Shown: one piece after another, positions 1 through 64,000 of the stretch | Numbering within the stretch: position 1 is the stretch's first letter | How the letters are laid out: each line of letters begins with the position of its first letter | Position numbers and translations under genes: made by a program | The notes under the pieces: generated by a model | Databases searched by the model: none | Seen by the model: the letters and a program-made list of their open reading frames with translations, nothing else | Told to the model about the DNA's origin: nothing | DNA from: Bacilli bacterium | GTDB taxonomy: Bacteria > Bacillota_I > Bacilli_A > RF39 > UBA660 | NCBI GenBank assembly: GCA_017511375.1 | Contig: JAFWKJ010000018.1 | Location: forward strand, 75,115 to 139,114 | Direction: 5' to 3' | Length of the DNA stretch: 64,000 nucleotides

Positions 1-544
1 TTGGCATATAATTATCTTTTAATAAATATGCTTTTTCTCTAAAAAGATTGATGGGAATTGATTTCTTGCTAGATTCTTTTATGTAAGATAACAAATCTTT
101 TGCTGGAAGCAAATATGTTTCATTTAAACTTGTGAATCTTACAATTAAAAAAGCAATTCCTTTATGATTATCAATATTTTTTAAATGTTCTATTTGATGA
201 GGATGAATATTTGTTAGAGCAAAAGCTGTTTTACTTTTTGTTTCTTTTGCTTCAAAATCGATATATTTTCCTTTGTATAGACCATTGTAATCTGTTGTGG
301 AAGGAACTGTGAAGTACGCTTCTTTTATTTTGGCTTTATCTCTTGAAGGATAATCGACTTTAACAATTTTGATCGGAGTCGGTTTTTTATAAATATAGGC
401 CTTATCTATTTCTCTATAGTATTCATTGGTAATATTTATTTCCGATTCCAATGTCATTCCTCTATTTTTATGACTTAAATTACTATCGTATGTTGTATTT
501 GCTTTTGTTGCTTTTTCTTTTTTTATACCACCAGGATAGTTCAT
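1..544 (-). CDS. recU: Holliday junction resolvase RecU (5' part; the C-terminus runs off the window start)
   Basis: The reverse-strand translation starts MNYPGGIKKEKATKANTTYDSNLSHKNRGMTLESEINITNEYY, which is typical of RecU. The RBS is AGGTGA. This gene is not in the ORF track because it is truncated by the window edge. Confidence 0.8.
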   Translation of the reverse strand, partial: MNYPGGIKKEKATKANTTYDSNLSHKNRGMTLESEINITNEYYREIDKAYIYKKPTPIKIVKVDYPSRDKAKIKEAYFTVPSTTDYNGLYKGKYIDFEAKETKSKTAFALTNIHPHQIEHLKNIDNHKGIAFLIVRFTSLNETYLLPAKDLLSYIKESSKKSIPINLFREKAYLLKDNYMP

Positions 545-780
545 TTCATCACCTACCTTTTATTATACTATAGAAATAGTATTTTTGCACTATCTTTTTC
601 TATGTATTTTCTTATCTTCTTTTGTCGTATTTGTGATTTTTATTTTCTAATCGTTTATGATATTATTTGGTGATTAGATGAATGCTTTCGAAATAGAATT
701 GATTCTTTCAAAAATGATTGAAAAGACCCATACGATTATGATAGACTTAGAGGTATCCCGCGTAAAGAGTAGGTTATCAA

Positions 781-809
781 TTGACAAAAATATTCAATGA
801 TGACATAAT
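781..809 (+). promoter_or_regulatory. Putative sigma-A promoter: TTGACA, 17-nt spacer, CATAAT
   Basis: The -35 TTGACA lies at 781-786 and the -10 CATAAT at 804-809, upstream of gpsB. Confidence 0.35.
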
Positions 810-835
810 ATTATCGTAAGGGATTGGTGATTGAA

Positions 836-1201
836 ATGTATCAAAACAAAATAACTTTAACGCCTAGAGACATCCTTGAAAAAGAGTTCAAAATTGACAC
901 GAGAGGTTATCGTCTTAAGGAAGTAGATCAATTTTTGGATATTGTTATAAGTGATTATGAACAATTTTTTGAAATCATTAATGGTTTAGAAAAAGAAAAA
1001 GCTGATTTACTTGCTGAGATTATGAATTTAAAACAAGAATTACGTAATTCTAAACTTAGTGTTGAGGTTGCTTCTAATAGTGCTTCAGGAGAAGTTACTA
1101 ATGTGGATGTTATTCGTAGACTTTCTCAATTAGAGAAAATGGTCTATGGGGCTAAATCATCAAATGAAGTAGAAACTGAAGAGAATAAAGAAGACAATTA
1201 A
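836..1201 (+). CDS. gpsB: Cell cycle protein GpsB (DivIVA-domain protein)
   Basis: The N-terminus TLTPRDILEKEFKIDTRGYRLKEVDQFLDIVISDYE is a DivIVA/GpsB domain and is followed by a short coiled coil. The RBS GGTGA precedes the ATG at 836; the ORF track began at an upstream TTG. Its position next to rnpB and recU matches the B. subtilis ypsB-rnpB locus. Confidence 0.8.
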   Translation: MYQNKITLTPRDILEKEFKIDTRGYRLKEVDQFLDIVISDYEQFFEIINGLEKEKADLLAEIMNLKQELRNSKLSVEVASNSASGEVTNVDVIRRLSQLEKMVYGAKSSNEVETEENKEDN

Positions 1202-1555
1202 TATATAGACAAACGCTGGAGTTCTTGAGACTCTTGAGGAAAGTCCATGCTCGCACAGTCTGAGATGACTGTAGTGTTCGTGCCTAGCGAAAAAATAAGT
1301 TAGGGTAGTTTTTACTAACGGCGGATCCTATTTCTAAGTCCTTTGGATATGAAGTAGTCCATAAAGTGCCGCAGTGACGATTCTTTCTGAAAAGAAAGAG
1401 TGAAACGTGGTAAACCCCGCGAGCGAGAAACCCAAATTTGGTAGGGGAGTCCTAATGAAAGAATTGAATGGATTTAGGGACTACGTAAGTAGTAGATAAA
1501 TGTTTGTCGCCTAGCAATAGGAACAGAACATGGCTTATTTATATTTATTGTTGTT
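1195..1555 (+). ncRNA. rnpB: RNase P RNA, type B (Bacillus-type). Boundaries are approximate.
   Basis: The sequence contains GAGGAAAGTCCATGCTCGCACAG, GTGTTCGTGCCTAGCGAA, GGTAAACCCC, GAGCGAGAAACCCAAATTTGGTAGGGGA and ACAGAACATGGCTTA, each of which matches the conserved B. subtilis RNase P RNA blocks, including the P4 strands. No protein is encoded here. Confidence 0.85.
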
Positions 1556-1570
1556 ATGATGAGGTGCTGT

Positions 1571-2059
1571 ATGAAAGAATTAGGAGAGTACTTAAAACGA
1601 ACGAGAATCAGTAATGGTGTAAGTCTTACTGAAGCATGTGAAGATCTTGATTTTTCTACAACTCAACTAGAAAATATAGAGAGTGGAAATGTTAGAGCAT
1701 TTAAAGATGTTTATGAGTTAAGAGATTCTGTTAAAAGTTATGCAAAATACTTAGGATTAGATGCCGATAAAGTTGTGGATGAGTTTAATGGATTCTTATT
1801 TCAACATACATCTCGTATCTCATTAGAAGATATACGTGCTGCACAAAAGAAAAAAGAAGAGTTGTTAGAGGAAAAACGAGTAAAGTCTCCTTATACAATT
1901 GAATATAAAGAAAAGGTAAGTCTTATGCCTGTTATTTCTATTATTATTGCGATTGTTTGTATTACATTGATTGTTTTAATCATTGTAAGCAATGTGAATA
2001 GGCATAAAGATAGAACAGATGAATTAAAATATTGTATTAGATTGGAGAGATTAGTGTGA
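1571..2059 (+). CDS. rodZ: RodZ-like XRE-family HTH cytoskeleton protein with a C-terminal transmembrane segment
   Basis: The N-terminal HTH reads LKRTRISNGVSLTEACEDL. A transmembrane segment lies near the C-terminus. The RBS GAGGTG precedes the ATG at 1571. The gene sits immediately upstream of pgsA-recA, as ymfM does in B. subtilis. Confidence 0.6.
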   Translation: MKELGEYLKRTRISNGVSLTEACEDLDFSTTQLENIESGNVRAFKDVYELRDSVKSYAKYLGLDADKVVDEFNGFLFQHTSRISLEDIRAAQKKKEELLEEKRVKSPYTIEYKEKVSLMPVISIIIAIVCITLIVLIIVSNVNRHKDRTDELKYCIRLERLV

Positions 2060-2652
2060 ATTTACCAAATAAAATAACGGTTGCTAGATTATTTTTAACT
2101 GTTGTAATTGTAGCTTTGTTGTGTATTCCTTTTTCTTATTTTGGATTTAATTTTCCAAAATATGATGTGAATGGAGTAACGGTTCAATTAAACTATATTA
2201 TTGCAGGAGTTATTTTTATTGTTGCAAGCTTAACAGATTATGTAGATGGATATCTTGCTCGTAAGAACAATATGGTTACTAATCTTGGAAAGATGTTGGA
2301 TGCAATTGCCGATAAGGTTTTAGTGAACCCTGTCTTGATTATCTTAGCAGCCAACCAGTTTATTCCTGTTATTATTCCTGTTATTTATGTTACGAGAGAT
2401 ATTGTAGTAGATGCTATAAAGATGCAAGCAGCTACGAAAGGAAAGGTTCAAGCAGCTATCAAATCAGGAAAATATAAGACAGCTTGTATGATGTTTGGCA
2501 TTTGTTTGGTATTCTTTTATAATATTCCATTTGAATTTATCAATATTCGTGTTGATTTAGGACTTTTATATATTGCATGTATTTTATCTGTAGTAAGTGC
2601 TGTAGAGTATTATATGATCAATAAAGAATTGATTTTTGCAGATGAAAAATAA
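2056..2652 (+). CDS. pgsA: CDP-diacylglycerol--glycerol-3-phosphate 3-phosphatidyltransferase
   Basis: The CDP-alcohol phosphatidyltransferase motif DYVDGYLARKNNMVTNLGKMLDAIADKV is present, the protein is multi-pass membrane, and it lies directly upstream of recA. Confidence 0.85.
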   Translation: MNLPNKITVARLFLTVVIVALLCIPFSYFGFNFPKYDVNGVTVQLNYIIAGVIFIVASLTDYVDGYLARKNNMVTNLGKMLDAIADKVLVNPVLIILAANQFIPVIIPVIYVTRDIVVDAIKMQAATKGKVQAAIKSGKYKTACMMFGICLVFFYNIPFEFINIRVDLGLLYIACILSVVSAVEYYMINKELIFADEK

Positions 2653-2676
2653 TTTATTAGATAAAGTAAATCAATA

Positions 2677-2712
2677 AAAAATCTCTTTTCCCTAAGAGAT
2701 TTTTTTATTTTC
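2677..2712 (+). terminator. Rho-independent terminator after pgsA
   Basis: The hairpin AAATCTCTTTTCCCTAAGAGATTT is followed by a T-run. Confidence 0.5.
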
Positions 2713-2738
2713 CCTTGTTAACGATTGTGTAAAATTAT

Positions 2739-2752
2739 AAAACAATTGTTCG
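2739..2752 (+). promoter_or_regulatory. Candidate LexA (Cheo) box upstream of recA
   Basis: The sequence AAAACAATTGTTCG compares to the consensus CGAACnnnnGTTCG. The right half-site is perfect, the left is 3/5, and the core AACAATTGTT is a perfect palindrome. It lies just upstream of the recA -35. Confidence 0.3.
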
Positions 2753-2760
2753 AAAAAGTA

Positions 2761-2790
2761 TTGACTTTCTAAAACCGGATAGTATACAAT
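2761..2790 (+). promoter_or_regulatory. recA sigma-A promoter: TTGACT, 18-nt spacer, TACAAT
   Basis: TTGACT lies at 2761-2766 and TACAAT at 2785-2790. The RBS GAGGAGG lies upstream of the ATG at 2824. Confidence 0.45.
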
Positions 2791-2823
2791 GGTAGTGTAA
2801 GTTGTTTACGAGGAGGTAAATAA

Positions 2824-3849
2824 ATGGCTGCAACGAAAGATAGTTCTAAAGATAAAGCTTTAGAACAAGTATTAAATGATATTGAAAAACAATTTGGTAA
2901 AGGATCTATTATGAAACTAGGAGAGAATAAACATATGAAGGTAGATGTTGTTTCTAGTGGTATCCTTTCTCTAGATATTGCTTTAGGGGTTGGAGGTTAT
3001 CCAAAAGGTAGAATTATTGAAATTTATGGACCAGAGTCTAGTGGTAAAACTACTTTTGCGTTACAGGCAATTGCTGAACATCAAAAGCTAGGTGGAAGAG
3101 CTGCTTTTATTGATGCGGAGCATGCACTAGATCCTGTTTATGCAGAAAAGTTAGGTGTTGATATAGACAATTTGTTATTATCTCAACCTGATACAGGAGA
3201 ACAAGCTTTAGAAATATGTGATGCTTTAGTTCGTAGTGAAGCAATTAGTATTATTGTTATTGATTCTGTAGCTGCTCTTGTTCCCCAAGCAGAAATTGAT
3301 GGTGAAATGGGAGACTCTCATGTAGGATTACAGGCAAGGTTAATGTCTCAAGCACTTCGTAAGTTAAATGGAACTATTAGTAAAACAAATACAACGGTTA
3401 TCTTTATCAATCAATTAAGAGAAAAAGTAGGCGTTATGTTTGGAAATCCAGAAACGACTACTGGTGGACGTGCTTTAAAGTTTTATGCGACTGTTCGATT
3501 AGAGATTCGAAGAAGTGAACAACTAAAGATGGGTGAAGGGGTTGTTGGGAATAAAACAACGGTTAAGGTTGTTAAGAACAAAGTGGCTCCTCCATTCAAA
3601 TCCTGTGTTGTAGATATTATGTATGGTGAAGGTGTTTCTCGTGAGGGAGAAATCATTGACTTGGCCAGTGAAGCAGGTATAATGGAAAAAACAGGTGCTT
3701 GGTATTCTTACAAAGGAGAAAAGCTTGGACAAGGAAAAGAGAATGTTAAGCTAATGCTTAAAGAAAACACAGAATTAAAAGATGAAATAGAAGAACAAGT
3801 TCGTGATTATTACGATATTAATGTTACAGAAAAACCTGAGAAGAAATAA
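2824..3849 (+). CDS. recA: Recombinase RecA
   Basis: Walker [10 protein letters not shown] is present and the sequence is unambiguous RecA throughout, for example [14 protein letters not shown]. Confidence 0.97.
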
Positions 3850-3852
3850 TAA

Positions 3853-3880
3853 GGAAGGGGACACCCTTCTTTTTTTATGC
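3853..3880 (+). terminator. Rho-independent terminator after recA
   Basis: The hairpin GGAAGGGGACACCCTTC is followed by TTTTTTT. Confidence 0.55.
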
Positions 3881-3902
3881 ATAAAATAAAAGGGAGGGTT
3901 TT

Positions 3903-5291
3903 ATGAAAAAACTGAGTGACTTAATTCCCATTGATTCCCATTTAGAGGTTGAAGGTATTACTGATGATTCAAGATTAGTTCAAAACAATTATTTGTTTGT
4001 TGCTACCAAAGGATTTCATGTCGATCATTTTGATTATGTAGAAGATGCGATTCATAAAGGGTGCTGCTTTGTGATATGTGATCGTGAATTACCATTTTCT
4101 TTTCCCCATCTTGTTGTGGAAAATATCCACGATGTTTATATAGAACTGTGCAAAAAATTTTATGATGTGGATATTGATTTCTTTTCTTTTGTGGGTATTA
4201 CGGGAACGGATGGTAAAACAACCACTACTTCGATTGTTAGTCATTTGCTAGACTCTTGCGCTTATATCGGTACGAATGGAGTTCAAATTTATGACAAAGA
4301 ATATGATACAAGTAATACTACTCCTTGTATTAGCGAACTCTATCATGATTTCCAAAGAATTCAAGAAAGCGATTGTAGAAAGATTGCGATGGAAGTCTCC
4401 AGTGAAGCTTTACTCCACCATCGTGTAGATGGAATTATGTATGATGTAGTAGGCTTTACCAATATTACAGGAGACCATTTAAATATTCATCCATCCTTTG
4501 ATAATTATGTATCTTCTAAAATGGAGTTATTAAATCATTTAAAACCTGATGGAATAGTTGTCTATAATGGAGATGATTCTATCCTTAAAAAATTAGATTA
4601 TCCAAATAAAATCTCTTTTGGTTTTTTGGAGGATCATGATTATGTGATTCGCGATGTGGAGTATTTAAGAAGGAAAACAATAATTCATCTTTCATACCGA
4701 GAGAATAATTGGGAAATTTGTACTCCTTTTGTGGGAAAATATAATGTTTATAATGTTGTTATGGCTTTTATTATTGGTCGCTTATTTCGAGTAGACGACT
4801 CATTGCTACTGGATAAGATTAAGAAACTGAGTCCCATAAAAGGTAGAGGAGAGTTTTTAGATTTTGGACAGGACTTTGATATTGTTTTAGATTATGCACA
4901 TACTGTGAATGGGATTCAATCTGTTTTAGATACTTTCTGGGATTATGATAGGATTATTACAGTTACAGGTAGTGCAGGAGGAAGAGAAAGCAAAAAGAGA
5001 AGTTTGATTGGAAAACTCGTGATGGAGAAAAGTGATATAGCTATCTTTACAATGGATGATCCAAGGTTTGAAGATGTTGATGATATTATTGATCAAATGG
5101 TAGGGGATGCGAAAGACTATTATCGAATTGTTGATCGGGAGGAAGCTATCTGTTTTGCTTTAACGATTGCTTCTCCCAAAAGTGTGGTTTTAATCCTTGG
5201 AAAAGGAAGAGATAATTATATGGCAATAGGGGATAAAAAGATTCATTATAATGATTATGATGTGATTTCTAATTATTTTAAAAGGGAGTGA
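3903..5291 (+). CDS. murE: Mur ligase family protein, MurE-like (UDP-MurNAc-tripeptide synthetase)
   Basis: The Mur ligase P-loop VGITGTDGKTTTT is present, and a DDPR motif lies where MurE carries DNPR. The C-terminal Mur ligase domain is present. Assignment as MurE rather than a paralog is uncertain. Confidence 0.65.
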   Translation: MKKLSDLIPIDSHLEVEGITDDSRLVQNNYLFVATKGFHVDHFDYVEDAIHKGCCFVICDRELPFSFPHLVVENIHDVYIELCKKFYDVDIDFFSFVGITGTDGKTTTTSIVSHLLDSCAYIGTNGVQIYDKEYDTSNTTPCISELYHDFQRIQESDCRKIAMEVSSEALLHHRVDGIMYDVVGFTNITGDHLNIHPSFDNYVSSKMELLNHLKPDGIVVYNGDDSILKKLDYPNKISFGFLEDHDYVIRDVEYLRRKTIIHLSYRENNWEICTPFVGKYNVYNVVMAFIIGRLFRVDDSLLLDKIKKLSPIKGRGEFLDFGQDFDIVLDYAHTVNGIQSVLDTFWDYDRIITVTGSAGGRESKKRSLIGKLVMEKSDIAIFTMDDPRFEDVDDIIDQMVGDAKDYYRIVDREEAICFALTIASPKSVVLILGKGRDNYMAIGDKKIHYNDYDVISNYFKRE

Positions 5292-5311
5292 TTTCTCCCT
5301 TTTTCTTTTCC

Positions 5312-5340
5312 TTGACATCGTTTTAAAATAAAATTACAAT
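5312..5340 (+). promoter_or_regulatory. Putative sigma-A promoter of rny: TTGACA, 17-nt spacer, TACAAT
   Basis: The sequence TTGACATCGTTTTAAAATAAAATTACAAT reads directly as a promoter. Confidence 0.4.
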
Positions 5341-5384
5341 AGAATTAGATTAGAGATTTATTCTGGTCTAGATGGAGGAATTAT

Positions 5385-6938
5385 ATGAATAACGTATCAT
5401 TCTCCATTTTACTTGTAGTTATTGGCCTAATTGTTGGCTGTGGTATATCTTTTTTAATTAATTTATTTAGTGGAAAAATGGCATCTAAAAAAGCCGATAA
5501 ATTAATTGAACAAGCTAAAAAAGATATTGAAAAAATAAAAAGAGATGCTGCTATTGAGCAAAAAGAAGAAGCTCATAAAGCAAAGATGGATTTAGATAAA
5601 GAGATTCGTGAAAAGAAGAATGAATTAAAAGAAACAGAAAATAGAATTATGCAACGTGAGTCTAGTATTGATAAAAGAGAAGAAATGTATCAAAAACGTG
5701 AACTTGCGTTGGATGAACGCGAGAGTAAATTGTCTGAAAGACAAGAAGAGATCCAAGTAGAAAAAAGTAAAGTGGAGGAAATCAAAAAAGAACAACTTGA
5801 TTTACTTGAAAAGATATCTGGGTTTAGTAAAGATAAGGCTCGTGAGTTAGTCATGAGTAAAGTCAAAGAAAATATGACGAAAGAGATATCTGAGTATATT
5901 CGTGAACGAGAGAATGAGGCAAAGCTTGAGGCCGATAAACATGCTCGTGAGATGCTAGTTACTTCTATGCAGAAATATGCTGCAGATATTGCGAATGATC
6001 AAACCGTTACGGTAGTAGATCTTCCTAATGATGAAATGAAAGGTAGAATCATTGGTCGTGAAGGAAGAAATATTCGTACGATTGAAGCCATTACAGGTGT
6101 TGATTTAATTATCGATGATACGCCTGAAGCAGTCGTATTATCTAGTTTTGATCCCTTACGTCGTGAGATTGCGAGAGTCACACTAGAGAGCTTAATTAAA
6201 GATGGAAGAATTCATCCTACTCGTATTGAAGAGTTATATGATAAAGTTTGTAAGGACATGAAACAAAAGATTATTCAATATGGGCAAGATGTTACTTTTG
6301 AATTAGGACTTACAAAGTTTGCTCCTGAGTTAATTGAAACAATTGGTAAATTACATTTTAGAACGAGCTATGGACAAAATGCTCTACAACATTCAAAAGA
6401 AGTGGCTGAGTTATCTGGAATTCTTGCAGGAGAAATGGGAGAAAATATTACACTTGCTAAAAGAGCAGGGTTATTACATGATATTGGAAAAGCTATTGAT
6501 CATGAGGTAGAAGGAAGTCATGTAGATATTGGTGTAGATATTGCAAAGAAATATCATGAACATGAAATTGTAGTAAATGCAATTGCCTCTCATCATGGGG
6601 ATACTCCTGCTACCAGTGTTATTTCCACAATTGTTGCGATAGCAGATGCTTTGTCTGCCAGCCGTCCAGGGGCAAGAAATGATTCATTGGAAAATTATAT
6701 TCAAAGACTCTCTCAACTTGAGGAAGTTGGTAATACGATTAAAGGTGTTGATAAAACATTTGCTGTACAAGCAGGACGTGAATTACGTGTTATTGTTAAA
6801 CCAGAAGAAGTGGATGATTTAGAAGCACATCGTATTGCACGTGAAGTAAAAGAAAAGATTGAATCTAATTTAAAATATCCAGGAACGATTAAAATTACTG
6901 TTATTCGTGAGACAAGAGCGCAAGAAGAAGCAAAATAG
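5385..6938 (+). CDS. rny: Ribonuclease Y
   Basis: An N-terminal transmembrane segment is followed by a coiled coil, a KH domain ([12 protein letters not shown]) and an HD domain (LHDIGKA, HH). It lies downstream of recA as B. subtilis ymdA does. Confidence 0.95.
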
Positions 6939-6942
6939 TTTA

Positions 6943-6975
6943 TAAAAAAGATATAGAAATATATCTTTTTTATAT
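6943..6975 (+). terminator. Rho-independent terminator after rny
   Basis: The hairpin AAAAAGATATAGAAATATATCTTTTTT is present. Confidence 0.55.
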
Positions 6976-7035
6976 TGCTTCTTTCGTTGAATAATCCCTT
7001 GCTTTTTGATACAATTTATTATAGTAGGTGAGAAT

Positions 7036-8988
7036 TTGAAGAAAATCAGAAGGAGAAAAGTTAGATTTGATCATGAGAAACGTAACTTGTTTATTTTTCT
7101 TCTTTTTGTGTTCTTTATGGGAATGGGATATTCAGTTCTAGGGACAAACCTAGGAATTGGCGGAAGTATTGTAGCGAAAAGGTATCAGGATCCTGTTATT
7201 AAGACAACGTCTAGTACTGATAAAACAGCTTTTAGAAGTGATACGTATCGAGAAAAAATAAAAGTTATTAATTTGGATGATGAAATTAATCCTCCGGCAA
7301 ACGTAGTAGTAAGCTGGGATATAGGAGTAGCCCAAAATGGAAATGTCATGGCTTATTTAACAACTAATCAAACAGATAATAATTATTATGATTTATATAT
7401 TCAGGGAAAAGGTCATTTGTATGCCCACTCTGATAGTAGTTATTTATTTTATAATCTAAGAGGAGTAGATGTCATCAATGGTATAGAAAAACTTGATACT
7501 TCTCGAGTAGAAAATATGTCTAACATGTTTTCTAGTACAGGTTATAATAGTACATCATTTACTTTGAATTTGGGAAACAATTTTGATACGAACCAAGTAA
7601 CGAATATGCAATATATGTTTAATGCTACAGGTTATAGCAGTACAGTTTTCACCTTAAATCTAGGAGGTTTATTTAATACAAGCAAAGTAACCAAAATGTT
7701 TGGTATGTTTAGTAATACAGGTTATAGCAGTACGGTCTTTACATTAAATTTAGAAGCAAAATTTGATACAAGCAAAGTAACTAATATGAAACAGATGTTT
7801 TATAGAACGGGCTATAGCAGTACGGTCTTTACATTAAATTTGGGCGAAAAATTTGATACAAGTCAAGTAACTAATATGCAATCTATGTTTTCTTATACAG
7901 GCTATAGTAGTACTATTTTCACATTAAATTTAGGAGAGAAATTTGATACAAGCAAAGTAACTAATATGTCTAATATGTTTCCTTTTGTAGGCTATAGTAG
8001 TATGATTTTCACTTTAAATTTAGGAGAGAAATTTGATACAAGTCAAGTAACTGATATGTCATATATGTTTTCTTATACAGACTATAGTAATACAATTTTT
8101 ACTTTAGATTTATCTCCATTAACATTTAATGCAACTTCTTATGATCAAATCTTTAATAGTTGGCGAACAACTCAAAAGATTTTTGTGAAAGATAGTACTG
8201 CTCGAAGTTGGATTGTTACAAATAGTGGGAATAGTAATCTAACTAATTCTAATGTATTTATAAAAACTGAATATTTTATGCTTGATGCAAGTTATGATGG
8301 TGATTATTCTTATTTTAGAGATAATTATCGATTAGAAATCAAAACGATTACTTTTAGTAATTCTATTAATCCGCCAAATGGATATGTCGATTCGTGGGAT
8401 ATTAGTGTTGGTCATTATGGTGGAGTAATGGCTTATGTTGTTCCAAATTCATCTACACCATCGATGTATGATTTGCATATTCAAGGAGATGGACATATCT
8501 ATGCGAATACGGATAGTAGTTATTGGTTTTCAAGACTTTATTATGTTGAGTCTATTAATAATATAAACGTGTTGGATACTTCCTTAACTGTAAACATGTC
8601 TTATATGTTTGATGGTATTGGTTCTGCAGGGGATGAGACCTCATTTTCTATGGATATTAACTTTGATACAAGTCATGTGACTGATATGTCCTATATGTTT
8701 CGAGATCTTGGAAGGGGAGCAATCAGTTTTACGTTTGGGGACAAGTTTGATACTAGTAATGTAACGGATATGGAAGGAATGTTCTGTTATTATGGATATA
8801 TTATAGGTATGCGAGTTGAGGCGGACATATCAGCCTTTACTTTTAACGCTTCGTCTTATTATAATATGTTTGGAGGTTGGCAATCAGATTATAAGATTTA
8901 TGTAAAAGATGCTACGGCGCAGAACTGGATTCTTACACATAGTGGTAATAGTAATTTGACGACTGCTAATGTGCTTATTAAGACTTAA
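7036..8988 (+). CDS. BspA-like / DUF285-type repeat surface protein (secreted, two duplicated modules)
   Basis: A signal peptide follows a TTG start at 7036, which has an AGGTGA RBS; the ORF track began at the ATG at 7006. Roughly seven 30-aa repeats read FTLNLGEKFDTSxVTNMxxMFxxTGYSSTxF, resembling DUF285 (Mycoplasma/BspA-type leucine-rich repeats). Both halves begin NPPxxxVxSWDI...YDLxIQGxGHxYA and end WIxTxSGNSNLTxxNVxIKT. Confidence 0.65.
   Translation: MKKIRRRKVRFDHEKRNLFIFLLFVFFMGMGYSVLGTNLGIGGSIVAKRYQDPVIKTTSSTDKTAFRSDTYREKIKVINLDDEINPPANVVVSWDIGVAQNGNVMAYLTTNQTDNNYYDLYIQGKGHLYAHSDSSYLFYNLRGVDVINGIEKLDTSRVENMSNMFSSTGYNSTSFTLNLGNNFDTNQVTNMQYMFNATGYSSTVFTLNLGGLFNTSKVTKMFGMFSNTGYSSTVFTLNLEAKFDTSKVTNMKQMFYRTGYSSTVFTLNLGEKFDTSQVTNMQSMFSYTGYSSTIFTLNLGEKFDTSKVTNMSNMFPFVGYSSMIFTLNLGEKFDTSQVTDMSYMFSYTDYSNTIFTLDLSPLTFNATSYDQIFNSWRTTQKIFVKDSTARSWIVTNSGNSNLTNSNVFIKTEYFMLDASYDGDYSYFRDNYRLEIKTITFSNSINPPNGYVDSWDISVGHYGGVMAYVVPNSSTPSMYDLHIQGDGHIYANTDSSYWFSRLYYVESINNINVLDTSLTVNMSYMFDGIGSAGDETSFSMDINFDTSHVTDMSYMFRDLGRGAISFTFGDKFDTSNVTDMEGMFCYYGYIIGMRVEADISAFTFNASSYYNMFGGWQSDYKIYVKDATAQNWILTHSGNSNLTTANVLIKT
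7471..8100 (+). repeat. Coding 90-bp tandem repeat array, about 6.5 copies
   Basis: Units such as ACATTAAATTTAGGAGAGAAATTTGATACAAG[C/T]CAAGTAACT[A/G]ATATG...GGCTATAGTAGTAC recur every 90 nt at 7561, 7651, 7741, 7831, 7921 and 8011. The central units are nearly identical at the nucleotide level. Confidence 0.8.
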
Positions 8989-9012
8989 AGGAACTTTTAG
9001 TTCCTTTTATTT
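8988..9012 (+). terminator. Rho-independent terminator
   Basis: The hairpin AAAGGAACTTTTAGTTCCTTTTATTTT is present. Confidence 0.5.
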
Positions 9013-9057
9013 TGTGAATTGTTGTGTTATATGGTATGATTATTTTGAGGAGAGTAG

Positions 9058-10104
9058 GTGGTTAATATGAATTATTATGCTATTAATTTATCTATTACAA
9101 TTTGTAGTTTTATATTTTATATTTTTTTGTTAATTATTTACTTTCATAAGAGTGCTAATTATAGTATTAAAAATATTGTTTTTAAAAGAATGATACTTGT
9201 AGGATTTGTTAGTTTCTTGTTTCATTTTGCCTTTATTCTTTTAAGTTGTTATTCTAAGAATTCTTTTTATATTGAATTATCTTGTAAAGGTATGATCCTT
9301 AGTCTTTTAATACAGTTATTATTATGGATTTATTATGTGATTATTCTTGTGTTTGAAAAGAATAGTACTGTTTCTAGTCTGATAAGACAAAATCATAGTA
9401 AGATTGATTTTATTTTACTTTTGATGATTGTTTCCGTTTCTGGAATAGAAATCTTTTTGCCAATTACTCTTTCTAAAAACTATAGTATTATTCAGATGTT
9501 TTCTAGTGCAGGAGTTGTTTTCCCTTATGTAATTGCGATACTTTTAACTTTTATTCCTATTCCTTGTATTATTTATCAAAGATGTTTTTCTCAAAAGAGT
9601 TTGTTGTCTTATTATCTCATTGATATTCTATTGATTTTATTTGCGGTTGTTACGTGGTTATATCCTATGCTTGTCTTAGGAGGATTTGTTATTACGATTA
9701 GTTATTATCTCATATATTATCGATTAGAGAATCCAGATATTGTTTATCTTCGTCGTTATTATAAAGATCATGAGAGATTGCGTTCTATGCATGAACAATA
9801 TGGTTTCTTATTTAATATGTCTCCTGAACTTAGAGATTTGTTAAATGAAATATCTTTTATGAAGGATAATTATTTAGTGGATGAGAAAAAACGTATTTCT
9901 AAAAAGAAGTTGGAGACTTTGATTTCTGATTTTGTGAAAAGTAGTGAAATTGGAGAAACTAAGAAGACCAATATTGATGATGATGGAATTGAAATTTTAG
10001 ATATGGAAGAAGATATTCCAGAAGAGATGTTGGTTACCAAAGAGATTTATTCTTTGCAGGAACTACAAGAAATATTAAAAGAGGATAATTTACCTAAGTG
10101 GTAA
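9058..10104 (+). CDS. Hypothetical polytopic membrane protein (about 8 TM) with an acidic cytoplasmic tail
   Basis: The N-terminal 230 aa are hydrophobic and AT-rich (FILLSCYSKNSFYIE and similar). The C-terminal roughly 110 aa are charged (EILDMEEDIPEEMLV). The RBS GAGGAG precedes the start. No recognisable catalytic motif was seen. Confidence 0.45.
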   Translation: MVNMNYYAINLSITICSFIFYIFLLIIYFHKSANYSIKNIVFKRMILVGFVSFLFHFAFILLSCYSKNSFYIELSCKGMILSLLIQLLLWIYYVIILVFEKNSTVSSLIRQNHSKIDFILLLMIVSVSGIEIFLPITLSKNYSIIQMFSSAGVVFPYVIAILLTFIPIPCIIYQRCFSQKSLLSYYLIDILLILFAVVTWLYPMLVLGGFVITISYYLIYYRLENPDIVYLRRYYKDHERLRSMHEQYGFLFNMSPELRDLLNEISFMKDNYLVDEKKRISKKKLETLISDFVKSSEIGETKKTNIDDDGIEILDMEEDIPEEMLVTKEIYSLQELQEILKEDNLPKW

Positions 10105-10136
10105 TCCTCTTTTTTTATGGAATAATATGATAGGAG

Positions 10137-10481
10137 GTGATTTTTGTTTCTATCTTTTCTTTATGGCTTATAGGAAGATTTTTAAAAGAAAAAGAATCTT
10201 CTTGTGGGAATATTCATCAGGTTTGTTCTAATTATTTGTCTTATTATTATGGAAATAGTTTTTGTTATTCATTGTCTCAAATTCGAAAGATGAAACAATT
10301 CTATTTATACTTTCCTATCTTTATAGAATGTATGAATCAAATTCGATGGAGTAGTTATCTTGAGTTACTAAAACTTCCTTCTAAGGAGTGTTATTTTTAT
10401 TATTCTTTATTATTGTTTTGTGGGGATGATTTATTAGAACTTAAAAGACTAATTTATAGTGATCTTTATATGAGAATATAA
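10137..10481 (+). pseudogene. Remnant of a DUF1016 (YhcG-type) nuclease gene, N-terminal fragment only
   Basis: The sequence YGNSFCYSLSQIRKMKQFYLYFP...IRWSSYLELLKLPSKECYFYYSLLL...LLELKRLIY parallels the DUF1016 N-terminal motifs (GKGFSxxNLxxMRxFY...LSWSHYxxLL...FY). Compare the second copy at 29140 (MRQFYLVFR...QLSWSHCRSLL). The C-terminal PD-(D/E)XK domain is absent. Confidence 0.4.
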
Positions 10482-10510
10482 AAGCAAGTAAATATTACTT
10501 GCTTTCTTTT
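10475..10510. terminator. Bidirectional rho-independent terminator (3' end of rnjA)
   Basis: The hairpin AAGCAAGTAAATATTACTTGCTT is flanked by A- and T-runs. Confidence 0.5.
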
Positions 10511-12180
10511 TTAATATCTAGAATGATTGGTAAAATAATTGGTTTTCTACCTGTTAGGTTATTGATAAATGGATATAAGGCTTCCGTAAGTTCACTCTTT
10601 AAGGTAGCAAATGTTGTTTTAGGATTTGCAAGAGAAGCTGTTGTTACTTCTTCTGCTTTATCTTCTATTTTGTGTATTAACTCCTCGTTTTCATTAACAA
10701 GAATGAATCCTCTTGTCGTAATATTTGGAGTAATAAGTAATTTTCTTTTTTTCATATCTACGTTGATTATAACAACTAATATTCCATCGTTTGCCATAAT
10801 TTTTCTATCTTTGATTACGGCACCACCAATTTCACCAATTCTGTTTCCATCTACGTAAATATCGGCTCCTGGTTTACTTTCTCCTCTTGTGAGAACGTGG
10901 TTCTTAAGATTTAAAGTATCTCCATTTTTTAAGATAAATGTGTTTTCTTTTGGTATTCCACAGTTTATTCCTATATTGGCTTGTTTTTTTAGCATTCTAT
11001 AGTCTCCATGGAATGGCATTAAATATTTTGGTTTAATTAAACGAATTAGTAATTTTATTTCTTCTTCATTGGCATGTCCAGAGGTATGTAAGTCCTGTAG
11101 TACATTGTTTGTATAGACTTTTACTCCTTGTAAGTATAGTTTGTTAATCGTTTTTGAAATACTTAAAGCATTTCCTGGAATAGCTGATGAAGAGAATATG
11201 ACTACATCATCTGGTCTTAATTTGATTTGTTTATGAGTCCCATTGGCAATTCTTGATAGCGCAGCTAATGGTTCTCCCTGTGTACCAGTACATAATATAG
11301 CTACTTCATTTGGTTTTAAATTGTTTGCTTCTTCTGGAGAAATAAGTAGTTCTTTATGATCAATATATCCTCCATTTAAGGAAATGTTTATATTATTCTC
11401 CATACTTCTACCAAAAATACATATCTTACGATTATGTTTGTAGCAGGTTTCAAAAATGTGTTTTACACGATAGATGTTTGATGCGAATGTTGCGATAATG
11501 ATACGGCTATTTTTCCATTCATCAAACATTTCTCCTAATGTTTCATCTACAACAGACTCACTATTAGAAAAGCCTTCATTTAGGGCGTTTGTAGAATCAC
11601 TTATTAATACATCTACTCCTTTTTCTCCTAGGGATGCCATTTTGTATAAATCAGCCATTGGTCCAATAGGAGTTAAATCAAATTTGTAATCTCCTGTTGT
11701 GACAATTCTTCCATCTGGTGTATTGATACTAATTCCATGAGAATCTGGAATAGAGTGTGTAATTCTAAAGAATTCTACTTCTATATCTTTAAATTTTAGT
11801 TTAGTTTGGTCGGTATATACGAATAGATTGTCATATCTAATATTTCGATCTTGTAATTTTACTGCGATTAATTCTTTGGCGTGATTAGGCGCATAGATGG
11901 CAGGTATATTTACGGATTGAAGTAGGAAAGGTATTCCTCCTATATGATCTTCATGTCCATGCGTAATAAGTAAAGCTTTTATTTTCTTTTCGTTTTCCTT
12001 TAAAAATGTAAAATCTGGTAGAACATAATCTACTCCCATGATTTCACTTTCTGGAAAACTAACACCGGCATCAATAATAATAATCGCGTCGTTATGCATT
12101 ACACAATACATATTTTTTCCGACTTCTCCTAAACCACCTAGAACAATAATTTTTGTTCCATTGGGTCCTTTTTGTTTCAT
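10495..12180 (-). CDS. rnjA: Ribonuclease J (RNase J1-like)
   Basis: The metallo-beta-lactamase motif HGHEDHIGG, a beta-CASP domain and the RNase J C-terminal domain are present. The RBS AAAGGAG precedes the ATG for MKQKGPNG at 12180. Confidence 0.93.
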   Translation of the reverse strand: MKQKGPNGTKIIVLGGLGEVGKNMYCVMHNDAIIIIDAGVSFPESEIMGVDYVLPDFTFLKENEKKIKALLITHGHEDHIGGIPFLLQSVNIPAIYAPNHAKELIAVKLQDRNIRYDNLFVYTDQTKLKFKDIEVEFFRITHSIPDSHGISINTPDGRIVTTGDYKFDLTPIGPMADLYKMASLGEKGVDVLISDSTNALNEGFSNSESVVDETLGEMFDEWKNSRIIIATFASNIYRVKHIFETCYKHNRKICIFGRSMENNINISLNGGYIDHKELLISPEEANNLKPNEVAILCTGTQGEPLAALSRIANGTHKQIKLRPDDVVIFSSSAIPGNALSISKTINKLYLQGVKVYTNNVLQDLHTSGHANEEEIKLLIRLIKPKYLMPFHGDYRMLKKQANIGINCGIPKENTFILKNGDTLNLKNHVLTRGESKPGADIYVDGNRIGEIGGAVIKDRKIMANDGILVVIINVDMKKRKLLITPNITTRGFILVNENEELIHKIEDKAEEVTTASLANPKTTFATLKSELTEALYPFINNLTGRKPIILPIILDIKKESK

Positions 12181-12252
12181 AATTTCTCCTTTCATTTCTT
12201 TTGTTTTTTATAAAGAACTAACTATGAAATTATACAATAATTTTAATGTTTT

Positions 12253-12300
12253 GTCTAGGTGCGGGAGAAAAGTTCCCTGCTTGATTGTCACTTTCTAGAC
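12253..12300. promoter_or_regulatory. 48-bp inverted repeat in the rnjA/ftsY divergent promoter region
   Basis: The repeat reads GTCTAGgtGCGGGAGAAAAGTTCCCTGCttgattgtcactttCTAGAC, with GTCTAG/CTAGAC arms and an inner GGGA/TCCC hairpin. It overlaps the predicted rnjA -35 on the minus strand (TAGACA, 17-nt spacer, TGTATAAT). Confidence 0.3.
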
Positions 12301-12371
12301 TTATGGTAAATACGATTTTGATTTGTTTACTTCAAATGGATGTTTTGTTATAATAAGTGTTGGTGATACCA

Positions 12372-13496
12372 ATGGGTTTATTTAACAAAATTAAAAATAT
12401 GTTTAAGTCTTATGAGGAGAATAAGATAGAAGAAAAAGAAGAGATTGTGGAAGAGGATGGTCTTAATCCTTTAGCAATTGATCAAGAGGAGCCTTCTGAA
12501 TCGGATGTTGTTGTGGAAGAGGCGCCTAAGAAGAAAGAGAAAAAGAAACTATTTAGTAAGAAAGAAGAAGAGAAGAAGTCTGTAAAAGTATATGAAAAAG
12601 GACTTACTAAATCTCGTCAAGGATTTGTATCTAAATTAGCTAGTTTAACGAATAAGTATAGTAAAGTAACAGAAGAATACTTTGAAGAATTAGAAGAGAT
12701 TCTTATTATGGCTGATATTGGTGTTAATACGGTTATGGAGTTTATGGATAGACTTAGAGACCGTGTTAGAAAAGAGAATATTATAGATCCATCTTTATTA
12801 AAAGAAATCATTGTAGATGAACTTTTTATCATTTATGTTAATGATGAAGTGTTAAGTAATAAAATTAACTATAGAGAAGAAGGCCCTACCATTATTCTAT
12901 TTGTGGGAGTTAATGGAGTAGGGAAAACGACTACGATTGCGAAACTTGCTCATAAGATGATTGATGAAGGTAAAAAGGTTCTCATGGTTGGAGCTGATAC
13001 CTTTAGAGCAGGAGCTGTGGAACAACTAAAAGAGTGGAGTGAAAAGGTAGGAGCTGGCTTCTATGGAAAAGAAGAAAGTGATCCTGCTAGTGTTGTATAT
13101 GATGGAATAGAACTTGCGCAAAAAGAAAAGTTTGATGTCGTAATGATTGATACGGCAGGCCGTCTACAAAATAAAGTAAACTTGATGAAAGAGTTAGAAA
13201 AGATTAATAAAGTTATTGAAGGTTTAGCAGGTTCTTGTGATGAAACTTTGTTAGTGATTGATGCTACTACGGGACAAAATGGTGTAAGCCAGGCTAAGGC
13301 TTTTAAGGAGATTACAAATATTACAGGGATAGTTCTTACTAAACTTGATGGAACGGCTAAAGGTGGAATTGTTTTGGCTATTAAAGAAAGTGTTGGGGTT
13401 CCTGTTAAGTATATTGGTCTTGGAGAAACAAAAGATGACTTACAAGTGTTTGATGTGGAAAAATATATATATGGTCTCTTTAAAGATATGATGTAG
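12372..13496 (+). CDS. ftsY: Signal recognition particle receptor FtsY
   Basis: An acidic N-terminal region is followed by the SRP54-type GTPase motifs GVNGVGKTTT and DTAGR. Confidence 0.93.
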   Translation: MGLFNKIKNMFKSYEENKIEEKEEIVEEDGLNPLAIDQEEPSESDVVVEEAPKKKEKKKLFSKKEEEKKSVKVYEKGLTKSRQGFVSKLASLTNKYSKVTEEYFEELEEILIMADIGVNTVMEFMDRLRDRVRKENIIDPSLLKEIIVDELFIIYVNDEVLSNKINYREEGPTIILFVGVNGVGKTTTIAKLAHKMIDEGKKVLMVGADTFRAGAVEQLKEWSEKVGAGFYGKEESDPASVVYDGIELAQKEKFDVVMIDTAGRLQNKVNLMKELEKINKVIEGLAGSCDETLLVIDATTGQNGVSQAKAFKEITNITGIVLTKLDGTAKGGIVLAIKESVGVPVKYIGLGETKDDLQVFDVEKYIYGLFKDMM

Positions 13497-13504
13497 GTGA
13501 TAGT

Positions 13505-13795
13505 ATGGAAGATATCGTTTATTATAGTGAACTATATGATATTTATGGAGGATTGCTTACAGAAAAACAAAAAAAGTACTTTGAAGATTATTATTTCCAT
13601 AATTTGAGTTTTGCTGAGATGGCAGAGGCTTATGAGGTAAGTCGTAATGCTGCTTTTAAACAAATTCATATCGTTCTTGATAAGTTGTGTGAATATGAAA
13701 AAATCTTACAATTAAAAGAGAAAAGAGAAAAAATTCTTTCTCTTGTGAAAGATTCTAAATTGCAAAAAGAATTAGAAGAAATCTTATACAAATAG
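13505..13795 (+). CDS. ylxM: YlxM/UPF0122 family putative HTH protein
   Basis: The sequence LTEKQKKYFEDYYFHNLSFAEMAEAYEVSRNAA resembles sigma-70 region 4. The gene sits between ftsY and ffh as in B. subtilis. Confidence 0.8.
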   Translation: MEDIVYYSELYDIYGGLLTEKQKKYFEDYYFHNLSFAEMAEAYEVSRNAAFKQIHIVLDKLCEYEKILQLKEKREKILSLVKDSKLQKELEEILYK

Positions 13796-13832
13796 ATTTC
13801 TTTTTTTGTGTTATACTTTGAATGGTGATTGT

Positions 13833-14501
13833 ATGTTAAGTATACTAGTGGGAATCTTTCCAGGAATCTTTTTTTCTATCTTATTTTTCTTACTGGATAA
13901 AAATCGAAAAGAAATCAAAATCCCTTATTTGTTGATGGCTTTTGTTGGAGGTTGTATTTCTTCTTACCTATGTTATCGATTGGAATGGCATTTTGGTTCT
14001 TATTTTAAGAAAGTAGCAGAGTCTAATCTCTTTGAAGTTTTCTTTTATGCTTTGTTTGGGGTGGCTATATTTGAAGAGGGTTCTAAATTGTTTTTTTCAA
14101 TTCTTTTTCTCTTTTTAAATCGAATCAAAAAGAAGACTAATATTATGACTTATTGTGTTATTACTTCTTGTGGATTTTTAGCTTTTGAAAATGCTGTTTT
14201 TTATGCTTCAAAATATGGTTTAAGTACTGCGATTAGTAGACTATTTACATCTTCTCCTAGTCATGTTTGTTTTGCTATTATGATGGGTTTAATTCTTAGT
14301 AGAAAAAAAGATTATAATTTAAAAGAGTTATGGATTGTATTCTTGGCATTATTCGTACCAAGTATTCTTCATGCTATCTACAATACGTTCTTATATCAGA
14401 AAATAGTTTCTTTGTATGTTTATACGTATTCATTTTTAGCTATTTTAGTGATTCTTTGTACTATGGTTGTTTATAAAGTATATTTTCAAGAAAATAATTA
14501 G
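13833..14501 (+). CDS. PrsW-family (CPBP-like) intramembrane metalloprotease
   Basis: The protein is polytopic membrane and carries the PrsW signature motifs EEGSK (EExxK), FLAFENAV (FxxxE/N), a buried His (SPSHVCF) and HAIYN (HxxxN). The RBS GGTGA precedes the ATG at 13833. Confidence 0.6.
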   Translation: MLSILVGIFPGIFFSILFFLLDKNRKEIKIPYLLMAFVGGCISSYLCYRLEWHFGSYFKKVAESNLFEVFFYALFGVAIFEEGSKLFFSILFLFLNRIKKKTNIMTYCVITSCGFLAFENAVFYASKYGLSTAISRLFTSSPSHVCFAIMMGLILSRKKDYNLKELWIVFLALFVPSILHAIYNTFLYQKIVSLYVYTYSFLAILVILCTMVVYKVYFQENN

Positions 14502-14579
14502 TTTATTTTCTTGTAATTGACTACTAGATTTAGTATAATTAGTTTTAGAATAGGATTATTAGGATAAAGAGGGATAATT

Positions 14580-16847
14580 ATGTTTGATAAAATTACCTAT
14601 ATTAGTAATGATGGTTGTAATGTAAAGCTTAAAGAAGGTGTGGATGTTACTCAAAACTTGATGAACATGCACTTGATTTTTGAAGATTCAACTAAAAAAG
14701 TATTAGGAGAAGTAGATGACTTAGATGGTGGCGTTCTAAAGGCTCATTTCTTGGGTGAAATAGAAGGAAACCGTTTGATTGGTGGTACGATTCGTAAGCC
14801 AACTATGGACGCGAAAGTGCGTATTATTGATCGCTCTGAAATTCCTATGATTACTGGTACAGATGCTAATGGTTGGATGAAATTGGGAGTAAGCCCTTTC
14901 TATGATGGATTCCCTGTTTATTTGGACGTTAATAATTTTTTCAGTAACCATTTTGCTATTTTTGGTAACACTGGTTCTGGTAAATCTTGTGGTGTTTCAA
15001 GACTTTTCCAAAACATGTTTCAAGATGCAAGATTAAATCCATATAAAGCAAATATATTTATCTTTGATTCTTCAGGTGAGTACTACAATGCTTTTAGTAA
15101 TTTAAATCAAATTAATAGTGAATTTAATTATCGTTTCTATAGTACAAATGAAGTAGATGGACAAGGAGAAAAATTACGTTTACCTGTTTATTTATTAAAT
15201 AAAGATGATTTAGCTTTGTTATTACAATGTACTTCTCATTCTCAATTACCAATTATTGAGAGAATGTTAAAGTTAGCTCTAGTTTTTAGTCAAAATGATA
15301 TGGACGCTAATGCTTATAAAAACCATTTGATTGCAAAAGCTATTATGTCTATTTTATATACCAATGAAACAGCTCCTAATAAGAGAAATGAAATCTTTTC
15401 AATTTTAGGGTCTTGTTCTACAGATGAGTTTAATTTAGAGGCTCCTGTTCAAGGAATTGGTTATGTTCGTAAGTTTAGAGAGTGTTTCTTAATTGATAAT
15501 ACAGGTAACTTTTCTGAAAGAGTTCTTCTTACAGAATATGTTAATTCCTTTATTAAAGAAGAGTTTGATGATTATGAACCTCATACAGGTGTTTATTATA
15601 ATCTTGATACCTTAGAGAAAGCTTTAAACTTTACTTTGATTAGTGAAGGTTGGTTAAGAAATGAACAAACTTATGGTGATTCTGTTACATTAAGAGTTCG
15701 TCTTCATTCTTTGATTGTTGGAGATAATGCTAAATACTTTGATGTAAAAGAATATGTTTCTTTAGAGACGTACTTATCTTCTCTTATTATTCATAAGGGA
15801 AAGAAATATCAAATTGTTAATATTAACTTAAGCGATATTGATGATGAGTTTGCTAAAGTATTAACTAAGATTTATTCTCGTTTAATATTTGATTTTGCTA
15901 AAGGATTGAAAAATAGAGGTAGTATACCTTTCCATATTATTTTGGAAGAGGCTCACCGTTATATTCAAGCTGATCATGATAGATTCTTATTTGGATACAA
16001 TGTATTTGAAAGAATTGCTAAGGAAGGTCGTAAGTACGGTGTTATCTTAGGAATTATTACACAAAGACCGGTTGAACTTTCTGATAACGTTATTTCTCAG
16101 TGTACCAATTTCTTAATCTTTAAGATTAACCACCCTATGGATATTAAATATATTCGAGAGATGGTGCCGCATATTACGGATGAGATTATTGAAAAGCAAA
16201 AATCATTACAACCAGGTACTTGTTTAGGATTTGGACTTGGATTTAAAATTCCATTGATTGTTAAAATGGAAATGCCTAATCCATCTCCTTTATCAGGAAA
16301 CTGTGATGTTGTTAATATTTGGTGTGGTAGTGGATCTTCTGCTAGAGTTTCAGCACCTACTGTTCCAGAACCTGTTATTGAAGAAAATGCTGGATTTAAA
16401 GAACCTGCTCCTATTGCATTAGATACGCCAGCCTATGAACCTTCTGCTCCTGTAATGGAAGCAAAGGCTCCAACTATGGAGGCATCGGCTCCTGTTGTGG
16501 ATCTTTCTATTCCTGAGGCAAAGAAAGAACCAGAACCTATTATGAGTCCTGTTCCAGAAGTCCTTGCTCAAGCATCTTCTATTACGGATGAAGTAGTACA
16601 AGGTGATACAAATGATGATCATGGTGATGATGGGGAATATTTCCAATCTTCTCCTGAATTAGCCCCTCAGTTTTCACCAATAGAGGCGGATAAGATAGAA
16701 GTTGGAAATAAAATTCCTTCTTTGGATTCGGCTCCTGAGATTGCAGATTCTTATGATTTATCTAATGGGGTGACTTCTTTAACTTCTGACTTATTAAATT
16801 TGAATTTAGATGACGGGGCAGATGATTCTGCAGAAAGTTTTGCATAA
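14580..16847 (+). CDS. HerA/FtsK-superfamily ATPase (DUF87-type) with a C-terminal Pro/Ala/Glu-rich disordered tail
   Basis: Walker A is GNTGSGKS and Walker B is IILEEAHRY. A TQRP motif (GIITQRPVEL) is present and the N-terminus is HAS-barrel-like. The last roughly 190 aa are low-complexity acidic repeats of the form APxMEAxAP. Confidence 0.75.
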   Translation: MFDKITYISNDGCNVKLKEGVDVTQNLMNMHLIFEDSTKKVLGEVDDLDGGVLKAHFLGEIEGNRLIGGTIRKPTMDAKVRIIDRSEIPMITGTDANGWMKLGVSPFYDGFPVYLDVNNFFSNHFAIFGNTGSGKSCGVSRLFQNMFQDARLNPYKANIFIFDSSGEYYNAFSNLNQINSEFNYRFYSTNEVDGQGEKLRLPVYLLNKDDLALLLQCTSHSQLPIIERMLKLALVFSQNDMDANAYKNHLIAKAIMSILYTNETAPNKRNEIFSILGSCSTDEFNLEAPVQGIGYVRKFRECFLIDNTGNFSERVLLTEYVNSFIKEEFDDYEPHTGVYYNLDTLEKALNFTLISEGWLRNEQTYGDSVTLRVRLHSLIVGDNAKYFDVKEYVSLETYLSSLIIHKGKKYQIVNINLSDIDDEFAKVLTKIYSRLIFDFAKGLKNRGSIPFHIILEEAHRYIQADHDRFLFGYNVFERIAKEGRKYGVILGIITQRPVELSDNVISQCTNFLIFKINHPMDIKYIREMVPHITDEIIEKQKSLQPGTCLGFGLGFKIPLIVKMEMPNPSPLSGNCDVVNIWCGSGSSARVSAPTVPEPVIEENAGFKEPAPIALDTPAYEPSAPVMEAKAPTMEASAPVVDLSIPEAKKEPEPIMSPVPEVLAQASSITDEVVQGDTNDDHGDDGEYFQSSPELAPQFSPIEADKIEVGNKIPSLDSAPEIADSYDLSNGVTSLTSDLLNLNLDDGADDSAESFA

Positions 16848-16848
16848 A

Positions 16849-16877
16849 ATAGTGATTTATCACTATTTTTTTTGTCT
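16849..16877 (+). terminator. Rho-independent terminator
   Basis: The hairpin ATAGTGATTTATCACTAT is followed by TTTTTTTT. Confidence 0.55.
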
Positions 16878-16917
16878 CGCTATGATTTCTTTGTTATAAT
16901 AGTGCATAGGTGATATT

Positions 16918-18225
16918 ATGTTTGAAAGTTTAGGAGACCGTTTGCAAAATGCACTTCATAAGATAAAAGGTTATGGAAAAATCACAGAAGATAACATTTC
17001 TGATATGATGCGAGAAATTCGTCTTGCATTATTGGAAGCTGATGTTAATTATAAAGTTGTAAAAGAATTTACAAATACAGTGAAAGAAAAGGCTTTGGGA
17101 GAAGAAGTAGCTTCTAGTATCAATCCAGGTGATTTATTTGTTAAAATCGTTAAAGATGAGTTAACTGAATTGTTAGGTGGGGAAAGTGAACCACTTAATA
17201 TGAAAGGAGACCCTGCTACTTTGATGCTTGTTGGTCTTCAAGGTTCTGGTAAAACAACTACGGCAGGAAAACTAGCTAATTTCTTAAGAAAGAAACATAG
17301 TAAAAAGCCTTTATTAGTTGCTTGTGATGTTTATAGACCGGCTGCTATTGATCAGTTGAAACAACTTGGAAAACAATTAGGAATTGAAGTCTATGATGAA
17401 GGGAAAAAAGATCCTGTAGAAATATCAAAGAATGCTATTACTTATGCCAAAGAGAACAAATACGATTATGTTTTGATTGATACCGCTGGACGTTTGCATG
17501 TTGACGATGAGCTAATGGATGAGTTGGATCGTATTCGTAAGGAAATTAACCCTGATGAAATATTATTAGTGATTGATTCTATGATGGGACAAGATGCGAT
17601 TAATGTTATTACTGGATTTCATGATAAATTACCACTTACGGGTGTTATTCTTACAAAATTAGATGGAGATACCAGAGGTGGTGTTGCTTTATCTGTTCGT
17701 CATTTAACGCATGTTCCTATTAAGTTTGTAGGTGTTTCTGAAAAACTTGATGGTTTAGATTCTTTTGATCCTGAAAGAATGGCTGGCAGAATTCTAGGAA
17801 TGGGAGATATCATCTCTTTAGTTGAGAAAGCAACAGAGTCTATTGATGAAGCTGAAGCAGAAAAAACAGCCAAGAGAATGCAACAAGGAAAATATGATTT
17901 AGAAGACTTTTTATCCACAATGAAGCAAATAAAAAAACTGGGACCATTAGAAAATTTAATTAAAATGATCCCAGGGGCTAAAAAGATGGGATTAACGGAT
18001 GTGAAAATTGATCCAAAACAGATGTCTCATATAGAGGCCATTGTTTTGTCCATGACTCCTAAAGAAAGAAGAAATCCTGATATAATAAAAGCCAGTCGTA
18101 AAACAAGAATTGCGGCTGGATCTGGTACTTCTGTTCAAGAGGTTAATAAATTACTTCAACAGTTTGAACAAATGAAAAAAACAATGAAACAATTAAGTAA
18201 TGGAAATTTGAAGATGCCATTTTAA
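16918..18225 (+). CDS. ffh: Signal recognition particle protein Ffh
   Basis: The N domain, the G domain (GLQGSGKTTT, DTAGR) and the Met-rich M domain are all present. Confidence 0.95.
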   Translation: MFESLGDRLQNALHKIKGYGKITEDNISDMMREIRLALLEADVNYKVVKEFTNTVKEKALGEEVASSINPGDLFVKIVKDELTELLGGESEPLNMKGDPATLMLVGLQGSGKTTTAGKLANFLRKKHSKKPLLVACDVYRPAAIDQLKQLGKQLGIEVYDEGKKDPVEISKNAITYAKENKYDYVLIDTAGRLHVDDELMDELDRIRKEINPDEILLVIDSMMGQDAINVITGFHDKLPLTGVILTKLDGDTRGGVALSVRHLTHVPIKFVGVSEKLDGLDSFDPERMAGRILGMGDIISLVEKATESIDEAEAEKTAKRMQQGKYDLEDFLSTMKQIKKLGPLENLIKMIPGAKKMGLTDVKIDPKQMSHIEAIVLSMTPKERRNPDIIKASRKTRIAAGSGTSVQEVNKLLQQFEQMKKTMKQLSNGNLKMPF

Positions 18226-18227
18226 AA

Positions 18228-18262
18228 AAAACAAATGCTTTTGCATTTGTTTTATTATTGTT
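18228..18262. terminator. Bidirectional terminator between ffh and a convergent gene
   Basis: The hairpin AAACAAATGCTTTTGCATTTGTTT is present. Confidence 0.5.
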
Positions 18263-18722
18263 TGATAAAGGAACCTTTTTCTTTACCAGAGGTTGTACAT
18301 CCAAATTGAGAGGTTTCCAAGTATATTTCTTCTTCTGATACAATTTTAAATGATATTGTGTTGGAACCGTGTAAGTTCGTTTCTAATAGTTCTTTAAAGT
18401 CATTATGAACAGACATGTTTTGAAGAGTTATTACATCTTTTTCTATTTTATAGTCTCCTTTTATAGAAAGGACTCCACTACACATATTTGCTTTAAATAA
18501 GAAGGTTTTATCTGAAGTTAATTCAAGGGATGATTCCGTATCTCCTTCCGCATCATCATTTAATGTATATTGATAGATTCCAACATAATTTTCTGTACTC
18601 TCTATTATTTCAGTATCACTACCTTTGTCCATAGATTTATTATAGATTGTGTAGCAACAGCATCCAATAACTAATATTGCTATTATGACTAAAATAATAA
18701 TAACCATTTTTTTACTTTTCAC
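18255..18722 (-). CDS. Hypothetical membrane-anchored or secreted protein
   Basis: An N-terminal transmembrane/signal segment (MVIIILVIIAILVIGCCCY) is followed by a soluble domain. No recognisable family was seen. Confidence 0.4.
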   Translation of the reverse strand: MKSKKMVIIILVIIAILVIGCCCYTIYNKSMDKGSDTEIIESTENYVGIYQYTLNDDAEGDTESSLELTSDKTFLFKANMCSGVLSIKGDYKIEKDVITLQNMSVHNDFKELLETNLHGSNTISFKIVSEEEIYLETSQFGCTTSGKEKGSFIKQ

Positions 18723-18832
18723 TTTTCTTCCACCTTTCTATCTTCATTTTATCATGTACTGTTATTTTTAACAATTATATTTTTTGTGGCTATTAATTGG
18801 TTCATACATAGACTATTCTAGGAGGTATATTT

Positions 18833-19135
18833 ATGTATAATAGTGAATATTTTCAAAATCAGAACGAAACGAATATCATGGGAAATAATAATGCAGTGAA
18901 TGAAACGAATGAAATTGATGTGAATATGACTATGCCTAATAATGCTACTACAACATGCCCTAGAGAAAGGGTAGTACATAGAACTTTTGTCCATGAGGTT
19001 CCACATACTTGCCCTGTTCATACACGTATTATCAATCATCATGTTTATAAACATACTTATCGTCCTGTTTATACTTGTAGCGAAGAAAATGTATGTAGTA
19101 ATGTTCAATGTGGATCTTGTAGTCAATACCAATAA
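18833..19135 (+). CDS. His/Cys-rich small protein resembling spore coat protein CotD
   Basis: The sequence VVHRTFVHEVPHTCPVHTRIINHHVYKHTYRPVYTC resembles the H-rich CotD pattern (IVHPTH..HHTF..VPHIHPQH..VNHQH). The RBS AGGAGG is present. A CATAGACTA sequence upstream resembles a SigK/SigE-type -10. Confidence 0.4.
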   Translation: MYNSEYFQNQNETNIMGNNNAVNETNEIDVNMTMPNNATTTCPRERVVHRTFVHEVPHTCPVHTRIINHHVYKHTYRPVYTCSEENVCSNVQCGSCSQYQ

Positions 19136-19227
19136 AATGGCACTGTAAATAAAAATGTCTAATTTTGTCAGTTTACTTGCTTCTTTACAAAAACGGGTTT
19201 ATTGTAATAATAGGGAGTGTGATATGA

Positions 19228-19434
19228 ATGATCTATCCATCTATCGATAAATTACTTAACGTCGTTGATTCTAAATATGAGCTTGTCCATATTGCAGCGA
19301 GAAGAAGTAAACAGATTGCCAAAGAGGGATATTTACAAATGCCTGAGTCCGACTACAAATGCAAAAAGAATATTGGGAGAGCTCTCGAGGAAGTCGCAGA
19401 AGGCTTAATCGAGGTTAAAAAAAGAGAGGAATAA
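19228..19434 (+). CDS. rpoZ: DNA-directed RNA polymerase subunit omega
   Basis: The sequence IYPSIDKLLNVVDSKYELVHIAARRSKQI matches omega. Confidence 0.8.
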   Translation: MIYPSIDKLLNVVDSKYELVHIAARRSKQIAKEGYLQMPESDYKCKKNIGRALEEVAEGLIEVKKREE

Positions 19435-19474
19435 TCTCTCTTTTTTTATGTTATACTTGATATAGGTGAACCTT

Positions 19475-20224
19475 ATGAAGATTCTTAAATATAAAAAGAA
19501 AGCAAATGGTAAATACAGTTTATTCTTAGATGATGGACGAGAATTTGTCTATTATGAAGAAACTATTTTACAATATAATTTACTATTAAAGAAAGAAATA
19601 GATGAATCAGAGTTATTATTGATTCATCAAACCAACTTAGAATATGATGTTTATTATGTTGCCTTAAATAGTATTAAGAATCGATCTAGAAGTGTTTATG
19701 AATTAAAAACCATTTTATTAAAAAAGGAATATCCTCCTGAAATGGTTGATAAAGCGATTGATAAGTTGATAAAACAAAAATATTTGGATGATCGTAGTTT
19801 TGCTAAGAGTTACATTTATACACAAATGGTTACTACGAGTCATGGCCCTAATCGTATTAGAGGGGACTTAATTCAAAAGAAGGTTTCTTCTTCTATTATT
19901 GAGGAAGAGATGGAAATATATACGGAAGAAGAACAAAAAGAAAGAATTCAAAAACTGATTGAGAAAGGGATTCGTTCTAATCATAATAGAGGGGGCCTTG
20001 TATTAAAACAAAAAATAGTGAATGATTTAAAAAACCAAGGTTTTGACTATGATATTATTTCTTCTGTGATTATGCATTTTGATTTTCCTAATAATCAAGA
20101 AATTGCGAAAAAAGAATATGAAAAATATTATCGAAAATATAGTGGTAAATATGAGGGGTATGAATTAAAAAACAAAATACGTGAAAAATTATTTCAGAAA
20201 GGACTTGTTTATGAAGAAGAATAA
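19475..20224 (+). CDS. recX: Regulatory protein RecX
   Basis: The size and repeated three-helix pattern (YVALNSIKNRSRSVYELKTILLKKEY, LDDRSFAKSYI) fit RecX. The RBS TAGGTGA precedes the ATG at 19475. Confidence 0.65.
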   Translation: MKILKYKKKANGKYSLFLDDGREFVYYEETILQYNLLLKKEIDESELLLIHQTNLEYDVYYVALNSIKNRSRSVYELKTILLKKEYPPEMVDKAIDKLIKQKYLDDRSFAKSYIYTQMVTTSHGPNRIRGDLIQKKVSSSIIEEEMEIYTEEEQKERIQKLIEKGIRSNHNRGGLVLKQKIVNDLKNQGFDYDIISSVIMHFDFPNNQEIAKKEYEKYYRKYSGKYEGYELKNKIREKLFQKGLVYEEE

Positions 20225-21599
20225 GTGGATTATATTATTATTTATCTTTGCATTATCATTTTTTGTTCTTTCATTCTTTCATATTGATCCTGATTATTTG
20301 TGGCATATCAAAGCAGGAGAATATATGGTACATCATGGGCTTCTTACAAAAGATGTTTTTTCTTGGAGTGTTACCAACAAATATTGGATGTCACATGAGT
20401 GGTTATTTGAAGTGATGATTTATGGATTAAAACAAGTTTTTGGTAATTTGCATGTATATGTATACTGTTTTACTTGCTTTTTCTCTTTATTACTTATTAT
20501 TTATTTTGCCAATCAAAAACAATTAACTAAAAATATAATTTTTACTTTAATATGGTTTATTTGTTCTATGATGATATGTTTGGAGTTACAATGTCGACCT
20601 CATATTCTTAGTAATTGTTTGCTTGCTCTTACAACTTGGTTTTTGTATGACTTATATCAGAAGGAAGACTCTAAAAAAATATACTTTTTACCACTTATTT
20701 CCATTCTATGGGCTAATATTCATGGAGGATCGAGTAATCTACCATATTTACTTTGCTTCTTGTTTATCATTGCAGGATCTTTTCGGTTTTCTTTTTCTAA
20801 GATAGAAGCTAGGAGACTGACTAAGAAACAATATTTTAAATTCATTGGGGTAATGCTTTTATGTATGATTTGTGTTTGTATTAATCTACATGGTTTTAAG
20901 ATGTTTCTTTATCCTTATCAAAATATGTTAGATACAACCATGATTCATAATATTTCAGAGTGGAGAAGTACTTCTCTTCATGAACCTATACATTATGTTT
21001 ATTTTGCTTTATTACTCTTGATTATTTGTGCTTTCTTATTTAGTAAGAAAAAACTTCAATTTATGGATTTTATTCTATTAGGTTTTTGTGCTTATTTAGG
21101 ATTAAAAAGTATTCGTTTTTGGTTTTATACTTATATAATTATGTCTTTTGTTATATTTGATTATATTCCTAAAAGAAAAGAGGATAGGGGTACCTCATTA
21201 GGAATTATTATTGTATCTATTCTTTCCCTTTTATTTAGTTTTATTAGAGGATTCTCCGTTTCTTATTATTTTCAATTAGAAAAGGAAGATATTCAAAAAA
21301 TTCAAGAAGAAAATCCACAGAGACTATTTAATATGTATAACTATGGAGGAGATTTAATCTACAATGATATACCTGTATTTGTGGATGGAAGAGCTGATTT
21401 ATATGGAAAATATAATTATAAAGATTATTTAGCTCTTTCTAATCTAAATGGAGACTTTACGGCTTTGCTTTTATATTATCATTTTGATTATCTATTAGTG
21501 GATAAAAAGTATCCTATTGCTTATTATTTGAAATACAATGATGATTATGAACTGATTTACGGTAGAGAGAATGTTTTACTCTACAAAAAAAAGAACTGA
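20211..21599 (+). CDS. Polytopic membrane protein, putative GT-C-fold glycosyltransferase (YfhO/ArnT-like)
   Basis: It has about 12 transmembrane segments with an N-terminal loop DPDYLWHIKAGE and overlaps the recX 3' end. Assignment is tentative. Confidence 0.45.
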   Translation: MKKNKWIILLFIFALSFFVLSFFHIDPDYLWHIKAGEYMVHHGLLTKDVFSWSVTNKYWMSHEWLFEVMIYGLKQVFGNLHVYVYCFTCFFSLLLIIYFANQKQLTKNIIFTLIWFICSMMICLELQCRPHILSNCLLALTTWFLYDLYQKEDSKKIYFLPLISILWANIHGGSSNLPYLLCFLFIIAGSFRFSFSKIEARRLTKKQYFKFIGVMLLCMICVCINLHGFKMFLYPYQNMLDTTMIHNISEWRSTSLHEPIHYVYFALLLLIICAFLFSKKKLQFMDFILLGFCAYLGLKSIRFWFYTYIIMSFVIFDYIPKRKEDRGTSLGIIIVSILSLLFSFIRGFSVSYYFQLEKEDIQKIQEENPQRLFNMYNYGGDLIYNDIPVFVDGRADLYGKYNYKDYLALSNLNGDFTALLLYYHFDYLLVDKKYPIAYYLKYNDDYELIYGRENVLLYKKKN

Positions 21600-21622
21600 T
21601 ATAGTTCTTTTTTTATGATGAT
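21585..21622. terminator. Bidirectional terminator
   Basis: The hairpin AAAAAAAGAACTGATATAGTTCTTTTTTT is present. Confidence 0.5.
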
Positions 21623-22608
21623 TTAGCGTTTTCTATTAACTGATTCATGTATTTGTCATAAGCAGATTTTAAAGTAGAATCATTCCAACTGATTTCATGT
21701 TTTTCTCTTACTTTTACTAATGTTTCATAGTAAAGAGCAGAATTATCATTTAGTTTTTGATCTTTTAATTTTTCTTTAATATCGTCTTTTACTTCTTCTA
21801 ACTTTGGTTTGTCTTTTTCTCCTGTTTTTAGGATGATATGATAACCATATTCTGTTTTTATAGGTTCTTTTGTATATTCATCTACTTTTAATTCTCTTAC
21901 AGCATCAGCAAATTCTTGAACCATGGTATCAGGATCAAAATAGTCTAGGTCTCCTCCTTTGGAAGCAGAACCTTTATCGTCTGAATTCTTTTTAGCGAGT
22001 TTTGCGAAGTCTTCACCTTTTTTTATCTTTTTAATTAGTTGTTTTGCTTTTTCTAAGGCTTTTTCTTCGGCTTCTTGTTTCTCTTCGTCTGTTGCGTCTG
22101 CTGCAACATCTGGTGAAATTAAGATGTGACTTGCTTTGATTTGACCACTGATTTTTGTTTCATAATACTCTTTAATTTCTTTTTCTTCTAGGTTTTCTTT
22201 GATGTAATCTTCTACAGCCTGTTTTCTTTTATATTCTAGACGAAGTTTTGTTTTTAATTCTTCTTCATCTTCCGTACCAAAGTATGTTTTTAACATTTGT
22301 TTATAGGTTTCTTCTGTTCCTCCATAGTAGTTTTTTATTTGCGTTATTTGATCCTCTACATATTTGTCTTCTTCTTCTGTTTTTTCATATTCTTTTTCAA
22401 ATAAACTAGTATCAATCATATCTATTAAAGTAGAAATATTATTTTCCTTGATTCTTTCATAGAACTCTGTTGCTGTTATTTTTTCTTCCTTTGTAGATAC
22501 AGCTACCTTTGACCCATTTTTAACTTCTATTTCTTTTCCGCAACCTGTTAATAATAATGATATTGCAAGAAATGCAACTCCACAGGTTAATCCTTTTTTC
22601 ATTTTCAT
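21613..22608 (-). CDS. prsA: Foldase lipoprotein PrsA (parvulin-type peptidyl-prolyl isomerase)
   Basis: The lipobox LLLTGC and the parvulin domain (SHILIS...GGDLDYF) are present. The RBS GGAGGAAAAA precedes the ATG (MKMKKG) at 22608; the ORF track began further upstream. Confidence 0.8.
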   Translation of the reverse strand: MKMKKGLTCGVAFLAISLLLTGCGKEIEVKNGSKVAVSTKEEKITATEFYERIKENNISTLIDMIDTSLFEKEYEKTEEEDKYVEDQITQIKNYYGGTEETYKQMLKTYFGTEDEEELKTKLRLEYKRKQAVEDYIKENLEEKEIKEYYETKISGQIKASHILISPDVAADATDEEKQEAEEKALEKAKQLIKKIKKGEDFAKLAKKNSDDKGSASKGGDLDYFDPDTMVQEFADAVRELKVDEYTKEPIKTEYGYHIILKTGEKDKPKLEEVKDDIKEKLKDQKLNDNSALYYETLVKVREKHEISWNDSTLKSAYDKYMNQLIENAKSS

Positions 22609-22736
22609 TTTTTCCTCCTGTACATAGGTAATCATAACAAATATTTTATTTTCATGCAATAAATAAGGCATTTATCTGCACATTTTCTTAGGTTTGCCAT
22701 AGAATACTTTGAAAGATAAAAAAGGAGGAAATGTTT

Positions 22737-22817
22737 ATGACAAATTGTGGATCATCTACGGCAATTGTATTAGTATTATTCATTCTTTTAATTATAATTC
22801 TTGGACCTTCTATCTAA
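22737..22817 (+). CDS. Tiny transmembrane protein (26 aa), YjcZ/TIGR01732-like. Not in the ORF track.
   Basis: The sequence is MTNCGSSTAIVLVLFILLIIILGPSI. The RBS AAAGGAGG lies 9 nt upstream and a terminator hairpin follows immediately. The VLFILLII core resembles the tiny-TM sporulation family. Confidence 0.5.
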   Translation: MTNCGSSTAIVLVLFILLIIILGPSI

Positions 22818-22818
22818 T

Positions 22819-22846
22819 AAAAAAAATACCATTTGGTATTTTTTAT
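22819..22846. terminator. Bidirectional terminator (tiny ORF / hit)
   Basis: The sequence AAAAAAAATACCATTTGGTATTTTTTATTTT is a hairpin flanked by A- and T-runs. Confidence 0.55.
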
Positions 22847-23235
22847 TTTAATTTATCAAATATGATATCTAAATCATCTACTTTTGTTTTATCATATTGA
22901 AAGTCAGCATTATCTTCTGGGTATCTTGGAATTACATGAATATGATAATGTTTAATCTCTTGACCTAGTTCATTGTTTTGCGCTAAAGAAATGCCTCCAC
23001 ATTGAAGTTTTTCTTTTAATGTAGGATATAGTGTCTTTTTAATGACTTGTAAACTATGTTGAATGACATCTTCTGGTGTATCAAAAATATTTTCATAATG
23101 TTCTTTTGGAATAATCAATAAGTGACCATTTGTAGCAGGATTGATATTCATAATCACTTTAATTACGTCATCCTCATAAACGGTTCTTGAAGGGATTTCT
23201 CCTTCTATAATTTTACAAAATATACAATCTTTCAT
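22843..23235 (-). CDS. hit: HIT family (histidine triad) protein
   Basis: The HIT motif HYHIHVIPR is present and the RBS is AGGAGG. Confidence 0.85.
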   Translation of the reverse strand: MKDCIFCKIIEGEIPSRTVYEDDVIKVIMNINPATNGHLLIIPKEHYENIFDTPEDVIQHSLQVIKKTLYPTLKEKLQCGGISLAQNNELGQEIKHYHIHVIPRYPEDNADFQYDKTKVDDLDIIFDKLK

Positions 23236-23244
23236 ATTTACCTC

Positions 23245-23994
23245 CTAATTTTGATATTGATATGTTATTTCGCTATTACTAATTTCTTTTTTATTTAAAA
23301 TATCACTTATAATCGTTTCAGAATTACCATTTACTAGAAAGTCTTCTGTAATATTTGATATTTTTACGGCCGTAGTTATTTCCTTTTTATTGGTTACTGT
23401 TATTTCATAGTACTTAGGTGTGATATGATTGTTGTTCATTGTTTCAATGATACTTTTTATTCTATTCGTTATTTCTTGAGCAGTCCATTCTTCTATTGTT
23501 AATTCTGTTTGGATATAATAGATTTTTAATTCTATTAGATCTTCTTCTTCCTTTAGTATTTTTTCTTTTACAGGAGTTGAGTATTCATTTAATGTTGTAG
23601 TGGGTTTTACCGTACAAGAAATATTTGTTTGTTTTTTGATTTTTTCTTCTATCGTTTGAGCAATATGGTTTAGGATAGAGTTTCCTTCTTCATAATCTGT
23701 ATTATATGTATCAGAAAAGTCGTTTTTATTATACTTTATATAGAAATATAGATTATGATTATTTCGAGACATTACTTTTTTGGTATAAACATCATCCACT
23801 CTAGTGGTTCCTCCAATAATGATAGAAGGAATTAACTCTCTAAAATTTGTTTCTATGTAAGTATTCATGGCTTTATCGGCCTTTTTTTTCAACATTTCTT
23901 CACTTTTTTCACTTACGACTATTACTCCTAAAGATACGATTAGAATCATGGCAAGTATTCCTTGACCTAATAGTAACTTTTTTTTCTTATTCAT
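23245..23994 (-). CDS. Hypothetical membrane-anchored protein
   Basis: There is a single N-terminal transmembrane segment. The RBS AGGTGA precedes the ATG (MNKKKK); the ORF track began at an upstream GTG. Confidence 0.4.
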   Translation of the reverse strand: MNKKKKLLLGQGILAMILIVSLGVIVVSEKSEEMLKKKADKAMNTYIETNFRELIPSIIIGGTTRVDDVYTKKVMSRNNHNLYFYIKYNKNDFSDTYNTDYEEGNSILNHIAQTIEEKIKKQTNISCTVKPTTTLNEYSTPVKEKILKEEEDLIELKIYYIQTELTIEEWTAQEITNRIKSIIETMNNNHITPKYYEITVTNKKEITTAVKISNITEDFLVNGNSETIISDILNKKEISNSEITYQYQN

Positions 23995-24134
23995 ATTAAT
24001 CACCTACGATTATTGTATCTTATTATTTTTTCTTTGGCAATTTTATTATAAAAAGTTTGAAAACTATTGTTTCGGTAAGAATTCTGTGTTATATTTATAA
24101 GTAGATTAAGGTAGAATATATTGGTGGTGTGTTT

Positions 24135-26123
24135 ATGAAAATCCAAAGAGGAATCGTAAAATATAAGGATCGTAATGATATTGTTTGTACATATGCTTTA
24201 ACAGATGATGGAAAACAATATTACTTTTTAGATGAAACTGAAACTAAGAAAATTTCTAATGGTAATCGTATTGCAACTACACAATTAGTAGAGGCCATTG
24301 ATCCAATGGTAAAAGCTGCGAATGTTGGAGTAATTGATCAAAATGGTGCTGTTATTGTACCATTTGAAAATCGTTCTATACGTTTAGCAAATGAAAATCT
24401 ATTAATTGTTGAAAAAGCAGAACCTACAAGCCAGAATGTTTTGGATGCCATTGAATTAAGAAATGATCCTACCGCTGCCGCTCAGTTGGTTTCAACGCCA
24501 GCTGCTATTAAAGATAGAATAAAAGCACAAATGGGAGTTGAAGGAAACTATTTATTTAATGATCAATTTTCTGAAGCAACTATTTGTGATGCAAATGGAA
24601 CAAATTTAGTTCAAGGAGAAAACTATAGTTTTATTTGTATGGCCAATGATCGTTTATATTTAAGTAAAAACAATTTAGATTCTCCTATTTCAGAATTCTC
24701 ATTAACTACTTATGAATTAACGGAGGCTCAACCTGTTGCGGCTCCAGTAGATGCTATTGATGTTAGTGCTGCTACTGTTGATCCACAAGTGGTTGAAGGT
24801 GCTTTGAATTCTGAGAGTGTGGCTGTTCAAAATCCTGCTATGCCAGCGGAGGGAATACAATCAGAACCAATCGCACCAAGTGTTCCTGTTGTAGAGGCAG
24901 AACCTGCGCCAGTTGATGCAGTTGTTCCTTCTACAGAAGAGACACCAATGGAGGCAATCACTGTTCCGGAAGTAGCTCCACCTCAAGAGGCTGAGGGTGT
25001 TGTTGCAAGTGGCGAAGAAGCTACAGAGGAAGCACCAAAAGAAGACATTATTCATGAATTTATAGATATTCCTGAAACGGAGGCTACAGAAGAAGCGAGT
25101 CAAGCGACTGAAAGTACTCCTGAAAATGGGTTCTCTGATGATTTAAAAGCCTTTACGAATGGAACTCCTGCTGGGGAAGAACCTGTTGCTGAATCAGATG
25201 CTCCTCCAATTGTAGAAGAGGAAAATGCTGATAGTAATACAGTATCTGAAGAGGCACCAAAAGAAGAAGATATCATTCATGAGGTAATAGATGTTCCTCA
25301 AGAAGAGGAAACTGCTGTTGATCTTCCACCAGAAGAGAGCCACGAAGAGCAAGAAGAAATCTTCTCTCCTACAGTAACGGCAAATAATGAAGAAGATAAC
25401 GAGAGTTCAAATCAAACGGCTCCCGTTAATATAGATGCAGAAACGGTTTTTGCAACAGTTGATAGAAATCAAAATGGAATTATAGATAGTGATGAAGTTA
25501 TGGTTCCACAACAAAATCATGCTAGTACGACACCTGATACTATGTTGTCTAATATCTTTAATACCCCAACTTCTGATCCTAAAGATGATTTTGGACTTCC
25601 AAATCCATTTGATTCCACTTATACGCCATCTACTTCTTATGGATCATTTAATAGTATGATAGCAGATACGAAGCCATATGATTCATATGGACCACTTGAA
25701 AGCGATCATCTTATGTCAGATGTAGCTAGATCTATGGCTGAGTTGATGAAAAGAAATAAAGAACAAAGAGGAGCCATTTCTCAATATCAAAGTAAAATTG
25801 AGAATTTAGAGGCTCAATCAAGAATATTATCTGAAAAATACAAAGATCAATCTATGAGATATGAAACATTATCTAATAAATTGAGATCTATGGAAGATAC
25901 TATTAATAGAGCAGAAGCAAGAAATCAATTGCTTGAAAACAAAGTTCGTGATCAAGAAAAACTAATTGCTTCTCAAGAAAGAGAAATTAAAATCTTGAGA
26001 CCTCAAGTTGAAGGAAAACAAGATTTGGTTAGACTTCTTGCTGATGCGAGAACTTTATTAGGAACGGACTCTGGTTATGGATTTGATGATGGAAGTAATT
26101 ATTATGGAGGAAGAGTTGCCTAA
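24135..26123 (+). CDS. Hypothetical acidic protein: folded N-terminal domain, Pro/Glu/Ala-rich linker with internal repeats, C-terminal coiled coil
   Basis: The repeats EEAPKEDIIHEFIDIPETE and EEAPKEEDIIHEVIDVPQEEE occur in the linker. The C-terminal roughly 130 aa show strong heptad character (ENLEAQSRILSEKYKDQ...). Confidence 0.45.
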   Translation: MKIQRGIVKYKDRNDIVCTYALTDDGKQYYFLDETETKKISNGNRIATTQLVEAIDPMVKAANVGVIDQNGAVIVPFENRSIRLANENLLIVEKAEPTSQNVLDAIELRNDPTAAAQLVSTPAAIKDRIKAQMGVEGNYLFNDQFSEATICDANGTNLVQGENYSFICMANDRLYLSKNNLDSPISEFSLTTYELTEAQPVAAPVDAIDVSAATVDPQVVEGALNSESVAVQNPAMPAEGIQSEPIAPSVPVVEAEPAPVDAVVPSTEETPMEAITVPEVAPPQEAEGVVASGEEATEEAPKEDIIHEFIDIPETEATEEASQATESTPENGFSDDLKAFTNGTPAGEEPVAESDAPPIVEEENADSNTVSEEAPKEEDIIHEVIDVPQEEETAVDLPPEESHEEQEEIFSPTVTANNEEDNESSNQTAPVNIDAETVFATVDRNQNGIIDSDEVMVPQQNHASTTPDTMLSNIFNTPTSDPKDDFGLPNPFDSTYTPSTSYGSFNSMIADTKPYDSYGPLESDHLMSDVARSMAELMKRNKEQRGAISQYQSKIENLEAQSRILSEKYKDQSMRYETLSNKLRSMEDTINRAEARNQLLENKVRDQEKLIASQEREIKILRPQVEGKQDLVRLLADARTLLGTDSGYGFDDGSNYYGGRVA

Positions 26124-26263
26124 TTGTTGTTTCAAATCATAAAAGAAATCAACTTTGTTGGTTTCTTTTTTGTATTCTTTCTTTTTTTGTGTTAGAATAT
26201 AGATAAATTTTGTTTCTTAGTGTATATTAATACATATAATATATAGATAAATGGGGTGTATGT

Positions 26264-27457
26264 ATGAATCGTGATGATTTTCCTATATTAAGCCAAGATT
26301 TTGTTTATTTTGATAATGGTGCAACGACGCTTAAGCCTCAGTGTGTCCTTGATAAAATGAACGATTATTATGATTATCATACTTCTAATATTCATAGAGG
26401 GGATTATGATTTTGCAATTAAAACAAATGAGGAATATGATCGTGTTCGCTCTTTGATCGGACAGTTTATAAATGCCAATCCTGAGGAGTGTATTTATACA
26501 AGTGGGACGACTATGTCTATCAATATGGTTGTGTTTGGCTATATGAAATATCATCTTCAAAAAGGAGATGAAGTTCTATTAAATAAGGCAGAACATGCTT
26601 CTAATATTTTACCTTGGATTCGTTTGAGTGAAGAAATAGGGATTGTTATTAAATATGTTCCTTTGAATGAAGATTATTCTTTGTCATTGGATGCGATTAA
26701 AACATGTGTGACAGATCGTACAAAAGTCATTAGCCTTGCGCATGTTACGAATGTTATTGGGGATGTTCGTGATGTAGAGGCAATTGGAGATTACTGTCAT
26801 CAAAACCATATCCTTTTTCACGTGGATGGAGCCCAAAGCGTTCCTCATTTACCAGTGGATTTTAAGAAATGTCATATGGATTTTTTAAGTTTTTCTGGAC
26901 ATAAAATGTGTGGACCTACAGGAGTAGGAGTATTGGTTGGCAGAAAAGAATTATTAAAAGATATGCATCCACTTTGTTACGGGGGAGGAATGAATTCCTT
27001 CTTTGAAGAAGATGGATCTTATGAATTGAAAGACAGCCCTATACGTTTTGAGGCAGGAACTCCTCCTGTTGCAGAGGTTATAGGACTTGGAAAAGCAATC
27101 GAATATTTAATGGAAATTGGAATGGATAAAATTCATGAACATGAAATAGAATTAAAAAAATACCTTTTAGATCAAATTCAGGATATTCCTAATGTGATTC
27201 TATATAATAAAAATAGTCAGAGCGGGATTTTATCCTTTAATCTTGATGGGGTTTTTGCACAAGATGTATCAATTTATTTAAATCATTATCACATTTACGT
27301 TAGAGCAGGAAATCACTGCGCAAAGATGTTGAAAGATGAATTAAAAATAAAAAATACCGTACGTGTCAGTGTTTATTTTTATAATAGTTTTGAAGATGTA
27401 GATCGACTTGTTGAAGCCTTAAAAAATAGTAAGGATATCTTTAAAGTTGTATTGTAG
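26264..27457 (+). CDS. sufS: Cysteine desulfurase (SufS/NifS class, PLP-dependent)
   Basis: It shows aminotransferase class V features, a SGHKMCGPTG Lys region and a conserved Cys (GNHCA). Confidence 0.88.
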   Translation: MNRDDFPILSQDFVYFDNGATTLKPQCVLDKMNDYYDYHTSNIHRGDYDFAIKTNEEYDRVRSLIGQFINANPEECIYTSGTTMSINMVVFGYMKYHLQKGDEVLLNKAEHASNILPWIRLSEEIGIVIKYVPLNEDYSLSLDAIKTCVTDRTKVISLAHVTNVIGDVRDVEAIGDYCHQNHILFHVDGAQSVPHLPVDFKKCHMDFLSFSGHKMCGPTGVGVLVGRKELLKDMHPLCYGGGMNSFFEEDGSYELKDSPIRFEAGTPPVAEVIGLGKAIEYLMEIGMDKIHEHEIELKKYLLDQIQDIPNVILYNKNSQSGILSFNLDGVFAQDVSIYLNHYHIYVRAGNHCAKMLKDELKIKNTVRVSVYFYNSFEDVDRLVEALKNSKDIFKVVL

Positions 27458-27465
27458 GTGGTAGA

Positions 27466-27897
27466 ATGGATGCTAATTTAAAAAGAGAAATTATTTTAGA
27501 CAATTATCAAGAACCTTTTCATAAAGGATTGATAGATGATACTAGTTATTGTAAGGTAAATACTAGCAGTGAAAGTTGTATTGATAACTTAGATTTTATT
27601 ATGAAAATGGATGGCGATGTTATTGAAGATATTCGCTTTGATGGAGAGGCATGTGCTATTAGTACTTCTGTTTCTTCTATTTTTATTCGTAAGCTAATTG
27701 GAAAGACGACAGAAGAAGCCAAAGAAATTCTAAATCATTATAAGAATATGATTAATGAGAAAGAATATAATGCGGATATTTTAGGAGAACTTAATGCTTA
27801 TGATGAAATATACAAGCAACCTAATCGTAAAAATTGTGCTATGTTGCCGGAAGAGGCAATTGAGAAATTATTGGAGGAGTTAAACAATGGGGAATAA
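27466..27897 (+). CDS. sufU: Fe-S cluster assembly scaffold SufU/NifU-like
   Basis: The sequence NPFHKG...ESCIDNL...GEACAIS matches the SufU Cys ligands. Confidence 0.8.
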   Translation: MDANLKREIILDNYQEPFHKGLIDDTSYCKVNTSSESCIDNLDFIMKMDGDVIEDIRFDGEACAISTSVSSIFIRKLIGKTTEEAKEILNHYKNMINEKEYNADILGELNAYDEIYKQPNRKNCAMLPEEAIEKLLEELNNGE

Positions 27898-28393
27898 AGC
27901 AATTAAAACAAAAAACCTAAAATTAGCGCGTGTAAAATACTTTAATGGAGAAACAAAAGGGGCAGAATTAAATGATATTGATGCTTATGTGTTTCTATTA
28001 AATACAGGAAATACTTATATTAATGTTTTTGATTTAACAGATAATATAACAGTTTATGATCGATCTGTTTATCCAAATGTGATGGATGATGGAGAAGAAT
28101 TTGGTACTAGACTTGTTTGTGTTTCTGGAGAGGTTGAAAGTGGGCCTTGTTATGTGATTGAGCCAATTAAAGGAGATTCTTTGATTGGTTCAGAAACGGT
28201 AAGTTTAGGGGATTTAAAAGAATTTGTCTATCAGTCAGAATTGTTTTTTGTAGATCGTATTCATTTGCTTGAAGAGGAAAGAACTATGAAAAAAATGAAA
28301 ATGAGACACATTATAAAAGATGATCAAAGGAAAATGAGCTCTCTACAAGATTATTTTGAAAGACACGAAGGTTCTAAACAATATATAAAATAG
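27887..28393 (+). CDS. Hypothetical protein, translationally coupled to sufU
   Basis: Its start overlaps the sufU stop by 11 nt and it has a GGAGG RBS. No recognisable family was seen. Confidence 0.4.
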   Translation: MGNKAIKTKNLKLARVKYFNGETKGAELNDIDAYVFLLNTGNTYINVFDLTDNITVYDRSVYPNVMDDGEEFGTRLVCVSGEVESGPCYVIEPIKGDSLIGSETVSLGDLKEFVYQSELFFVDRIHLLEEERTMKKMKMRHIIKDDQRKMSSLQDYFERHEGSKQYIK

Positions 28394-28558
28394 AAATTCT
28401 TATGAATTTCTTTTTTTATGATTTCTTTTTTATTCTTTTGCAATTTTACTTATAAAAACTTAATAATTGCCCTTGTTATTCCATTTGATTTTTGTATTTC
28501 TTGCATTTGTACTCTCTTCTTTTTTATCATAGACTATTCCCACGAAGGGAGGTGAAGC

Positions 28559-28894
28559 ATGCTTAATCAAATTGTATTAGTTGGAAGATTAACAAGGGAT
28601 ATTGTAGTAAATAAATCTGATAAAGGAGTCAAAGTTGCTACCATCTGTTTAGCGATTCCTCGTTCTTTTAAGAATAGTGAAGGAACCTATGATACGGATT
28701 TTGTTGAATGTACTGCTTTTGACTCGATAGCGGAAAATACAAGTGAGTATTGTTCGAAAGGAGATATTGTTGGAGTAAAGGGGAGAATTCAATCTAGAGT
28801 TAAAGAAGAGGATGAACACAAAGAAACATATTTAGAGGTTGTTGCAGAAAAAGTAACATTCTTATCTAGTAAGAAACAAGAAGAAGCAGAGTAA
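28559..28894 (+). CDS. ssb: Single-stranded DNA-binding protein, short form lacking the acidic C-terminal tip (SsbB-like)
   Basis: The OB-fold reads IVLVGRLTRDIV...VKVATICLAIPRSFKN...DFVECTAF. The protein is 111 aa and has no DDDIPF-type tail. Confidence 0.8.
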   Translation: MLNQIVLVGRLTRDIVVNKSDKGVKVATICLAIPRSFKNSEGTYDTDFVECTAFDSIAENTSEYCSKGDIVGVKGRIQSRVKEEDEHKETYLEVVAEKVTFLSSKKQEEAE

Positions 28895-28918
28895 TCTGCT
28901 TTTTCTTTAGGAGGATAT

Positions 28919-29808
28919 ATGAATTATTATAATGAAATAAAAAATAAACTAATTGACAATGAAATATATGAGAAAGTAAAAGACTACTCCAAAGAAAGGA
29001 ATAGAGCAAAAACTTATTTTGAAATAGGTAAATTACTTAGTAAAGCAGAAAAAAAGTATGGAGAGTCAATTATAGAGAAATACTCACAGAAGTTAGTTAT
29101 AGAGGTAGGTAAAAAGTATAATAAGAGAACGTTGTTAGAATGAGACAATTTTATTTAGTGTTTCGTGATAGAAAAGTGTCCCCGTTGGGGACACAATTGT
29201 CTTGGAGCCATTGTAGATCATTATTATCGGTAAAAGATTATGATGAAATTAATTATTATATTAATTTAACAATTAATCAAAACTTATCAAAAAGAGAATT
29301 AGAATTTAGAATAAAATCAAAAGAATATGAACGATTAGATGATGAAACGAAAAACAAATTAATAAATCTAGAACAAGTCGCAGTGTTAGATTTTGTTAAG
29401 AAACCAATATGCATTAAAAATAGTAATAATTATGAAGAAATATCTGAAAAAGTATTAAAGAAATTGATACTTGAAGATATAGATGATTTTCTATTAGAGT
29501 TAGGTGATGGTTTTTGTTATATCAAAAACGAATATAAAATAAGACTAGGTGATAGATATAACTATATAGATTTGCTTTTATATAATATTAAGTATAAGTG
29601 CTATGCAGTTGTGGAACTTAAAGTTACTGAACTTAAAAGTGAGCATATTGGACAAATCGAAAAGTATATGAATTATATAGATATGAATATTAAAACTATT
29701 GAAGAAGATAAAACTATAGGCATAATAATATGTAAGCAAGATAATGAGTACGTTGTAAAGTATTGTTCTGATGATAGAATTATTTCTAGAGAGTATAAAC
29801 TTACATGA
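28919..29808 (+). pseudogene. DUF1016 / YhcG-family PD-(D/E)XK nuclease gene with a frameshift at 29140
   Basis: The 74-aa ORF (..YFEIGKLL..GKKYNKRTLLE*) and the 222-aa ORF (MRQFYLVFR..QLSWSHCRSLL...IDLLLYN..VVELK) together give the DUF1016 N-terminal and C-terminal motifs. Adding one A at gaATG would fuse them in frame (..TLLEMRQFY..). Confidence 0.6.
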
Positions 29809-29848
29809 TATAATGATTATGTAATAGTAAAGAGAAGTGATTAAACAC

Positions 29849-30385
29849 ATGAAAAATAAAAAGCTAATTAGGATTATAATGTTAGTATTATCTTTGATAA
29901 TTATCATCTCAAAAATAATAACAGTCATATGGAATACCTACTATGCTTATTACTGGTATACTCCGTTTCAAAAAGTTGTTGATGCTCTTAAAGTTGTTAG
30001 TAACGGTCCTATGATGGCAATATCTGCATTTTGTTTGTTGAATTATTTTTTGTTAGGATACAAAGTAAAAGAAAAGGATAGTAACGATGACAAGAATAGA
30101 AGTAGCAAGAACAAAATAGTTTCTAAATTATTACAGATAATAGGAATTATTATTTTTATTATTTGTGTGGGGGAATGGATTATAATTATTGGAAATGTTT
30201 TAATATCTCCGTTTAGAGGGGCTTCTTTTTGGGGAAATACTTATTATGGGTTGGATGCTCTTTCTTTGTCGTTAATGATGACTATCGTCGCTCTTTGGAG
30301 ATATCCTATGATACTTGTTTCTTTGGTTTATATTATTATTTACTTAGGAATTTTGAAAAAGAAGAAGAAAAAAGAAATAGATTAA
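29849..30385 (+). CDS. Hypothetical membrane protein (4-5 TM)
   Basis: The protein is hydrophobic, with start MKNKKLIRIIMLVL. No family was assigned. Confidence 0.4.
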   Translation: MKNKKLIRIIMLVLSLIIIISKIITVIWNTYYAYYWYTPFQKVVDALKVVSNGPMMAISAFCLLNYFLLGYKVKEKDSNDDKNRSSKNKIVSKLLQIIGIIIFIICVGEWIIIIGNVLISPFRGASFWGNTYYGLDALSLSLMMTIVALWRYPMILVSLVYIIIYLGILKKKKKKEID

Positions 30386-30530
30386 TGATTTGTTTCTTTT
30401 TTTATAAAGAATTTGTTATGAATACCATAGAGAGTTTATAAATGATTAAAACTTGCAATTCTATAATCTGTATTGTAAACTTAATATAGAGAATGTTCAT
30501 AATAGCTTTTTAAGGATGGGAGGAAATATT

Positions 30531-30875
30531 GTGGAAGAAAAAGATTTAAATATAGAACCAGGTGCTCTTCCAGAATTGGAAGAAGATGTAATTCCAACGG
30601 AAGATGTTCAGGATAATGAAGATAGATTAGGGGATGTTGTTCCTTGTGAATATGTTGCTATTGAGCAAGATGAAGGGGAAGCTTTTGATATGTCTGGAAA
30701 TTCTGATGATGGTTTTTATGATGATGTTGGATATATAACTCCTACCGTTTCAACGGATCAAATGGTAGATATCGTTTCTCAAGTTGAAGAAAATGAGTCA
30801 AATAGTTTAGAAGAGGAAGTAATTCCAAATGAATACAATACAGCGGATGATGAACAATTAGATGATGTTGCTTAA
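30531..30875 (+). CDS. Hypothetical highly acidic protein
   Basis: A GTG start lies 7 nt after GGGAGG and the protein is D/E-rich. The alternative start is the ATG at 30516. Confidence 0.3.
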   Translation: MEEKDLNIEPGALPELEEDVIPTEDVQDNEDRLGDVVPCEYVAIEQDEGEAFDMSGNSDDGFYDDVGYITPTVSTDQMVDIVSQVEENESNSLEEEVIPNEYNTADDEQLDDVA

Positions 30876-30934
30876 AGGAAAATAATACTTTCCTTTTTTG
30901 TTTGTGTTATAATATATTTATAATAGGTGATAAT

Positions 30935-31342
30935 ATGAATGTGATAGTTAGAAAATATAAAGAAGAAGATTTTGAAAGTGTAGATAAAATTTTGTTTCAA
31001 ACATTTGGGTATCATAAGGAGAATATCCGAGATTCTAGAGTATATGAATTTGTGGCGTGTCTTGATCATACGATTGTTGGATATTTCAATTTGATGGAAG
31101 AAATCGATGTGGTCTTAAATATTAAGATATATCATGTGGGGTACGTATCTATTGATCCGCAATATAGAGGTCAAGGATTTGGGCGTCAGATGATGGAATA
31201 TGCGATTCAATATGCTAAAGACAATCATGTGGCACGCATGGAACTAACATCTGGAAATCAAAGAGAAGTGGCTCATAAACTATATCATTCTCTTGGCTTT
31301 GAGAAGAGAGATACGTCGGTTTTTAGAAAGGAGTTCATATGA
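30935..31342 (+). CDS. GNAT family N-acetyltransferase
   Basis: The acetyl-CoA binding motif reads VSIDPQYRGQGFGRQMMEYAI. The RBS AGGTGA precedes the ATG at 30935. Confidence 0.75.
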   Translation: MNVIVRKYKEEDFESVDKILFQTFGYHKENIRDSRVYEFVACLDHTIVGYFNLMEEIDVVLNIKIYHVGYVSIDPQYRGQGFGRQMMEYAIQYAKDNHVARMELTSGNQREVAHKLYHSLGFEKRDTSVFRKEFI

Positions 31343-32565
31343 TATTAGATATTATTAATAAAAAGAGATTAGGAAAGGAATTATCCTATCAAGAATTGGA
31401 TACTATTTTCAATGGATATTTAAATGGAGAAGTTGCTGACTATCAAATGAGTGCCTTGTTGATGGCTATTTGTATCAATGGTATGAGTGATGAAGAGACG
31501 TTTGCCTTAACGAAGATTTTTATCGATAGTGGGGACATTTTAGATTTTAGTGATTTACCAGGAATCAAAGTGGATAAACACTCTACTGGCGGAATTGGAG
31601 ATAAAACAACTCTTGTAATCGTTCCTATTGTTGCAGCTTGTGGTGGAACGGTTGTAAAAATGAGCGGTAGAGGATTAGGCTATACGGGAGGAACCATAGA
31701 CAAATTGGAAAGTATTCCAGGATATCGAATTGATCTTACAGAAGGAGAAATCATGAAGCAAGTCTATAATATTGGCCTTGTTGTTACAGGACAAACAGCT
31801 GATTTGGTTCCTATGGATAAAGTTGTTTATGCTTTAAGGGATGTTAGTTCAACTGTGTCCTCTGTTCCACTAATTGCTTCTAGTATAATGAGTAAGAAGA
31901 TTGCCTGCGGTGCTGACAAAATTATTATAGATATTAAAGTGGGAAATGGGGCTTTAATTCAAACAAAAGAAGAGGCAAAAAAACTTTCTGAACTTATGAT
32001 TCGTATTGGAGAATTTTACAATCGAGAGGTTAGAACTGTTATTAGTGATATGAATACACCATTGGGAATTACTGTAGGAAATAGTTTAGAAGTATTGGAG
32101 GCTATTGACGTACTAAAGGGGAGAGAAAAGAACAATCCTTTTGTAGATTTATGTATTGAGTTGGCATCTGAGATGGTGAGTATGTCTTTAGAGATCCCTG
32201 TGAAAGAAGCAAAAGAAAAAGTATTACAAGTTATTGAAGATCGTTCGGCTTATCATAAATTCGAAGAAATGGTTGCTTCACAAAAGGGACATTTGGATAA
32301 GATTAAGGTTAGTGATAAAACTTATTTTATTCGATCTCCTCAAGCGGGTGTTATTAAAAGAATTAATGCACTAGCGATTGGAAAACTAGTATTTCAATTG
32401 GGAGCTTCTAAAGAAGAAATGGATGATAAGATTGATTTTACTGTAGGTGTTAAATTGAATAAATTAGTAGGAGATTCTGTGAAAAAAGGAGAGGTTATAG
32501 CGACTATTTTTTACAAAAAGAAAGTTCCTGAAATAAAAATTGAAAATATTTACACTTTTGAATAA
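31339..32565 (+). CDS. pdp: Pyrimidine-nucleoside phosphorylase
   Basis: The sequences DKHSTGGIGDKTTL and SGRGLGYTGGTIDKLE match the thymidine/pyrimidine-nucleoside phosphorylase family. Confidence 0.92.
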   Translation: MILDIINKKRLGKELSYQELDTIFNGYLNGEVADYQMSALLMAICINGMSDEETFALTKIFIDSGDILDFSDLPGIKVDKHSTGGIGDKTTLVIVPIVAACGGTVVKMSGRGLGYTGGTIDKLESIPGYRIDLTEGEIMKQVYNIGLVVTGQTADLVPMDKVVYALRDVSSTVSSVPLIASSIMSKKIACGADKIIIDIKVGNGALIQTKEEAKKLSELMIRIGEFYNREVRTVISDMNTPLGITVGNSLEVLEAIDVLKGREKNNPFVDLCIELASEMVSMSLEIPVKEAKEKVLQVIEDRSAYHKFEEMVASQKGHLDKIKVSDKTYFIRSPQAGVIKRINALAIGKLVFQLGASKEEMDDKIDFTVGVKLNKLVGDSVKKGEVIATIFYKKKVPEIKIENIYTFE

Positions 32566-32627
32566 ATAAAGTGTTTGATTTTGTTGAAATTATGTTATAA
32601 TTGTTTTATAAGGTAAGGTGAAAAAAT

Positions 32628-33959
32628 ATGGAAAAAATTTACGAAGAAAAAAGTAGCTCTCAAAGAAGTTCAAAATCAAGTTTATCTATTATTTTGTCAT
32701 TTGTAGTAGCTATTTTTGCGATTATGTCCTTAATTGTTGCAGGATTTAATCAAATAAGTTATGCTGCTCCAACAGAAGGGTCTACATCTGTAGAAGATAT
32801 GGCACCAACTCCAGAATTTCTAATGCAAGGAACTAAACAGGTTGGTCTTCTTGTTTCTGGTGTATGGAGGAATAATGGTGGGGAAACTAAAGAAGGATCA
32901 TTCTTTATTCCAATCATGTATAACCACAATCTATCAGATGAAGAAAATTTTAGCAATTATTATTTGTTTTGTATCCAACAAGGAAGAGAAATTGAAGAAG
33001 GTGGAAATTATCAAGAGGTATCAGAAAGCGCAGTTAATGAGAGCTTTAATAGTGATGGTGTATCATATATATTGAGCAAAAGTTCCCTTCTAGGTGGAGA
33101 AGGAATTGCTATTGATAAATCACAAATATCTAGTGGTAATAACAAATATATTGAGTATTATGCTACGCAAATTGCTATTTGGTTATATTTAGATGAATCA
33201 GCACCATCAGTTGTTAATGGTGTAGCTAATCCATATCATGGAAAATTAAATGTACGTCAAACTAATGGAGATGGAAATGAAGCTGTTGAAAATGATTATA
33301 CACCAATGGAAGTAATTACAAACGCTACAAAATTAGAATTGATAAAACTGGATGATGATGTTGATTTAACTGAAATTGCAAATGGATCTACACTAGGTAC
33401 CTTCAAGGATAAAATTAATACAAAAGTTTCGGTTGCAAAGAATCCTCCTAAACCATCTGTCACTTCAAAATTAGCATCAGCGGATGTTTCATTATTGGAT
33501 GATGGAAAAACTTATCAAACAGATAAAATTGAGGCAGATGTTAAAAATGGAACATTAACTGGTTATGAAGTACTTTTATCTGGAATTAAAGAGGCTTATG
33601 TAGTGGATGAAAATGGAAATAAGGTAGCCGATGACAAGATGTTTCGCCCTAATGAGAAATTCCGTATTCGTGTTCCTAAAGATAAAGTAACGGAAAAGAA
33701 TAGTACAGTATATGTTACAATTTTTGGTTATTTTGAGAATGTTAATCAAGGAGAATATTATGCACTATCTGATTCTCAGGCGGTAACTAAAGTTACTACG
33801 ACTCAACTTCGTACGGAAAATGAAAAACCTATTAATTTCTTAGTTAGTCCTGATACAGGAATGACTACTGCCCAAACAATTTATTTTATTGGTCTAATTG
33901 TATTGTTATGTGGTGTTGGAATTATTTATGCAAATGCCAAACCTGTTGAAGAAAAGTAA
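32628..33959 (+). CDS. Cell-wall-anchored surface protein with an SPxTG-type sorting signal
   Basis: An N-terminal signal/TM is present. The C-terminus reads LVSPDTG, then the hydrophobic stretch MTTAQTIYFIGLIVLLCGVGIIY, then the basic tail KPVEEK. Confidence 0.6.
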   Translation: MEKIYEEKSSSQRSSKSSLSIILSFVVAIFAIMSLIVAGFNQISYAAPTEGSTSVEDMAPTPEFLMQGTKQVGLLVSGVWRNNGGETKEGSFFIPIMYNHNLSDEENFSNYYLFCIQQGREIEEGGNYQEVSESAVNESFNSDGVSYILSKSSLLGGEGIAIDKSQISSGNNKYIEYYATQIAIWLYLDESAPSVVNGVANPYHGKLNVRQTNGDGNEAVENDYTPMEVITNATKLELIKLDDDVDLTEIANGSTLGTFKDKINTKVSVAKNPPKPSVTSKLASADVSLLDDGKTYQTDKIEADVKNGTLTGYEVLLSGIKEAYVVDENGNKVADDKMFRPNEKFRIRVPKDKVTEKNSTVYVTIFGYFENVNQGEYYALSDSQAVTKVTTTQLRTENEKPINFLVSPDTGMTTAQTIYFIGLIVLLCGVGIIYANAKPVEEK

Positions 33960-34575
33960 AAAGTTAAAAAAGAGCCAGGTATTGCTGATTGGCTCTTTAC
34001 TTATTTTTGGGGGAAGTATTTTTCTATCATGGAATTATTTATTACGAATGAGAGACGAAGTTTTTTCAAATATGAAGTTAGCCATGATGGATACTACACC
34101 ATCGGAGGAGACATCACAAGAGAATCCTTTGATGATTGGTTCGGAACAATATGAGGAACAATATACAGTAGACTATAGTAAATATTTTGGAGTATTGGAA
34201 ATACCCCGAATTGGGTTAAAAAGGGGATTCTACAACGTTGGATCAAAATATAATGACATTCAATATAATGTAACAATGACAGAAAAATCTACAATGCCAT
34301 CAGAAGGTCATGGGAATCTTGCTTTGATGGCACATTCTGGAGATTCTTATATCTCATATTTTGCTTATTTGTATCGTCTGAGTGTGGGAGATGATTGTTA
34401 TATTACATATAATGGAATTGTTTATCATTATCAAATAAAGCAAATATATAATGTTAATAAGACAGGATTAGTTATCATTGATTGGGAACCATCCAATATG
34501 AGTTTAACGCTTATTACTTGTACGAAAGATGATGAAACAAAACAAACTATCTACGTTGCAGAATTTATTGACTAG
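33928..34575 (+). CDS. Sortase (class B-like)
   Basis: An N-terminal TM, a LMAHSG His region and the TLITC active-site Cys motif are present. The gene overlaps the substrate gene's 3' end. Confidence 0.7.
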   Translation: MQMPNLLKKSKKLKKSQVLLIGSLLIFGGSIFLSWNYLLRMRDEVFSNMKLAMMDTTPSEETSQENPLMIGSEQYEEQYTVDYSKYFGVLEIPRIGLKRGFYNVGSKYNDIQYNVTMTEKSTMPSEGHGNLALMAHSGDSYISYFAYLYRLSVGDDCYITYNGIVYHYQIKQIYNVNKTGLVIIDWEPSNMSLTLITCTKDDETKQTIYVAEFID

Positions 34576-34589
34576 AAGAAGGTGATAAG

Positions 34590-35168
34590 ATGAATTTGTC
34601 TTTATTTGAAAAAATTGGTGTAATATTTCGCTATATTTTTTCTTCATTTTTATCAATAGAAATTTTGATTATCAGTCTTCTTTTATTTGCTATTTTGATA
34701 TTTAATATAAAAAGAAATAATAGAATGGTACAAATTGCTGCGATAGGAGTATATTTAGGATTTATTTTAGGAATTCTTATTAGTTATACCTCTTATGTTC
34801 AAACTTCTTTTGATTCTTTTGTGAAAGAAGTAATGAATTATATTTATTTTCCTTCAACGATTGTTTATTTCTTTATCATGGTATTTGTAATAGGAATGAT
34901 GATTTATACTATTTTTAGTAAGAAATTAACCATTTTAAAGAAAGTTATTAATTATGCTATTTTTAGTATTATGTTTTTCTTCTTTGTATCTTTCCTTTCT
35001 TTAGCAGCATATAATGCCTATGATTTAATTGATATTACTAAGTTATATGAAAATGATGTTATTTTATCTATTATACAAGTGAGTAATTTATTGCTATTTA
35101 TATGGCTTATATTTACTGGGTTTTATCATTTGTATCATTTTTATAAGAAAAAATTTGATAAAGAATAA
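34590..35168 (+). CDS. Hypothetical membrane protein (5-6 TM)
   Basis: The protein is hydrophobic throughout. The RBS GAAGGTGA is present. Confidence 0.4.
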   Translation: MNLSLFEKIGVIFRYIFSSFLSIEILIISLLLFAILIFNIKRNNRMVQIAAIGVYLGFILGILISYTSYVQTSFDSFVKEVMNYIYFPSTIVYFFIMVFVIGMMIYTIFSKKLTILKKVINYAIFSIMFFFFVSFLSLAAYNAYDLIDITKLYENDVILSIIQVSNLLLFIWLIFTGFYHLYHFYKKKFDKE

Positions 35169-35195
35169 AGATTGGTTTCACCAATCTTTTTTTAT
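35168..35195 (+). terminator. Rho-independent terminator
   Basis: The hairpin AAAGATTGGTTTCACCAATCTTTTTTT is present. Confidence 0.55.
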
Positions 35196-35241
35196 GCATA
35201 AAAATAGTTTTTTATACATAGAGAATGATAGGAGGAAATAT

Positions 35242-36378
35242 ATGAAAAAATGGATTCTTTTATTTCTACTATTATTGATTCCATATAAAAGTATGGCTGA
35301 AGAGTTAATTCCTAATGGAAATAGTGGTGTTTTAATAGAGGCTGGTAGTGGAAAAATATTATATGAAAAGAATAGTCATGAACGTTCTAGTGTTGCTTCT
35401 TTAACAAAAATGGTTGCGCAAATTATCATTTTAGAGGAAATAGAGAAAGGTAAAATTCATTGGGATGATGTTGTGACTATTAGTCATCATGCAAGTAGTA
35501 TGGGGGGATCTCAGATATATTTAGCTGAAGGAGAGAAGATGACGGTTAGAGATTTAATGAAAGGAATTAGTGTTGCGAGTGGAAATGATGCAACAGTTGC
35601 TATGGCTGAGTATATTGGGGGAAGTGAGGAAAAATTTGTAGAAAGAATGAATGAAGTGGTAAAACAAATGGGATTAAAAGATACGCATTTTGTAAACAGT
35701 ACGGGGTTGGATGAAGAGGATCATTACTCTAGTGGTTATGATATGGCTATGATTGCAAGAGAATTAGTCATGAATCATTCTAAAGTTTTGGAGTTTTCTT
35801 CTATTTATGAAGATTATTTACGAGAAAATAGTGATCAAAAGTTTTGGTTAGTGAATACCAATAAGCTCATTCGCTTTTATGAAGGGGCGGATGGATTAAA
35901 GACAGGTCATACAGATGATGCGGGTTATTGTTTAGCGGCTACTGCGAAAAGAGATAATATGCGCTTAATTGGAATTGTTTTGGGTGAAAAAGATAGTAAA
36001 GTACGAAATCAAGAAGTCATGGACTTGTTGGATTATGGATTTCAAACGGCACAAATGAAGTGTTTATTAAAAAAAGGAACACAAATGGATATGGTGACTA
36101 TGGATCTAGCAACCCCTTCTGAAATACCCATTGTTTTAAAAGAAGATTTGTGTGTGTTGGAAGAAAAGGGACAAGATAAAAAATATCAATATGAACTAAA
36201 ACTACAATTTCCGAGTTTACCTGTACAAAAGGGAGATGTTGTTGGGAAAGTTGATGTATTATATCATCAGAAAAAACTTTCAAGTGGGGACTTAATGGTA
36301 TCTTTTGATGTTCAATCTCTTTCCTTTATGAGTTTTGTCAAAAAAACATTGTTAAATTTACTATATGGTGTACTTTAG
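35242..36378 (+). CDS. dacA: D-alanyl-D-alanine carboxypeptidase (PBP5-type)
   Basis: The signal peptide is MKKWILLFLLLLIPYKSMA. The motifs SLTKMV (SxxK), SGNDA (SxN) and KTG are present. The RBS AGGAGG precedes the ATG at 35242. Confidence 0.85.
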   Translation: MKKWILLFLLLLIPYKSMAEELIPNGNSGVLIEAGSGKILYEKNSHERSSVASLTKMVAQIIILEEIEKGKIHWDDVVTISHHASSMGGSQIYLAEGEKMTVRDLMKGISVASGNDATVAMAEYIGGSEEKFVERMNEVVKQMGLKDTHFVNSTGLDEEDHYSSGYDMAMIARELVMNHSKVLEFSSIYEDYLRENSDQKFWLVNTNKLIRFYEGADGLKTGHTDDAGYCLAATAKRDNMRLIGIVLGEKDSKVRNQEVMDLLDYGFQTAQMKCLLKKGTQMDMVTMDLATPSEIPIVLKEDLCVLEEKGQDKKYQYELKLQFPSLPVQKGDVVGKVDVLYHQKKLSSGDLMVSFDVQSLSFMSFVKKTLLNLLYGVL

Positions 36379-36436
36379 TATATGTACACCTATTTTTTTG
36401 TGTTATAATGTTATTTGTTAGATAGGATGATGAAAG

Positions 36437-37417
36437 ATGAGTAAGAAGAAAAACAGACCATATAAATATAACGCTAAAAGTAGATTAACACCTAATTCTC
36501 AATCTTTTCCTTTTAAAGTAAATAGTATTAAGAAAGATGTAGTTACGAACTTAGAAAACACACTTACTAAACTTCGTGTGATTGATGATTCACAAGAAAA
36601 AACGGAAACGCTAGATGATGGTTTTTTAGGAGGAAGAGTTGAACATAAGGAAGAAAAAAAGAAACAAAAGAAAAAAGAAGTTTCTTTGCAACAAAGAGAA
36701 AAAGTAGTTCATGTACTAGCAGCCCTAAAAAAAGTGGTTTTAACGATTTCTTTTATTGGAACTATTATAGTCATCATTATGCTTGGTTATCATTTTGGAG
36801 GACAAGTTGTTTCTTATTTTCATCAAACTACAAAGAATAGAGTTGCTACAAGTTCTAAGAAAGCTTCTTCTATTGATGATAATTATGTGTTTGTAGGAGA
36901 CTTTCATACTCGTAATTTTGCTTTTGAGGATTATGCTTTTGATTATCATTATGTAAAAGAGGCGAATGATCATTTGACTACTTCTGAGTTGTTAGATCAT
37001 ATGAAGAATATGATTTATGATTATAATCCATCTATTATTTTTATTGAGGTTGGTATGATGGATTTAGATAATGGATTATCACAAGAAGAGTTTGTGGAAA
37101 ATTATGGAAAAATTTTGGATCAAATCACGATGCATAGACCTCATGCGAATGTCTATATTGAATCTATTTATCCTATTAATCCAGCTTTAAATGATAGTGA
37201 TATTATTCAAGATACTATGACAAATAAAATGATTAAAAACTATAATTTGGCTTTAAAATCATTAGCAATTGATAAAAATGTACAATACTTAGATTTATAT
37301 GCTAAATTAAGTAAAAAAGATACATTAGATCCTCAATATACAGATGATGGGGTATCTTTAAATAGTAGAGGGTATCAGGTTGTTTATAAAGAAATTAAAG
37401 ATGTGATAGGGAATTAA
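36437..37417 (+). CDS. Membrane-anchored SGNH/GDSL-like hydrolase-fold protein, possibly catalytically altered
   Basis: A basic N-terminus and a TM are present. Block I reads VGDFHT where GDSxx is expected, and the C-terminal block reads DDGVS where DGxH is expected. Confidence 0.45.
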   Translation: MSKKKNRPYKYNAKSRLTPNSQSFPFKVNSIKKDVVTNLENTLTKLRVIDDSQEKTETLDDGFLGGRVEHKEEKKKQKKKEVSLQQREKVVHVLAALKKVVLTISFIGTIIVIIMLGYHFGGQVVSYFHQTTKNRVATSSKKASSIDDNYVFVGDFHTRNFAFEDYAFDYHYVKEANDHLTTSELLDHMKNMIYDYNPSIIFIEVGMMDLDNGLSQEEFVENYGKILDQITMHRPHANVYIESIYPINPALNDSDIIQDTMTNKMIKNYNLALKSLAIDKNVQYLDLYAKLSKKDTLDPQYTDDGVSLNSRGYQVVYKEIKDVIGN

Positions 37418-37419
37418 AA

Positions 37420-37448
37420 AGATTAGAGTTCTAATCTTTTTTTTCATA
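37420..37448 (+). terminator. Rho-independent terminator
   Basis: The hairpin AAAAGATTAGAGTTCTAATCTTTTTTTT is present. Confidence 0.55.
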
Positions 37449-37480
37449 CATAAGATACATTAGAAAGCGAGGATATCATT

Positions 37481-37741
37481 TTGGAAATATTAAAAGTTAG
37501 TAGTAAATCAAATCCTAATAGCGTAGCAGGAGCCATTGCGAATGTTTTTCGTGAAAAAGGGTGTGTGGAAGTACAAGCAGTAGGTGCAGGGGCTTTAAAC
37601 CAAGCTATTAAGGCCATTGCGATTGCTAGAGGTTTTGTGGCTCCTACAGGAGTGAATTTAATATGTATACCTGCTTTTCAGGATATTATGATTGATACAG
37701 AAGAGAGAACGGCTATTAAGCTGATTGTAGAAGCAAAATAG
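37481..37741 (+). CDS. spoVS: Stage V sporulation protein S
   Basis: The whole sequence MEILKVSSKSNPNSVAGAIANVFREKG...GAGALNQAIKAIAIARGFVAPTG..LICIPAF...ERTAIKLIVE aligns with SpoVS. The start is TTG. Confidence 0.85.
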   Translation: MEILKVSSKSNPNSVAGAIANVFREKGCVEVQAVGAGALNQAIKAIAIARGFVAPTGVNLICIPAFQDIMIDTEERTAIKLIVEAK

Positions 37742-37792
37742 TCTTCTTTTTTTTTAAATGTGTGATATACTAATGGCGAAGGCGGGGATACG

Positions 37793-38818
37793 ATGAATAG
37801 AAAGAAAAAAAGTAGACTAGAAGAGTATCATTCTGGGAAAACAACCGATTTAAGAAATGTAATAGCCGAAATACAGAAAGTAGATCAAGAAACAGCCGAC
37901 TTAAGTGCTGTTGTGCAAGAGGCACAACGTATTGATCGTAGGAAGAAAAATGATGATAGTAATAATTATACTTTTAGATTGTTATTTTCGTCTGTTATGG
38001 ATAAAGTCTTTTTAATACTATTGATGATAGGGTTCCTTATTGTTACCTATTTCAATTTTAAAGGAAATATTTTTGGTGCAGCATATGGGTACTGGATCCG
38101 TTTTTTACGTGAGATTGGTATTGTTGTTTTATTCTTTATTATTAGTTTGTTTTGTAATTGGTTTTATAAATGTATTATTAAAACAATGATCTGTGTTACT
38201 TCTCATTCTATTACGAGAGAGTATTATTTCCCTTTATGGAAGATTGAAACCTCTATTCCTATTCAACATGTAACATCTGTATCAGCATTTAGCTTCTTCT
38301 TAGTCATTCGAGGAGTCGTGATTCATCAGTATCATCATATGCCAATCCTATTCTTTACTTGGAATCATCAGATGTTAAAGAAAAGGATAGATGATTTATT
38401 ACAAAATGATTCGATTGATTATAATGGGGCAGCTCATAAAACGATTTTTAGAAGAAAATATTATTCCATTTTTAGGTGGTTTTTCCTTTTGATAACTTTT
38501 ATTGTTATTGTTTTAGGAATTGCACATTTCTTTGGATATATTCTTAGTCCCGAAAGAACGATTGCAGGTACTTATATTAAGGGAAATCAAAAGATTCAAT
38601 TAAAAGTAAATGGAGACTGTTCTCTTCGTTTTGTAAGTATTAAGGAATTAAAGACATGCCGTTGGAAGTATGATGAAGACCAACATACGATTCATATTTC
38701 TTATCAATATAATAAAAAGAATTATTATGGAAATTTATATGAGAAAAAAGATACAATTACCGTTGGGTATAAAGAAGATGTCTTAATCTATAATGGAATT
38801 GATTATAAGAAAAAATAA
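37793..38818 (+). CDS. Hypothetical membrane protein
   Basis: A charged N-terminus is followed by about 5 TM segments and a C-terminal soluble region. No family was assigned. Confidence 0.4.
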   Translation: MNRKKKSRLEEYHSGKTTDLRNVIAEIQKVDQETADLSAVVQEAQRIDRRKKNDDSNNYTFRLLFSSVMDKVFLILLMIGFLIVTYFNFKGNIFGAAYGYWIRFLREIGIVVLFFIISLFCNWFYKCIIKTMICVTSHSITREYYFPLWKIETSIPIQHVTSVSAFSFFLVIRGVVIHQYHHMPILFFTWNHQMLKKRIDDLLQNDSIDYNGAAHKTIFRRKYYSIFRWFFLLITFIVIVLGIAHFFGYILSPERTIAGTYIKGNQKIQLKVNGDCSLRFVSIKELKTCRWKYDEDQHTIHISYQYNKKNYYGNLYEKKDTITVGYKEDVLIYNGIDYKKK

Positions 38819-38894
38819 GAAGGATATCCTTCTTTTCTTTTGTTGTTTTTTCTTTTAAAATCATATATAATTTAACTAGAGTAGGAGGGATTCT

Positions 38895-40085
38895 ATGGAT
38901 GATCAAGAATATATGATTACTTGTCCACGTTGTGGTAGTGAATTTAAGAGTACTTCTAGATATTGTATGAAATGTGGTTATTTGAATCCTAATCACCCAG
39001 GGAATGAAACATATTTTGATAAATATAGTCGAAATGATATGGAAGAATATACAGTTAGTGGATATACGAAGGATGTTATTTCTCAACCTAAGGGGTTTAA
39101 GAGAGGAACTATCAATATTTTTCTAAGTGGGGATATTGGTAGTTTCAATTTGTGTTTTGCTATCAATATTCTTTGTTATTTGCTATGTGTAGCGGGAATT
39201 GTCTATTTTTATTATGATTCTTCTCCTAATCTTTATATGATGATGGGGACTGAATTGAGTTATGTTTTGCTTCTTTTCTCTTTTTTCTCTCTTTTTATGT
39301 ATGCGATACAATTATTGTATATGAAGATGAATAAGAGATGGATTTATGCCTTGATTCCTCTTGTGAATTTATATGTATTTTCAGATGCTATTACAAAAAA
39401 GAAACTGATGAATCTCTTAGTATTTATTCCTGTTGTGGGAGAAATCTATTTATTTTATCTACTTTATCAAATGGGAAAGGCTTTTAAAAAGAGTGGTCTT
39501 ATCACAATGTTATTTCCTATTGTTATGATTCCTATTATTGCCTTTGGAGGATCTGGTTTCCATGATATTTGCTATGTTAGTGAGAAAGATTCTTTAGAAA
39601 AGGAATATGGGAAGAAAAAATTCTATGGGATTAGTTGTGCTATTGTAGTTGTTGCGGGACTTGGGATGATTGTTTATAGTAATGCTGTTAATATCAATCA
39701 TGAGGTAGATCATATTAATAGTTATTATTTGTATTATGCAACCAAAAAGACAGTTCGTAGAGTTGAGATAAAGCTAGATAGTAATTTAGACAGATGTACC
39801 TATACGAGTGATACAAAGTATTTTTACTTTTCAGACTTATATGATTTCACATTCCTTCCATTTTATGTTTTTAGAGAACCAATAGAGGCATATATAAAGG
39901 TTGTGGAGACACCAGGAGAAGATGGTAATAGCCATCGTGAAATTTATGTTTCTATGACAGATGGTAAGTATGGATATCCAGAGACTAAGTATGAAGATAT
40001 TTCATTCTCAACGATTGTAGAATATCCTGTTTTAGATGAAGTTTATGAAAATGAAAATCGATGTGAATTTCGTAAAAACGCTTGA
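38895..40085 (+). CDS. Zinc-ribbon domain membrane protein
   Basis: An N-terminal CPRCGSEFKSTSRYCMKCGY zinc ribbon is followed by about 6 TM segments. The RBS AGGAGGG is present. Confidence 0.45.
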   Translation: MDDQEYMITCPRCGSEFKSTSRYCMKCGYLNPNHPGNETYFDKYSRNDMEEYTVSGYTKDVISQPKGFKRGTINIFLSGDIGSFNLCFAINILCYLLCVAGIVYFYYDSSPNLYMMMGTELSYVLLLFSFFSLFMYAIQLLYMKMNKRWIYALIPLVNLYVFSDAITKKKLMNLLVFIPVVGEIYLFYLLYQMGKAFKKSGLITMLFPIVMIPIIAFGGSGFHDICYVSEKDSLEKEYGKKKFYGISCAIVVVAGLGMIVYSNAVNINHEVDHINSYYLYYATKKTVRRVEIKLDSNLDRCTYTSDTKYFYFSDLYDFTFLPFYVFREPIEAYIKVVETPGEDGNSHREIYVSMTDGKYGYPETKYEDISFSTIVEYPVLDEVYENENRCEFRKNA

Positions 40086-40110
40086 AAAATAGAATAATTT
40101 TTACTATAAT
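40082..40110 (+). promoter_or_regulatory. Promoter of the T-box leader: TTGAAA, 17-nt spacer, TATAAT
   Basis: TTGAAA lies at 40082-87 and TATAAT at 40105-10. Confidence 0.4.
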
Positions 40111-40116
40111 TGTCTC

Positions 40117-40318
40117 AAGTCGATGATTAGAACTAATAATAAGAATGTTTAATGAAAGAGAATTCGTGGTTGGTGAAAACGATATTAAAGTCTTATTTAT
40201 CTACTCTATAGATGAAAGAAATTTCCGGGTAATACCGTTATCTAATTAAGTGAAAATAAGGATGGTACCGTGCATTATGCACTCCTTTGGTATCATCCTT
40301 TTTGTTTTTTAGGAGGAT
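40117..40318 (+). promoter_or_regulatory. T-box riboswitch leader (likely Ser-responsive) preceding the DUF1653 gene and serS
   Basis: An F-box-like CCGTTA lies at 40235. The T-box sequence AATAAGGATGGTACCGTG (consensus AAnnnGGGTGGnACCGCG) lies at 40255-72. A terminator follows, with GGATGGTACC pairing GGTATCATCC and then TTTTTGTTTTTT. Confidence 0.65.
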
Positions 40319-40320
40319 GT

Positions 40321-40569
40321 ATGGAAAGAAAAATTAAAACAAATACTGTTTATAGACACTTTAAAGGCGATATGTATTTAGTACTTGAAATAGCAGAACA
40401 TACTGAGACAGGGGAAGCTATGGTTATTTATAGAGCTTTATATGGTTCTTATAAGGTATATGCGAGACCTTATGCTATGTTTGCGTCGGAAGTGGATTAT
40501 AAAAAATATCCAAATGTGAAACAAAAATATAGATTTCAAGAAATGAAAATTAAATCATTAAATGTATAG
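40321..40569 (+). CDS. DUF1653-like small protein
   Basis: The sequence YRHFKGDMYLVLEIAEHTETGEAMVIYRALYGSYKVYARPYAMF fits the DUF1653 pattern. The RBS AGGAGG precedes the ATG at 40321. The ORF-track N-terminal extension lies within the T-box terminator. Confidence 0.5.
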   Translation: MERKIKTNTVYRHFKGDMYLVLEIAEHTETGEAMVIYRALYGSYKVYARPYAMFASEVDYKKYPNVKQKYRFQEMKIKSLNV

Positions 40570-40580
40570 GAGGAATAAAA

Positions 40581-41867
40581 ATGATAGATATTAAATTAAT
40601 TAGAGAGAATAAAGATTTAGTAAAAGAAAACATCAAAAAGAAATTTCAAGATGAAAAATTACCATTAGTAGATGAGGTGTTTGATTTAGACAAAAAGGTA
40701 CGTGAAGTTCAAGTTCAAGTTGATACTTTAAAGGCAGATAAGAATAAACTAAGTGGTGAAATTGGACAACTTATGAGAGATGGTAAAAAAGAGGAAGCAG
40801 AGGAAATTAAAAAGAAAATAGCTGAATCTGCAGAAGAAATCAGTAAGTTAGAGGTGGAACAAGAAGAGTTGAGTGCCACGATTAAAGAAAAGATGATGGT
40901 TATTCCACAAATTATGGATCCTAGTGTTCCTATTGGAAAAGATGATAGTGAAAATGTAGAAGTGCAAAAGTTTGGGGATCCTGTAGTACCACCTTATGAG
41001 ATTCCTTATCATGCAGATATTATTGAAAGATTAAATGGAATGGATAAAGAAGCGGCAGGTAGAACATCTGGACAAGGATTCTATTATTTGCTTGGGGATA
41101 TTGCGAGACTTCATGAGGCCATGATTGCTTATGCAAGAGATTTTATGATAGATGCTGGATTTACTTATGCGATTCCTCCTTTTATGATTCATAGTGATGT
41201 TGTAACAGGAGTAATGAGTTTCCCTGAAATGGAAGCTATGATGTATAAAATAGAAGGAGAAGATTTATACTTAATTGGAACTTCTGAACATAGTATGATT
41301 GGTAAGTTTAAAGATCAAATCATAAAACGTGAGGATTTACCTGTTCATATGACAAGCTATTCTCCATGCTTTAGAAAAGAAGGAGGATCTCATGGATTGG
41401 AAGAAAGAGGGCTTTATCGTGTTCACCAATTTGAAAAACAAGAAATGATTGTTATTTGTGAACCAGAAGAATCTATGGATTGGTATGAAAAAATGTGGAA
41501 ATTAACAGTTGATTTATTTAGAAACTTTGATATTCCAGTTAGACAATTAGAATGTTGTAGTGGAGATTTAGCTGATTTAAAAGTGAAATCTTGTGATATT
41601 GAAGCATGGAGCCCAAGACAACAGAAATACTTTGAAGTGGGAAGTTGTTCTACTTTAGGAGATGCACAAGCTAGACGTTTAGGTATTCGAGCTAAAGGAG
41701 AAAAGGGAACTTATTATTTACATACACTAAATAATACGGTGGTTGCGACTCCTCGAGGACTTATTGCATTAATTGAAAATAATTATCAAGAAGATGGAAG
41801 TATTAAAATACCAAAGGCATTACAACCTTATATGGGTGGAAAAGAAAAAATTGAACCAAAGAAATAA
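40581..41867 (+). CDS. serS: Seryl-tRNA synthetase
   Basis: The N-terminal coiled-coil arm and the class II core motifs (FRKEGGSHG, the GTSE-type loop, GLGIRAKG) are present. Confidence 0.95.
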   Translation: MIDIKLIRENKDLVKENIKKKFQDEKLPLVDEVFDLDKKVREVQVQVDTLKADKNKLSGEIGQLMRDGKKEEAEEIKKKIAESAEEISKLEVEQEELSATIKEKMMVIPQIMDPSVPIGKDDSENVEVQKFGDPVVPPYEIPYHADIIERLNGMDKEAAGRTSGQGFYYLLGDIARLHEAMIAYARDFMIDAGFTYAIPPFMIHSDVVTGVMSFPEMEAMMYKIEGEDLYLIGTSEHSMIGKFKDQIIKREDLPVHMTSYSPCFRKEGGSHGLEERGLYRVHQFEKQEMIVICEPEESMDWYEKMWKLTVDLFRNFDIPVRQLECCSGDLADLKVKSCDIEAWSPRQQKYFEVGSCSTLGDAQARRLGIRAKGEKGTYYLHTLNNTVVATPRGLIALIENNYQEDGSIKIPKALQPYMGGKEKIEPKK

Positions 41868-41890
41868 CACGAAAGTGTTATTTTTTTTAT
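41868..41890 (+). terminator. Rho-independent terminator after serS
   Basis: The hairpin AACACGAAAGTGTT is followed by ATTTTTTTT. Confidence 0.5.
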
Positions 41891-41926
41891 GTGGTTTATG
41901 ATAAAATATCATTAGGATGTGATGAT

Positions 41927-42625
41927 ATGCCATTTTTAATTGGAATTATTATTCTTATTGTATTTTGTGTCGTTGTCTATTTTTATTTTCGACATCGTAT
42001 TCGTCGCATTTTAAATAACTTTGGATTTGCGGGAATGAATCTAAAAGAAGTCATTGAAGAAGCAAGACTAGAGGATCAAGAAGTACCTAAGTCTTTATCC
42101 AGTATGGATAGAATTTATTTAGATCAAATCAAGAAGGATTTTCCTGATATTAATATTAATGAGTTGAAAAGACAATCTGAAAAGATCCTTTTAGATGTTT
42201 ATAAAAGTGTTGAGAAGAAAGATTCTTCTCTATTTAAGGGAAAACTAAAAAGTTTTGTAGATTCTATGATTAGTGATTATCAAAAACAAGATGTTTCTTT
42301 TCGGGATATAAAAATCCATAATACGGTTGTATCTAATTACAAAAAAGAAGGGGGAGTAGCAACCATCTACTTTTCCTCTAGTTTTCAATACTACTTGGAT
42401 ACGGCTGGGAAAAATGTAAAGACACAGGATCGTGTTAAAACTGAGTTCATTTATGTTTATGATGTCCATGAAGTGGAAGCAGATAAAAAAGTATTGGGAA
42501 TTCATTGTCCAAATTGTGGGAGCCCTATAACTACGTTAGGACAAAAGAGTTGTAGTTACTGTGGGCAAGCTATTTTAGAATTTATTGGACGTGTTTTTAC
42601 ATGTGATGATATTGTTCGCTATTGA
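41927..42625 (+). CDS. Membrane-anchored protein with a C-terminal zinc ribbon
   Basis: An N-terminal TM (FLIGIIILIVFCVVVYFYF) and a C-terminal CPNCGSPITTLGQKSCSYCG are present. The RBS AGGATG precedes the ATG at 41927. Confidence 0.45.
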   Translation: MPFLIGIIILIVFCVVVYFYFRHRIRRILNNFGFAGMNLKEVIEEARLEDQEVPKSLSSMDRIYLDQIKKDFPDININELKRQSEKILLDVYKSVEKKDSSLFKGKLKSFVDSMISDYQKQDVSFRDIKIHNTVVSNYKKEGGVATIYFSSSFQYYLDTAGKNVKTQDRVKTEFIYVYDVHEVEADKKVLGIHCPNCGSPITTLGQKSCSYCGQAILEFIGRVFTCDDIVRY

Positions 42626-42668
42626 TTCTTACTGTAAGTGATATGATAATAGAATAGGAGGTCGTTCT

Positions 42669-43571
42669 ATGAATGAGGATTTATTACAACCTATATTAGG
42701 AAAATCAGAAGTAGAAAACATTATAGGTTTCCATACTTATGTGTGTTCCACTTGTCATACAGCCTTTTCTTCTTTTCAACCAGATCTTACGACTTGTATT
42801 TTCTGTGGAAAAAATAGTATTACACAAGGAGAGACTAAATATTATTATGATACTAGTTCTTTGCCTTTTCAAATATCTTTAGAAGATGCTTTTGCTATCT
42901 ATAAAAAACAAATACGTCATGATTACCTTTTACCATTTTCTTTTCGAGGGAAAAGGATTATGAAAAAGATTCAGAAAGTATATTTACCATGTAGTCTCTA
43001 TAATCTATCTGTGGAAGGAAGTATTGCTTTTTATGGGGCAGATACTATCTCTAAAGTAAAAAATGCTCCTAAACAGGTATTTGAATGTATGTATTCAACG
43101 CATTTTGATTATTTAAACCTATTAACCAGTGATTACTCTAGGATTAATGATGTACCCGTTAGTAATATTAATGATTATGATTTTTCACAACTAGTGGATT
43201 TTAATCCCGAAATTATAAAAGATTGTTGTTTGATAGCTAGTGATGTTGAAAAGACTGAGGTAACTGAAAAGGTTCAAGAAAGAGCTATTAAAAACTGTGT
43301 GAATATTGTACGAGGAAATGTGGGACATGAGTTGAAAAAACTATCTAATAATCATTTAGTAGTAGGGGTTTCTTCTGCTAAGTCTATTTTTATTCCTATT
43401 TATTTTATTAATTTTCGTTATAAAGGACAAGAATATTTGTTCTTAGTGAATGGACAAACAGGGAATGTAATTGTTGATTTACCTACTAGTAAAGGAAATC
43501 TTGTTTTACTATTCTTGGTATGCTTTATACTTTTTGTTTTAATTGGGTGTATTATTGCCTGTATCCTATAG
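42669..43571 (+). CDS. N-terminal zinc-ribbon protein with a C-terminal TM (YdjG-like)
   Basis: The sequence CSTCHTAFSS...CIFCG is present and the C-terminal 30 aa are hydrophobic. Confidence 0.45.
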   Translation: MNEDLLQPILGKSEVENIIGFHTYVCSTCHTAFSSFQPDLTTCIFCGKNSITQGETKYYYDTSSLPFQISLEDAFAIYKKQIRHDYLLPFSFRGKRIMKKIQKVYLPCSLYNLSVEGSIAFYGADTISKVKNAPKQVFECMYSTHFDYLNLLTSDYSRINDVPVSNINDYDFSQLVDFNPEIIKDCCLIASDVEKTEVTEKVQERAIKNCVNIVRGNVGHELKKLSNNHLVVGVSSAKSIFIPIYFINFRYKGQEYLFLVNGQTGNVIVDLPTSKGNLVLLFLVCFILFVLIGCIIACIL

Positions 43572-43574
43572 GAG

Positions 43575-44393
43575 GTGTCTATGAAGAAAAAATGTTTATT
43601 CTTATTCTGTTTTATTGTTTTAATCTCTTGTATAAAGGTAAATGCAGCACCTATTTCTTATTCTAGAACGAAAGATAATTTAAGGGTTCCTAAGGATGTG
43701 GATCTTTCTAAGGTCAATATGGATACTCTTTTAAAGATTCCTGCTGTTGATTCTAAAGCTAAGATTTATGATTTTGCAGATTTGCTTACAGAGGCAGAAG
43801 AGGCAAAACTTTTTATTAAAATTAATGAATATATTAATAATACGGGTTTGGATGCTGTGATTGTTACTACCAATGATTTGCAAGGTTTGTCTTTGAAAGA
43901 TTATACCTATGGTTTTTATGACTATAATGATTTCTCTAATTCTGGAATTTCTTTTGTTATTTATGTAACGGAAGAAAAAAAGAGTATTTTTATGGGAAAT
44001 AATGGAATCCCTAATAGCGAAGTATATAAAGCTTATCCAGATAAGACAGTTACTGAGATATTGAGATATGTTTATAAAAATCATATAGATCAAAATGATT
44101 ATGTAGGAGCTTGTGAAGAATTTATAAAGTTAGCGGATGGGTTTTATGTAAAAACATTTGGATCTTATAAAGTAGGGGAAGGGGAAACAGAAGAAGGAGG
44201 TTTTCCTTGGGTTGAAATCCTTATAGTTTCTTTTGTCTTATCCTTTATTGTTTCTGTTCTATTATATTCTAAATATGATAAACCACAACGTAGAGTGGAT
44301 CAAAGTATTAAAAAAGCCTTAAGTTCTACTACTATGATTGTTAAGAGTGAGTATGATAAACCGGTGGCTGAAAAAAACACTGGCAATTCATAA
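43575..44393 (+). CDS. TPM-domain protein (secreted/membrane)
   Basis: A signal peptide is present. The sequence IYDFADLLTEAEEAKLFIKINEYINNTGLDAVIVTT fits the TPM/YgcG pattern. A TM lies near the C-terminus. Confidence 0.55.
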   Translation: MSMKKKCLFLFCFIVLISCIKVNAAPISYSRTKDNLRVPKDVDLSKVNMDTLLKIPAVDSKAKIYDFADLLTEAEEAKLFIKINEYINNTGLDAVIVTTNDLQGLSLKDYTYGFYDYNDFSNSGISFVIYVTEEKKSIFMGNNGIPNSEVYKAYPDKTVTEILRYVYKNHIDQNDYVGACEEFIKLADGFYVKTFGSYKVGEGETEEGGFPWVEILIVSFVLSFIVSVLLYSKYDKPQRRVDQSIKKALSSTTMIVKSEYDKPVAEKNTGNS

Positions 44394-44462
44394 AAGTACT
44401 TTATTTTGTATAAAATTTCATGTATAATAAAGTTGTAATTATTTAAGAGAAGGAGATTAATT

Positions 44463-45587
44463 ATGGGTTTAATTAAAGCGGCTAAAGAAGCAGCTGGTAG
44501 TACTCTTCATGATCAATGGAAAGACTATATCAGATGCGAAGATTTAGGAAATGAAATACTTATGAAAAAGGTTTCTACTCCTAATGGAATTATTTCAAAG
44601 GATAGTGCAATTCAAGTTGCACCTGGACAAATTGCTGTTATATTTGATAGCGGAAAGGTTTTAGATGCTACAGCAGAAGAAGGAATCTATACTTTCGATC
44701 AATCTACTTCTCCAACGTTCTTTGCAGGACAATTTGGAGACGTATTTAAAGAAATGTGGACTCGTTTTACTTATGGTGGTGGAGTTGCTAAAGAGCAAGC
44801 TGTATTCTATATGAATGCAAAGGAAATTATGGATAATAAGTTTGGTACACCTGCACCTATTCCATTCCAAGATTGGTCACATCCAATTCCAAATCAAATG
44901 ACAGGAGCAGTTACTCCATTAAGAGTGGAAGTTAAATGTTTTGGTAAATATACATTTAAAATTTCTGATCCATCAACATTTATGAGTAAGATTGCTGGAA
45001 CAGCAGATGAATATAAGAAAGAAGATCTTTGTGAACAAATGAGATCTGAAGTTATTGGAGCTTTCCAAAACGTATTAAATGAGTTAGGTAATTCTACTCA
45101 TAAAGTACCAGTACTAGAACTTCCTAGTGCTACAGATGAAATTAAAGCAACAATGGATGAAAAAGTATTCGATCAACCAATTCGTGATCGTGGTATAAGC
45201 TTAGTTGGATTTGTTGTTGAATCTGTAACATTAGATGAAGAATCTAATAAGAAAATCGATAAATACGAACTTTCTTCTAATTCATTCATGCAACAAGGTT
45301 CTCTTGTTGGAGACTATGGACAAGCTGTTAAGGATGCTGCTAACAACGCTAATGGAGCTGCAGCTGGTTTAATGGGTGTTGGTATGATGAACATGGCTAG
45401 TGGTGGAATGATTGGAGGAACAGCACAAGGTGCTTTCCAAAATCAAGGATATTCTATGGCTGGTGGAGCTCAAGCCCCTGCTCAAGAGGGCGCTCAAGCA
45501 CCAGCAGGATCTAAGTTCTGTCCAGAATGTGGTACTGCTTCTAACGGAAGTAAGTTCTGTCCAAATTGTGGAACTAAATTAGGTTAA
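44463..45587 (+). CDS. SPFH (Band_7_1-type) domain protein with a C-terminal double zinc ribbon, YdjI-like
   Basis: The N-terminus MGLIKAAKEAAGSTLHDQWKDYIRCEDL is characteristic. A Gly/Ala/Met-rich linker follows, then CPECGTASNGSKFCPNCG at the C-terminus. Confidence 0.7.
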   Translation: MGLIKAAKEAAGSTLHDQWKDYIRCEDLGNEILMKKVSTPNGIISKDSAIQVAPGQIAVIFDSGKVLDATAEEGIYTFDQSTSPTFFAGQFGDVFKEMWTRFTYGGGVAKEQAVFYMNAKEIMDNKFGTPAPIPFQDWSHPIPNQMTGAVTPLRVEVKCFGKYTFKISDPSTFMSKIAGTADEYKKEDLCEQMRSEVIGAFQNVLNELGNSTHKVPVLELPSATDEIKATMDEKVFDQPIRDRGISLVGFVVESVTLDEESNKKIDKYELSSNSFMQQGSLVGDYGQAVKDAANNANGAAAGLMGVGMMNMASGGMIGGTAQGAFQNQGYSMAGGAQAPAQEGAQAPAGSKFCPECGTASNGSKFCPNCGTKLG

Positions 45588-45590
45588 TAA

Positions 45591-45625
45591 AAAGGATTAT
45601 CATTTGATAATCTTTTTTTTATAAA
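45591..45625 (+). terminator. Rho-independent terminator
   Basis: The hairpin AAGGATTATCATTTGATAATCTTTTTTTT is present. Confidence 0.55.
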
Positions 45626-45848
45626 TTCTTTTTATGTAGGGTTTTATTTCTTGATTCTTTCTATACTTTTTCTTTATTGCCTTGTGCTAAATTTGTCAAA
45701 AAAATACTTGCAATTAGATTTAAACTATTGAAAAACAATGATTTTAAACTAATAAGAATTTTTTATGGCACCTCCTTTTATGTGGTTTGACTCCTTATAG
45801 GTGTTTTGCTAGAATAGTGAATTGTCACATATAAAGAAGGTGTTAGGT

Positions 45849-46523
45849 ATGTTTTCAAATGAACAACAGATGCTAAATGCTTGTAAGGAGGAGCCCTCGA
45901 TGGTCTTCAAAATGATTAATAAAGGTCATTTTGAAATTGTTGAACAATTAGTTGAGGAAAACTCTGTTGATGTTAATTTAGTGGATAGTGTTGGAAACGA
46001 TTTAGTAACAAGATTACTCAAAGCACGACAATATGATTTAGTTGTACACTTAATGAAAAAAAGGAATTGGAATGTTAACCATAAAAATATGGAAGGAAAT
46101 ACGTTTGGACATGTATTGGCCAAAGATAACTCTATTTGCGCTATTAAGGTAGTAGAACAATTAAATCGAAAAAAGAATTATAGTCCTAATCTTAAACATA
46201 ATAAAGGAGAGACTATTTTAGACCGAGCATTAAGTTGTAATTACTTATGTACGGCTATTAAATTTATAGAAGATAAGAGATTTACTTCTATTGATATTTC
46301 TACTTTTAAGGCATTATGTAAGTCTTTAATTAAAAGTAGAGAATATGGAAAGTATACTAAAATTAATACTTTAGAAATATTAGTAGATAACTTGGAGAAG
46401 AAAGAATTAGAACCTAGTTTATCTAGATTGATTGAAAAAATCCGTGAGAATATGGATATGATTAAGAGAGATATTATGAATAATGATTGTAGATTGTTAG
46501 AGTATCTTATTAATCACTATTAA
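45849..46523 (+). CDS. Hypothetical protein with ankyrin-like repeats
   Basis: Repeated roughly 33-aa helix-turn units (GNDLVTRLLKARQYDLVVHLM; GNTFGHVLAKDNS..; GETILDRALSCNY..) are present. The call is tentative. Confidence 0.35.
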   Translation: MFSNEQQMLNACKEEPSMVFKMINKGHFEIVEQLVEENSVDVNLVDSVGNDLVTRLLKARQYDLVVHLMKKRNWNVNHKNMEGNTFGHVLAKDNSICAIKVVEQLNRKKNYSPNLKHNKGETILDRALSCNYLCTAIKFIEDKRFTSIDISTFKALCKSLIKSREYGKYTKINTLEILVDNLEKKELEPSLSRLIEKIRENMDMIKRDIMNNDCRLLEYLINHY

Positions 46524-46585
46524 GAGGCTTCGTTGCCTTTTTTTTGTTGTCATGTTATACTTTGTTCATATCGAGAGGGATTATA

Positions 46586-48070
46586 ATGAAAAAGAAAATT
46601 CTCTATTTAATACTTTATATTTATTTATTGTTTTTGTCTCTAGTTCATTATTCTAGTATTTGGGCTATTGCGACTTTTAATTTTTATAGTTTTGATGAAG
46701 TACTTTTTCAATTAACAACACCTATTCAAAGTGCAGCTTCTAGTATTTTATCTAGTTATGTGACTTCTTGTTTATTGATTGCTGTTATCGTATCTATTCT
46801 ATTGTTTTCTTTTTTAGTTATCATTCTTCGTTTTCTTTCTAAAGAGTATATTGATTTTTCATTTCTAAAAGCTTCTTTTCATTTGAAAAGCAAGGTTTTT
46901 AAGATTGTTTTATTTCTTTTTATGATTTGTTTTTCTATTTTTATGTTTTATTCTTGTGCGGATAGAATGTTAATCATTGATTATATAAAAAATCAAGCTA
47001 ATGACTCTTCTTTTATAGAGGATTATTATGTGAATCCAAAAGATGTTTCTATTACGTTTCCTGAAAATAAAAGGAATCTAATCTATATTTATGCAGAATC
47101 TATGGAGAGTACTTTTTTCTCATCTGACTTGGGAGGAGGAAGTGAAGAGAACTATTTATCTCCTTTGACGGATCTTACGACGCAAAATGTTTCTTTTTCT
47201 GATACGGAGTTGTTTGGAGGGGCTTTGATGGTGAATGGTACTTCTTGGACAAGTGGTTCAATGGTTGCGAATACTTCAGGACTTCCCCTTAAGAACTCTT
47301 TTCAAGATATATGGAAGGAACCTTCTATGCTACCAAAAGCCATTACTTTAGGAGATATCTTAGAAGAAAATGGATATCATCAAGAGTTAATGTTTGGTTC
47401 TGATAAAGATTTTGGAAATAGAGGCCTTTATTTTGAGAACCATGGACATTATCAAATATATGATTACTACACAGCGATTGAAAAGAAGAAGATTGATGAA
47501 GATTACTATGTTTGGTGGGGGTTTGAAGATTCTAAATTGTTTGCTTTTGCCAAAGAGGAAATCCTTTCTTTAGCAAGGGAAGAAGAACCTTTTAATTTTA
47601 CTATGTTGACGGTTAATACACATACTGTGGATGGATATGTGGAAGATGATTGTTCTTGCCCTTTTGAAAATTCTTATGAAAATGCTATCTATTGTAGTTC
47701 TGAGCAAATTGCAGACTTTATTTATTGGATTCAGGAACAAGACTTTTATCCCAATACAACTGTGATTATAGTAGGAGATCATGTTAGTATGCAGAGTAAT
47801 TTCTATCCTGATTCTACTAAGAGAAGGACCTATAATCTATTTATTAACTCAGCAGTGGAGCCAATTTATACTTCGAATCGTTCTTTTACCACGATGGATT
47901 ATTTCCCTACAACGCTCGCAAGTTTAGGGGCTCAAATAGAGGGCAATCGTTTAGGACTTGGAACGAATCTATTCAGTGATCAAAAGACGATAACGGAAGA
48001 AGTAGGGGAAGAAGAATTTGATCAGAAAATCTCTCAATATAGTTCTTATTATATGAAAGAATTTAACTAA
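46586..48070 (+). CDS. LTA synthase / phosphoglycerol transferase family protein (sulfatase-like domain)
   Basis: Five N-terminal TM segments are followed by an extracellular alkaline-phosphatase-like domain (YIYAESMES, VNTHT, IIVGDHVSM). The RBS precedes the ATG at 46586. Confidence 0.65.
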   Translation: MKKKILYLILYIYLLFLSLVHYSSIWAIATFNFYSFDEVLFQLTTPIQSAASSILSSYVTSCLLIAVIVSILLFSFLVIILRFLSKEYIDFSFLKASFHLKSKVFKIVLFLFMICFSIFMFYSCADRMLIIDYIKNQANDSSFIEDYYVNPKDVSITFPENKRNLIYIYAESMESTFFSSDLGGGSEENYLSPLTDLTTQNVSFSDTELFGGALMVNGTSWTSGSMVANTSGLPLKNSFQDIWKEPSMLPKAITLGDILEENGYHQELMFGSDKDFGNRGLYFENHGHYQIYDYYTAIEKKKIDEDYYVWWGFEDSKLFAFAKEEILSLAREEEPFNFTMLTVNTHTVDGYVEDDCSCPFENSYENAIYCSSEQIADFIYWIQEQDFYPNTTVIIVGDHVSMQSNFYPDSTKRRTYNLFINSAVEPIYTSNRSFTTMDYFPTTLASLGAQIEGNRLGLGTNLFSDQKTITEEVGEEEFDQKISQYSSYYMKEFN

Positions 48071-48152
48071 TAAAACTCTTTGGAGTTTTTTTGTTATATT
48101 GAAAAAAAACATAAAATATGATAAATTAAAGTAGTTTTAAGGAGTTGGTAGT

Positions 48153-49565
48153 ATGCATTTACCAGACTATAGAGAAGCGAGAACGAGAGATAAACGAAAA
48201 TATAATAGAGTTCATTTTTCTCTTGATCAAAATATAGAAAAAAAATATGTTGGGAAAACTTATTTTGTGAAGACATATGGTTGTCAGATGAATGAACATG
48301 ATAGTGAAAATATATGTGCTATGCTTGAAGCATTAGGGTTTTCTAAAGCCACTCGTTATGTGGATGCAGACTTAGTCCTACTAAATACCTGTAGTATTCG
48401 TGAGAATGCTCATAATAAAGCTTTTGGTATGTTGGGACGTTTAAAACATCTTAAGGGGGAAAAGAAAGACCTTTTAATTGGATTATGTGGTTGCATGGCG
48501 CAAGAAAAAAGTGTCGTGGATGAAATCCTTAAAGACTATAAGTTTGTAGACTTTGTTTTTGGGACTCATAACTTATACCAACTTCCTACTATTATTGATC
48601 GAGCAGTAGAAGAACAAAAACAACAAATTGAAGTGTTTTCTAGAGAAGGTGATTTGGTAGAGGGATACCCTGTTATTCGTTCCAATTCTTATAAGGCATT
48701 TGTCAATATTATCTATGGTTGTGATAAGTTCTGTACTTACTGTATTGTTCCTTATACGAGAGGAAGAGAAAGAAGTAGGAAGAAAGAAGATATTTTAAAA
48801 GAAGTAGAGATGCTGATACAGGATGGATATAAGGAAGTAACTTTACTTGGACAGAATGTGAATGCTTATGGAAAAGATTTATATGAAGATTATAATATGG
48901 GAGATCTATTAGAAGATATTGCGAAATTAGAGATTCCAAGAATTCGCTTTATGACTTCCCATCCTTGGGATTTTACGGATAAAATGATAGAGGTTATTGG
49001 AAAATATCCTAATATTATGCCTTCTGTTCATTTGCCTGTTCAAAGTGGGTCTAGTCGTATTTTAAAACTAATGGGTAGAAGATATACAAGAGAGAGTTAT
49101 TTGGAATTGTTTCATAAAATAAAAGAAACCGTTCCAGGGGTTTGTATTTCTACCGATATTATTGTAGGATTTCCTGGGGAGACGGAAGAAGATTTTCAAG
49201 AGACACTATCTCTTGTGGAAGAATGCAGATATGATAATGCCTTTACTTTTATTTTTTCTAAGAGAGAAGGAACTCCTGCTTGTAGATTAGAAGATCAAAC
49301 ACCATTAGAGGAAAAGGAAGAAAGATTACAAAGATTAAATGATGTGGTGAATCAGTATTTCCTTGAGAATAATAAAAAATTAGAAGGGACCACTTTAAAA
49401 GTATTGGTGGAGGGCACTTCTTTAAAGAAAAATATGTATTATGGGTATAGTGAAACAAATAAACTTATTAACTTTACTAGTGAGAAAGAACTTTTCTGTG
49501 GAGATATTGTAGATGTCGAAATTGAAAGTGCTAAGACGTGGAGTTTAGATGGAAAATGTGTATAA
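48153..49565 (+). CDS. miaB: tRNA-2-methylthio-N6-dimethylallyladenosine synthase
   Basis: The MTTase N domain (YFVKTYGCQMNEHDSE), the radical-SAM cluster motif CDKFCTYC and a TRAM domain are present. Confidence 0.9.
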   Translation: MHLPDYREARTRDKRKYNRVHFSLDQNIEKKYVGKTYFVKTYGCQMNEHDSENICAMLEALGFSKATRYVDADLVLLNTCSIRENAHNKAFGMLGRLKHLKGEKKDLLIGLCGCMAQEKSVVDEILKDYKFVDFVFGTHNLYQLPTIIDRAVEEQKQQIEVFSREGDLVEGYPVIRSNSYKAFVNIIYGCDKFCTYCIVPYTRGRERSRKKEDILKEVEMLIQDGYKEVTLLGQNVNAYGKDLYEDYNMGDLLEDIAKLEIPRIRFMTSHPWDFTDKMIEVIGKYPNIMPSVHLPVQSGSSRILKLMGRRYTRESYLELFHKIKETVPGVCISTDIIVGFPGETEEDFQETLSLVEECRYDNAFTFIFSKREGTPACRLEDQTPLEEKEERLQRLNDVVNQYFLENNKKLEGTTLKVLVEGTSLKKNMYYGYSETNKLINFTSEKELFCGDIVDVEIESAKTWSLDGKCV

Positions 49566-49875
49566 AGCAATAGATGCAGTGATTGATTGTATTATTTCTT
49601 CTAAAGATTATCAAATGTGTATTTCTCTTCAAGAACAAATGAAGGATAATCAAGAGATTATGGAGGCTATTCAGCAAGTAAAAAAACTTCAAAAAAAATA
49701 TATCCGTAGTGGATATGATACTTCTATCAAACAGGAATTAGATCAGTGTACACAATCATTGATGGAGATACCCATTTATCACTTATATCAAGATTCTTTA
49801 GAAAAAGTAAATGAAATGATTTGTTTTGTGAAAGAATCTCTTAATGATTATTTTTCTGATAAATTAAATTCATAA
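49549..49875 (+). CDS. ricA: YmcA/YlbF-family protein (RicA-like)
   Basis: The gene lies directly after miaB, as ymcA does in B. subtilis. Its size fits and it carries a helical conserved Cys pair. Confidence 0.55.
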   Translation: MENVYKAIDAVIDCIISSKDYQMCISLQEQMKDNQEIMEAIQQVKKLQKKYIRSGYDTSIKQELDQCTQSLMEIPIYHLYQDSLEKVNEMICFVKESLNDYFSDKLNS

Positions 49876-49878
49876 AAA

Positions 49879-49910
49879 AAGAACTAGATAATATCTAGTT
49901 CTTTTTCAAT
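49879..49910. terminator. Bidirectional terminator
   Basis: The hairpin AAAGAACTAGATAATATCTAGTTCTTTTT is present. Confidence 0.5.
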
Positions 49911-50513
49911 TTTGTCTACGGTTCTACTGATAAAGTCTTTTATTTGTTGTATCTCTAATGAATATGTTTTTTCTTCTTTAGAGTTTTGAATAATGATACC
50001 CATCTTATTGATTAAAACATCTAACTTTTCTACAGGTATTTCATCAATCGTAGTCGTTGGAACTTTAAAGTCTTCATAAAATAGAGATAGATCTAAATCA
50101 TATTCTTCAATTATTTTTATATTTAAATTGGTATAATCCGAATAAATCAATTGTAGGATTTCTTTCGGAGTAGAGGCAATAACTGTTCCATCTAATAACC
50201 GAATAGAATTATCATAGGTAATGTGACTCATAAAGTCTTCTTTCCATTCTTTATCAGTATATAAATGAAGGTAATATCCTAAATCAAAATCATTATTTCT
50301 AAAATTAGGATATTTCATTTCAAATAGTCTTAGATTGGGAATATCTTGTCCAAAGGTATTCTTTATAAAATGGGCTTCCTCTTTTGATAGACCAATTTGT
50401 TTCGCTAAATCAGGTGCGATGGATCCCAAATAGTAGTCGTATGCATTTCGAACATGATGTCTTCTATTTTCTAGTTCTTTCGCGATTGCGAGATGAATAA
50501 GTGCTGATGCCAT
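49884..50513 (-). CDS. Putative metal-dependent hydrolase (His/Asp-rich; family uncertain)
   Basis: It begins MASALIHLAIAKELENRRHH and the RBS is AAGGAGG. No confident family assignment was made. Confidence 0.35.
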   Translation of the reverse strand: MASALIHLAIAKELENRRHHVRNAYDYYLGSIAPDLAKQIGLSKEEAHFIKNTFGQDIPNLRLFEMKYPNFRNNDFDLGYYLHLYTDKEWKEDFMSHITYDNSIRLLDGTVIASTPKEILQLIYSDYTNLNIKIIEEYDLDLSLFYEDFKVPTTTIDEIPVEKLDVLINKMGIIIQNSKEEKTYSLEIQQIKDFISRTVDKIEKELDII

Positions 50514-50551
50514 AAGCCGCCTCCTTACTATAAATGTATTATATCATAGTA

Positions 50552-51442
50552 TTACCAATTTTTGCCAGAATAGAAGTGATAATTATCTAGGTTTTCATTT
50601 CTTTGTAAATCTCTTTGTCTACTTTCACTGGCCTCTTTATTAATCTGGTTTAATTGATCTTCAATTTTTTGATCTTCTTGATCTTGTTCAGAGGGGTCTC
50701 CCTCTTTTAATTCTTCTTTCATTTCTTCAATCATTTCTTCTACTTCTTTTTTGTCTTTTTCCTCTGAAAGCATTTCTTTTATTTCTACCGTTAATTCATC
50801 AATTTCTTTTTCTTTTCCTTCTTCTGAAAGCATTTCTTTTAACTTTTCTAGCTTCTCATTGATTCCCTTTTCATTTCCCTTACCTGAGAGTTTTTCTTTT
50901 ATTTTTTTCATCATTTCATCTAGTTGCTTTTCTTTTTCCTTTTCTTTCTCTGGTAGGTTTTCCTTTTCTTCCTCGATCATATCATCAATTTCTTTTTCTA
51001 AGGCTTCTGCTTCTTGGCTTTCTCCACTGTCGCCTTCTTCTTCTGCACAGTGATCTTCATATAGTTTGTCTTTTGCTTCTTTTAACTTTTTAATTCTTAA
51101 TTTACTATCTTTAGTATTGATGTTTTTGACAAGCGATAAAGTCAAGTTGATTCTAATATCACAAACTCTATCTTTAGGAGGGTTTTTCTTGAGAGCTGTT
51201 TCATAATCAACGATTGCTTTATCATACCTTGCTTGTTGGTAGAAAAGATTTCCTTCGTTGTAATAGACGATGTAGCGCTCATTGATGTTTGTTTTTTTAT
51301 TGAAAGAAAGAAGAGTCGGGCTATAAATACCGTTTTTGTATCCTAATATGACGATTTCGTTCAAGATATAAGTTGCGAGGAATTTAATTAGGAGAAAGGA
51401 TAATAGAATTACGCAAACAAACTTTGCTTTTTTCATACACAA
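50552..51442 (-). CDS. TPR-repeat protein with a Lys/Glu-rich coiled-coil tail (BatC-like)
   Basis: A TPR repeat (GNLFYQQARYDKAIVDYETALKKNP) is followed by about 150 aa of KE-rich repeats. It is the last gene of the MoxR operon. Confidence 0.55.
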   Translation of the reverse strand: MCMKKAKFVCVILLSFLLIKFLATYILNEIVILGYKNGIYSPTLLSFNKKTNINERYIVYYNEGNLFYQQARYDKAIVDYETALKKNPPKDRVCDIRINLTLSLVKNINTKDSKLRIKKLKEAKDKLYEDHCAEEEGDSGESQEAEALEKEIDDMIEEEKENLPEKEKEKEKQLDEMMKKIKEKLSGKGNEKGINEKLEKLKEMLSEEGKEKEIDELTVEIKEMLSEEKDKKEVEEMIEEMKEELKEGDPSEQDQEDQKIEDQLNQINKEASESRQRDLQRNENLDNYHFYSGKNW

Positions 51443-52383
51443 TCCCTCCTAACTTTTTTAAGATCTAAAACAAGTAATAGTAAAATAATAGGAGCTAGAA
51501 TAAAGTATGTGTCATCATAACTTGTTATAGGGATGGTATTCATTTCTTTTTCCATTTGAGTTTTTATCTTTTTTATTTTTTCATTTATCTTGGCTGTATT
51601 ATCCATATGAATATAATCTATCTTTAAATCTGTGGCAATTTGTTTTAAATTCTTTTCATCGATTTTTGATATGGCTTCTTTATTGGGAGAAACCGTCGTA
51701 TCCATTACTAGTCTTTGTTTAGGATGCTGAATATCTTCATCATCTATATAATACATGATGGCTCCTTCTTTGGTTCCATAGCCTAGTACAGCACCATCTT
51801 GAATATACTTATTTAATGAAGCATAACTATTTAATGTAGATTTATCTGTTATTTCTCCATCACTAATGAAGAATAGTACTTTTACACGCTTTGGGGCTTT
51901 TTTATGTTCGTTTTCTAATACTTTTTTTATTTCTTCCAATGGGGTGTTTAGGGAAGACCCTTTTGCATACCATTCTCCTATTGGTTCAATAATTTCTATC
52001 GCTTCTCTTGCCATATAACTATCTTGTGTAAATGGAATTAATGTGCGGGCTTTATTATCAAAAGTAATAATTCCGAATCTTGCACCATTTAGTTCTTCCA
52101 TGATTTTTAGGCAATCTGCCTTTACGCCATCTAATCTTCTTTGATTGTTTTGATAGTCTAATGCGTTCATACTGATTGTCTTATCTATCACAAATAACAC
52201 ATCTATATTATTAGAAGTGGTTGAAGATGTATCAGTTGGAATCATATAACGTTGATTCAAGAAGAATAATAAAATGACAAGAATGATGTGTTTTGCTTTT
52301 TTCGTACTTTTTAAAATAATTATGATTAAAACCACACAAATTATCAACATGATGATTGTTGGAATGATAGGAAAGGCTCTCAT
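51433..52383 (-). CDS. vWA-domain membrane protein (BatB-like)
   Basis: An N-terminal TM is followed by vWA MIDAS-like sequence (VLFVIDKTISM). A C-terminal TM is present. Confidence 0.65.
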   Translation of the reverse strand: MRAFPIIPTIIMLIICVVLIIIILKSTKKAKHIILVILLFFLNQRYMIPTDTSSTTSNNIDVLFVIDKTISMNALDYQNNQRRLDGVKADCLKIMEELNGARFGIITFDNKARTLIPFTQDSYMAREAIEIIEPIGEWYAKGSSLNTPLEEIKKVLENEHKKAPKRVKVLFFISDGEITDKSTLNSYASLNKYIQDGAVLGYGTKEGAIMYYIDDEDIQHPKQRLVMDTTVSPNKEAISKIDEKNLKQIATDLKIDYIHMDNTAKINEKIKKIKTQMEKEMNTIPITSYDDTYFILAPIILLLLVLDLKKVRRDCV

Positions 52384-53399
52384 AAAATCACCTTCCTACT
52401 ACATATTATGATAGAAACAAACGATAGTAATAATAATATGAATGGTATGGTTGGCATATCCGTTTGTTTTGTTTCAGTCTTAGAATCAATAAGAGATTTA
52501 GAAGTTTTTTCTATATCATTCACCATGGATTTTACTGTTTGCGTAGATTGTTGATAAAACTTTCCTCCTGTTTTTTCTACTGCATCTTTCATTTCTAGAT
52601 AGTTTCCATCTTGCATGAATCTTGTTCCTATACCAAATACTTTTATGTTATGATTTTTACTTATATCTGCTGCTTTATCTAGGGTTACAATTGGTTCTCC
52701 TGCTAATTCATTATCTGTTGTGAAGATAATTATTCTTGAGCGATCTTCTTCTAATTTAGGGAAACTATAAACACAAGAGGCAAGGCCATCTCCAATTAAA
52801 GAACTTCCTCTTGCTTGGTTTCCTTCAATGGTTCCTGTGTAGATATAATCTCTAATGTAATAATAATTATCTTCCGGATAAACATATTCACCGCTTGTAA
52901 TCTTAATGTTCATCTTAATAGATTTTTCAATGTCTTCTAAAGATGAAAGAATATATTCATAATCATCCGTAAGAGGAGAAACTAAAACGGAGGTTGTGTT
53001 AAACATAGAAATTCCAAATCTTTCTCCTTTTAAAGATTTTACCGTTTTCTTCAAGTTCGCTATCATTTCTACATTTAGTTGATCTACAGAAGTAGAAACA
53101 TCCATACATAAAATGATATCTCTTTTATACTCATTTAAATCATGTGTCTCTGTTTTTTGAATTCTTGATGATAGTAAGATGGAAGATAAGATGGCTACTC
53201 CAAAGGATATCAATAAAATGATTTTATAGATTTGGTAGTTTTTAAAAATCTTTTTATAGTAGGCTGTATTTTTTACAAAAGAAGTATTTGCAATTTTTTC
53301 CTTCTTCTTTTTCTCTTCCTTCTTCTTAGATGGGTAGAACAAATAAAGTAAAATTAAGACAAAGGAAATGACTAAAAATAGGGGATACTTTATTTCCAT
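52380..53399 (-). CDS. vWA-domain membrane protein (BatA-like)
   Basis: Two N-terminal TM segments are followed by vWA sequence (ILCMDVSTSVD). Confidence 0.65.
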   Translation of the reverse strand: MEIKYPLFLVISFVLILLYLFYPSKKKEEKKKKEKIANTSFVKNTAYYKKIFKNYQIYKIILLISFGVAILSSILLSSRIQKTETHDLNEYKRDIILCMDVSTSVDQLNVEMIANLKKTVKSLKGERFGISMFNTTSVLVSPLTDDYEYILSSLEDIEKSIKMNIKITSGEYVYPEDNYYYIRDYIYTGTIEGNQARGSSLIGDGLASCVYSFPKLEEDRSRIIIFTTDNELAGEPIVTLDKAADISKNHNIKVFGIGTRFMQDGNYLEMKDAVEKTGGKFYQQSTQTVKSMVNDIEKTSKSLIDSKTETKQTDMPTIPFILLLLSFVSIIICSRKVIL

Positions 53400-53842
53400 T
53401 TTTCAATCAACTCCCTTGTTCTTTCAATTGATCCATTTATTTGTGTAGAAGACTCTTTTGCAAATTCAGGATGATAATATTCTTCCACAAGAAAGGAAAG
53501 AGAAGGGATTCCAACTCTTTTGATTTCTTGTAATGAATAGTTTTGTACTTTGATTTGTGTCACTTCAAAAATAAAGTTACGAATTAGTCTACTAAGTTCT
53601 ATATAGGCATCTCTTTTGGAGATTATTTGGTTTTGAAAGTTTTGTTCTAAAAGATTAATTTGTGCGGTATATCTATTCTTTATTTCAAATAGATTCTTTG
53701 TTGTTGGTTTTACAACAACGGGAGCAGGTTTTTTCTCTTTTTTCTTTCTTAATAAATAAAGAAGGATTCCTATTCCCATCATTAATAAGAAAATAGGAAC
53801 AAAAGAATATGAAAACATAGGTCTTAAATCTTGATTATTCAT
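53390..53842 (-). CDS. Small single-TM protein of the MoxR operon
   Basis: A TM is followed by a helical region. The gene overlaps its neighbours, indicating co-transcription. Confidence 0.45.
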   Translation of the reverse strand: MNNQDLRPMFSYSFVPIFLLMMGIGILLYLLRKKKEKKPAPVVVKPTTKNLFEIKNRYTAQINLLEQNFQNQIISKRDAYIELSRLIRNFIFEVTQIKVQNYSLQEIKRVGIPSLSFLVEEYYHPEFAKESSTQINGSIERTRELIEKWK

Positions 53843-54698
53843 ATTTATGTTCCTCCAATAGTTTTGTTATTTTTATGGTTAATTCATCTAAACTACTTAT
53901 GGATGTTAAAGGAATATTTAATGCTTTTAATTTTTGATGATTTGTTTCCCATAATTGAGATTTTACATATTTTTCTACCGTTGCTAGTCTTTGATCTTTT
54001 AAGAATATTTTAGGGATAAAGTTTTTTTCTTTTACATCATATAAAGAATCCCCTGTCATATTGTGATCATTAATACTGATGACAAATATGTCACTTGTTT
54101 GTTTTAATTGCTTTAATGTTTGTCTACTAATGCTATTTACTCCTGCAATATCAGTGATAATAAAAACAACTTTCTTCTTGGGAATATTTTTCACAATATA
54201 TTCTAATAATTCCTCGATTTCGACTGCCTCTTCTGTCTTGGTGGCAGCATAGGCACAAAGATATTCTTCTAGATTATATAAGTTATATTTAAAGGGTTTA
54301 AATTCCACACCTTTCTCTTTATAAATCATTCCTACATAATCATTGTTTTTGATTGCTAGATAGCCAATCGAACCAGCTGTGTATAGGGCTAGTTCTTTTT
54401 TGTTTTCTTGTTTATCGGTATCGGCATCCATTTTAATGCCGGAATCCATAACTAAAAGAATATTATGTTTCTTTTCTGCAATAAATTGTTTTACTAAAAG
54501 ATTTCCACTTCTTGCGGATGATTTCCAGTCTATGTCTTTCATATCATCATCTATGGTGTATTCTCTTAAGTTTTCAAAGTTCATACTTTTTCCCCTATAA
54601 ATAGATTTATAGGTCCCTTCTAATACGTTGGTAGATTTTTTATTAGAATGAATGGAAAGTCTTGCTTTAATACGATTGATATAATTTAGTTTTATCAT
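53835..54698 (-). CDS. DUF58 family protein (vWA-like)
   Basis: The sequence FENLREYTIDDDMKDIDWKSSARSGNLLVKQF is typical of DUF58. MoxR lies upstream. Confidence 0.75.
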   Translation of the reverse strand: MIKLNYINRIKARLSIHSNKKSTNVLEGTYKSIYRGKSMNFENLREYTIDDDMKDIDWKSSARSGNLLVKQFIAEKKHNILLVMDSGIKMDADTDKQENKKELALYTAGSIGYLAIKNNDYVGMIYKEKGVEFKPFKYNLYNLEEYLCAYAATKTEEAVEIEELLEYIVKNIPKKKVVFIITDIAGVNSISRQTLKQLKQTSDIFVISINDHNMTGDSLYDVKEKNFIPKIFLKDQRLATVEKYVKSQLWETNHQKLKALNIPLTSISSLDELTIKITKLLEEHKYE

Positions 54699-55681
54699 GG
54701 GGTGGGAACGGCTCCTAGAATAGCATCAATGATTGTTTCTACAGAAACATCATCTGCAACAGCCGAAAAGTTTAGAGAAATTCTATGTCTTAGAATACAG
54801 TATCTTAATTCTTTGATGTCATCTGGCGTTACATACGTTCTACCTTTCATTAATGCTAATGCCTTTGAACACTGCATAAACGCAATGGTTCCACGAGGAC
54901 TAGATCCTAAAGTAATATAATCTGCTAGTTTTTTATCAATATAGTTTTCGGGAACACGGGTTGCTAAGATGATTTGTGCAATATATTTTTTGATAGATTC
55001 ATCTAGGTATACTCTTTCTGTTATATCTTGTAAGTATTTTAAATCTTCTAGTGTTAAAACAGGTTGTGTATCTTGCAACTTTTTGTTTTCAATGTTTTTT
55101 AATATTTCAACTTCTTCTTTTACCGTTGGGTAGTCTATTTTTTCTTTCATCAAGAAACGATCTAATTGTGCTTCCGCTAAAATATAGGTGCCTTCTTGTT
55201 CAATTGGATTTTGCGTGGCAATCACAATGAATATTTCTGGTAAAAGATAGATTTTTCCATCAATGGTAATTTGCCTTTCCTGCATAGCTTCAAGGGTAGC
55301 ACTTTGAGTTTTAGCACTTGATCGATTAATTTCATCTAATAATACAAAGTTGGCATAAATAGGACCAAGTTTTGTATCAAATTGACTTGTTTGATAGTTA
55401 AAAACTTGTGTTCCTACAATATCACTTGGAAGAAGGTCTGGTGTACATTGAATTCTTGAAAAATTACCAGATACAGAATCTGTTAAAACTTTAGCAGCAG
55501 TTGTTTTCGCAAGACCTGGAACTGATTCCAATAATATATGACCATTTGCCATGAGAGAAATAAGTAGTGATTTTTCTAGGTTTTGTTGGCCAACAATTCT
55601 TTCTGCATAATAATTATTCATTTTATTCATGATTTCTAAGCATTTGTTTAGTTCTTCTTGTGTGATGTTTGATTGATTCAT
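54695..55681 (-). CDS. moxR: MoxR-family AAA+ ATPase
   Basis: Walker A reads GVPGLAKT. Walker B DEINR is present. The C-terminal lid and the overall AAA_3 pattern fit MoxR. Confidence 0.9.
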   Translation of the reverse strand: MNQSNITQEELNKCLEIMNKMNNYYAERIVGQQNLEKSLLISLMANGHILLESVPGLAKTTAAKVLTDSVSGNFSRIQCTPDLLPSDIVGTQVFNYQTSQFDTKLGPIYANFVLLDEINRSSAKTQSATLEAMQERQITIDGKIYLLPEIFIVIATQNPIEQEGTYILAEAQLDRFLMKEKIDYPTVKEEVEILKNIENKKLQDTQPVLTLEDLKYLQDITERVYLDESIKKYIAQIILATRVPENYIDKKLADYITLGSSPRGTIAFMQCSKALALMKGRTYVTPDDIKELRYCILRHRISLNFSAVADDVSVETIIDAILGAVPTP

Positions 55682-55754
55682 ATTTACACCTACTTCTTAT
55701 TCTTCATCCTATTATATTTTATGATAAAAGCAAACAAATCACAAGATGATACGT

Positions 55755-55782
55755 GATTATTTTTCACATTTTCGCATACAAT
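55755..55782 (+). promoter_or_regulatory. SigE-like sporulation promoter upstream of cotE
   Basis: The -35 is GATTATT (consensus kmATATT), the spacer is 13 nt and the -10 is CATACAAT (consensus CATACAnT). Confidence 0.4.
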
Positions 55783-55797
55783 ACAAGGGAGGTAAAT

Positions 55798-56316
55798 ATG
55801 ACAAATTATAAAGAAATTGTAACGAAAGCAGTCCTATCAAAGGGAAAGAGGTTATTTACTACTACCAATCAAATTGAGGTGGATAGGCCTTCAACTATTT
55901 TAGGTTGTTGGATTATCAATCATGATTTCAAAGGAGTAAGAGATCATGATCAAATTATAATTGATGGTAGTTATGACGTTAATATTTGGTATTCTTATGA
56001 TCAAGATACGAAAACCAATGTGGTGAGACAAACAGACCATTATCACGAAGTCATTCATATGAGAGATCATGATGCTGATACAGAAGAAGAGGTAATTGTT
56101 AGAAGTCTCAGACAACCAAGTTGTGTTAAGACTCAACTAAATGGTAATCTAATAACTTATACCATTGAAAAGGAATTGGGAATTGAATTAGTAGGGGATG
56201 TTAAAGTAAAAATAGAGGCTAATTTAGAAGAAGAACCTTGGGATGATATTGTAGAGGATTCTGTTTCTGAAGAAGAAATACAAGATAATTTTATAGAAGA
56301 TGAACCCATTCTTTAA
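55798..56316 (+). CDS. cotE: Spore coat morphogenetic protein CotE
   Basis: The N-terminus MTNYKEIVTKAVLSKGKRLFTTTNQIEVDRPSTILGCWIINH and YDVNIWYSY align closely with B. subtilis CotE, and an acidic C-terminal tail is present. The RBS GGGAGG precedes the ATG at 55798. Confidence 0.8.
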   Translation: MTNYKEIVTKAVLSKGKRLFTTTNQIEVDRPSTILGCWIINHDFKGVRDHDQIIIDGSYDVNIWYSYDQDTKTNVVRQTDHYHEVIHMRDHDADTEEEVIVRSLRQPSCVKTQLNGNLITYTIEKELGIELVGDVKVKIEANLEEEPWDDIVEDSVSEEEIQDNFIEDEPIL

Positions 56317-56324
56317 AGCTAATA

Positions 56325-56372
56325 GATGTTAACAAAAAATAGTTGACATCTTTTTTTGTTTTGGATATAATA
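56325..56372 (+). promoter_or_regulatory. cotE terminator overlapping the rpsP promoter (TTGACA, 17-nt spacer, TATAAT)
   Basis: The hairpin AGATGTTAACAAAAAATAGTTGACATCTTTTTTT is present. TTGACA lies at 56343-48 and TATAAT 17 nt downstream. Confidence 0.4.
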
Positions 56373-56402
56373 TCCTTGTTATTTAGAAATGGAGGGAAAG
56401 AA

Positions 56403-56681
56403 ATGGCAGTAAAATTAAGATTAACAAGAATGGGTGCTAAAAAAAGACCTACTTATAGAATTGTTGCTACAGATTCAAGACGTCCTAGAGATGGACAATA
56501 TTTGGAGTTAATTGGAACTTATTCACCAATTGATAAAGAAGAAAATCAAGTTAAAATTAACGAAGAAGTTGCTTTAAAGTGGTTAAATAGTGGTGCTATT
56601 CCTACTGATACTGTAAGAAATTTATTTAGTAAAGAAGGAATCATGAAGAAATTTGCTGATTCTAAAAAGAAGGATAAATAG
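56403..56681 (+). CDS. rpsP: 30S ribosomal protein S16
   Basis: The sequence [31 protein letters not shown] matches S16. The RBS GGAGGG is present; the ORF track began upstream. Confidence 0.93.
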
Positions 56682-56683
56682 TT

Positions 56684-56935
56684 ATGAATGATTTAGTAAA
56701 ATTAACAGAAGAGATTGTAAAATCTTTAGTAGTTGACGCTGATGGCGTTAGTGTGAAAGAATTTCCTTCTGAAGATGAGAAAACTATGTTGATTCAAGTA
56801 ATGGTTAATGAGGATGACATTGGTAGAGTCATTGGTAAGGATGGTAAAACAGCAAATGCTATTAGAACTTTGGTTCAAGCTAGTAGTGCACTTAATGGCA
56901 ACAAATATGTTAAAATTAACATCGATAAGTTTTAA
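56684..56935 (+). CDS. KH-domain RNA-binding protein (YlqC/UPF0109)
   Basis: The sequence VIGKDGKTANAIRTLV is present and the gene directly follows rpsP. Confidence 0.8.
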   Translation: MNDLVKLTEEIVKSLVVDADGVSVKEFPSEDEKTMLIQVMVNEDDIGRVIGKDGKTANAIRTLVQASSALNGNKYVKINIDKF

Positions 56936-56937
56936 AA

Positions 56938-56966
56938 TACAACTCCAAGTTGTATTTTTTTTGCCT
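56938..56966 (+). terminator. Rho-independent terminator
   Basis: The hairpin AATACAACTCCAAGTTGTATTTTTTTT is present. Confidence 0.55.
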
Positions 56967-56997
56967 TCGTGATATATTTATCATAGGTGAGTGCCAT

Positions 56998-58074
56998 ATG
57001 AAAAAGAAAACAAGAGTCTTTGCTATTATTCTTATTTTGTTATTTATAGGACTTGGTTTTGCCTTTTTGTTCACAACTCTTGAAATGAATGGAACAGCGA
57101 GTATTGTAGGAAGAATTTGGGATGTTCATTGGGGAAATATTAGGGTTTCAGATGGATCAGTAACTGGGGCACAGGTTATTTCGGCAGCTTCGATCAATAA
57201 TAATGAGATTTCTTTTGAAATAACATTGGATAAGCCAGGAGATTATTATGAATTTACCGTTGATGCGATCAATGGGGGAAATTTAGATGCGATGATTGAT
57301 ACTGTTGAAAAAAAGATCAACAACTCAGATGTTATTCCAGATTATCTAAATTATGTGGTCACCTATACTGATGGCTTACTGCCTGATGATTTTCACCTTT
57401 TGGAGGCAAATTCAATTGAGAAATATATTATTCGAGTTGAGTATAAGAAGGATATTGAGAATAATCAACTTGTTAGAGAAGAAAATGCATTAACACTTAA
57501 TGTTACCTTTGATGCTTTCTATGTTCAAGCGGATGGTGATGCTATTGCAGTTCCAAATCGGGTTTATAATGTTAATTATGGTGGAATGATTGATGGGCAA
57601 ACTCCTCCTAGTGGAGTTACAACGTATACGTCTTATCGTGATGCAATAACTGCGTTTGGGGCTCCTATTTTTTTAAAACATATTCTCGATAACGGTGTAG
57701 TAGATAGAACATATCTTGGTGTTGAAACTAATAATCATTTGTATTATTTATCATCACGTGATAGTGTTACAAAAAACAAGACAATTCTGAACAGTATTTT
57801 TGGAGCTGCAAATTGTCTGGAAGAAAATCATGACTCTGATAATCCTCCTTATACTGAGTATAGATGTGCTGATTGCCTTTCTAAAATAGGAGTTTCTTTC
57901 TCTTACAATGATAGTCTTGCATTACTTTCTTTTAGCCAGTATGATATAGAGGATAATATAAGGAAATACTGTTATGTTTCAAAGTATAATGGTGGTACAG
58001 AGTTCAGATGTGGGCAAGAACAGTTGACGCAAGAAGAACTTGGTTTGATTGGACAATGGTGCCCTTCTTCGTGA
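56998..58074 (+). CDS. Hypothetical secreted/membrane-anchored protein with a Cys-rich C-terminus
   Basis: A signal/TM (RVFAIILILLFIGLGFAFLF) is present and the last 90 aa contain 7 Cys. The RBS AGGTGA precedes the ATG at 56998. Confidence 0.4.
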   Translation: MKKKTRVFAIILILLFIGLGFAFLFTTLEMNGTASIVGRIWDVHWGNIRVSDGSVTGAQVISAASINNNEISFEITLDKPGDYYEFTVDAINGGNLDAMIDTVEKKINNSDVIPDYLNYVVTYTDGLLPDDFHLLEANSIEKYIIRVEYKKDIENNQLVREENALTLNVTFDAFYVQADGDAIAVPNRVYNVNYGGMIDGQTPPSGVTTYTSYRDAITAFGAPIFLKHILDNGVVDRTYLGVETNNHLYYLSSRDSVTKNKTILNSIFGAANCLEENHDSDNPPYTEYRCADCLSKIGVSFSYNDSLALLSFSQYDIEDNIRKYCYVSKYNGGTEFRCGQEQLTQEELGLIGQWCPSS

Positions 58075-58142
58075 TTTGTTAAGAAGTCTTTTTGACTTCC
58101 TTTTTTTTTTAATATGTTATATAATTTTTATGAGGTAGTTTT

Positions 58143-58856
58143 ATGAATAAAGAGTTAAATATACCAAAGCATGTTGGTATAATTATGGATGGAAATGGAC
58201 GATGGGCTCAGGAGAGAGGTATGATTCGTACCATGGGGCATAAGAATGCTATTAAAACCTTAAAAGCCTTATGTTTACATATGGCAGATTTGGGTATTAA
58301 ATATGCATCTTTATATGCATTTTCTACGGAGAATTTTAAGAGAGAAAAAAGCGAAGTGGATTATTTGATGGATTTATTTATTACTTCTTTTAAAAAAGAA
58401 TTTCGTTTTTTAATCGAAAAGAATGTTAGAGTCGTTTTTTCTGGGAGAAGAGAACCATTACCGCAAAAAGTATTGGATGCAATGGATAAAATTGTGGAAG
58501 ATACAAAAGATAATAAAGATTTGGTATTGAATATTTGCCTTAATTATGGATCTCATGCAGAGATGGTAGATACTACGAAGAAAATATGTGAGATGTATAA
58601 AAAGGGAGATATTTCATTAGATGAAATTGATGAAGATTTTATCCAAAAAAATCTATATCAAGATTTACCACCACTAGATTTTGTTATTCGTACAAGTGGT
58701 GAACTTCGATTGAGTAATTTTATGATGTACCAAGCTAGTTATGCAGAATTTTATTTTCCTCAAGTGTATTTTCCTGATTTCACACCAGAGGAATTTGATA
58801 AGGCTATGTTAGTATTTAATAAGAGAAATAGAAGATTTGGAGGGGTAAAGAAATGA
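58143..58856 (+). CDS. uppS: Undecaprenyl pyrophosphate synthase
   Basis: The sequences HVGIIMDGNGRWA and the RTSGE..LSNF motif are present. Confidence 0.93.
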   Translation: MNKELNIPKHVGIIMDGNGRWAQERGMIRTMGHKNAIKTLKALCLHMADLGIKYASLYAFSTENFKREKSEVDYLMDLFITSFKKEFRFLIEKNVRVVFSGRREPLPQKVLDAMDKIVEDTKDNKDLVLNICLNYGSHAEMVDTTKKICEMYKKGDISLDEIDEDFIQKNLYQDLPPLDFVIRTSGELRLSNFMMYQASYAEFYFPQVYFPDFTPEEFDKAMLVFNKRNRRFGGVKK

Positions 58857-59656
58857 AAATAAGAATTATTAGTGCCATTATCATGATTGCTGTTTTTGTT
58901 CCCTTATTGATTATTGGTGAATTACCATTTGCTTTGTTTATGGCAGTATTATCTATGGCAGGATTATATGAATTAATAAAAGTAAGAGAAACAAGGAAAA
59001 AATATCCAGTTTTATTAAAAATATTTGCTTATATTATGGTGTTTGCTTTTTGTTTAAATAATTTCGATTCTATTGAATTCACATCTCAATTTGATTATCG
59101 AGTTATGGCATTATTATTATTCTTATTCTTATCACCAATTGTGTTTATTAATAATTTTGATAGATATAATTTTAATGATGCATTGTTTTTGATAGGATCT
59201 TTGTTATTTATTGGATTAAGTTTTAATTTGATTGTTATTACACGTAATTTTGATATTACTTATATTATTTACTTATTTATTATTACCACGATTACAGATA
59301 CTTTTGCTCTTGTGAGTGGTATGCTTGTAGGGAAACATAAATTATGTCCAAAAATTAGTCCTAAAAAGACAGTAGAAGGATTAGTTGGTGGTGTATTTAT
59401 GGGTACTTTTATTGCGACAGCTTTTTACTATACGGTTATCAATTCTAATTGTAGTTTAGTATTCTTAATTTTTTCTACTATGTTACTATGTTTTGTAGGT
59501 CAATTAGGAGATTTGGTATTTTCTTCTATTAAGAGATATTATGGAGTAAAAGATTTTTCAAATCTTATTCCAGGACATGGAGGAATTCTAGATCGTTTTG
59601 ATAGTTTAGTTTTTGTTACTTTCGCATTTATTATTATTAAAGGAATATTGTTATAG
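58853..59656 (+). CDS. cdsA: Phosphatidate cytidylyltransferase
   Basis: The protein is polytopic membrane and carries the C-terminal CTP-transferase signature (KRYYGVKDFSNLIPGHGGILDRFDS). Confidence 0.85.
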   Translation: MKIRIISAIIMIAVFVPLLIIGELPFALFMAVLSMAGLYELIKVRETRKKYPVLLKIFAYIMVFAFCLNNFDSIEFTSQFDYRVMALLLFLFLSPIVFINNFDRYNFNDALFLIGSLLFIGLSFNLIVITRNFDITYIIYLFIITTITDTFALVSGMLVGKHKLCPKISPKKTVEGLVGGVFMGTFIATAFYYTVINSNCSLVFLIFSTMLLCFVGQLGDLVFSSIKRYYGVKDFSNLIPGHGGILDRFDSLVFVTFAFIIIKGILL

Positions 59657-59667
59657 GAGGGGTTATT

Positions 59668-60720
59668 TTGTCCATTATTGTTAATATAATTGTTTTTATA
59701 CTTGTTTTAACTGTGATTGTGGCTTTTCATGAATTTGGACATTTTTTGTTGGCTAAGAAGACAGGTGTTTATGTTTATGAGTATTCTATTGGAATGGGGC
59801 CAAAAATCTTTGGTAGAAAAAAAGGAGAAACAGAGTATTCATTAAGAGCAATTCCTATTGGTGGTTATTGCCAACTTGCAGGAGAAGATTTAGATACAGA
59901 TGATTCTAAGAAGGTTCCTAAAAAACGTAGATTACAGAATAAAAGTGCATGGGAAAGATTCTTAATTATGGTATTTGGTCCTGTGAATAATTTTATTTTA
60001 GCAGTTGTCTTATTGTTATTTATTGCCCTTGTTTGGGGTGGTAATACTATGAATCCAGTGATTACAGAAGTGGAAGCAGGGAGTGCTGCAGAGAAGGCTG
60101 GATTACAAGCAAATGATACGATTTTAGAGATTAATCGTCATAAAATTGATACGAGTGATGATATTTCTCTTTATTTAGCGATTGCTGATCCTGAGGTAGA
60201 AAGTACTTTTAAGGTTGAAAGATCTAATGGTACTTATGCTACGATTAAAGTAAAACCAACCAAGATTAAAGAAGATGGAGAAGAATCTTATCGATATGGT
60301 ATTGCGATGCAACAAGAAAAGACAAAAGGAATTCTTTCTTCCTTTGTATTTACTTGGAAGAAAACGATTTCTATCTTTAAGCAAATGTTTGTTACCATCG
60401 GTTGTTTATTTACGGGAGGTATTAAATTCACACAATTATCTGGACCTGTTGGAATTTATTCGATTGTGAGTGAATCTAGGACGGGCGGATTAGTTAATGT
60501 TCTTTATTTGATGGCTTTCTTAAGTATCAATGTTGGATTTATCAATTTACTTCCTATTCCTGCTTTTGATGGAGGACATATCTTATTCATCGTTATAGAA
60601 TTGATTAAAGGTTCTCCTGTAAAACCTGAGGTTGAAAATAAAATTCATACGATTTTCTTAATCTTATTAATGATTTTAATGTTGTTTATTACATTTAATG
60701 ATATTCTTAGATTATTTTAA
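59668..60720 (+). CDS. rseP: RIP metalloprotease (site-2 protease RseP/RasP)
   Basis: HEFGHF is present in TM1, a PDZ domain is present and the C-terminal LDGG motif is present. The start is TTG with an AGGAGGGG RBS. Confidence 0.88.
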   Translation: MSIIVNIIVFILVLTVIVAFHEFGHFLLAKKTGVYVYEYSIGMGPKIFGRKKGETEYSLRAIPIGGYCQLAGEDLDTDDSKKVPKKRRLQNKSAWERFLIMVFGPVNNFILAVVLLLFIALVWGGNTMNPVITEVEAGSAAEKAGLQANDTILEINRHKIDTSDDISLYLAIADPEVESTFKVERSNGTYATIKVKPTKIKEDGEESYRYGIAMQQEKTKGILSSFVFTWKKTISIFKQMFVTIGCLFTGGIKFTQLSGPVGIYSIVSESRTGGLVNVLYLMAFLSINVGFINLLPIPAFDGGHILFIVIELIKGSPVKPEVENKIHTIFLILLMILMLFITFNDILRLF

Positions 60721-60756
60721 TTAATTTTGGTGTATAATTATCATAGAGGTGAGTCT

Positions 60757-60966
60757 ATGAAGATACTAGAATTCATATTATTTGGTTTTATTGCTTTCCT
60801 TGTGGGACTAACTTCTTATTTTTTTAAGAAGCATAGAAAACTTAAAAGGAAACGAAAAAAAATGTCTAAATATGATATGGTGGAAGTATCAGAGTTAGAT
60901 CATCAATATAGTGATTATTATGAACCTGAAATTGTTGAGGTTATTTCTTCGATAGAATACTTATAA
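60757..60966 (+). CDS. Small hypothetical membrane protein
   Basis: A single TM is followed by a basic stretch (KRKRKK). Confidence 0.35.
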   Translation: MKILEFILFGFIAFLVGLTSYFFKKHRKLKRKRKKMSKYDMVEVSELDHQYSDYYEPEIVEVISSIEYL

Positions 60967-61031
60967 TACAAGAGAAATATTTCATGAATATTTCTTTTTT
61001 TTGGTATAATAATCTTATGGGAGGTGCATTT

Positions 61032-63203
61032 ATGGTTGCAGGTGTATTAGTGGAAATATCTCATCAAAATGTTGATCGTATTTTTGAATATGATGTGCCT
61101 GGTGAAATGGCCTCTGAAATTCAAGTGGGACTTCGTGTTTTGGTTCCTTTTGGGAAGCAAGAATTAGAAGGGTTTGTACTTACTTTAAGTCATCAAAAAA
61201 GCACCGATAAAGAATTAAAAAAAGTCATTCGAATTGTTGATTCTTCTATTGTATTAAGTCAGGAATTATTAGATTTGGGAGTATGGATGCAAAAAGAGAC
61301 ATTGGCAACTCTTATTAGTTGTTATCAAACGATGCTTCCAAGAGCTTTGAAGGCAAAGAGAGGAACCGAGGTTTCAATTAAATATGATACGTATTATCGT
61401 TTAAGTGATTCTTGTCCTCAAAGTGATTTGCGTTCTACCCAACAAAGAATTGTGGATTATGTTAAAGAAAAAGGCTCTGCTTTGAGACAGGATCTTCTTT
61501 CTATTTCCGCAAGTAGTTTAAACACATTGATTCGCAATGGTTGTTTGATAGAAGAAAAGAAAGAACATTATCGACTACAATATGAAAAACAAGAAATTGT
61601 GAAAAAGACATTAACTCCTATGCAACAAAAAGTAGTGGATGCTGTCATTCATGGAGAAACAAAACCTTATTTGTTATATGGAGTCACAGGTAGTGGAAAG
61701 ACAGAAGTCTATATGGAAATCATAGACTATTATTTAAAACAAGGAAAAACTAGTATTGTTTTAGTGCCGGAGATTAGTTTGACTCCTCAAATGGTTCAAA
61801 GATTTCGTGAGCGCTTTGGAGAAAGAATTGCGGCTCTTCATTCCGCTCTTAGCGATGGAGAAAAATATGATGAGTGGAGAAGAATCTACCGAGGGGAAGC
61901 TTCCATCGTGATTGGGGCTCGTAGTGCGGTTTTTGCACCTCTAGAAAATATAGGAATTATTATCGTAGATGAGGAGCATAGTGAATCCTATAAGCAAACC
62001 GATCCTAGTCCTAGATACCACGCCAAGGAAGTAGCCCTTATGAGAGCTAAAACCCATCACTGTTCTGTGGTGTTTGGAAGTGCAACCCCTTCATTAGAAG
62101 CTATGGCTCGTGCCCAAAAAAATGTTTTTACGTATTTGGAACTTCCTGAAAGAGTGAATGGGAAAAGTTTACCTATCGTTGAAATTGTCGATATGAATCA
62201 AGCTATGAAAAAGGCTAAAGGTCATTTTTCTCAAAGACTTATTCAAGAGATGGAACAGCGCTTAGAGAATCAAGAACAAATTATTTTATTATTAAATCGT
62301 CGAGGGTATTCTTCTTTTGTAACCTGTAAAAACTGTGGTTATACTTTTAAATGCCCTAATTGTGATATTTCTCTAACTTATCATAAAAGTAGTAATACAT
62401 TACGTTGTCATTACTGTGGATATGGAGAAAAGGAATATAAGACTTGTCCTAAATGTGGAGAAAAGTCTTTGAATAATTTAGGGGTTGGAACACAGAAGAT
62501 AGAAGAAGAATTACATCAGATCTTACCGGAAGCTAGAGTTCTTAGAATGGATTATGATACTACCAGTCGAAAAGGCATGCATGAGAAAATGATAGAATCT
62601 TTTAAAAAGCAAGAATATGATATCTTGCTTGGAACGCAAATGGTAGCAAAAGGACTTGATTTTTCTCAAGTTACTTTAGTGGGGATTTTGAATGCAGATA
62701 CTTCTTTAAATATTCCGGATTTTCGTAGTAGTGAAAACACCTTCTCTCTTTTAAGTCAGGTGTCTGGAAGAAGTGGTCGTGCTCAAAAAAGTGGTTTTGT
62801 AATTCTACAAACATTTAATCCGGATCATTATGCCATTCAGTATTCTCAAAAACAGGATTATTTGGCTTTCTATCAGGCAGAAATGAAAATTCGCAGGCAA
62901 CTAAAATATCCACCATACTATTATTTATGTAATATTCGTGTTAGTGGGGGGAATGCACTTCTTTTGTTTGATGAAGCGATGAAGATTAAGAGAAGTTTGG
63001 AACGAAATTTAGATCAAGTGATTATTCTTGGCCCTAGTAGCGGGAATCTTTTTCGCATCAATAATATTTTCCGTTATCAGATTATTCTTAAATATAAAAG
63101 TGATCAGGCTTTAAGGGAAATACTATGGAAGGTAGTTGATCACTATAAAGGGAATCCTAAGGTTAAAATTGATATTGATTTTAATCCTAGTCAAATGTTG
63201 TAA
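61032..63203 (+). CDS. priA: Primosomal protein N' (replication restart helicase PriA)
   Basis: The DEAH-box helicase motifs GVTGSGKTEVY and DEEH are present, along with the Cys4-Cys4 zinc-binding region CKNCGY..CPNCD..CHYCGY..CPKCG. The RBS GGGAGGTG precedes the ATG at 61032. Confidence 0.93.
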   Translation: MVAGVLVEISHQNVDRIFEYDVPGEMASEIQVGLRVLVPFGKQELEGFVLTLSHQKSTDKELKKVIRIVDSSIVLSQELLDLGVWMQKETLATLISCYQTMLPRALKAKRGTEVSIKYDTYYRLSDSCPQSDLRSTQQRIVDYVKEKGSALRQDLLSISASSLNTLIRNGCLIEEKKEHYRLQYEKQEIVKKTLTPMQQKVVDAVIHGETKPYLLYGVTGSGKTEVYMEIIDYYLKQGKTSIVLVPEISLTPQMVQRFRERFGERIAALHSALSDGEKYDEWRRIYRGEASIVIGARSAVFAPLENIGIIIVDEEHSESYKQTDPSPRYHAKEVALMRAKTHHCSVVFGSATPSLEAMARAQKNVFTYLELPERVNGKSLPIVEIVDMNQAMKKAKGHFSQRLIQEMEQRLENQEQIILLLNRRGYSSFVTCKNCGYTFKCPNCDISLTYHKSSNTLRCHYCGYGEKEYKTCPKCGEKSLNNLGVGTQKIEEELHQILPEARVLRMDYDTTSRKGMHEKMIESFKKQEYDILLGTQMVAKGLDFSQVTLVGILNADTSLNIPDFRSSENTFSLLSQVSGRSGRAQKSGFVILQTFNPDHYAIQYSQKQDYLAFYQAEMKIRRQLKYPPYYYLCNIRVSGGNALLLFDEAMKIKRSLERNLDQVIILGPSSGNLFRINNIFRYQIILKYKSDQALREILWKVVDHYKGNPKVKIDIDFNPSQML

Positions 63204-63242
63204 AATATGATATTCTAATTATAAGAATAGAGGTGAGTATCT

Positions 63243-63446
63243 ATGAATAATAATAATAATAATGAATTAGAGGTTAATCGTCAGAATCGAGAAGAATATG
63301 AAAAATTAATGGAAGAATCTTCTACAAAATTAGATGGATATTGGGATAAAAATAATTGGTTTGTAAAAATCTTGTTATTGGTTCTTTTTGCCATCATTGT
63401 TATAGGTTCTATCATTGTTTTTGCAGGTTATTTTGGTACGATGTAA
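63243..63446 (+). CDS. Small hypothetical protein with a C-terminal TM
   Basis: The RBS AGAGGTGAG is present. It begins with an N-run (MNNNNNNELE) and ends in a TM. Confidence 0.35.
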   Translation: MNNNNNNELEVNRQNREEYEKLMEESSTKLDGYWDKNNWFVKILLLVLFAIIVIGSIIVFAGYFGTM

Positions 63447-63477
63447 ATTTTAATTATCATGGTTAGGAGGTGATAAA

Positions 63478-64000
63478 GTGCTAGACGAATATTTCAAAAG
63501 AGAAGATGTGTTGTCTTTTGTTCGTGAATTGGAAAGTAATCCAAAGTATTTAAAAAAGAATGTTCACGAAGATAGTAAATATGGTTTAGAAATGAAAGAA
63601 GAATTGGCGCTTTATCTTTTCTATGACATTTTATTTAAATATAAAATAATCATTGATGATGTTTATTTGTTTCCAGACTTTTTAGCACAGGTTGAAAAGC
63701 TGTTCCTTAAAATTGAACACTATGATGATATGATGCTTGGTGTTTATAAATTGTTAATCAATCTGGTTGCTACCATTTTGGAAGTAAAAGATATTGATTC
63801 AGAAGAAGGACGAAATGAAATTGTAAGATACTTCTATCAAAAATATGTGATGGAAGGATATTTGGTACATGGATATAGTACGACGTATGAAGAATTTATA
63901 AAAGGAAGAAATTTTGTTCCTGAAAAATATCCCAATCATTATTCAAAAATGTTGAGGGTTAGACAAATCTTTGCGAAATATAAGATTGCTGTCATGAGTA
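63478..64000 (+). CDS. Hypothetical protein, 5' part; continues past the window end
   Basis: A GTG start follows the strong RBS AGGAGGTGATAAA. The frame stays open to the window end, which is why it is absent from the ORF track. Confidence 0.4.
   Translation, partial: MLDEYFKREDVLSFVRELESNPKYLKKNVHEDSKYGLEMKEELALYLFYDILFKYKIIIDDVYLFPDFLAQVEKLFLKIEHYDDMMLGVYKLLINLVATILEVKDIDSEEGRNEIVRYFYQKYVMEGYLVHGYSTTYEEFIKGRNFVPEKYPNHYSKMLRVRQIFAKYKIAVMS

What the first reader, a model, noticed from the sequence alone, without database searches (positions are those of the whole stretch)
13806..16847. PrsW-like membrane protease plus HerA/FtsK-type (DUF87) ATPase inserted inside the conserved ftsY-ylxM-ffh arrangement
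In Bacilli ftsY, ylxM and ffh are normally adjacent. Here two genes sit between ylxM and ffh. The first is a polytopic PrsW/CPBP-family intramembrane protease carrying EEGSK, FLAFENAV and HAIYN. The second is a 755-aa HerA/FtsK-superfamily ATPase with Walker A GNTGSGKS, Walker B EEAH and a TQRP motif. HerA-like ATPases are established partners of nucleases and Sir2 in anti-phage systems, for example Sir2-HerA and DUF4297-HerA. I am not aware of a described pairing with a PrsW-type protease. The ATPase also carries a roughly 190-aa Pro/Ala/Glu-rich tail that is unusual for the family. This could be an uncharacterised two-gene membrane-associated module, for defence or envelope stress, or two independent insertions.
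Basis: partly seen in the sequence, partly recalled or inferred. Interest (0 to 1): 0.75.

Follow-up and report, generated by a model that had tools for sequence, protein, structure and literature searches.

The report
Core HerA ATPase in SRP operon
The two genes are real, but they are not a paired defence module: the HerA-type ATPase is a strongly conserved, partner-less core gene fixed between ylxM and ffh across a whole clade of uncultured gut Bacilli, and the PrsW protease is an optional passenger found at that spot in only a minor sub-lineage.

Summary
Observation confirmed: the order is ftsY, ylxM, PrsW-family protease (222 aa from ATG 13833), HerA/DUF87 ATPase (755 aa), ffh, and all cited motifs are present. 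The module/defence interpretation is not supported. In 28 independent lineages sampled through HerA (24 species-representative genomes plus 4 metagenomic lineages), HerA lies directly after ftsY-ylxM (ffh downstream where visible) and none has PrsW. This includes the closest relatives (HerA core 94%, Ffh 93% identical). HerA identity tracks Ffh identity (Spearman 0.97). Its dN/dS is 0.06-0.12. It has its own conserved promoter-like element and a covarying terminator hairpin. PrsW lies upstream of HerA in only six lineages (PrsW 55-67% identical to the window's). About 15 more distant PrsW homologues sit at unrelated loci. The same intergenic gap carries unrelated cargo in other genomes. The nearest HMM and structural relatives are anti-phage HerAs (HerA-DUF4297, 9c1m), but no effector lies nearby: 143 neighbours of 79 family loci are housekeeping genes. 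Paralogous clades sit beside sepF-divIVA, yqeG-yqeH or tcdA/rarA/xerD, and at least two MAGs carry two copies each. Canonical FtsK coexists, so HerA does not replace it. What remains of interest is an uncharacterised, partner-less core HerA family in these uncultured gut Bacilli.

The parts
12357..13496 (+). ftsY (SRP receptor)
   Evidence: PF00448 and PF02881, E=1.6e-75. It lies upstream of ylxM-HerA in all 24 group-A species loci.
13505..13795 (+). ylxM (UPF0122 HTH protein)
   Evidence: PF04297, 74.8 bits. It is the most frequent immediate neighbour of the HerA family: 20 of 143 neighbours scanned.
13833..14501 (+). PrsW-family glutamic intramembrane protease, 222 aa (alternative TTG start at 13806). 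An accessory gene at this locus.
   Evidence: PF13367, 83.2 bits. NCBIfam PrsW equivalog scores only 56 against a cut-off of 225. Motifs EEGSK (14073-14087), FLAFENAV (14175-14198) and HAIYN (14370-14384) are invariant across 21 homologues (A6). At least 4 hydrophobic segments. No PADLOC or PHROG hit.
14511..14539 (+). promoter-like element of HerA (TTGTAA-N17-TATAAT)
   Evidence: 10/12 match to consensus. Both hexamers are conserved in L017, L007, L009 and L001 whether the upstream gene is PrsW or ylxM (A4). This is consensus and conservation only, not transcript data.
14567..14573 (+). HerA ribosome-binding site AAGAGGG
   Evidence: Read from the sequence. Conserved in A4.
14580..16328 (+). 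HerA-family ATPase core (aa 1-583): N-terminal beta-barrel, P-loop ATPase, divergent central helical region
   Evidence: PF01935. PADLOC HerA model PDLC04102, E=8.9e-109. PDB profile hits to HerA chains: 9c1m E=1.5e-64, 8xau, 8ziq, 8j4u, 4d2i. Walker A 14964-14987, Walker B 15939-15956, TQRP 16059-16070. The core is nearly invariant across 28 homologues (A5). dN/dS 0.06-0.12.
16329..16844 (+). hypervariable disordered C-terminal tail (aa 584-755), ending in the acidic motif LNLDDGADDSAESFA
   Evidence: Unalignable between close homologues (A1, A5). pLDDT 24-33. Composition and net charge -28. Tails are absent from the 54-61% identity orthologues (582-606 aa). The acidic end occurs only in the top sub-clade.
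16846..16873 (+). intrinsic-terminator-like hairpin plus T-run after HerA
   Evidence: dG -8.4 kcal/mol, z = -5.3 against shuffles. Conserved in 6 genomes with compensatory stem changes in L003, L009 and L097 (A7).
16892..16913 (+). ffh extended -10 element (TGTTATAAT) and RBS (AGGTGA)
   Evidence: Invariant columns in A7. Promoter-like hits at 16872-16900 and 16891-16919.
16918..18225 (+). ffh (SRP54), followed by a terminator-like hairpin at 18228-18253
   Evidence: PF00448, PF02978 and PF02881. Terminator-like site from the scan.

Best explanation
These are two unrelated genes that happen to be neighbours. The 755-aa protein is a partner-less HerA-family P-loop ATPase. It became fixed as a core, vertically inherited gene between ylxM and ffh in one clade of uncultured, low-GC gut Bacilli (MAGs labelled Bacilli or 'Tenericutes'; probably GTDB order RF39, which I did not verify). 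It appears to be its own transcription unit, with a conserved promoter-like element, RBS and covarying terminator hairpin. It evolves under purifying selection similar to that on Ffh. By inference from the family, it forms a hexameric ring that uses ATP to translocate DNA or remodel a nucleoprotein substrate, in a housekeeping role such as chromosome maintenance, repair or the cell cycle. The fast-evolving disordered tail would act as a flexible tether or auto-regulatory arm. PrsW is a probably active glutamic-type intramembrane protease. It sits in the insertion-tolerant gap between the ylxM terminator and the HerA promoter in only a minor sub-lineage, and it acts on some membrane substrate independently of HerA. 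SHOWN: gene order, family membership, motifs, synteny statistics, vertical inheritance, selection, the conserved regulatory elements, the absence of effector neighbours, and the presence of paralogues. INFERRED: hexamer formation, DNA as the substrate, the housekeeping role, the role of the tail, and the PrsW substrate.
For: Synteny: every HerA homologue at 54% identity or more in species-representative genomes (24 loci with visible upstream sequence) has ftsY-ylxM directly upstream, usually with ffh downstream. Every homologue at 52% or less has none of these genes within 10 kb. The metagenomic lineages L001/2/8, L003 and L004-6 show the same order without PrsW. The tree shows the SRP-linked HerAs are monophyletic. 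PrsW-bearing loci are scattered among PrsW-less loci in the top sub-clade. Vertical inheritance: HerA and Ffh identity correlate with Spearman 0.97, n=21. Selection: dN/dS of the HerA core is 0.056-0.116, against 0.032-0.058 for Ffh. Own transcription signals. PrsW-first sampling: PrsW at 55% identity or more is adjacent to HerA in 6 of 6 lineages. PrsW at 53% or less is adjacent in 0 of about 15. The same gap carries other cargo: HIT+HD in L037, a Big_2+MBL protein in L038, and a ~165-aa ORF with or without a zinc-ribbon membrane protein in L097/L101-103. No partner: among 143 immediate neighbours of 79 family loci the recurrent Pfam families are YlxM (20), SepF (12), Ffh (7), YqeH, ThiF, tRNA synthetases and DnaA. 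No PADLOC model matches more than 4 members, and those appear to be generic cross-hits. Paralogues sit in housekeeping contexts (sepF-divIVA, yqeG-yqeH, tcdA/rarA/xerD), and two copies occur in MAG SIG199 and on contig L035. HerA family membership.
Against: PrsW lies a constant 78-97 nt upstream of HerA in six lineages, even when extra genes separate it from ylxM, so an accessory functional link in that sub-lineage cannot be excluded. The nearest characterised relatives of the ATPase are all anti-phage HerAs. No biochemical, expression or whole-genome phyletic data were available. The proposed substrate and cellular role rest on family analogy only. The different paralogue contexts (SRP, cell division, ribosome assembly, recombination) do not point to a single function. 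The promoter and terminator are sequence predictions. The structure model was too poor to use.
Confidence: 0.75

Rival explanations
1. PrsW and HerA form a functional two-gene, membrane-associated module, at least in the sub-lineage that has both. For example, the ATPase would feed or regulate the protease, or the protease would act as an effector.
For: Co-directional adjacency with a constant 78-97 nt spacing in 6 of 6 lineages where PrsW is 55% or more identical to the window's, preserved even when other genes are inserted between ylxM and PrsW. Both genes are under purifying selection.
Against: 0 of 28 HerA-first lineages and 0 of 54 paralogue loci have PrsW. The HerA core is 94% identical between the window and the PrsW-less L001/L008. 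HerA has its own conserved promoter-like element between the two genes. PrsW diverges much faster than HerA between the same genome pairs (54-78% against 89-94%), with no correlation. The adjacency needs no more explanation than descent within a highly syntenic region. PrsW has no PADLOC hit.
Confidence: 0.07
2. The HerA gene is an anti-phage defence ATPase, either acting alone or with an unlinked or unrecognised effector, that happens to sit in the SRP operon.
For: The best HMM and structural relatives are defence HerAs: PADLOC PDLC04102 E=8.9e-109, NCBIfam HerA_antiphage_2 E=4e-48, and PDB 9c1m (HerA-DUF4297), 8xau, 8ziq and 8j4u (Sir2-HerA).
Against: No SIR2, DUF4297 or nuclease neighbour in the window or in 79 family loci. 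The NCBIfam scores are far below the equivalog cut-offs (164 against 850). Fixed synteny, vertical inheritance and dN/dS of 0.06-0.12 are unlike defence genes. The N-terminal ~100 aa fall outside the match to the best PADLOC model (query aa 99-584 only).
Confidence: 0.07
3. The ATPase is functionally tied to the SRP pathway (co-translational membrane-protein targeting). This would explain its fixed place between ylxM and ffh and the accretion of membrane-protein genes at the locus.
For: ftsY-ylxM-HerA order in 24 of 24 species loci, spanning HerA divergence down to 54% identity. Small membrane ORFs and PrsW accumulate at the locus.
Against: HerA has its own promoter-like element and terminator. 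Sister clades of the same family sit in unrelated operons. There is no precedent for a HerA/FtsK-type ATPase in SRP function, and the protein has no TM segment. In other Firmicutes an unrelated chromosome ATPase gene (smc) sits next to ftsY with no known functional link (general knowledge of B. subtilis rnc-smc-ftsY).
Confidence: 0.08

Closest known systems
HerA of the HerA-DUF4297 anti-phage system (PDB 9c1m; Rish et al., bioRxiv 10.1101/2024.10.24.620088) and the Sir2-HerA system (8j4u/8su9)
   Same: Same family. The profile match to 9c1m is E=1.5e-64 over positions 52-230 and 417-583. The core length is similar (~585 aa), as are the Walker A/B motifs, the TQRP region and the C-terminal 'PNP.P' brace. 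The strongest PADLOC HerA model hit is E=8.9e-109.
   Different: No DUF4297, SIR2 or other effector gene nearby. The gene sits in a core-genome operon, is vertically inherited and is highly conserved. The central ~185 residues (the most invariant part here) and the first ~50-100 residues do not align. The close orthologues carry an added disordered tail of 70-430 aa. NCBIfam anti-phage HerA equivalog cut-offs are not reached.
Archaeal/Deinococcus-type HerA of the HerA-NurA DNA end-resection machine (PDB 4d2i)
   Same: HerA family. E=4e-41 to 4d2i. A housekeeping rather than defence role is the better analogy.
   Different: No NurA, Mre11 or Rad50 genes adjacent in any of 79 loci. NCBIfam HerA repair equivalogs score far below cut-off (119 against 800; 86 against 970).
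FtsK/SpoIIIE DNA translocases
   Same: Same superfamily of ring ATPases. The combination of a long disordered linker and a motor is reminiscent of FtsK. One paralogue clade sits beside sepF-divIVA and another beside a xerD-like recombinase.
   Different: Pfam FtsK_SpoIIIE is below threshold (20.4 against 24). There is no TM anchor and no alpha or gamma domain. Full-length canonical FtsK genes are present in related genomes (L066, L073, L079, L091), so HerA does not replace FtsK.
Bacillus subtilis PrsW (site-1 protease of anti-sigma factor RsiW)
   Same: Pfam PrsW family. The conserved EExxK, FxxxEN and HxxxN motifs and polytopic topology are present.
   Different: It is not the equivalog (56 bits against a cut-off of 225). 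No sigW/rsiW-like genes are seen at the locus, and the substrate is unknown.

Membership tests
HerA family (Pfam PF01935/DUF87; FtsK-HerA superfamily) | Sequence match above the curated threshold to the HerA central domain | tested here: met
   PF01935, 78.3 bits against a cut-off of 23.2. PDB HerA chains E=1e-64 to 1e-31.
HerA family (Pfam PF01935/DUF87; FtsK-HerA superfamily) | Intact Walker A, Walker B and the downstream (T)QRP/arginine region | tested here: met
   GNTGSGKS 129-136, ILEEAH 454-459, TQRP 494-497. These are invariant in A1, A2 and A5.
HerA family (Pfam PF01935/DUF87; FtsK-HerA superfamily) | N-terminal HAS beta-barrel preceding the ATPase domain | tested here: inconclusive
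   In the AF2 model aa 1-100 are all-beta with pLDDT of about 83, but the rest of the model is unusable (mean pLDDT 40). PDB alignments begin at aa ~49-52. No fold search was run.
HerA family (Pfam PF01935/DUF87; FtsK-HerA superfamily) | Hexameric ring with a central channel; DNA-stimulated ATPase | not testable with these tools
   Only single-chain prediction is available, and there is no biochemistry.
Anti-phage HerA systems (Sir2-HerA, DUF4297-HerA) | Adjacent effector gene (SIR2 or DUF4297/Cap4-like nuclease) | tested here: not met
   The neighbours are YlxM or PrsW upstream and Ffh downstream. PrsW has no PADLOC hit. None of the listed (top 25) PADLOC or Pfam families among the 143 neighbours of 79 loci is a SIR2, DUF4297 or nuclease effector.
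Anti-phage HerA systems (Sir2-HerA, DUF4297-HerA) | Score at or above the NCBIfam equivalog cut-off for anti-phage HerA | tested here: not met
   NF042944: 164.5 against 850. NF042943: 139.3 against 800.
Anti-phage HerA systems (Sir2-HerA, DUF4297-HerA) | Patchy, island-like distribution typical of defence genes | tested here: not met
   Fixed synteny in 24 of 24 species loci. Spearman 0.97 with Ffh identity. dN/dS 0.06-0.12.
HerA-NurA end-resection machinery | NurA nuclease (often with Mre11/Rad50) encoded next to HerA | tested here: not met
   No such family appears among the recurrent neighbours. NCBIfam repair-HerA equivalogs are below cut-off. An unlinked NurA could not be searched for.
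FtsK/SpoIIIE | FtsK_SpoIIIE motor above threshold, N-terminal TM anchor, gamma domain | tested here: not met
   PF01580, 20.4 bits against 24. No TM-like segment. Genuine FtsK with 4TM, alpha, motor and gamma domains occurs separately in related genomes.
PrsW family (PF13367) | Pfam match above threshold and conserved EExxK / FxxxEN / HxxxN motifs in a polytopic protein | tested here: met
   83.2 bits against 23.5. The motifs are invariant in 21 homologues. Hydrophobic segments found.
PrsW family (PF13367) | Orthology to B. subtilis PrsW (NCBIfam NF033739 equivalog) with the sigW/rsiW regulon | tested here: not met
   56.1 bits against a cut-off of 225. No sigma/anti-sigma pair was seen at the locus. 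The rest of the genome is not available.
   HerA-first sampling: 0 of 28 orthologue lineages and 0 of 54 paralogue loci have PrsW. PrsW-first sampling: adjacent only for PrsW at 55% identity or more (6 lineages), and 0 of about 15 otherwise.

The most novel reading that the evidence does not exclude
A defence-type HerA was domesticated in the ancestor of a large clade of uncultured, reduced-genome gut Bacilli. It then diversified into several partner-less core paralogues. Each paralogue is locked into a different housekeeping operon (ftsY-ylxM-herA-ffh, herA-sepF-divIVA, yqeG-yqeH-herA, herA-tcdA/rarA/xerD), and at least some genomes carry two or more copies. Together they would perform an essential, so far undescribed chromosome or cell-cycle function alongside canonical FtsK. 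In the SRP-linked clade the acquired disordered tail with an SSB-like acidic tip would recruit partners or auto-inhibit the ring.
Probability: 0.25. Interest if true: 0.65.

Novelty: new variant of a known kind. Interest (0 to 1): 0.35.

Why it matters
As proposed (a new PrsW-HerA defence or stress module), the finding would have added a new effector class to HerA systems, but the data do not support that. What remains is smaller but real. HerA ATPases in bacteria are currently discussed almost only as scaffolds of anti-phage systems or as NurA partners. Here a HerA family behaves as a core gene. It is found in at least 593 matches across species-representative genomes, is vertically inherited, is about as constrained as Ffh, and has no linked partner. 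It occurs in an abundant but uncultured group of gut Bacilli. It also serves as a caution: a strong PADLOC or NCBIfam 'anti-phage HerA' similarity does not by itself indicate defence.

Tried and rejected
1. AlphaFold2 of the full protein with a 28-sequence alignment gave mean pLDDT 40. The alignment was too shallow, because only homologues at 69% identity or more were eligible. The model was not used for fold search, and I did not spend a second job or the last large homology search on it.
2. 'HerA substitutes for a missing FtsK' is rejected. Canonical FtsK (4TM, alpha, motor, gamma) is present in four related loci.
3. 'The acidic C-terminal tip is a deeply conserved docking peptide' is rejected. 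It is confined to the top sub-clade, and other clades have unrelated or no tails.
4. I tested whether PrsW was inherited vertically with HerA by correlating pairwise identities. The result was uninformative (rho = -0.29, n = 15).
5. L007 (the '91% relative without PrsW') turned out to be a chimera or recombinant (99-100% nt identity to the window from HerA nt ~1350 onward, 66-90% before) and was dropped from the counts.
6. Literature searches for HerA with ffh/ftsY, HerA with SepF/DivIVA, and ylxM with DUF87 found nothing relevant.
7. Assignment of the clade to GTDB order RF39 could not be verified. NCBI lists Ca. Onthousia as Bacilli incertae sedis, and the relevant part of PMC8035907 lies beyond the text held.
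8. No tandem repeat structure was found in the tail.
9. PHROGs gave only superfamily-level hits (unknown-function phrog_7035, terminase large subunit), which is no evidence of a prophage.
Full report
OBSERVATION. They are ftsY 12357-13496, ylxM 13505-13795, a PrsW-family gene, a 755-aa HerA/DUF87 gene at 14580-16847, and ffh 16918-18225, all on the + strand. The longest PrsW ORF starts at TTG 13806. ATG 13833 is the more likely start: it has an SD-like GGTGA 4 nt upstream, the same start context occurs in L009, and the public model of the identical protein is 222 aa (P0121). Pfam places the genes in PrsW (83 bits), DUF87/HerA (78 bits), UPF0122/YlxM and SRP54. The tail is 172 aa, acidic (net charge -28), rich in S/A/P/E/D, and predicted to be disordered. 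Base composition shows no foreign-DNA signature.

THE ATPase IS A FIXED RESIDENT OF THIS OPERON. A search of 5.8 billion proteins returned thousands of homologues. The best 120 are 69-100% identical, come almost all from 'Bacilli bacterium' MAGs, and differ mainly in the tail. At 50% clustering only two full-length clusters lie above 70% identity, and the next relatives drop to about 44%. The neighbourhoods of five of these homologues all read RNase Y, RNase J(-), ftsY, ylxM, HerA, ffh, rpoZ, recX, with a ~91-nt ylxM-HerA spacer and no PrsW. One of them, L007, later proved to be chimeric and is not counted. A scan of one genome per GTDB species found at least 593 matches. I analysed the best 80. 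By tblastn, every locus with HerA at 54% identity or more (24 with visible upstream sequence) has ftsY-ylxM directly upstream, usually with ffh downstream. Every locus at 52% or less has no SRP gene within 10 kb. None of the 80 has PrsW. A distance tree shows that the SRP-linked genes form one clade. HerA identity to the window rises and falls with Ffh identity (Spearman 0.97, n=21). dN/dS of the core is 0.056-0.116, compared with 0.032-0.058 for Ffh in the same genome pairs. This is the signature of a vertically inherited, constrained core gene.

TRANSCRIPTION SIGNALS. Directly upstream of HerA lie TTGTAA-N17-TATAAT (14511-14539) and the RBS AAGAGGG. Both are conserved in relatives whether the preceding gene is PrsW or ylxM. 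Directly after the stop codon is a hairpin plus T-run (16846-16873; -8.4 kcal/mol, z = -5.3). It is conserved in six genomes with compensatory stem changes. A conserved TGnTATAAT element and RBS for ffh follow it. L017 and L009 also show a hairpin plus T-run after ylxM. HerA therefore looks like a self-contained unit. These are sequence predictions, not transcript data.

PrsW IS AN OPTIONAL PASSENGER. Only 64 PrsW homologues were found. Sampling their contexts and scanning metagenome contigs with a PrsW alignment gave a sharp split. In all six lineages where PrsW is 55-67% identical to the window's (window, L009-11, L097/98, L101, L102, L103), HerA begins 78-97 nt downstream. In all ~15 informative loci with PrsW at 53% or less, PrsW lies elsewhere (beside iPGM, MgsA, an RDD protein and LysS, among others) and there is no HerA or SRP gene nearby. 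On the HerA tree the PrsW-bearing loci are interleaved with PrsW-less ones. The window's nearest relatives (L001/L008: HerA core 94%, Ffh 93%, RNase J 96%) lack PrsW. PrsW diverges much faster than HerA in the same genome pairs (54-78% against 89-94%). The same ylxM|HerA gap holds other cargo elsewhere. L037 has HIT and HD proteins. L038 has a 682-aa Big_2+MBL protein. L097 and L101-103 have a ~165-aa ORF, with or without a zinc-ribbon membrane protein. The HerA|ffh gap holds 4-6 extra genes in L021 and L024. The simplest reading is that PrsW entered, or was ancestrally present in, one sub-lineage at an insertion-tolerant site and was repeatedly lost, with no effect on HerA. PrsW itself keeps all family motifs across 21 homologues. 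It is probably an active protease, but it is not the B. subtilis PrsW equivalog (56 bits against a cut-off of 225).

NOT A DEFENCE SYSTEM. The ATPase's nearest characterised relatives are defence HerAs. PADLOC model PDLC04102 matches at E=8.9e-109. NCBIfam HerA_antiphage_2 scores 164 bits, but its cut-off is 850. PDB 9c1m matches at E=1.5e-64 and is the HerA of the HerA-DUF4297 system. Those systems are defined by an adjacent effector, and none is present here. A bulk scan of the 143 immediate neighbours of 79 family loci found YlxM (20), SepF (12), Ffh (7), YqeH-type GTPases, ThiF, tRNA synthetases, DnaA and similar. No PADLOC model matched more than four neighbours. Those that did appear to be generic cross-hits (E1-E2 models probably on ThiF, LeoA probably on the GTPases). 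The match to 9c1m covers only positions 52-230 and 417-583. The central ~185 residues are the most invariant part of this family (A1, A5) and do not align.

WIDER FAMILY. The paralogous clades each keep their own housekeeping context. One sits directly upstream of sepF-divIVA (12-13 loci). One follows yqeG-yqeH (7 loci). One sits beside a ThiF-family gene, gpsA, mgsA/rarA and a xerD-like recombinase (10 loci). MAG SIG199 carries an SRP-linked copy and a sepF-linked copy (L020, L087). Contig L035 carries an SRP-linked copy and a yqeGH-clade copy. So genomes can hold at least two paralogues. Tails occur only in the SRP-linked orthologues at 71% identity or more (655-1010 aa) and sporadically elsewhere. 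The acidic terminal motif is limited to the top sub-clade.

MECHANISM. Shown: family membership, an intact ATPase site, no TM segment, independent regulatory signals, core-gene behaviour, and no linked partner. Inferred from knowledge of the HerA family: a hexameric ring that couples ATP hydrolysis to DNA translocation or remodelling. The most likely role is in housekeeping chromosome maintenance, repair or the cell cycle. I put about 0.4 on DNA as the substrate and on a housekeeping chromosome role. The specific process is unknown. I rejected the idea that it replaces FtsK, because canonical FtsK genes exist in related genomes. A direct role in SRP targeting is possible but has no support beyond position.

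COMPARISON AND NOVELTY. The ATPase works like, and belongs to, the HerA family. It fails the defining tests for anti-phage HerA systems (no effector, no patchiness), for HerA-NurA (no linked NurA) and for FtsK. No paper linking HerA/DUF87 to the SRP operon or to sepF/divIVA was found. I class it as a new variant of a known kind: a partner-less, core-genome HerA. The PrsW-HerA 'module' as proposed is not a real unit.

VERDICT. Observation confirmed. Interpretation partly supported, but only its 'independent insertions' alternative. Interest 0.35. The defence/stress-module claim falls away. A modestly interesting, uncharacterised core HerA family in uncultured gut Bacilli remains.

Noticed in passing
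L007:6001-8776 (ENA ERZ1029111 k87_54431822), compared with window 14580-17350: The contig is a chimera or recombinant. Nucleotide identity to the window is 66-90% over the first ~1350 nt of HerA, then 99-100% through the rest of HerA, the tail and ffh. This is probably an assembly join inside the highly conserved core. It was removed from the synteny counts.
   Followed up: yes
L087:10001-12901, L080:10001-12753, L079, L094, L073, L077, L085, L090, L092, L093, L096: A paralogous HerA clade (41-45% identical to the window protein) lies directly upstream of sepF-divIVA, co-directional with 45-94 nt gaps, in 12-13 species. This conserved neighbourhood suggests a cell-division link for that paralogue.
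   Followed up: partly
L087:12009-12437, L080:11855-12289, L085:2107-2538: The SepF proteins next to these HerA paralogues carry an extra acidic, aromatic-ended C-terminal extension (…DDDDFDF, …DEDEEFNW). It resembles the acidic tip of the window HerA tail (…DDGADDSAESFA).
   Followed up: no
L020 and L087 (both MAG SIG199); L035:352-2139 and L035:10001-11749: Single genomes or contigs carry two HerA paralogues from different clades (SRP-linked plus sepF-linked; SRP-linked plus yqeGH-clade).
   Followed up: partly
L066:14364-16550, L073:8781-11018, L079:5031-6587, L091:16788-19037: Canonical FtsK genes (4TM, alpha, motor and gamma domains confirmed by Pfam for L073 and L066; motif match only for L079 and L091) lie a few kb from HerA paralogues in four species. 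The proximity may be simple synteny.
   Followed up: partly
L027:2130-2423 and 16 other group-A loci; absent from the window (8-nt ftsY-ylxM gap at 13497-13504): A small hydrophobic ORF (81-131 aa, no Pfam hit; one copy has a weak 7TMR-DISM_7TM hit) sits between ftsY and ylxM in most relatives but not in the window.
   Followed up: no
L101:2683-4276, L102:372-1905, L103:45-587, L097:2141-2641: In one PrsW-bearing lineage a conserved ~165-aa ORF lies between ylxM and PrsW. In L101 and L102 it is followed by a 334-356-aa zinc-ribbon membrane protein. The L101 copies have no Pfam hit and the L097 ORF has only a sub-threshold one.
   Followed up: partly
window 1200-1542 (+): Bacterial RNase P RNA class B (283.7 bits, full length), the type found in Bacillota. 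This fits the taxonomic placement.
   Followed up: yes
window 10137-10481 (+); also L003:2248-2547, L004:1315-1701, L007:2386-2724: A short ORF matching only the N-terminal domain of DUF1016 (PF17761) is conserved between RNase Y and RNase J across relatives. It is either a truncated remnant or a stand-alone small protein.
   Followed up: no
window 7006-8988 and 9058-10104 (+): Two large membrane-protein ORFs (660 and 348 aa) lie between RNase Y and the DUF1016_N fragment. Relatives have MgtC or nothing between RNase J and ftsY. The 348-aa ORF has no Pfam hit; the 660-aa ORF was not scanned.
   Followed up: no
L004:10957-12477, L005:10957-12477: A large serine recombinase (Resolvase+Recombinase+Zn_ribbon_recom) is inserted a few genes downstream of ffh in one lineage. 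This is further evidence that the neighbourhood tolerates insertions.
   Followed up: no
window 59668-60720 (+) and 60984-63203 (+): By eye only: an RseP/RasP-like site-2 protease (HEFGHF motif) and a PriA-like helicase (Walker A GVTGSGKT at aa 233). rpsP (56343) lies ~38 kb from ffh, rather than directly downstream as in B. subtilis.
   Followed up: no
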